From: an uncultured Fibrobacteraceae bacterium
Lineage (GTDB): Bacteria > Fibrobacterota > Chitinivibrionia > Chitinivibrionales > Chitinispirillaceae
Direction of reading: 5' to 3'
Length of the DNA: 32,000 bases
Assembly (NCBI GenBank): GCA_963735155.1
Contig: CAVTJU010000003.1
Coordinates: forward strand, 1,147,319-1,179,318
A model generated the notes under the pieces. It had not been told where the DNA came from and made no database searches. It was given only the letters and a program-made list of their open reading frames with translations. Below are positions 1 to 32,000 of this stretch, one piece after another. A program made the position numbers and the translations under genes. The stretch's first letter is position 1. Each line of letters opens with the position of its first letter.

Positions 1-8
1 AGTAAATC

Positions 9-3000
9 TTAACGTCCAATTCCTATTAATCCAACATGTCTGGAGTCTTTATACTTCTTAAGGATTTTCGGGTCACCAGAGTAATCGAGAGTAACTACTA
101 CTTTGTAAATACCAGGAGCTACCTTCATTCCTTCAGAATTGGAACCATTCCAGTAGAGATCGATAGAATAGACAGTTGTATTTCCAATTGCTCCCTGTGG
201 AATAGTCGTAAAAATGTTAGGATGCTCTTTTGAGGCAACAAGGTTACCGGCGATATCATGAATCTTTACCTGGCATCGTAAGCGAATCAGATCTTTTTCA
301 TTTCCGTCTGGAAGCACAATCGGGAATGTAATAACAGTGCCTCCATTATCAGTGCGAACCCACGAACGTGCATTCATTTCATGAACGATATTGAAAACCC
401 CCGGACCTGTACGGCGGAATGTCGGTACAGCAGGATTCGGTACAGAGTAGAGCGGCGGATTTTTAGTATTAATAATCAGCACCATAGATTTACGGTTGTT
501 GAGTACAGGAGTATTTCCCGCACCGCCATTGACATCTTTGAGATATGGAATTGAATCCGTCAGGCTGAAGAAATATCTGGATGATATATCAACACCATTG
601 GAAGTAAAAAACTGCAGCTGTGTTCCGTTATAGCTGAGAATATTATTTATACCTATAAGAACACTATCGACACGAACGTATTTGCCTTCCGAATTAAGTT
701 CCCAGACATAGAACATTTTATAAGGTGCATCAGCACTGGTAGGTTTACTTCCATCAATTACTCTTACAACCGGTTCGCTAAATTCGATTGTTATGAGATC
801 TTTTTTGCGGTCTTCGATATCATTGATCTGTTTGGTTACTTTCCAGATTACAGGGCCGGCGCCATCTGTTGTTTTTAAATTGATAATTGATTCTAACTGA
901 AGCGGATTGAAACCTGCATAAGATATGGTAGGTGTCCAGGCCGTCTGAGGAACTTCTGTTACATTTTCCTTTAATACCAGATGCCATATCGTGTCTTTCT
1001 GGCCATGATTACCGCTTATGCTGTCTATTTGGAAAATAGTATTATTGTACTGAATAGTCATTCCCGGGAATAGGAATCCCTGAGGCAGTGTAACACCTTT
1101 ATTAAATATTAAGTCGATCCCATCAAGTAAACCATCTCCATCAGTATCGCGGGTAATTGCTGTCTTTACCTGAGCAAGTGGCCCGGTCAATTTGACAACT
1201 GTTTTGCTTGATATCAACGGGAAGTCATTTGAATTTGCTTTCAATACTCCGGAGGTATTGTCAATAACACCTGAAGCATCATACAGAATTCGGGATACTT
1301 TCAAAGGGTTAATGATTGGTGGAATCGTTGGGTCTGAACTCCAGTTACTTGTTTCAGGACCGCGCCGGTTTCCATATTTATCATATCCAATTGCAACGAC
1401 CATTACATCTTTGTCGTGATAGGTCAGGACCAGAGTATCCAGTACCGCTTTCCCATCTCTTTCTAGTACGATATTATCAAGCTTTCCAGGAAGCACCTCG
1501 AATGGCGGTGTTTCTGCTTTTATGGTTCCTATGTTGACTATGATCTGATGAAGGCTATCAGTATTTTGCGTAGCGTAGAAAAGCCGCAGATCAACAGTAT
1601 CAACGGCATTATGGAAACACTGCTTGTCAGTCAAATTGGACAGGTATACCGTATCTTTTCCATTCAGGATTACAAAAGGTTTTGGTCTTCCTGTTGGATC
1701 AAGAATATCGCTGTATCTAACCTGAGTCATATCAAAACAATATTCTCCGGGTACTTTACCGTCCTGGTTGTAAATTGTCACCACAGCGATAATCGGCTCG
1801 CCTGCGATTCTTTGATCCTTTGGAGTTACTATATCGATAGTCACTCTGGTCGGAGGCCCGATTGTAAACTTAGCGTCTATTGTGTCCGGTTTTGTAACCA
1901 GATCATTTCCCAATGTAACTCTGATCCAACCGGTACCAGTATCGCTTGGTGAGAAAAACCACAGATGTGCTTTTCCGGGAGCTGGCGGCTGGGTTTTCAG
2001 ATTGGTACTGGTTTCCCATTTAGCATCTACATCCTCCCATAAAGCTGTATCAGACCGTAATCCTTGAACCCGGATCGTTGTATCCTGATTGGTATTCATT
2101 GTTAATGAATTTATGACAACGTTCCCGCTGAGAATCCGAAGTGCGGTGTAGTGATAAGGGAGTAGTTTTACTACTGTAGTATCACGAAAACCTATTACAT
2201 CAACCGCGAATACTTTTGCAGTACCTACCATCTGCTTTCGTTCGATAACACCTTCACCTAAATTGACATTGCCTTTTTTAATGGTAATGATCGAATCGTT
2301 GTTTACAACACCCCATTCACTTACATTAGCATAGTTTACGTAATTACCGAGAGAATCTCTTAACACTGCATAAACCGATGTATTGTTCATACTATCAGTT
2401 ACCATGACCGTATCGATCGGATTTGGCTTGTTGGGGCTACTCTTCCAGTTTGGACTGCCTTCAATAACCAGCTGTGCGGGTTTGTTAGGAACAATTTTCA
2501 ATAGAACTGTATCCCGAATGATTGTCTGATTGTATAACAGAGAAGAAATAATGTAGACAGACTGATACGCTTTAACAGGTAAGAATCTTCGTGCGTGACC
2601 GATGGAATCATCCATTTTACCTGTTGAATCAAATCCCGGCATTTCCTGAACAGCCCAGTGAATTTGTTTACTTTTGTTGCTTTCCAGTTCGTATTCAGGC
2701 AACCATACATTTTTATGATCCAGAATCTTTGCAACCACAGGAAATGGAACACCGGCTGAATCGATCAAAGTATCGGTCGGATTTGGATAAGGTGGATTCG
2801 AGCCATCTACCGGTCCTTCTTTACCGTAAAGAACCAGTTTCGATGGTAATCCTGGCAGAACTGTTACATCGATCGTATCAGGAACAGAGCTTCCCATTGA
2901 CAGAATTATCTTTCCATGGCCTGTATCACCTGGTGCAAAATCCCAAAAATTAGATTTCAGTAAATTCATCGTCTTGCCAGTTGAAGTAATATATACCCAA

Positions 3001-6000
3001 TCTCCGCTGACTGATACCCATTGTTGATTATAAGATAACAAGCCTTGTGCTTTGAGAGTGGTATCCTGATCAGATCTCATGGTCAGTTTTTCGATTCTGG
3101 TCGATTCATCTACAACAATTCTCAGTGAATCGTAAGAAAAATCAGAAAGTACAACGTCGACTGTATCTCTTAATAAAGGATTCAGGCGATTTGTTGCAAC
3201 CACTTTAGTCTGGTTAATAGTTCCAATTCTTAGAACCTTTCCCTCACCAACCTGTGGAACACTTTCTTCTGCTTTAACTATTAAGATATCAAGGCTCTTC
3301 CAGTCGGTACTGGTAGAGTGCGATACAAAATTTCCATTTATATCACGCAAAATGGCATAGGCGGTCTTTACCGTATCCTTTTTACCAAAATCAATCGAAC
3401 CCAGGGGTTGATCATCGGTAAGCGCTAAACCGGTTATATTTGGAGTTCCTTCAATTACCAGATGATGTGCCGCTCCCGGAATTACGGTGAATGTGACTTG
3501 TGTTGTGAGCGGATCTTTATCGCCCTCTTTAAACCGTGCTGTAATTGTATATGTATTGTATGCATTCAATGGTGTAAAGGTGTTTATGTATCCATCACGG
3601 GATTTAAGTGAATCCGCAGGTGCAACTCCATTGACTTTGACAATCGTCCATGAAATCAGCTGTTTACTTGTGGCGTCGTTTTCGTATGCCGGTAACCAGA
3701 TTCCATTGCGATCGAATACTTTTGCAACGAGCGGTGTGGGTATTCCCGCAATAATGGTATCAGTTTTTGTTGTAGAATATGGATGTTGGACAAGAGGATT
3801 GCCTACTTCCTTGTATATCGCAATTTTCCCTGGAAGTCCGGGCAGGAAGACAGCGTAAACTGAATCAGGAACCGCTGTACCTCTGGTTACTTTTATCCAG
3901 CCAGTTCCAACTGAATCCGGAATGATAATCCAATTGTTAACCATATCACTGGGCACTTGAGTTTTGGTTTTTAGATTACCGGTGGTACTCCAATTTGCCG
4001 GCACAAGTTCCCAACTCTGGTTATCAGATCGCATACCTTCAACATACAATTTGATCTGTTCATCAGTACGAACGGCAATACTGTCAATGTATTTTGGACC
4101 GTTATCAAGCAGATAAATTCTTAATTTTGTGTAGTTGATATTTTGGACTTCAACGGGAACTGTATCCTGGAAGTTCTTAACGGTATCGATCGCGACCATC
4201 TTTGAACTTCCCACTGTAGAGTTCCTAAGTGCAACTCCTTCACCTAAATTAATCAATCCTTTGTCAGCTTTAAAGACCGATGTGTCAAGGCTGAGCCATT
4301 TGGTTGCTTTTGAATAGTCTACGAAATTTCCAAACCGGTCGCGAAGTATGGCATAATCATACCCTAATGTCTGGTCTGACCGTATAACCAGCGCAGACAG
4401 AGGATCGTCATTTATTGAATCTTTAATCTGCGCAGATTCCTCAATTACCAAATGATGCGCCGCGTCTGGCTTGATGTAGAGATACATTGAATCGGATAAA
4501 TTGTTTAATGTCGCTTTTACAAGCACAAGCCGGTAGGCACGAGTAGAGGAAAATGTCGTAGAATAACCGGTTAAAGCTGACAGTGTTACTTCATTGACAG
4601 GAGTAACTGACCATTTTATCTGCTGTGAAAGTGTATAATCAGACTCGTATTCTGAGAGCCATTTTGAATATGAATCGAAAAGTTTTGCATATAATTTTGT
4701 GTAAACAGCCCCGGCTGTAACAGTATCTGAAACAATTGGCGGTTGCGGGTGAGAAGCTGTTGTACCTGGATTGCCTTTTATCGGATAGAGCACAAGAGAT
4801 ATTGGAACTCCGGTAGTAAAAACAACTGGAATTGAAGCGCTTGGGCTTGTGCCTGTCAATCTAACTGAAATGGTACCATGCCCAGTATCGACAGGAGAAA
4901 AACGCCAGGCATTCTGCCCTGATGGAGGTGTGGGATTGGTCCGTAAATTGATTGAGATGTTCCAGTTTCCCGGTACATCCACCCAGCCACCAGAACCTGG
5001 AGGACCAATGCGGTCGGTACGTAATCCCTGGACATAGAGCGTTGTCGTATCTGATGTTCGCATGGTAAGAGAGTAGATTCTTTCGAGTCTTCCCTGGGCA
5101 ATATTGAACTGCATTATTCGTAAAGAATCATAAGTCGTATTCTCTATTGTAACTTTTACCGTATCCATGAATGTGGTGGGTAGATCTACTGCTCTAAAAT
5201 AGGTAATACCGGGATTACCTCGTTTTGTGACAATACCCTCACCAATAGCAGCGGTTCCATTTCTTACAGTAATCAAACCATACGGGGTCAAAGTATCCCA
5301 TCTGGTTACAGTTGAGAATGAGACCCGATTTGTAAACCTGTCACGCAAAACCGCGAACCCACGGGCTTCAGTTTGTGCCGGTCCTATTGTAATTGAGCTG
5401 TTTCCTCCAATTGGATTATCTCCGAAATCGGGAGGTGTTGAGGAGCCTTCAATTACCAGATGGTGCGCTGGACCAGGGCGAACCCAGATACGGGCGGTAT
5501 CCCGGATTATCGCTCCTTTATTATTATACTCTGCGTAAATAGTAACATAACGATACGCCTGTTCAGCAGTATATCTCACTGTTTCACCGTAGTTATTGCC
5601 TACAAATCGGTCACCAGGTCGGAGTGAAATGAAGTCCCAGGTAATTCTTGAGGTGACAGTAGGATCTTTAATAGTATCACCTTTTTGATCGATGATAAAT
5701 GCTTTGAGGCTGTCAATATCACCAGCTGTAATTGTATCATCCTCTGTTTGAATAATCAGTGATGTAGGTACAGAGAGTGTGTGAGCAAGAGATGCAAACA
5801 TTATAGCGTCATAGACAATCTGCTGCGAAGCTACTGAATTTGCGAGGAACTGTGGTTGGAAAGAAACCGCAACACCGCGACGAATAGTTGGTCCGCGTAC
5901 CGGATCCTGAACAGTATCCTGAATCGCCACAAGCACGTTAAGATCTTGGTCGCCGCCACGAGCTGGTTGTGCCTGTCCATTCAGAAATCCCTGCTGGTAT

Positions 6001-6749
6001 CCCAGCATTGTTAACCAATCTGGTCTTGTTACCGTATAACGATCCGCATCTGCCTGGCATCTTCCTTTATTGCGAGGCAAAAACTGCATTACTTCTCTGC
6101 CGCTTAATATTCTATCAACAGTATTGGAAATAATCCCATTCGCTCCTGGATATTCCAGATTTCCACTTCTATCATATACTTTAAGCCGGTTATCATTTGA
6201 TCGTTGCAATCCTATCCAGAGTGAATCGATAGTGAGAGCATCTCCTAAAGGAGGGGGCACATTATTAACATTATTGAATCCGAATGTTTCATTTGCTAAA
6301 TTTGCTGCATCATCGCCAACAGAAACGACGCCTATTTTTCGACGTACTGCTTCCTTGAGAGTATTTTCTAGATCGCCTTCATTCCATCCATTTGACCAAC
6401 CAGCATTCACATGGACAATTACATGCGGAAGCCGGCTTGCTCCCCACAGATTTTCAACCTCTGACCAGGAAACCTTATCTGATGTAGTATTAAGGAGAAC
6501 TCTTATGTTAGGAACTTGAGAAATATCAAGTGCTTTTAAAACGAAATCCCGTGTTTTTTGCCCAACTGGTTGATGCAAGCTTGCATTACTGCAATCGTAT
6601 CCCTCAGGATTATTCCAGATGATAGCAATGCGTACAGTATCTTCGTATTGGTGATTGACTCTGTAAGGAGCTTGTCCAAGAGCGGAAATACTCACAAATA
6701 AGACTGTGAGAAAGCTCAACCACAAATAGTGACTTCGTTTTTGCATCAT
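9..6749 (-). CDS. Giant (~2,246 aa) secreted modular surface/adhesin-like protein. Signal peptide, unrecognised ~330-aa N-terminal domain, tandem ~330-aa Ig-like-rich modules, DxDxDG Ca-binding-like motif, C-terminal FlgD-Ig / T9SS-CTD-like beta-sandwich.
   Basis: Uninterrupted ORF 9..6821. I prefer the ATG at 6749 (MMQKRSHYLWLSFLTVLFVSISALGQA is signal-peptide-like), which has GGGAG about 7 nt upstream. Recurrent module motifs: PGxAHHLVIEG, YAxLRDxxGNxV, GEG, LRI, QGLRSD, DTGxGxI. Also TRDTDGDGLLDGIDL. The C-terminus (VKIHDIAGNLVAS...LYWNGSNSEGMKVAPGIYKVVV) resembles FlgD-Ig-type tails. Confidence 0.85.
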   Translation of the reverse strand: MMQKRSHYLWLSFLTVLFVSISALGQAPYRVNHQYEDTVRIAIIWNNPEGYDCSNASLHQPVGQKTRDFVLKALDISQVPNIRVLLNTTSDKVSWSEVENLWGASRLPHVIVHVNAGWSNGWNEGDLENTLKEAVRRKIGVVSVGDDAANLANETFGFNNVNNVPPPLGDALTIDSLWIGLQRSNDNRLKVYDRSGNLEYPGANGIISNTVDRILSGREVMQFLPRNKGRCQADADRYTVTRPDWLTMLGYQQGFLNGQAQPARGGDQDLNVLVAIQDTVQDPVRGPTIRRGVAVSFQPQFLANSVASQQIVYDAIMFASLAHTLSVPTSLIIQTEDDTITAGDIDSLKAFIIDQKGDTIKDPTVTSRITWDFISLRPGDRFVGNNYGETVRYTAEQAYRYVTIYAEYNNKGAIIRDTARIWVRPGPAHHLVIEGSSTPPDFGDNPIGGNSSITIGPAQTEARGFAVLRDRFTNRVSFSTVTRWDTLTPYGLITVRNGTAAIGEGIVTKRGNPGITYFRAVDLPTTFMDTVKVTIENTTYDSLRIMQFNIAQGRLERIYSLTMRTSDTTTLYVQGLRTDRIGPPGSGGWVDVPGNWNISINLRTNPTPPSGQNAWRFSPVDTGHGTISVRLTGTSPSASIPVVFTTGVPISLVLYPIKGNPGTTASHPQPPIVSDTVTAGAVYTKLYAKLFDSYSKWLSEYESDYTLSQQIKWSVTPVNEVTLSALTGYSTTFSSTRAYRLVLVKATLNNLSDSMYLYIKPDAAHHLVIEESAQIKDSINDDPLSALVIRSDQTLGYDYAILRDRFGNFVDYSKATKWLSLDTSVFKADKGLINLGEGVALRNSTVGSSKMVAIDTVKNFQDTVPVEVQNINYTKLRIYLLDNGPKYIDSIAVRTDEQIKLYVEGMRSDNQSWELVPANWSTTGNLKTKTQVPSDMVNNWIIIPDSVGTGWIKVTRGTAVPDSVYAVFLPGLPGKIAIYKEVGNPLVQHPYSTTKTDTIIAGIPTPLVAKVFDRNGIWLPAYENDATSKQLISWTIVKVNGVAPADSLKSRDGYINTFTPLNAYNTYTITARFKEGDKDPLTTQVTFTVIPGAAHHLVIEGTPNITGLALTDDQPLGSIDFGKKDTVKTAYAILRDINGNFVSHSTSTDWKSLDILIVKAEESVPQVGEGKVLRIGTINQTKVVATNRLNPLLRDTVDVVLSDFSYDSLRIVVDESTRIEKLTMRSDQDTTLKAQGLLSYNQQWVSVSGDWVYITSTGKTMNLLKSNFWDFAPGDTGHGKIILSMGSSVPDTIDVTVLPGLPSKLVLYGKEGPVDGSNPPYPNPTDTLIDSAGVPFPVVAKILDHKNVWLPEYELESNKSKQIHWAVQEMPGFDSTGKMDDSIGHARRFLPVKAYQSVYIISSLLYNQTIIRDTVLLKIVPNKPAQLVIEGSPNWKSSPNKPNPIDTVMVTDSMNNTSVYAVLRDSLGNYVNYANVSEWGVVNNDSIITIKKGNVNLGEGVIERKQMVGTAKVFAVDVIGFRDTTVVKLLPYHYTALRILSGNVVINSLTMNTNQDTTIRVQGLRSDTALWEDVDAKWETSTNLKTQPPAPGKAHLWFFSPSDTGTGWIRVTLGNDLVTKPDTIDAKFTIGPPTRVTIDIVTPKDQRIAGEPIIAVVTIYNQDGKVPGEYCFDMTQVRYSDILDPTGRPKPFVILNGKDTVYLSNLTDKQCFHNAVDTVDLRLFYATQNTDSLHQIIVNIGTIKAETPPFEVLPGKLDNIVLERDGKAVLDTLVLTYHDKDVMVVAIGYDKYGNRRGPETSNWSSDPTIPPIINPLKVSRILYDASGVIDNTSGVLKANSNDFPLISSKTVVKLTGPLAQVKTAITRDTDGDGLLDGIDLIFNKGVTLPQGFLFPGMTIQYNNTIFQIDSISGNHGQKDTIWHLVLKENVTEVPQTAWTPTISYAGFNPLQLESIINLKTTDGAGPVIWKVTKQINDIEDRKKDLITIEFSEPVVRVIDGSKPTSADAPYKMFYVWELNSEGKYVRVDSVLIGINNILSYNGTQLQFFTSNGVDISSRYFFSLTDSIPYLKDVNGGAGNTPVLNNRKSMVLIINTKNPPLYSVPNPAVPTFRRTGPGVFNIVHEMNARSWVRTDNGGTVITFPIVLPDGNEKDLIRLRCQVKIHDIAGNLVASKEHPNIFTTIPQGAIGNTTVYSIDLYWNGSNSEGMKVAPGIYKVVVTLDYSGDPKILKKYKDSRHVGLIGIGR
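1459..5468 (-). repeat. Intragenic tandem coding modules of ~1 kb each: 4 full copies plus a degenerate fifth start.
   Basis: The module-start motif AHHLVIE is encoded at 5468..5448, 4460..4440 and 3470..3450. AQLVIE is at 2477..2460 and the degenerate PGKLDNIVLE at ~1492..1459. Spacing is 1008, 990 and 993 bp. The nucleotide string tcaattaccaRatgRtg recurs at the first three boundaries. Confidence 0.8.
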
Positions 6750-6807
6750 AAAATTCTCCCTTAATGATCGAATCTGTTTTTTGATCATTTTATAATCTAA
6801 GTATACA

Positions 6808-6815
6808 ATTATACA
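6808..6815 (-). promoter_or_regulatory. Candidate extended -10 (TGTATAAT) for the giant gene, inside a tandem TATACAAT x2.
   Basis: The minus strand reads ATTGTATAATTGTATAC, giving TGnTATAAT about 55-65 nt upstream of ATG 6749. I saw no convincing -35. Confidence 0.3.
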
Positions 6816-7183
6816 ATCCAAATAATATATAACTGAGAACAGAAATAGTAACCAGTTGGATAATAAAAATCAATATTTTAAATACATAAAAATTGGATTA
6901 GAACTTGAATTTCAGCCAGCTTTGAATTCATCATAATTACTCCTTCATGTTGGGTTATTCCATAGTAATTATTTAGTACTATGCAATATAAATAAGGTAA
7001 ACTTAATAAGGTATTTAATTCAATCAACTTAACATGTGTCCTTAACAAGAATGGAAAATGCAGAGTTGTGAAGTAATTTTTTTGGGGAAAAACAGGGGCG
7101 AGATTCTTAATTGATGGCTATGCGGTTTATAATTTCAGTGCAGGCCCGACAAATCTTCGATCGCAGGTTTGATGATGAAAAAC

Positions 7184-7456
7184 CATGCAGAAATCACAAA
7201 CTCCCATGCAGAAATCACAAATCCCCATGCAGAAATCACAAACTCCCATGCAGAAATCACAAACTCCCATGCAGAAATCACAAACTCCCGTGCAGAAATC
7301 ATCGCAACCTGCGCAGATATAACACAACCTCATACAGAAATCGTGGAAACTCACAATGAATTCGCAAAACCTCATATATCAACAGATAAATTCCCTTTCA
7401 GAAATAACGTACTCCCATGCAGAAATAACGTACTCCCATGCAGAAATCATGAATGC
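7184..7456. repeat. Tandem array A: 13 units of 21 bp, core GCAGAAATC on the + strand.
   Basis: Five near-identical units CATGCAGAAATCACAAACTCC (7184-7288), five degenerate units (7289-7393), and three of a second subfamily CCATGCAGAAATAACGTACTC (7394-7456). Strict 21-bp register, no spacers. Confidence 0.95.
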
Positions 7457-7470
7457 TCAGGGAATTTATA

Positions 7471-7743
7471 ATTTCTGCTCGGTTATCAGCAATTTCTGAT
7501 AGGGTACCAGCAATTTCTGATAGGGTACCAGCGATTTCTGATAGGGTACCAGCGATTTCTGATAGGGTACCAGCGATTTCTGATAGGGTACCAGCGATTT
7601 CTGATAGGGTACCAGCGATTTCTGATAGGGTATCAATGATTTCTGATAGGGTATCAATGATTTCTGGTAGGGTATCAATGATTTCTGGTAGGGTATCAAT
7701 GATTTCTGGTAGGGTATCAATGATTTCTGGGTGTGTCCAGAAT
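7471..7743. repeat. Tandem array B: 13 units of 21 bp, core ATTTCTG (reverse complement of CAGAAAT), inverted relative to array A.
   Basis: Unit B0 is divergent (7471-7491). Six units ATTTCTGATAGGGTACCAGC[A/G] (7492-7617), two ATTTCTGATAGGGTATCAATG (7618-7659), three ATTTCTGGTAGGGTATCAATG (7660-7722) and one degenerate unit (7723-7743). Confidence 0.95.
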
Positions 7744-7829
7744 TAACATGCGCGCTTCCTAAGTCCCTTTCGGGGAATTTTAGGTGGCGATAAATTTCAT
7801 GTAATACATCTATTTTGAATAAACACTAA

Positions 7830-8483
7830 TTACTTAGCATGTTTGATATCTTTCGCGTTCGCGTGGAAAATAACATCTTCTGAGATATTTGTAGAAAGGT
7901 CCGCTATGCGTTCAAGATTTTTACTTACTCTCAGGAGCTCCAGCGCACCTTCAACTGATGCTGCATTTTTTTTCACCATATTAATAACTTCACGAGTAAT
8001 CGATTTATTTAAATTGTCAACCTGATCATCCTGCTCAAGTACTTTTAAAGCTAATTGTGTATCTAATTTAACAATGCTGTTTATTGAATCTGAAAGCATA
8101 TTGATAGTGCATGATGCCATTAGTTCAATGTCATGACCAACCATAGGCTGTTGTAAGTTATTACAATTTATCGCTGATTGAGCAATATTTACCGCATGAT
8201 CTCCGATCCGCTCCAGATCCTTGTTGATTTTCTGAATTGAAAAGAGGAATCTGAGATCACTTGCAACCGGGGCTTTCAATGCCAGACATTCAAAAACTTC
8301 CTTGTCAATTTTGATCTCCATGGAATTTATTTCGCTGTCTTTGTAAATGACTGAATGGGCTAACTCGATATTCAATTTAAGAAATGCCTCATTTGCATTT
8401 CGCACCGATTCTTCAACAAGAGTAGCCATTTCTATAATCATTGTTCTTATGTGGTCGATTTCTTTCCCTAACTGCAAGATCAT
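7830..8483 (-). CDS. phoU: Phosphate signalling complex protein PhoU
   Basis: 217 aa with the two PhoU repeats (DLERIGDHAVNIAQ and NLERIADLSTNISED). GGAGGG SD before ATG 8483. Last gene of the pst cluster. Confidence 0.9.
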   Translation of the reverse strand: MILQLGKEIDHIRTMIIEMATLVEESVRNANEAFLKLNIELAHSVIYKDSEINSMEIKIDKEVFECLALKAPVASDLRFLFSIQKINKDLERIGDHAVNIAQSAINCNNLQQPMVGHDIELMASCTINMLSDSINSIVKLDTQLALKVLEQDDQVDNLNKSITREVINMVKKNAASVEGALELLRVSKNLERIADLSTNISEDVIFHANAKDIKHAK

Positions 8484-8663
8484 CTTTTCCCTCCACTATA
8501 TCATTTTTGAGTATATCATTTTCGAGCATTTAATTTTCTACTGATAATATTGAAACCTATACAACCCGTTTTACATCGCTCTACGCAAGGTGCTCCTTTG
8601 GTAATCTCAAATGAACATAATTATAAGAACCAGATATCGAATTTTCAATCAGGTATACTGTTG

Positions 8664-9437
8664 TTATCCGAACCGCCCGGTTACATAATCTTCCGTTTGT
8701 TTGATTTTCGGAGAAGTAAAAATTGCGTTTGTCGCATCAACTTCGATTAATTTTCCCATATAGAAAAAAGCGGTATAATCACTGATCCGGGCAGCCTGCT
8801 GCATATTATGGGTAACAATGACAATAGTGTAAGTTTTTTTTAACTCATCTATAAGTTCTTCAATTTTGAATGTTGATACAGGATCAAGAGCGCTTGCAGG
8901 TTCATCCATTAATAATACTTCAGGTTTTACAGCAAGTGCGCGGGCGATGCAGAGACGCTGCTGCTGACCACCGGAAAGAGCTAATGCGCTTTTGCCAAGG
9001 ACATCTTTTACCTCTTCCCATAAGGCTGCCCCGCGCAAGCAGCTTTCTACAATAGTATCAAGGTCCGCTTTAGAAGAGATTCCCTGGAGACGCGGACCAT
9101 ACGCAACATTCTCATAAATAGTTTTAGGAAATGGATTTGACTTCTGAAAAATCATACCTACACGTTTGCGCAATGAGACTACATCGATATTTTTACTATA
9201 GATATTTATATTATCAAGCTTTATCGATCCATCCACTTTTGTACCAGGAATTGTATCGTTCATTCTGTTAAGTGTCCGAAGAAAGGTGGACTTTCCGCAT
9301 CCGGAAGGCCCAATAAGCGCAGTTACTGATTTGTCAGGTATATTGAGTGAAATGTTGAAGAGCGCTTGTGAACGGCCGTAGAAAAAATTAACATTATCGC
9401 ATTTGATTTTGAATCGTATATTTTCTTTCTGTGTCAT
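8664..9437 (-). CDS. pstB: Phosphate ABC transporter ATP-binding protein PstB
   Basis: Walker [13 protein letters not shown] signature LSGGQQQR, Walker [12 protein letters not shown], and a typical PstB C-terminus ([10 protein letters not shown]). Confidence 0.95.
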
Positions 9438-9439
9438 AA

Positions 9440-11236
9440 TTATCCCTGGAATGCTTGTTTTTCTGGTAAAATGATTTTAAAAGTCGATCCCTTACCCGGT
9501 TCGCTTTCGGCAAATACCTGTCCATTATGGGTTGCAACAATATTTTTAACAATAGACAATCCAAGTCCTGTCCCACCGAGCTTACGGCTCCTTGCTTTAT
9601 CAACGCGATAAAAACGTTCGAATATTCTGTCAAGATGTTCGCGTGGAATACCAATTCCCTGGTCTGAAACACTGATGATTATTTTTTGATCACTTTTATT
9701 AGCTGATATGACAATATCGCTGCCTTCATTGCTATATTTAATGGCGTTATCGATCAGGTTGACGATAGCTTGCTCTATAAGAGAAGTATTCATAACAACC
9801 TGAACTGGTTGCTCCATCGACAAGAGGATTCTGGTATTTTTTTCGTTAGCTTTTCCAGTGCATGTCTTTATTGCGTCCTCCAGAACGGTTTTCAATTCTG
9901 AATTTATGAAGCTTATCTCATGATGCTCGTAATCCCGCTCAATAGACGATAAAGAAAGTAAATCATCCACAATTCTGCACAGACGATCTGTTTTTGATGA
10001 AATTATATTCAGAAATTCCGATACCTCACCAGGAAGTTGATAATTGCCAGTCTGAATGGTTTCAACAAACCCTTTTATCGATGTTAGCGGGGTTCGTAAC
10101 TCATGCGATACATTTGCAACAAATTCCTTTCTGATATTTTCAAGCTTTTTTAATCTGGTAATATCGTTAAAAACAAGTACTGCCCCTTCCGGTCCGCTTT
10201 TTTCATTATTGAGTATTGTCCCCGAAGCATTTACATTTAGATTACCATTGGGTGTATGCAGAATAAATGTAGTTTCTACAATGGTATCGCTTGATAATAC
10301 GTGAGTAGTGAATCTCTGAAGCGTACTGTTTCTTATGATTTCATGCAGCCATTTGTCACTTACAGAACCATCTGGTACGCTAAAAAGACTGGCTGCCGCA
10401 GGGTTTATGGATATGATTTTTTCTTGTGCATCAATAGCAATGACACCTTCAGTCATGCTGTTTAAAATAGCCTTTGACTGATTATGCTGGCGGGTTATCG
10501 TCACGATACGGTCATCGAGTGTTGAAGCCATTCTATTGAGTGAAGATGCTAATACACCGAGTTCTTCGCCGTGAGCGACAGGCAATCTGAAATTCAGATC
10601 ACCAGATGCAAATCTTTTAGCACCTTCGGTAATTTGGCTGATTAGTTTACTTAAATGTTTTGAAAGTAAATAGCTCACCAGTAAAAGCAATGCAAAAATA
10701 ATAAGTGATGCAAATACAACCCGAAGGTAAAACTGACGCTCCTGCTTTTTAATGGCGTTAATTGATACAGACATTCGCAATGCAGCGACAGCTGTTTTAT
10801 TAGATGTAAAAATTGGAAACGCAACATACAACATCTCATCCTGCATGCTTGTACTGAATCTTTGCTGAACGCCTCTTCCACCGCTAAATGCTTTCAATAT
10901 TTCCGGACGATTACCATGATTTTCCATGGAATCAGGATTCCTCTGTGAATCACCTATTACTTTTCCTGAAGGGAGGACAACTGTAATGCGCACAGAGATC
11001 GAATGCCCAATTGTTTTACATAAACTATCAAGTGAACCATGACGGTCTGGATCTGAAATATAATCAGTTAATTGTCTTTGTATAAGATAGGCGAATCTGG
11101 AAACATCATTGACTGTATTTTCCAGATAGAGCTGATTATACACTCTGGCAGAATACCAGGTTGTAATCCATATAGTTACAGATATAATCACAAAGCAGAC
11201 AAGAAAGAATTGCCAGGCTAATTTACGAATACGCAT
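9440..11236 (-). CDS. phoR: PhoR-type sensor histidine kinase (2 TM, HAMP, PAS, HisKA, HATPase_c)
   Basis: H-box [12 protein letters not shown] box [11 protein letters not shown] boxes DQGIGIP and [10 protein letters not shown]. Genomic context with phoB/pst. The ORF track starts at TTG 11245; ATG 11236 (MRIRKLAW...) is the likelier start. Confidence 0.85.
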
Positions 11237-11241
11237 TGTTT

Positions 11242-11934
11242 TCAACCTTGCTCTGCAAACCGATAACCCACACCCCGAACAGTCTCAATCATAGTTCCAG
11301 CCTCGCCAAGTTTACGGCGCAAACCGACTATTATTACATCTACTGACCTGTCGGTTACCGGATAATTATCTGATCGTACGCTGTCGATTACCTGATTTCG
11401 TGTAAACACCCATCCAGGCTGACTGGCAAGAAGATGGAGTACCTGAAATTCCATATGAGTTAAATCCAGTCGTTTACCTTTGTAGTTAGCTTCATGTCTT
11501 CCCGGGTGGATTTCAAAGTCATTAACATTCAAAACTGCGGAAGTATTGTAATTTTCAGAGGATTTTCTCCGCATAACCGCCCGCATTCGGGCAATAAGAA
11601 CTTTAGGGCTGAAAGGCTTTACAATGTAATCATCCGCGCCTAATTCAAGTCCTGTAATGATGTCACTTTCTTCTCCTTTAGCAGTAACCATAATAATTGG
11701 GAGGTGCTGGAGCTTATCGTCTTTTTTTATGTGACGACAAACTTCAATTCCATCTATACCTGGAAGCATCAGATCAAGCAACAAACAATCAAATTGCATT
11801 TTACGTATTTTATTAAGCCCATCTTCACCTGTTGAGACGATTGTGACATTAAATGATTCTCTTTGAAGATTATGACGAATAAGAATTTGAATATCTTCAT
11901 CATCTTCTATGACAAGGATATGCTCATGAGACAT
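11242..11934 (-). CDS. phoB: OmpR/PhoB-family response regulator
   Basis: Receiver motifs (LVIEDDEDI, LLDLMLPGIDG, MVTAKG) plus a winged-helix C-terminus (VRGVGYRF). Adjacent to the kinase and inside the pst operon. Confidence 0.9.
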   Translation of the reverse strand: MSHEHILVIEDDEDIQILIRHNLQRESFNVTIVSTGEDGLNKIRKMQFDCLLLDLMLPGIDGIEVCRHIKKDDKLQHLPIIMVTAKGEESDIITGLELGADDYIVKPFSPKVLIARMRAVMRRKSSENYNTSAVLNVNDFEIHPGRHEANYKGKRLDLTHMEFQVLHLLASQPGWVFTRNQVIDSVRSDNYPVTDRSVDVIIVGLRRKLGEAGTMIETVRGVGYRFAEQG

Positions 11935-12032
11935 TTCTTTTTTGTTCCTTTTAGTAACATCAGTGAAAAAGTCTATTAAGAACCATCTGCACAGAAAAAG
12001 TCAATTAATCATTTCAATTAATATGAATTATC

Positions 12033-12935
12033 TTAACTGAAAACTTTTTTCCTTATACGATAACGAAACAGTATGGCTGTCGCATTAAATATAAATGTTA
12101 ATAATAATAAAACCAGTGTTGTTGCATACTGAATCCCGCGAGTTGCATCGACATCGGGAGATTGAGTTGACATTATATATAAATGGTATCCAAGATTCAT
12201 GAATTGATCGGAAAGCGAAGAGGGGAGGTGAGGCAGAAAATACGCTGCTCCTGTAAATAGAATCGGTGCTACTTCCCCAGCTCCACGACTGACAGCCAGT
12301 ATCGTACCGGTCAGTATTCCTGTACTGCAGCCAGGCAAAACAATCTTAAAAATTGTTTCGAGACGAGTCGCCCCTAATGCCAGGCTTGCCTCACGTATTT
12401 CACGTGGTACTGCTCTTATCGATTCTTCCACAGAAACGATCACTACAGGTAAAGTCAGTACTGCCATTGTCAGGCTTGCCCATAAGATATTTGGTTGTCC
12501 CCATTTAACTGTAGTTCCACCTAAGAATGTATCCATTCCTGATCCGACAAATTGAACAAAAAAGCCCAGACCAAAAAGACCAAATACTATCGATGGTATT
12601 CCGGCAAGTGTATTAACAGCAAAGCGGATTATTTTTATGATGAAAGAATCCTGTGTAACATATTCAGAAAGATAAATCGCAGTTATCGTTCCTATTGGGA
12701 CCCCGATTATTGACATTAGAATGACAAGAAAAAAGGTACCGACAATTGCAGGAAAAATACCTCCGGAAGTCATTCCATCTGTGGGCGGACTTGTTAAAAA
12801 TTCCCAGCTTATACTCGGAATACCATTTACAAAAACTATTACTAATAAAGTAATTACCAGAGCGAGTATTACTACTACACTTAAACCGCAAACAGCCGGA
12901 ACCAGCATGCGAAGGAATGCTTTTCTTAAATTCAT
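12033..12935 (-). CDS. pstA: Phosphate ABC transporter permease PstA
   Basis: 300-aa polytopic permease with an EAA-like loop (EASLALGATRLETIFKIVLP). Its ATG overlaps the pstC stop (ATGA at 12932-12935). Confidence 0.85.
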   Translation of the reverse strand: MNLRKAFLRMLVPAVCGLSVVVILALVITLLVIVFVNGIPSISWEFLTSPPTDGMTSGGIFPAIVGTFFLVILMSIIGVPIGTITAIYLSEYVTQDSFIIKIIRFAVNTLAGIPSIVFGLFGLGFFVQFVGSGMDTFLGGTTVKWGQPNILWASLTMAVLTLPVVIVSVEESIRAVPREIREASLALGATRLETIFKIVLPGCSTGILTGTILAVSRGAGEVAPILFTGAAYFLPHLPSSLSDQFMNLGYHLYIMSTQSPDVDATRGIQYATTLVLLLLTFIFNATAILFRYRIRKKVFS

Positions 12936-14074
12936 TTGAATCGCCTCATAACAAGTTGGCGAACGAATATTTCCGCGGTGAAATTGATAAGAAACGAAAT
13001 TGCAAATAAAATCACTCCGATAAAGAACAGTACTCCATAATGAAAATCTCCAAATACAACTTCAGCCATTTCAGCCCCAATCGTTGCTGACATGGTTCTG
13101 GCAGGATCAAATGGATTTAGAGTGGAAAAGGCCGCATTACCCGTGGCCATGATAACAATCATAGTTTCTCCGATTGCCCGTCCGATTCCTAAAAGTATAG
13201 CAGCGAAAACTCCGGGTAAAGCAGCAGGAAGAACAACAAAAAGCGCTGTTTCCCATTTTTCCGCTCCAAGTGCAAGACTGGCTTCAATGTAAGATTTCGG
13301 AACCGCTTTTAACGCGTCTTCTGATATTGTAAAAATAACCGGAATTATTGCAATCGACAGCGCTAACCCGCCGACAAACGCATTAAGCCGATATTGATAT
13401 CCAAAAATGTTTTGCAAAAGAGATGCTATTATCAGTATAGCAAAAAAACCTATGACTACAGAGGGAAATCCTGCAAGAATTTCAATCACAGGCTTGACCG
13501 TTTCTTTGATGTAGTTAGGTGCAAACATTGTAGTATAAAGAGCTGCTAAGATTGCAATGGGTGCACTGAATAGTAGTGAAATCAAGGCGACTTTTATACT
13601 GCCCATGAAAAGTGACCAGATTCCGAATTTTGGCTGTAAAGAAACCGGTTGCCAGATCGATCCCAACAAATCCCAGAATGATTGTTTAGATTCTTGAGTT
13701 TCATTCAGTGATTGTTTGGTTATCGTTGACTGATCGTTTTCGCCCAGCATTTCTTCACCGTATGTTTCCGAAGCTTCAACGATTTCCGATGTTTGAACTG
13801 CTTTTTGATTAAAAATTGACGATGCTTCACGAAAAACAAAAACAAAGATCAGTATGATAAACGCAAGAGAAATGAATGCGGTAATCTGTATCAAATGTTC
13901 TATTACAAACTCCACAGGCTTGAAACTTCGTTTTACAAGAATATCTGCATTATTACTATTATCGCACTCTTGTATCGTAAATTCCGAATCCTGAGGAGCA
14001 AGTGATTGCAGAAGCTTCGCTGCTTTTTCACTGCAATCACTTTTTGAACCAGGCTTTTTATTCAATAATTTCAT
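12932..14074 (-). CDS. pstC: Phosphate ABC transporter permease PstC, with a long hydrophilic N-terminal region and extended first loop
   Basis: EAA loop EASLALGAEKWETALFVVLP. Start chosen at ATG 14074 (MKLLNKK), 16 nt after the pstS stop. The ORF-track start at 14140 would overlap pstS. Confidence 0.85.
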   Translation of the reverse strand: MKLLNKKPGSKSDCSEKAAKLLQSLAPQDSEFTIQECDNSNNADILVKRSFKPVEFVIEHLIQITAFISLAFIILIFVFVFREASSIFNQKAVQTSEIVEASETYGEEMLGENDQSTITKQSLNETQESKQSFWDLLGSIWQPVSLQPKFGIWSLFMGSIKVALISLLFSAPIAILAALYTTMFAPNYIKETVKPVIEILAGFPSVVIGFFAILIIASLLQNIFGYQYRLNAFVGGLALSIAIIPVIFTISEDALKAVPKSYIEASLALGAEKWETALFVVLPAALPGVFAAILLGIGRAIGETMIVIMATGNAAFSTLNPFDPARTMSATIGAEMAEVVFGDFHYGVLFFIGVILFAISFLINFTAEIFVRQLVMRRFK

Positions 14075-14090
14075 AATTAATTTTGTAAAC

Positions 14091-14928
14091 TTATCTGATT
14101 GGAAAATAACCGACTTTAGAAACAATTGCCTGACCCTCATCGCTCAAGATCCAGTCGATAAATTGCTTCATCGCACCTGTGGGTCGGTTTTTTGTATACA
14201 TATATAAGTAACGGCTTATTGGATATGCTCCCGATTTGACATTTTCAGCAGTTGGTAAATACCCAATGGATGCCGCATCTTTTTTTACTTTTATAAATTT
14301 TACACCTTTACCGTAAGCCGCGCCTCCGAATCCGATACCCTTTACATCGCGTGAAACTGCATTCACCACTGCTGGCTGTCCCCGGCATCGACTGCATTGT
14401 ACTTGTAAAATCCTGCCCTTTGAGCACTTCATCACGAAAGTACACATACGTGCCTGAGCTGTTTTCACGACCGTAAACGATAATTTTCGATTCAGGTCCA
14501 CCAACCTGTTTCCAGTCAGTTATGTTTCCTGTGTAAATAGCCTTGATTTGGTCTAAAGTCAGTTCATTTACAGGATTGGATTCGTTAACGTAAAGAGATA
14601 TGCCGTCTCTCGCAGTTTTAATCTCGACTCCAAGTGTGGAATAACGCTGTTTGAGTTTTTCCCGCTCGCTTGATTTGATCGGACGTGATGAATTGCAAAT
14701 GTCCGTAGTTCCGTTTATAAGCGCTGATATTCCAGTGCCGGAACCACCGCCTGTTACCTGGATCGATATAGTGCCGTTTTTAGCCATAAACTCCTCTGCC
14801 CATCTTTGTGCGAGGATAACCATTGTATCTGAACCCTTTACTGTTATCGTTGTTGTTGCAGCTGCAAATACAATCGCAGAAATTGTTATAACTGAAAGTG
14901 ATAACAACACCATACTTTTCTTTATCAT
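14091..14928 (-). pseudogene. pstS: Phosphate-binding protein PstS, split by a single frameshift
   Basis: ORFs 14308..14928 and 14091..14504 are the N- and C-halves of one PBP (TVKGSDTM, GGGSGTG / AVVNAVSRDVKGIGFGGAAYG, YPISRYLYMY). Removing one C from the CCCC run at 14380-14383 gives a continuous ...SMPGQPAVVNAV... AAGGAG SD before ATG 14928. Confidence 0.8.
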
Positions 14929-14978
14929 TTTAAACTCCTTATGTATTGTTTACAAAAACATTAATCTACATCTAATAA

Positions 14979-16406
14979 TTAAAACTTATACTGAACCCTG
15001 AAAGTAAAAACATTATCATTGACATCATTATCGAAATAGGTTACCGATGTTTCTTCGTTTTTAACCATATCATAATAGGCCATTAATTTTATATTTTCAT
15101 TCCAGTGGTAAATAAGTCCGGTTCCAATGGTAGAGTACTGCATATCTGCAGTTGATTTTACTTTTTTTTCTGACAGATCTCTATTGGGATCAAAAAAATC
15201 GTATTTGCCAACTACCTGACATTTGATCGGGTCGATATTCAATACCGCTATTCCATAAAAACCGGATATCTTTCGCTTGTATAATGGCTCTTTTGAGGCC
15301 TGATCTGTCTTTTGAGATACATTGCTTGATTTTAAAGAGGGCTGCTCTCCCTGAATGTATTCACCCCGAAGAGAGACTCCACCAAGAACTGGAATATTTC
15401 CATAGAATAGTTCCAAATCAGCACCAACGTATTGCCGATCGAACTCTTTCCATTTATGTCCGGCTGACCCGGTCCATGCATCGTTTTTGATTTCGTAAAG
15501 TGAATCCGCACGATTGCGAACTTTACCAAAATATCCTGATACTCCACCATCTATAGACAAATTGTAACTTACAAGAGGTATTGTAAATCCCAACCTGCCG
15601 ATAAAATCACGAAGATCATCAAACTCGATGTTGATTCCGTTTCCTGCAAAGAATCCCCCTTTGAAATTCAAACATCGTAAATTCGCTGGTAAATTATCTG
15701 AAGGCTGATACTCAAGCGAAAATCCAAGATCTCTTTCTCCCGGAAAAAGTGTCTGAAATATTCGGGACCGCTCCGGAGATTCCCGCATACTTGATGAATA
15801 GGAGATCTCATAGCCAAATGGACGATCGAAAATACCTGCTTTGATCGCAATACTTTTTATCCATGGTTCTGTGAACCGAAAATATGCATCTTTAACTGAG
15901 ACTCCGCCACCACTCATAAAGGCGCTGCTTTTTGTCGTCACTTTCTTAGATGTATCCTGAGAGGTTGATGATACTGCAGATCCTGTTGTAAAGGGTAGGC
16001 AATCAAGTTGAATTACCATTTGAGTTAGTGATGTTTCATACGCGGTCTTTATCCGTGCTCGTCGAAGCTGAAAAACCGAATTTGCCGCTGATGGAAACTT
16101 ACCTCCCTGAAATTCTCCAATATCGTATTTGTTTGTGTAATCACTATTGAGTTGACCTGCGGTATCTGTCGCGACACGTATCTGTGCCTGAAGGTAACCG
16201 GATACCTTTATCTTTGATAATTTTTCCACAGTTGGTTTTGTCGCAAGATAATCTTCCTCCAGACCGCTGACCTTACCTTTCAGATCTTCAATTTTTTCAT
16301 CACTACCTGTATTATTACCTATAAAGGAATTGGTATCCTCTTGTGCTGAAACCGGAAAAACTGAGAAAATCATAATCATTATTACTAACACTACTTCATT
16401 TTTCAT
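14979..16406 (-). CDS. Outer-membrane beta-barrel porin, probably phosphate-selective (OprO/OprP-like) given its context
   Basis: Start at ATG 16406 with AAGGAG 9 nt upstream. Signal peptide MKNEVVLVIMIMIFSVFPVSAQ, an N-terminal coiled-coil-like segment, alternating beta-strand pattern and a C-terminal ...FRVQYKF (terminal Phe). Sits directly upstream of pstS. Confidence 0.6.
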   Translation of the reverse strand: MKNEVVLVIMIMIFSVFPVSAQEDTNSFIGNNTGSDEKIEDLKGKVSGLEEDYLATKPTVEKLSKIKVSGYLQAQIRVATDTAGQLNSDYTNKYDIGEFQGGKFPSAANSVFQLRRARIKTAYETSLTQMVIQLDCLPFTTGSAVSSTSQDTSKKVTTKSSAFMSGGGVSVKDAYFRFTEPWIKSIAIKAGIFDRPFGYEISYSSSMRESPERSRIFQTLFPGERDLGFSLEYQPSDNLPANLRCLNFKGGFFAGNGINIEFDDLRDFIGRLGFTIPLVSYNLSIDGGVSGYFGKVRNRADSLYEIKNDAWTGSAGHKWKEFDRQYVGADLELFYGNIPVLGGVSLRGEYIQGEQPSLKSSNVSQKTDQASKEPLYKRKISGFYGIAVLNIDPIKCQVVGKYDFFDPNRDLSEKKVKSTADMQYSTIGTGLIYHWNENIKLMAYYDMVKNEETSVTYFDNDVNDNVFTFRVQYKF

Positions 16407-16441
16407 CGTTTTTAGCTCCTTAAAAGAAAATTCATTGTGAA

Positions 16442-16469
16442 TGTTAGCCAATTGTTAGCCCATTGTTCA
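16442..16469 (-). promoter_or_regulatory. Candidate Pho box: three 11-bp-phased hexamers (minus strand TGAACA-n5-CTAACA-n5-CTAACA)
   Basis: On the + strand, TGTTAG at 16442-16447 and 16453-16458, and TGTTCA at 16464-16469. These lie 36-63 nt upstream of the porin ATG. Confidence 0.4.
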
Positions 16470-16500
16470 TTTATTATTTGTGTTTTTGTCTTTTTTGTAT

Positions 16501-17178
16501 TTACTGCCTAACTCCTTCCATTTCACCATGTTTTACAACCCTTCCCATATTAGAGAACACAGATTCCTCCGCGATATTCAAACTGAGATCTGCTATTCGT
16601 TCAAGATTTCTGCTGATACGGATAATTTCAACCGCAGTTTCAAAAGACACGTTCGATTCATTCAGTACATCAGCTTTAACATTTGCTATTGTTGAGACAT
16701 TTAATTTGTCAATTTCTTCATCCCTTCTGAGGACATCTTCAGCAAGTATCAGATTTTTCTCAAAGAAACTCTGTAATGAATCATGTAAGATCCATCGGCA
16801 TTTATTTGCCATAAGCTGCAGGTCATATAAATTGTATTCGTCAGATTGAGAGGATAGTGTTTCTGCGGATTCAGCGATATTTACAGCATGATCACCGATA
16901 CGCTCAAGCATCGGATTGATTTTTTGAATCGAAAGAATCATTCTCAATGAATCAGGTAAAAGTGTTTTCCCGCTGAAGGCAAGCAGGTCAAATATTAAAT
17001 TATCAATTTCAATCTCAAATGCATTTACGGGCTTGTCTCCATCGATTACCTCTCTTGCTTTGAATAAATCAGCATTTATAAAGGAACTGACTGATTGCTC
17101 AAAGGCATGCTCGACAATTTGGGACATCGCCTGAAGTTTACATTCCAAATCATTTACATCGATCTGCAGGTTTACCAT
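16501..17178 (-). CDS. PhoU-family protein (second paralog)
   Basis: 225 aa with both PhoU repeats (MLERIGDHAVNIAESA and NLERIADLSLNIAEES). AAGGAGA SD before ATG 17178. Confidence 0.85.
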   Translation of the reverse strand: MVNLQIDVNDLECKLQAMSQIVEHAFEQSVSSFINADLFKAREVIDGDKPVNAFEIEIDNLIFDLLAFSGKTLLPDSLRMILSIQKINPMLERIGDHAVNIAESAETLSSQSDEYNLYDLQLMANKCRWILHDSLQSFFEKNLILAEDVLRRDEEIDKLNVSTIANVKADVLNESNVSFETAVEIIRISRNLERIADLSLNIAEESVFSNMGRVVKHGEMEGVRQ

Positions 17179-17227
17179 CTAAATCTCCTTTTTTAACTTG
17201 TCTACAGGTAAAAAGATAGATGAACTT

Positions 17228-17266
17228 TGTTAGGAATTGGTGAGCACTGTGTTTAATGATTGTTAG
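17228..17266 (-). promoter_or_regulatory. Candidate Pho box: four 11-bp-phased hexamers, followed by a possible -10 TATCTT
   Basis: On the + strand, TGTTAG 17228, GGTGAG 17239, TGTTTA 17250 and TGTTAG 17261. The minus strand reads CTAACA...CTAACAaagttcatcTATCTT, 50-88 nt upstream of ATG 17178. Confidence 0.45.
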
Positions 17267-17332
17267 AAGTAGGAAGAGAGGATTAAAATTTTAAAAGATT
17301 AATTTCCGTAATAATTAAAAAAGGAGCCAAAT

Positions 17333-17788
17333 ATGAAAAAGCTACATTTTGAAATCATGATTGATGCAAAGCCCGAAGATGTGTGGGATGCAGTGGTTAA
17401 TGACAAAAAATACCGGGAATGGACAAGTGCATTTCATGAGGGATCATATTTTGAGGGCGGATGGAATAAAGGAGACTCAATAAAATTTTTAGCCAGAAAT
17501 GAAAAAGGGTTCAGAGAAGGAATGATTTCAGAAATCGCTGAAAGTAAAAAAGATTCTTTCATTTCCATAAAACATCTGGGTTATATTTTGAACGATAAAG
17601 AAGACACTTCAAGCGATGAGGTCAAAAAATGGGCACCTGCATATGAGAATTATTCGTTCACTAAAGAGAATGGATTTACAAAATTTCAGGTGGATGCAGA
17701 CGCTGAGGATGATTTTGCGGAGATGTTCAGTGAGATGTGGCCTAAAGCCCTGGAATTATTAAAAAAGGTTGCTGAAGGGGAAGTGTAA
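17333..17788 (+). CDS. SRPBCC/AHSA1-like (START-fold) small protein
   Basis: 151 aa. The N-terminus (HFEIMIDAKPEDVWDAVVNDKKYREW) is typical of the Aha1/SRPBCC family. AAGGAG SD. Confidence 0.55.
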   Translation: MKKLHFEIMIDAKPEDVWDAVVNDKKYREWTSAFHEGSYFEGGWNKGDSIKFLARNEKGFREGMISEIAESKKDSFISIKHLGYILNDKEDTSSDEVKKWAPAYENYSFTKENGFTKFQVDADAEDDFAEMFSEMWPKALELLKKVAEGEV

Positions 17789-17967
17789 CTTGTATATGAA
17801 ACATTACGAATTATGATTATTGTGCTTTTTTCACTTGGATATATTACGGGTATAAAGACTCTGGTTTCCTAATCATGACTGGTAATTTACTATATTTAAA
17901 TGCAGAAAATTGAGTTAGCATATTACAAAAAACGGTTTAAAAATAATTAAATTAAAAGGGCGGACCA

Positions 17968-18603
17968 TTGCAGCACTCAGAACCATTTAACTTCAATGAT
18001 GTCTCGAGTTTTTATTATACGTCATCTCAACTCTCCAGAATTCGGTCCGCACAAATTGGAATAGCCGGTGCAGGTGGACTTGGATCTAACTGTGTGCTTG
18101 CGCTTGTCAGGAGCGGTTTTGAAAATTTCGTTATCGCCGATTTTGACAAAGTCTCTGTATCAAATCTGAACCGTCAGCAATATTTCCCGGATGATATTGG
18201 TAAATACAAAGTAGAATGTCTTGAAAATCTGGTTAGGAAAATAAATCCCGCAGCTAAATGCCTGATATATACCGACCGCATTACAAAGGAAAATGTCCGG
18301 AGCCTTTTTTCAGATTGTCAATGCATCGTTGAAGCCTTCGATAACGCTGAAAGTAAGGCAATGCTTGCTGAAGAATATATTGCAAGCGATAAGCTTTTGG
18401 TAAGCGTAAGCGGAATAGGCGGCTATGGAAAGACAGACCGGATTATTACAAGAAAAGTTCGCGATAATTTCTATCTTATTGGCGATGGAATTTCTGAAGT
18501 AGGGGAGAATAAGAAGCCCTTTGCTCCTTGCGTGATGGTCGCGGCAGCTAAACAGGCTGATGTCGTGTTGGAATGGTGCCTGGATCAAAATAAATTAAAT
18601 TAA
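17968..18603 (+). CDS. Short ThiF-family (family-2) adenylyltransferase / E1-like protein
   Basis: Rossmann motif IGIAGAGGLGSN followed by ADFDKVSVSNLNRQQYF. ~210 aa, like the short ThiF of anaerobes. Apparent TTG start; there is no in-frame ATG before the Rossmann motif. Confidence 0.7.
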   Translation: MQHSEPFNFNDVSSFYYTSSQLSRIRSAQIGIAGAGGLGSNCVLALVRSGFENFVIADFDKVSVSNLNRQQYFPDDIGKYKVECLENLVRKINPAAKCLIYTDRITKENVRSLFSDCQCIVEAFDNAESKAMLAEEYIASDKLLVSVSGIGGYGKTDRIITRKVRDNFYLIGDGISEVGENKKPFAPCVMVAAAKQADVVLEWCLDQNKLN

Positions 18604-18667
18604 TGAGCTGATTCCCATTTGGCATACTAATTGATCACTTATATACTCCATTTTTCAAGGAGGTATT

Positions 18668-19279
18668 ATGAAACTATTAGTATTGTACTACTCTGCTTAT
18701 GGTCATATTTTCCAAATGGCTGAAGCGGTTGCGCAAGGAGCAAAAGAAGTTCGAGGAACTGAAGTTACCATGAAAGTTGTTCCAGAACTATTGCCATCGA
18801 GTATTTTGGAAAAAATAGGAATCGCCGAAGCTCGAAAACATTTCAGACAAGATCCTGTAGCAACAGTGGAAGAACTTGTTGATTACGATGCTATTATTTT
18901 CGGCACACCGACAAGATATGGTAATATGGTCGGACAAATGAGATCTTTTCTGGATGGAACAGGGGCTCTGTGGGCTACAGGAAAACTGGTTGGAAAAGTG
19001 TCAAGCGTTTTTGTTTCCACAGCAACACAGCATGGTGGTCAGGAATCTACAATTCTCACGTTTATTCCAACTTTGCTTCACCTTGGATTTATCTATGTTG
19101 GTTTACCTTACACTTTCGCGGGGCAGATGGGGCTCGAAGAAGTAAAGGGAGGTTCTCCTTATGGGGCTTCAACTATCGCAGGTGGAAATGGTGAACGGCA
19201 GCCAAGCGAAGCAGATCTTGCTGGTGCGCGTTTCCAGGGAAAGCATGTTGCAACGATTGCATCAAAGTTAATAGATTAA
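18668..19279 (+). CDS. wrbA: NAD(P)H:quinone oxidoreductase, flavodoxin-like WrbA
   Basis: [14 protein letters not shown]..., [37 protein letters not shown]. Confidence 0.9.
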
Positions 19280-19293
19280 CACAAGAGATCCAC

Positions 19294-19330
19294 TACTGGA
19301 TTGCAAATTATTGCGATCCGGTAGTTTTTA
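19294..19330 (+). terminator. Rho-independent terminator after wrbA
   Basis: 12-bp stem CTACTGGATTGC / GCGATCCGGTAG (two G-U pairs), 8-nt loop, then TTTTT. Confidence 0.75.
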
Positions 19331-19637
19331 CCACTCAAATTTTTAATTACACTTCATTCATACTTCGCAGTAGAAATGGTTCGATATTTCACATTTTTTA
19401 TAGTCATGAAAACCCGATTGTCTGCCTGTTAGGCTCGATTTTTTAATCTGAAAAGATTTTAATTGCATCAGGATTTTAAATTAGTCCTCCTATTTATGGC
19501 ACGCCAAAAGCTGTACAAACTATGTATAGTCACATTCAACTAATTGGATTAAGCCTTAAAACAATCGTTTTTTACAAATAGTACTCCTGGTGAAATTCTA
19601 TTAATAATTGGACGATTATTGAGTAAAGGGGAAGATA

Positions 19638-20090
19638 ATGAAACCGGATATTCGTTTTTTAGTGCAAAGTGTACAAATGCATTTCGATAATATTTCCTAT
19701 TATTACGATAAAGAAAATGGAGTTGTCATAAGTGTCAGTACTGATGCACTTGCTGCAGCTGCTGATAGTAGTAGCTTCTATATTAGTAGCGTTGATAAAG
19801 ATGAATTTGGGCTCGCAAAGACATTGACAACTGATTGTGATCGGTACATTCCTCTTCCAGATTCAAAACAATGTAATGAACGTAAAATGATGGAATCTTT
19901 TTGTAAAACAATTAAGAACGAAACTCTCAGTGAAGATATGCTTGCGAATGTAATGTGTAAGGCTGGAGAAAAATTATTCAGCAAAGATATTATTAAACAT
20001 AAATTGGAGGAAAAATGGGCTGCGTACAAAAACCAAAAATATGAAGATGTGATAATAAAATGGTGTAAAAAGAATAATATCGGGATGTAG
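19638..20090 (+). CDS. Hypothetical protein, UPF0158-like
   Basis: 150 aa with a GGGGAAG SD-like site. The pattern YYYDKENGVV...RYIPLP...MMESFC...W..Y.......W...NNI recalls UPF0158, from memory only. Confidence 0.45.
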   Translation: MKPDIRFLVQSVQMHFDNISYYYDKENGVVISVSTDALAAAADSSSFYISSVDKDEFGLAKTLTTDCDRYIPLPDSKQCNERKMMESFCKTIKNETLSEDMLANVMCKAGEKLFSKDIIKHKLEEKWAAYKNQKYEDVIIKWCKKNNIGM

Positions 20091-20270
20091 AACTGTTGGT
20101 TTTTGCAGGTTCTCTTGAATTAGCAAAAACAGGGTAAATTCACCCCACTTGAAGGTTTTTCACCTTCTGGAATCGGTTTGCTACATAAATAACAAATTTC
20201 TTCAGCCATATAAATTTTCCTGAAAGATTAAGCCGGCTAAATGAACACTCCTGGATTGCACTTAAAGATC

Positions 20271-20609
20271 TCAGCCAGATTCCTTAGCTTTTTTCCGGCT
20301 GATCGTCCTTTTCCCCGTTTCCATGTCCGAAAGGTACGGAACACTTACACCGATCATTTCAGAAAGCTGACTTTGGGTGAGATTGCGCGCTTTGCGATAG
20401 GTCTTCAGATAATCCTTCGGTTTCATCTCAGAATCCATCTTCTTGTACCAATCGGTGGTTTTAATATCCACCAGCTCTTCCGAATCATCTTCATCGTTCA
20501 CGGTTTCGATATATTTAGAATACTGTTCACGGATTGCCTGAACCACTTTCAAAGGAGTTCTCGGTTTCAGACGGATATTAATATGGTGCGCTCTCGCGAC
20601 TGCCAACAT
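20271..20609 (-). CDS. Antitoxin with a C-terminal XRE-type HTH (HigA-like)
   Basis: HTH segment LTQSQLSEMIGVSVPYLSDMETGKR. Lies downstream of, and overlaps by 32 nt, a RelE-like toxin gene. Confidence 0.7.
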   Translation of the reverse strand: MLAVARAHHINIRLKPRTPLKVVQAIREQYSKYIETVNDEDDSEELVDIKTTDWYKKMDSEMKPKDYLKTYRKARNLTQSQLSEMIGVSVPYLSDMETGKRTISRKKAKESG

Positions 20610-20847
20610 AGTACACCTCTATTGTTAAAGTTCCTTTCTCCTCTGTCCAACAGGCCACATAATGGTACGTAAGGTGGCAGTGGTACTTATTACCATCTAA
20701 TTTGCTAAAATTCGGCCAACCCGTAGCTCCTCTGGTCCCGGATGCCTGAAGTACCTCCACCAAAGCCTTGAATTTCTTCTGAATATGTGGTGGGATCTTG
20801 CCTATACCCTTAATTACGGATTTTTTAATCAGAATCTTATGGGCCAT
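20578..20847 (-). CDS. RelE/ParE-superfamily type II toxin (toxin-first, HigB-like arrangement)
   Basis: 89 aa from ATG 20847 (MAHKILIKKSVIKGIGKIPPHIQKK...KLDGNKYHCHLTYHYVACW...IEVYYVGSRESAPY), matching the RelE-like pattern. The longer ORF to 21015 has a low-complexity, implausible N-terminus. Confidence 0.65.
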   Translation of the reverse strand: MAHKILIKKSVIKGIGKIPPHIQKKFKALVEVLQASGTRGATGWPNFSKLDGNKYHCHLTYHYVACWTEEKGTLTIEVYYVGSRESAPY

Positions 20848-21004
20848 ATCTAAAATATACCCTTTTTTAGGTAAGTAGTAAAGTCCAAAAAAATCCTGGT
20901 CAAGATCTTCTCTTGCCGAGACTCCAAGGAATGGGTGCTTACTGTAGTAAAAGAAGCGGAAAAGGGATAGAATCTGGGATAGACAAAAGTGGTAAAATTC
21001 AAAT

Positions 21005-21053
21005 AAAAAAGGCACTCAAACCTTTGATTCTATTGGTTTCGAGTGCCTTTTTT
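21005..21053 (-). terminator. Rho-independent terminator downstream of the tRNA, with A-tract and T-tract so potentially bidirectional
   Basis: Stem GGCACTCAAACC (21011-21022) / GGTTTCGAGTGCC (21035-21047, one bulge), flanked by A6 and T6. Confidence 0.75.
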
Positions 21054-21057
21054 AAAA

Positions 21058-21131
21058 TACCCCCAGCCCGAATCGAACGGGCGACACCAGGTTTAGGAAA
21101 CCTGTGCTCTATCCTACTGAGCTATGGGGGC
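21058..21131 (-). tRNA. tRNA-Arg (anticodon CCU)
   Basis: The 74-nt minus-strand sequence GCCCCCATAGCTCAGTAGGATAGAGCACAGGTTTCCTAAACCTGGTGTCGCCCGTTCGATTCGGGCTGGGGGTA folds as a cloverleaf: 7-bp acceptor, D arm GCTC/GAGC, anticodon stem CAGGT/ACCTG with loop TTCCTAA, and T arm GCCCG-TTCGATT-CGGGC. CCA is not encoded. Confidence 0.95.
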
Positions 21132-21391
21132 AAATTTGATCCAAAAATATAAACTATGCTCAAAAATTTTCAAACAGGTAAATTTCTTGTATTCAAATAC
21201 ATATGTATAGAAACACATCTGTAGCAAAGTTTGTAGTCCTATTTTTCTTATAAAATGTTTATCCTCTTGATAAAATCGGGAGATCAGGATAAAAGCTCTT
21301 TATGCAAATAATGATACAAAAAACAATAATCAGTTGTTAGAGAAGTTCAATTAAATCAGGATTATGGATAGAAGGTTGAATTAAATTTAGC

Positions 21392-21431
21392 AAAAAAATA
21401 GAGGAGTCGGAACAGTATTGTTCCGACTTCC
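21392..21431 (-). terminator. Rho-independent terminator of gltD
   Basis: 11-bp stem GGAGTCGGAAC / GTTCCGAC(T)TCC at 21403-21431. On the minus strand it is followed by TCTATTTTTTTG. It lies 14 nt after the gltD stop. Confidence 0.8.
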
Positions 21432-21445
21432 CTGAATAGTACCGG

Positions 21446-22872
21446 TCAACTACGCAGATATTCATCGATCTGACGGGCAGCCTGACGCCCGTGGTATATT
21501 GCCCGAACAACAAGTGATGCCCCTGTACCGGCATCACCGGCAGTAAAGACGCCCTTTGATGAAGTCAAATGGTTATCTATACATTTGATATTACCGCGCT
21601 GATCATAATCGATCTTGAGATCTTCAAGTAGTCTACTATGCTGAACATGAACAAATCCCATAGCCAGCAGAACAAGATCAACTTTCATTGTAAATTCACT
21701 GCCAGGAATTTCGGTCATTTTAAACTGACCATTTTCACCTTTCTTCCATTCGACTCTGGCAAATGTTCCGTTTTCAACACGGGTATGTTTACCATTAAAT
21801 TGACGTGTGGTGATTGACCAGTCCCGCTCGCAACCTTCTTCATGTGAAGAAGATGTACGGAGTATATTTGGCCAGAAGGGCCAATTTGGATTTGTAGATT
21901 CTGTCCATACTTGTGGTTTGGGCATGATTTCGTATTGATAAACTTTCTTTGCTCCTTGACGATTTGCGGTTCCGACACAATCCGAGCCTGTATCACCGCC
22001 GCCAATTACAAGGACTACTTTATCTTTAGCATTAATCTTCTGATCATCTTTACTTATTTCGCCACTGACAAGCCGGTTCGATTCACCCAAATAATCCAAA
22101 GCGAAATGAATCCCATCCAGACCACGCCCTGCTACATTAAGATCACGCGGTTCACCTGCACCCATGGTTAGTAGTACGACATCATAAGTCCTTTGGAGGT
22201 AACGAGCACTTATATCTTCACCGATAATTACATTGGTTGCAAATTGAACCCCTTCTGCGCGCATCTGCTCCATGCGTCTATCAATGACCCACTTCTCCAG
22301 CTTGAAATCAGGAATACCATAACGCAAAAGACCACCGATTTTATTATGCTTTTCGAAAAGTGTTACCGAGTGCCCCTTACGACGGAGCTGCTGAGCCGCT
22401 GCTAATCCAGCAGGACCGCTTCCTATTATTGCTATCTTCTTTCCGGTTTCTTTTCGCGGTGGACGAGGAATAATAAGACCCTCTTTAAATCCATTCTCAA
22501 TAATGGCAAGCTCTATCTGTTTAATAGTCACCGGAGCACTGTTGTAAGAGAGTGTGCAAGCAGCTTCACAAGGCGCAGGACAGATTCTTCCGGTAATTTC
22601 CGGAAGATTATTGGTCAATTCAAGACGCATCAATGCATCACGCCAATCGCCTTTGTAAATGCAATCGTTCCACTCAGGAATAAGGTTGTAAATGGGACAT
22701 CCTACTGCATGACAATAGGGAATGCCGCAATCCATACAGCGCCCACCCTGATTTTTAAGCACATCCGCTGTTACTGGTATTGTAAATTCATTATAGTTTT
22801 TCAATCGCTCGGATGCAGGCAGATAAGTGCCGGTAACCCGCTTATACTCTAAAAAGCCGTTTGTCTTACCCA

Positions 22873-22873
<1 letters not shown>
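21446..22873 (-). CDS. gltD: Glutamate synthase (NADPH) small subunit
   Basis: Fe-S cysteine clusters (CMDCGIPYC and CPAPCEAAC). Dinucleotide motifs IAIIGSGPAGLAAAQQL and VLVIGGGDTGSDC. Its ATG overlaps the gltB stop (TAATG). Confidence 0.95.
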
Positions 22874-27412
<4,539 letters not shown>

Positions 27413-27755
27413 TCCTTACTACCTCGGTTTTATCTATATGTTGAAGTAAAAATGTCTATTCTTTTTATTTTGGCCATATTGTTAACCATTAAATCCAATT
27501 TTTTGCGTATACAAAGTATACTTCTTAACTCTGTATTTATCGTTTGTTATTCTCTGAACTCAAGCTTTGGCAATGCCTGAGCAGACCACCTAAACAGCCT
27601 CAGAAATTAACTTAATTTTTTGAAATAGACAACTTTTTTATAAAAAAAAAAGGAAAAATGTTGCACCCCTTTTTTTTAATTAAAAAAGCAAAAAGGCACA
27701 GAGTTTCGCTACAAAATTGTGTCGAGAAAGTACAAAATTGTTCTAAGAAGAGAGG

Positions 27756-28283
27756 CTATTTCTTGCGTGTGGTTCGTTTCGTTAATAACAGATTGCCAGT
27801 TGCGTATACATCATAATCACCACAATTATATGAAGCTTTTATCTTTACAGGCGAATTGTAAGGAATGTTGATCAAAGTAATCTTTGCTTTACCATCTGGT
27901 CCAGAGAAGAAACAGGTTTTATCATCCATATTTATTTCATTACATATAAAAGTCCCTGCAGTAGCTGTCAATCCAATCTGCCCACCGGAAATAGGTTCGC
28001 CATCTTTATTAAGGAGAAAGACCTCAACCAAAGCTTTGGGGGCAGCACTTTCAATTGACTGAACAGTACTGACTTTTATTGAAAGTGTACAAGAGGTTAC
28101 CACTTTTTCATCTGTATATATAGTACCCATCGTACCATCGTCTGAACTAAATGTAACGTTTGTAATTGTTATCAGGAATAAAACAAAAAAAAGTATTCTA
28201 TAATGTATCAAAATCAACCACCTATCAAAAGGATAAAATATTTCATATATTGTTAATATATAGTTTTTGGCAACTTTAGTCAA
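27756..28283 (-). CDS. Hypothetical small exported or membrane-anchored protein with an Ig-like (Big_1-like) segment
   Basis: Hydrophobic segment ILFFVLFLITITNVTFS, then VEVFLLNKDGEPISGGQIGLTATAGTF...DGKAKITL. The start is uncertain: TTG 28283 overlaps the GT4 stop, and an internal TTG after AGGTGG (~28215) is possible. Confidence 0.5.
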   Translation of the reverse strand: MTKVAKNYILTIYEIFYPFDRWLILIHYRILFFVLFLITITNVTFSSDDGTMGTIYTDEKVVTSCTLSIKVSTVQSIESAAPKALVEVFLLNKDGEPISGGQIGLTATAGTFICNEINMDDKTCFFSGPDGKAKITLINIPYNSPVKIKASYNCGDYDVYATGNLLLTKRTTRKK

Positions 28284-29299
28284 TTTTTTACTATCTGACT
28301 ATAAACTTCAATGTAATCATTTACCATTCTTTCAGAAGAAAATCGCTTTTCAACTGTGCTTCGGCAAAAATGACGATCTATTATTGAAATCTGCGCTACA
28401 ACTTCAACTGCTTCATCGATTGTTGATACAAGAAAACCATTCTTTTTATTGGTAATTATCTCAGGCATACTTCCCCGATTAAAAGCTATTACAGGAGTTC
28501 CACACGCCATAGCTTCAACAACTGATAATCCGAACGGTTCATTGAAATGAATCGGGTGAAGCATCGCACGTGCGTTCCCTAATAGCTCATTTCTCTGACT
28601 CGGACCAATGCTTCCTAAATAGTGGATTTTTTTTCCATCGATTTCGGGTGCAATGAATGAATTAAAATATGATTGGTCCTGAATAATACCAGCCATAACC
28701 AGTTCCACACCAGCTTTCTTAGCTATCTTTATAGCATCGATAACTCCCTTATCCGCGTGCATTCTTCCAAGAAAAACAAGATATGATCCTGGATTGTTAA
28801 TAAATGTAAAATGTGATAAATCGATACCATGATAGATGGTTCTTAAATAGGTCAACTCTGTTGATTGGTCTGAATTGCTGATTGAAACATAGTTAACAAC
28901 ATCATTATATTTTTTAAAGACAGGAATAATCTGCGGAGATGAGAAACCATGTATTGTCGTTACCACAGGTGTAGATATGAGTTTGCAATAGGTAAGCGGC
29001 AAAAAATCAAAGTGGTTATGGATTATATCAAATTGTGATGCTTTTTCAAAACAATTAGAAATATGAAGGCACTCTGCCACTTTAGGGTCAACTGAACGGT
29101 CTTCCTCATACCCCCGTTGAATAGCTGATTCCAATTTACCTTTGGTTATAGAATCCGAAGATGCAAATAAAGTAACATCAAAACCCTTTTGTATGAGGGA
29201 TTCAGTAAGTAGTGAAGCAATCAATTCCCAGGGACCATAATGTCTGGGTGGAGTTCTCCATGCTACAGGGCTCAACATTGCAATTTTTAATGATTTCAT
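28280..29299 (-). CDS. Family 4 (GT-B, group 1) glycosyltransferase
   Basis: C-terminal motif EPFGLSVVEAMACGTPVIAFNRGSMPEII...NGFLV. ATG 29299 (MKSLKIAML) lies 2 nt after the M48 stop. Confidence 0.85.
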   Translation of the reverse strand: MKSLKIAMLSPVAWRTPPRHYGPWELIASLLTESLIQKGFDVTLFASSDSITKGKLESAIQRGYEEDRSVDPKVAECLHISNCFEKASQFDIIHNHFDFLPLTYCKLISTPVVTTIHGFSSPQIIPVFKKYNDVVNYVSISNSDQSTELTYLRTIYHGIDLSHFTFINNPGSYLVFLGRMHADKGVIDAIKIAKKAGVELVMAGIIQDQSYFNSFIAPEIDGKKIHYLGSIGPSQRNELLGNARAMLHPIHFNEPFGLSVVEAMACGTPVIAFNRGSMPEIITNKKNGFLVSTIDEAVEVVAQISIIDRHFCRSTVEKRFSSERMVNDYIEVYSQIVKN

Positions 29300-29301
29300 A
29301 G

Positions 29302-30120
29302 TCAAGGCTTTTTTAAATATTTCATTGCATAAGGTATTTTTCTTTTGATATTATCAATCCGTCGTTTATCAGATGGATGAGTGCTGAGATACACTGGAAT
29401 AATATTTTCTCCTTTAGTAGAAAAACGTTCCCAAAAGTTAATAGCCGATTGAGGGTTATATCCGGCCATCGCCATAAAAATCAAACCAAGCTGGTCAGCT
29501 TCACTCTCCTGTAAACGGCTATAGGGGAAAAGTACTCCAACTTCAGCCCCAAGTCCAAGAGCAGCTAACGCATATTTACGTGTCAGATCAGGTTTTTTAG
29601 ATAAAGCATTCGAAAGCGTAACTCCTCCCAATTCTACAAAAAGTGCCTGACACATTCTTTCATCCCCGTGCTTTGTGACTGCATGGGCAATTTCATGTCC
29701 AAGGACTACCGCAAGACCAGTATCATTTCTGGTGACAGGTAATATCCCTGTGTAAACACCGATTTTCCCACCTGGCATAGCCCAGGCGTTGGCAATTGAA
29801 TCCTCAATCAGAGCAAATTCCCACTTGTAGTTCTTAAGAAAAGTATTCATTTTCCGGCTCTGAAAAAAATGCTCAACTGAATTTTGGATCTGTTCTCCTA
29901 CTCTTTGCACCATTTCTACATCATTTCCCTCTTTGATTATCTTTTTTTCTTTAATGACTTCTCGATACGATTCAAAACTAAGAGCAAGCATCTGAGAATC
30001 CGGAATCAAATGCAATTGATTTCGTCCTGTTATCGGAACTGGTTGACAATTCACTAGAACTGTTATAATCAGGAACACAAATCTGAATCTGATTATATAG
30101 GTGGTATCAAGCTTTTTCAT
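29302..30120 (-). CDS. M48-family zinc metallopeptidase, exported
   Basis: HEIAHAV (HExxH) within LGHEIAHAVTKHGDERM, a downstream ESEADxxG and STHPS. N-terminal hydrophobic signal ending in an atypical lipobox-like LVNC. Confidence 0.85.
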   Translation of the reverse strand: MKKLDTTYIIRFRFVFLIITVLVNCQPVPITGRNQLHLIPDSQMLALSFESYREVIKEKKIIKEGNDVEMVQRVGEQIQNSVEHFFQSRKMNTFLKNYKWEFALIEDSIANAWAMPGGKIGVYTGILPVTRNDTGLAVVLGHEIAHAVTKHGDERMCQALFVELGGVTLSNALSKKPDLTRKYALAALGLGAEVGVLFPYSRLQESEADQLGLIFMAMAGYNPQSAINFWERFSTKGENIIPVYLSTHPSDKRRIDNIKRKIPYAMKYLKKP

Positions 30121-30122
30121 AA

Positions 30123-30908
30123 TCAGAACCTTATTAATTTTGTTTTGAGATTAAAAAGAGTTTCTATAAAAGTGGGAAAAAGTAGAGAGAGTTTAGCACT
30201 GATAAGACTAATGAAACTCATATATACTTCTCGATAGTCTTTTTTTGCTGCTTCAATTATTTTTTGCGATACAAACTCCGGAGAACGGCCACGTAATTTA
30301 CTTATCATATTTCCATTTGCTTTTATTCCCATACTATGCTTAAAAAAATCAGTTGCAGTTAAGCCTGGATAGACTGTAACAACTTGAATGTTTTTTTTCT
30401 TGAGCTCATATCGTGATGCATCTGAAATACCGTTGAGAGCTAATTTGCTGGCTCGATATCCACCACTTCCCGAAGTGACAATTTTTGTTATCATCGATGA
30501 AACATTAATAATTTTTCCACTTCCGGATGCGATCATGGAAGGCAAAACAGCTTGAGTGAGCACAAGCGGAGCAAACACATTTATTTCGAATAGCTTTCTT
30601 AGATCGTCAACATTCATTTCTTCAATAAAGGAAGATAAACCCACTCCTGCATTATTGATAAGAATATCGATTTTATTAAATGTAGAAAGAGTTTGATTAA
30701 TCAAATTTTTAACAGCTTCTTTTTGGGTAATATCTGCTGGAATTACAAGATTGGTGGTACTTAATCCGTTTGCAACCCGTTTTAAATTATCAACTGAACG
30801 AGCTATAAGTACCAAATTCGAACCCTCTTTGGAGAATGCTTTTGCGGTAGCTTCACCAATTCCTGAGGATGCACCGGTTATAAGTACAGTCTTACCTCGT
30901 AAATTCAT
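30123..30908 (-). CDS. Short-chain dehydrogenase/reductase (classical SDR)
   Basis: TGASSGIGEATA cofactor motif, NNAG, catalytic YRASK. Start chosen at ATG 30908 (MNLRGKTVLITG) rather than the ORF-track start at 30968. Confidence 0.9.
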   Translation of the reverse strand: MNLRGKTVLITGASSGIGEATAKAFSKEGSNLVLIARSVDNLKRVANGLSTTNLVIPADITQKEAVKNLINQTLSTFNKIDILINNAGVGLSSFIEEMNVDDLRKLFEINVFAPLVLTQAVLPSMIASGSGKIINVSSMITKIVTSGSGGYRASKLALNGISDASRYELKKKNIQVVTVYPGLTATDFFKHSMGIKANGNMISKLRGRSPEFVSQKIIEAAKKDYREVYMSFISLISAKLSLLFPTFIETLFNLKTKLIRF

Positions 30909-30954
30909 AATTAATGTATTAAGAAAAGGTTTGTAATTTATATAAAGAAGCAGC

Positions 30955-30983
30955 AAAAAATTGACCACAGGAGCATTGTGGCC
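30955..30983 (-). terminator. Probable terminator after the LamG-domain gene
   Basis: On the minus strand, GGCCACA-atgctcc-TGTGGTC (7-bp stem including one G-U pair), followed by AATTTTTT. Confidence 0.5.
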
Positions 30984-31000
30984 TGAGGAATTATACTGTA

Positions 31001-32000
31001 TTATTTATTCTTGAATTCCAGTATCGAAGCAGATGATTGATAATAAATAAATTTCAGATAATTTTCAGTTTGAGCAACTGATTCAATCCTAAACTCATCA
31101 ATTGCCCCCTGAAAAGATCTGGTAAGTAAATCTCGGCCCGCAATTACATTAATATCTGAGCCAATAAAAATTATTCCTGTTTTGGAAGTAGTTATATTTA
31201 CTGTAAAAGGAACGGTTTTAATCGCAGTACTGTTAATATATAATGTCAATTCATTCGCATTCGATCTGATCAGAGCAAGATGATTCCAACTGGTATCTTC
31301 CGGGAGTTTTTCTTTAATCAATGTATCTTTAGAATTCCAGATAGAGATTGTCCCAGAGCTGTCAAATGAGATTCCGAAAGGTATTGTATCATTTTCACCA
31401 TAGTAAAATGAAAAAAGACTACTTTTTTGCCGATAATCCTTCTGGTACCAGAAAGAAACCGTAAAAGGGCCTGTTCCAAATGAACAATCTTTTAACGAGT
31501 CAATGATAATATAATCTTCTTCTTTGTAGTCGAAATTCTTCCCATACCCGCTGACTCCTTCACGGCCGCGCGCATAGATGAAATCGTCACCATGATTGGC
31601 CATCACAGTTACATCTGAATACAAGTTTCTGTTCTTAACTCCGGGAGATTCCTGATTAACATGCAAAACCGCTCTGAAACCAAGCGTTGTATCAAAAACC
31701 TGTTTTCCCGATGAAAAATTGTCAGCTTTAGAATTCCCCCAAAATAAATTTATGTACTGAGAGGAATTATGAGCTGAAATAGAATCAACTAACACCCATA
31801 GTGCAGCATTTGTACCAACTGAATCCCATCGTTCAATTTCAAATGGTAATTGTCTGCCTTTACTCGATGTAAATAGAAGACCCTTTCCATCCGCCGAAAC
31901 CTGATTGAAATCAAATGTAGTATGATCGAGCCGCACCAGAAGGGGAAACTTACCAATCCCTCCCGTGAGATCAATAGAAGAACTGTTAATGTAAATTTTA
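31001..32000 (-). CDS. DUF2341-like + LamG (concanavalin-A-like) domain protein, 5' end outside the window
   Basis: The reading frame stays open from 31936 to the window edge (...KIYINSSSIDLTGGIGKFPLLVRLDHTTFDF...). FPLLVRLD...LPFEIERWD...ALWVLV...INLFWGN recalls DUF2341. FTVSFWYQ...LALIRS...LTLYIN...GAIDEFRI is LamG-like. Confidence 0.6.
   Translation of the reverse strand, partial: KIYINSSSIDLTGGIGKFPLLVRLDHTTFDFNQVSADGKGLLFTSSKGRQLPFEIERWDSVGTNAALWVLVDSISAHNSSQYINLFWGNSKADNFSSGKQVFDTTLGFRAVLHVNQESPGVKNRNLYSDVTVMANHGDDFIYARGREGVSGYGKNFDYKEEDYIIIDSLKDCSFGTGPFTVSFWYQKDYRQKSSLFSFYYGENDTIPFGISFDSSGTISIWNSKDTLIKEKLPEDTSWNHLALIRSNANELTLYINSTAIKTVPFTVNITTSKTGIIFIGSDINVIAGRDLLTRSFQGAIDEFRIESVAQTENYLKFIYYQSSASILEFKNK

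Follow-up and report, generated by a model that had tools for sequence, protein, structure and literature searches.

Tandem repeats in bacterial intergenic DNA

The repeats upstream of the Haemophilus influenzae hmw1A and hmw2A genes form a hairpin in the 5′-UTR (PMC12721329). Other direct repeats serve as binding sites: LytTR sites consist of 9-11 nt repeats placed 11-13 nt apart (PMC4847170), promoters that depend on an activator are typically suboptimal (PMC4227749), and the regulator BldC forms a cooperative filament on direct repeats whose number varies (PMC5859096).

The locus described here lies in a 32,000-nucleotide stretch of DNA (the window) from an uncultured Fibrobacteraceae bacterium, a member of the Fibrobacterota with affinity to Chitinispirillaceae. 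Like the hmw VNTR, it has a head-to-tail tract upstream of a gene for a very large surface protein; its blocks of identical units point to slippage, its repeat content varies between close relatives, and a long hairpin is predicted to form if the repeats are transcribed. Unlike hmw (ATCTTTC)n, the unit here is 21 bp rather than 7 bp; the repeats form two opposed arms, at a distance of 434-994 bp from the start codon; the sister lineage L154 does not share the hairpin; and orthologous giant genes lack the tract on their upstream side.

What, then, are these repeats? They are two non-coding 21-bp minisatellites, and the intergenic region that holds them, with the end of the pho operon on one side and the rapidly evolving giant gene on the other, turns over fast. 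They are best regarded as an ordinary hypervariable minisatellite, an intergenic VNTR. The fuller proposal, that the minisatellites expanded recently in this strain and that an older part of array A is a row of protein-binding sites, is in our judgement evenly balanced when both halves are taken jointly.

Two facing arrays between phoU and a giant gene

The first-pass annotation had placed a non-coding repeat block, built of two facing arrays of thirteen 21-bp units, in the gap beside phoU. The block indeed sits in the gap bounded by the phoU stop (7830) and the ATG of the giant gene (6749; Table 1), and both arms are seen by TRF, by a repeat finder and by the spacing of the cores, with the start of array A moved to 7183. 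At 21 bp per unit, array A (7183-7456) and array B (7471-7743) are each 13 unit lengths long. The 21-bp tandem calls of TRF and the repeat finder cover 7183-7301, 7392-7447 and 7471-7729, and TRF gives 5.7 copies at 94% identity for A and 12.3 copies at 96% identity for B. Array B has 13 occurrences of ATTTCTG, the first at 7471 and the last at 7723, each exactly 21 bp from the next; the summed twist of unit A is 720 degrees.

Table 1. Features of the repeat region and its flanks (window coordinates)
Feature	Position	Strand	Remarks
Giant secreted surface-protein gene, 2246 aa	9-6749	-	ORF list and sequence; true ATG at 6749, preceded by RBS AAGGGAG; N-terminal signal peptide
AT-rich spacer upstream of the giant gene	6750-7182	.	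Unalignable with sister lineage L154
Candidate ORF, HAEITNS repeats	7169-7471	+	
Recently expanded block of array A	7183-7287	+	5 units CCATGCAGAAATCACAAACTC: 4 identical, 1 with 2 changes
Old heterogeneous A tract	7288-7456	+	8 units; CAGAAA(T) core kept, remainder diverged; orthologous to L154 tract
Candidate ORF, ISDRVPA repeats	7453-7746	+	
Hinge between arms	7457-7470	.	Conserved in L154 as CTCAGGGAMTTTATRATTT
Candidate ORF, QKSLVPY repeats	7466-7720	-	
Possible -10 hexamer, TATAAT (TATGAT in L154)	7467-7472	+	Putative; 18 nt beyond the last A core in both lineages
Array B	7471-7743	-	13 units, core inverted
Small hairpin of REP/BIME type, CCTAAG..TCCCTTTCGGGGA..TTTTAGG	7750-7790	.	Terminator-like site at 7764-7776, + strand
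Homology breakpoint	7813	.	blastn: alignments of L001, L002 and L154 to the window are confined to the right of this point
phoU, last gene of the pst/pho operon	7830-8483	-	Pfam PhoU, E = 8e-45

The two arms had been taken for diverged copies of one ancestral unit, and direct reading of the sequence bears this out, since 12 of the 21 positions in unit A agree with unit B when the latter is reverse-complemented. The core is less uniform than the word "invariant" had implied: exact CAGAAATC occurs in 18 of the 26 units (8/13 in A, 10/13 in B) and CAGAAAT in 23 (10/13 in A, 13/13 in B). Over the whole window, CAGAAATC is found 21 times against 1.9 expected. The 14-bp hinge reported earlier is the distance from array end to array end; the cores themselves, GCAGAAAT (7440) opposed to ATTTCTGC (7471), stand 23 bp apart. 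The old A tract includes a 22-bp unit (7372-7393) and a local duplication (7394-7435).

Could such regular arms be an assembly artefact? Logan short-read contigs from other samples, which carry an identical giant protein, end inside the array A block at ~7212, and further short-read contigs from other samples end within a B-type array; because independent samples break inside both types of array, an artefact can be set aside. Nor is the block a CRISPR, as had already been concluded: a CRISPR needs repeats of 23-55 bp and unique spacers, while the units here abut, each with ~11 conserved and ~10 variable bp, and there are no cas genes.

The giant protein has no match in Pfam or NCBIfam scans; its homologues, confined to Fibrobacterota (Chitinivibrionales/Chitinispirillaceae), are highly divergent, and only the 3′ 1.6 kb of the gene aligns with L154 at the DNA level. 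The spacer before it presumably holds the giant-gene promoter; consensus promoter matches within it are weak and do not rise above shuffled sequence. On the other side of the arrays, the small hairpin probably also terminates the pho operon; related elements differ in number and orientation in L001 and L154. The homology breakpoint falls 17 bp past the phoU stop.

Recent expansion of an older tract

The sister lineage L154 has the same phoU-gap-giant gene order and a pho operon with 88% nucleotide identity over 10 kb, and its gap contains about 10 diverged A-type units, a vestigial B arm and no expanded blocks. The old A tract aligns with it by blastn at 79% identity over 181 bp; the flanking intergenic DNA remains unaligned. 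The B-type seed amounts to merely 2-3 decayed units in L154 and in L001. The latter and L002 are same-species strains (98-99% identity) in which homology is lost at the breakpoint, and the B-edge units of L001 are unlike those of the window. Repeat number is variable between relatives, with single diverged units in L154 vs blocks of 5 and 12 in the window.

The common ancestor of this strain and L154 already had ~8-10 heterogeneous units of A type and 2-3 of B type in inverted orientation; since then, one A unit has grown to 5 copies and one B unit to about 12 in this strain. Blocks of identical tandem units ordinarily originate by slippage or unequal recombination, and replication slippage or unequal recombination would likewise have produced these expansions. 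The first-pass annotation had made the same attribution, with which the lack of expansions in L154 agrees, and had described the blocks as 5 in one arm and 6+2+3 in the other: the blocks exist, but the A block comprises four identical units and a near copy, and array B reads 1+1+5+2+3+1. Because L154 lacks the expansions, the 13+13 symmetry and the long A:B hairpin are recent, strain-specific products of slippage. Neither the "13 + 13" opposed arrays nor the potential 270-bp imperfect hairpin is conserved, and with a vestigial B arm in both L154 and L001 the opposed two-arm architecture cannot be upheld as a conserved design.

Does the giant gene depend on the repeats? Upstream of its orthologues elsewhere lies a 43-bp array, a plain 577-bp gap or a 232-bp gap, and the 21-bp tract is absent from the upstream regions in L166, L167 and L170; in L166, the gap holds the 43-bp array together with four hairpin elements. 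The site upstream of the giant gene would suit the copy-number-dependent expression suggested in the first-pass annotation. Since the orthologues have other arrays or none, however, the giant gene can do without these repeats, and a tract carried by two lineages only must be young and dispensable.

Neither protein nor, in all probability, RNA

On a coding interpretation, the candidate ORFs in Table 1 would yield small proteins made of heptad repeats. Every frame is open over the homogeneous units, three of the four variable B sites are synonymous in the QKSL[VI]PY frame, and the HAEI frame is open throughout array A, its stop falling at the same place in L154 (TAA in one lineage, TGA in the other). 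Yet open frames are expected of any stop-free 21-bp repeat, and in L154 all frames contain stops across the tract. Differences are distributed 15/9/11 over codon positions, without third-position excess; dN/dS in the shared frame is, by a rough count, about 1 or more; and the best shared frame retains ~61% amino-acid identity, which is the level calculated for chance at 83% DNA identity. A four-fold site (GCA) and a GAA codon never vary, though both lie within the conserved core. The heptad ORFs are not called as genes in the collection, and no family match exceeds the cut-off. We therefore regard translated arrays as very improbable: given the stops in all L154 frames, the lack of codon periodicity and the lack of a called gene, the arrays are non-coding, as the first reading had it.

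A role as RNA is also improbable, if somewhat easier to entertain. The arrays might be transcribed on the - strand, as part of the giant-gene leader or by read-through from the pho operon, or on the + strand as an sRNA; the A:B hairpin or a repeated CAUGCAGAAAU motif would then act post-transcriptionally, on the model of the RNase III-processed hairpin of the H. influenzae hmw1A 5′-UTR. The arms can form a long hairpin, with predicted energies of -220 kcal/mol (z = -10.0) on the - strand and -198 kcal/mol (z = -11.7) on the + strand; on the - strand, four additional G-U pairs per unit, derived from the sequence, bring the paired positions to 16 of 21. The precedent is apt in that the hmw repeat tract, too, lies upstream of a large adhesin gene and forms a 5′-UTR hairpin (PMC12721329). 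Against this stands the L154 orthologous region, which lacks significant structure (z = +1.0 and -0.4), so that a conserved long hairpin of the hmw type is not found. Moreover, the helices between internal loops are just 9-10 bp, a poor substrate for RNase III; no convincing - strand promoter was found upstream of the arrays; the start codon is distant; and the arrays match no known RNA family in Rfam.

Not an iteron array, a centromere or a Pho box

The first-pass annotation had likened the block to iteron or parC-type arrays. The resemblance is real as far as it goes: 21-bp tandem direct repeats, of a length usual for iterons (17-22 bp), present one helix face beside AT-rich DNA (6780-7080), and the arms have opposite polarity. 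A replication-origin iteron array, a partition centromere or a polar fork-trap is nonetheless the least probable of the functions considered here, and the evidence has already largely refuted it. Pfam and NCBIfam scans of the ORFs find no rep, par or rtp-like gene in the 32 kb, in agreement with the earlier remark that neither such a gene nor a cognate binding protein is visible in the window. The gap has no DnaA box, and the window has fewer of them than chance; neither GC skew nor gene strand switches at the site; the source is a 1.23-Mb chromosomal contig with housekeeping operons; and comparison with 72,556 plasmids and 50,697 phages shows no similarity. In addition, L154 lacks the B arm and the homogeneous repeats, and, unlike iterons, which are conserved over their full length, the old-tract units differ outside the core. 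For a parC/parS-type centromere the neighbours are wrong as well, phoU and a giant surface-protein gene taking the place of a par operon.

A PhoB/PhoP operator can be set aside as well. The organism's Pho box is likely to be the run of three TAACA repeats with an 11-bp period at 16442-16467, upstream of the porin-pst operon and identical in L154; the arrays, with a 21-bp period and an unrelated core, are not such a box.

Nor, among the matches listed, can the arrays be assigned to a dispersed family. When 185,579 species genomes were scanned for three cores in phase, at least 119 loci emerged, the source genome not being among those listed; about 60% of the matches listed are (CAGAAAT)n microsatellites of 7 bp, the other matches listed are 21-bp arrays with unrelated units, many within long ORFs, and none among the matches listed matches the window arrays. 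A stricter pattern found 32 unrelated loci in JGI metagenomes, none with a blastn match to the window. Because the searches return mostly unrelated 7-bp microsatellites and 21-bp arrays, the "phased CAGAAATC" signature is not specific. Two intergenic arrays (L022 and L043), considered as a possible link to a Fibrobacter MAG, have TCAGAAATCGTT in common; their decay is uniform, with no special core, and their resemblance to the window arrays is probably coincidental. Literature searches yielded nothing relevant on 21-bp intergenic repeats in bacteria or in Fibrobacter.

A conserved core and a possible operator of variable length

If the symmetry of the arms is recent, what of the older tract? 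Between this strain and L154, the CAGAAA positions of the old A tract differ at 1 of 42 sites and the remaining positions at 34 of 105 (Fisher P = 3e-5; P = 4.5e-4 in a window-corrected permutation), a contrast that leans in part on units 6-8, which cannot be paired between the lineages with certainty, and on aligners that always bring cores into register. In the clearly orthologous units with intact cores (11 and 13), the counts are 0/12 vs 8/30, which alone is not significant.

One explanation is that nothing binds here: the tract would be a purely neutral minisatellite, the outcome of selfish or accidental slippage, and the apparent conservation of the core an artefact of periodic alignment and small numbers. 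We think this somewhat unlikely, although a good deal speaks for it. Unrelated repeats pile up at this site in every lineage, be they REP-like hairpins or the array and hairpin elements of L166; the tract is missing upstream of orthologous giant genes; nothing has held back the decay of the B cores in L154; many phyla have intergenic 21-bp arrays, with ~40 of 85 arrays that share the 8-mer lying outside long ORFs among the matches listed; and the two safest units do not carry the core contrast by themselves. However, 1/42 vs 34/105 is improbable under uniform decay, the tract is the sole part of the gap that can still be aligned between both lineages, and the hinge is conserved too.

The alternative is that (i) the old A tract is a head-to-tail row of putative protein-binding sites, each with a conserved core of ~11 bp (CATGCAGAAAT) and a free spacer of ~10 bp, one per two helical turns; (ii) the tract may adjoin, on the upstream side, a + strand promoter in the hinge; and (iii) a change in copy number would change the number of sites, making the tract a VNTR operator. 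Since the CAGAAA core of the old A tract is selectively conserved, the "very large operator" proposed in the first reading remains a plausible account of that tract. The specific version, in which a putative direct-repeat-binding regulator uses the tract and slippage heritably retunes a promoter next to the fast-evolving giant gene, we consider doubtful. The number of cores ranges from about 8 in the sister lineage up to 23 in this strain; the direct-repeat operators known to us have 2-4 repeats, vs 8-23 here. Pfam and NCBIfam scans reveal no candidate binding protein encoded within the 32-kb window, and the extended motif is absent from other promoters in the window, its one near-match, inside the giant gene, being what chance predicts. 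As for the putative -10 hexamer, the + strand of the AT-rich 1080-bp gap has three TATAAT matches in all, which makes this one weak evidence by itself.

Which kind of regulator would such a row suit? The proposed geometry of the old A tract comes close to that of LytTR operators such as those of AgrA and YpdB, which are likewise head to tail and ~21 bp from centre to centre; by this analogy, the core of ~11 nt fits, the spacer of ~10 nt is slightly short, and the period is exactly 21 bp. The last A repeat abuts a possible -10 element with a poor -35, a shortfall that would suit an activator-dependent promoter, the candidate promoter consisting of a consensus -10 match only. Unlike LytTR operators, which have 2 repeats, the tract has 8-23; there is no LytTR gene in the 32-kb window, and the core fits no known LytTR consensus. 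BldC shows that variable-length operators exist, but its 9-bp repeats (AATTNNNNC) directly adjoin one another instead of recurring every 21 bp, and no BldC-like gene turned up in the window.

Intrinsic curvature from the phased AAAT tracts finds no support in the predicted shape of the DNA: a wedge-model calculation, indicative only, gives values no higher than the window average, with 3.3-7.0 degrees per turn for the arrays vs a window mean of 7.8, and end-to-end/contour ratios of 0.94 for A, 0.85 for B and 0.875 for random segments.

Implications

If the repeats are a minisatellite and nothing else, they are mainly a practical matter, for it is exactly here that short-read assemblies break, and they mark a hotspot of strain variation beside a mosaic giant surface-protein gene. 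In Fibrobacterota, to our knowledge, almost no transcriptional regulation has been described. If CAGAAA does mark binding sites, the old A tract would be an unusually long direct-repeat operator of varying length, and slippage-driven changes in copy number would be tied to regulation.

Two opposed arrays between phoU and a giant surface-protein gene

The 1080-bp gap between the gene for a 2246-aa secreted surface protein (the giant gene) and phoU contains two tandem arrays of 21-bp units, A and B, which lie in opposite orientations across a hinge (7457–7470). The first five units of array A are copies of CCATGCAGAAATCACAAACTC, four of them identical and the other carrying two changes. Eight heterogeneous units come next (units 6–13; hereafter the old A tract), one of which is 22 bp long; array A also contains a local duplication. 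Array B is composed of unit blocks of 1+1+5+2+3+1. The first-pass annotation described 13+13 opposed 21-bp units with an invariant core: the arrays are confirmed, but the core is not invariant because CAGAAATC, found 21 times in the window versus 1.9 expected, is exact in only 18 of the 26 units, and CAGAAAT in 23. As claimed, 12 of 21 positions agree when unit B is reverse-complemented and compared with unit A (CAGAAATC, one C and CCC), bearing out a common ancestral unit. Short-read contigs from other samples stop 30 nt inside array A or within a B-type repeat, so the arrays are real and break assemblies.

To the right of the arrays lies a pst/pho operon (two phoU, porin O/P, pstS, pstC, pstA, phoB, phoR, pstB); the source contig is 1.23 Mb long, and the named homologues of PhoU and the giant protein belong to Chitinispirillaceae, Chitinivibrionales or "Fibrobacter sp." MAGs, which assigns the window to an uncultured member of Fibrobacterota. 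Farther along, the gene for the glutamate synthase large subunit is broken up into several ORFs, and two of these overlap; this suggests frameshifts, either real or long-read assembly errors.

Coordinates of the arrays, neighboring features and loci in other genomes
Feature	Sequence	Coordinates	Strand	Remarks
Giant gene	window	9–6749	-	start ATG 6749, preceded by AAGGGAG
Giant gene	L154	11909–18487
phoU	window	stop 7830	-
Array A	window	7183–7456		21-bp units
Old A tract	window	7288–7456		units 6–13
22-bp unit	window	7372–7393
Local duplication	window	7394–7435		within array A
TATAAT	window	7467–7472		TATGAT in L154
Array B	window	7471–7743		ATTTCTG x13, spacing exactly 21 bp
REP/BIME-like elements	window	7750–7790		one
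REP/BIME-like elements	L154	10729–10862		three, alternating orientation
REP/BIME-like elements	L001	~9590–9700		two
Probable Pho box	window	16442–16467		identical in L154
Probable Pho box	L154	2040–2065		identical in window
Glutamate synthase ORFs	window	22873–27412		26903–27412 and 25336–26964 overlap
tmRNA gene	L155 (also L156–L158)	11286–11636	opposite phoU	tag AEDYSFAMAA
Tandem giant genes and gap	L166	1978–4000
43-bp array	L166	3237–3525		6.7 copies
"Fibrobacter sp." MAG array	L022	3159–3340
"Fibrobacter sp." MAG array	L043	1370–1650
RTT-type loci	L013, L022, L032, L034, L038, L043, L070, L077, L083, L086, L088, L117, L143, L147

Recent expansion of an older tract

How did such arrays arise? 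Homology to the window stops at 7813 exactly, 17 bp beyond the phoU stop, in two strains of the same species (L001 and L002; pho operon identity 98–99%) and in a sister lineage (L154; 88% identity across 10 kb). L154 shares the layout of the window: phoU, a 1254-bp gap and a 2192-aa giant gene. Its gap holds ~10 diverged 21-bp A-type units, most retaining CATGCAGAAAT, then the hinge (CTCAGGGACTTTATGATTT), with no more than two or three B-type units after it, all decayed. A requirement for the two-arm architecture is not supported. The "decayed" units 6–13 of the window are orthologous to the L154 A-type units: for example, ATGAATTCGCAAAA-CTCAT-TATCAAC-GATA-ATTCCCTTTCAGAAAT is near-identical in both, and the 22-bp unit is common to the two lineages and thus no sequencing error. 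Because the L154 gap has no identical-unit block and the B-type edge units of L001 resemble those of L154, the homogeneous blocks (five A units, ~12 B units) are recent expansions in the window strain. They would have grown by slippage or unequal recombination, an origin that the first reading had already proposed and that the L154 comparison bears out; the matching 13+13 counts arose by chance from that history.

Directly downstream of phoU lie small hairpin elements of a REP/BIME-like type, bounded by CCTAAA(A)...(T)TTTAGG, and their number and orientation vary among strains. The giant gene is a mosaic: between the window and L154, alignment is limited to the 3' 1.6 kb (83% DNA identity), and the two proteins are roughly 40% identical, as judged from L154-like homologues. 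This pattern, set against the 88% DNA identity of the adjoining pho operon, suggests allele replacement or diversifying selection.

A non-coding tract with an apparently conserved core

The arrays are non-coding. Every frame is open in the homogeneous repeats, which is unsurprising because the 21-bp unit is stop-free. Several observations argue against a protein product: the L154 tract has stops in all six frames; the 35 differences between orthologous units are spread 15/9/11 over the three codon positions in the best frame; the single frame open in both lineages yields ~61% amino-acid identity, the chance level for 83% DNA identity; and the gene calls of the collection include none of the three main array ORFs, nor is there a family match above the cut-off. 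The early view that the heptad ORFs are not the product is upheld.

The tract (79% identity) is the sole part of the gap still alignable between the window and L154. In seven orthologous unit pairs, CAGAAA (unit positions 6–11) differs at 1 of 42 sites versus 34 of 105 at other positions (Fisher's test, P = 3e-5; P = 4.5e-4 in a permutation test allowing for choice of the best 6-position window), a contrast qualified by the uncertain one-to-one orthology of units 6–8 and by the fact that periodic sequence is always aligned core to core. Taken alone, the two units that have an intact core and clear orthology give 0/12 versus 8/30, which is not significant. The conserved core bases are contiguous and lack a wobble pattern; this suggests that the nucleic acid, not a protein, is what is constrained. 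The B arm gives no sign of constraint, its cores having decayed in L154. A purely neutral minisatellite, which the decayed B arm and the two-unit comparison would fit and the core contrast would not, is a somewhat unlikely reading.

The large operator suggested at first stays plausible for the old A tract, given the core contrast. The tract would be a phased head-to-tail row of putative binding sites, each an ~11-nt core plus an ~10-nt free spacer, with a period of exactly 21 bp; the twist summed across unit A is 720 degrees. This putative geometry is like that reported for LytTR-type operators, in which 9–11 nt repeats are 11–13 nt apart (PMC4847170); BldC is one known regulator that coats variable numbers of direct repeats (PMC5859096). 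The tract might conceivably activate a putative + strand promoter in the hinge because the last A core is 18 nt before TATAAT (TATGAT in L154); the gap has three TATAAT matches, which weakens this case. We consider a minisatellite pair expanded by slippage or unequal recombination, with the old A tract as a phased binding-site row, to be about an even call.

Comparison with known systems

The proposed iteron or parC identity did not hold up, nor did a centromere or fork trap: rep and par genes were not found within the window, DnaA boxes are absent from the gap, there is no skew or strand switch, the context is chromosomal, and no similarity to plasmids or phages was found. The window also has no cas, integrase or LytTR gene. 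The absence of cas genes agrees with the initial rejection of a CRISPR. The arrays are not a Pho box: the likely one, three TAACA with an 11-bp period (AACAATGGGCTAACAATTGGCTAACA) upstream of the porin O/P-pst operon, is unrelated to them. A wedge-model calculation, indicative only, revealed no unusual curvature.

On both strands the window is predicted to form an A:B hairpin, which is more stable on the - strand via G-U pairs and resembles the hmw1A 5'-UTR repeat hairpin (PMC12721329); by contrast, the corresponding L154 region is without significant structure, which excludes a conserved long hairpin. No known RNA family was found to match the arrays. RNA-level roles are very improbable.

The phased core elsewhere

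Three phased CAGAAATC cores occur at at least 119 loci in species genomes; the matches listed are mostly (CAGAAAT)n 7-bp microsatellites, and the remainder are unrelated 21-bp arrays, roughly half within long ORFs. A stricter pattern retrieved 32 metagenomic loci, all unrelated. The window's own 21-mers were not found among the genome matches listed (the source genome not being among them) or the metagenome matches.

The (CAGAAAT)n heptanucleotides are present in many phyla. In Brachyspira (L004, L008, L047), an RBS and ATG directly precede them, an arrangement that resembles phase variation by frameshift; they end many contigs of Niabella hirudinis (L011, L052, L069, L076) and of the Bdellovibrionales MAG CAYOOT01 (nine contigs). 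Of 48 unrelated 21-bp arrays for which CAGAAATC was the sole selection criterion, ~13 have RTT immediately after it, versus 1.5 expected; since several of these arrays sit within long ORFs, the excess could stem from a recurring heptad, for example QKS[FL] or EI[VI]. Two intergenic 21-bp arrays in a "Fibrobacter sp." MAG, one between convergent genes and the other within a 1.1-kb gap, share the 12-mer TCAGAAATCGTT in otherwise different units; their likeness to the window arrays is probably coincidental.

A repeat-prone zone at a synteny break

In the lineage whose PhoU is 93% identical (L155–L158), tmRNA and lacI-type genes follow phoU, and the giant gene is absent; in L170, another lineage with an orthologous giant gene, that gene adjoins thiF across a 232-bp gap, and the pho operon is absent. 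Synteny thus breaks where the pho operon ends. Transposase fragments follow phoU in the 79% lineage, and a rhomboid gene lies 30 bp from it in the 75% lineage. Upstream of the orthologous giant gene, L167 has a plain AT-rich gap of 577 bp and L166 a different array of 43-bp repeats plus four hairpin elements (CCCCAGAGGTGAATTATT...AATAATTCACCTCTGGGG); L166 has two giant genes in tandem, with the array and the four elements housed in the 2-kb gap between them. The 21-bp tract is thus limited to the lineages of the window and L154, and the giant gene does not require it.

Intergenic VNTRs upstream of surface-protein genes are an already known type of locus; that this one is a hypervariable "VNTR operator" is distinctly unlikely. 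The locus is a non-coding minisatellite pair, variable between strains and recently expanded from an older periodic tract, and its setting is a repeat-prone zone at a synteny break.
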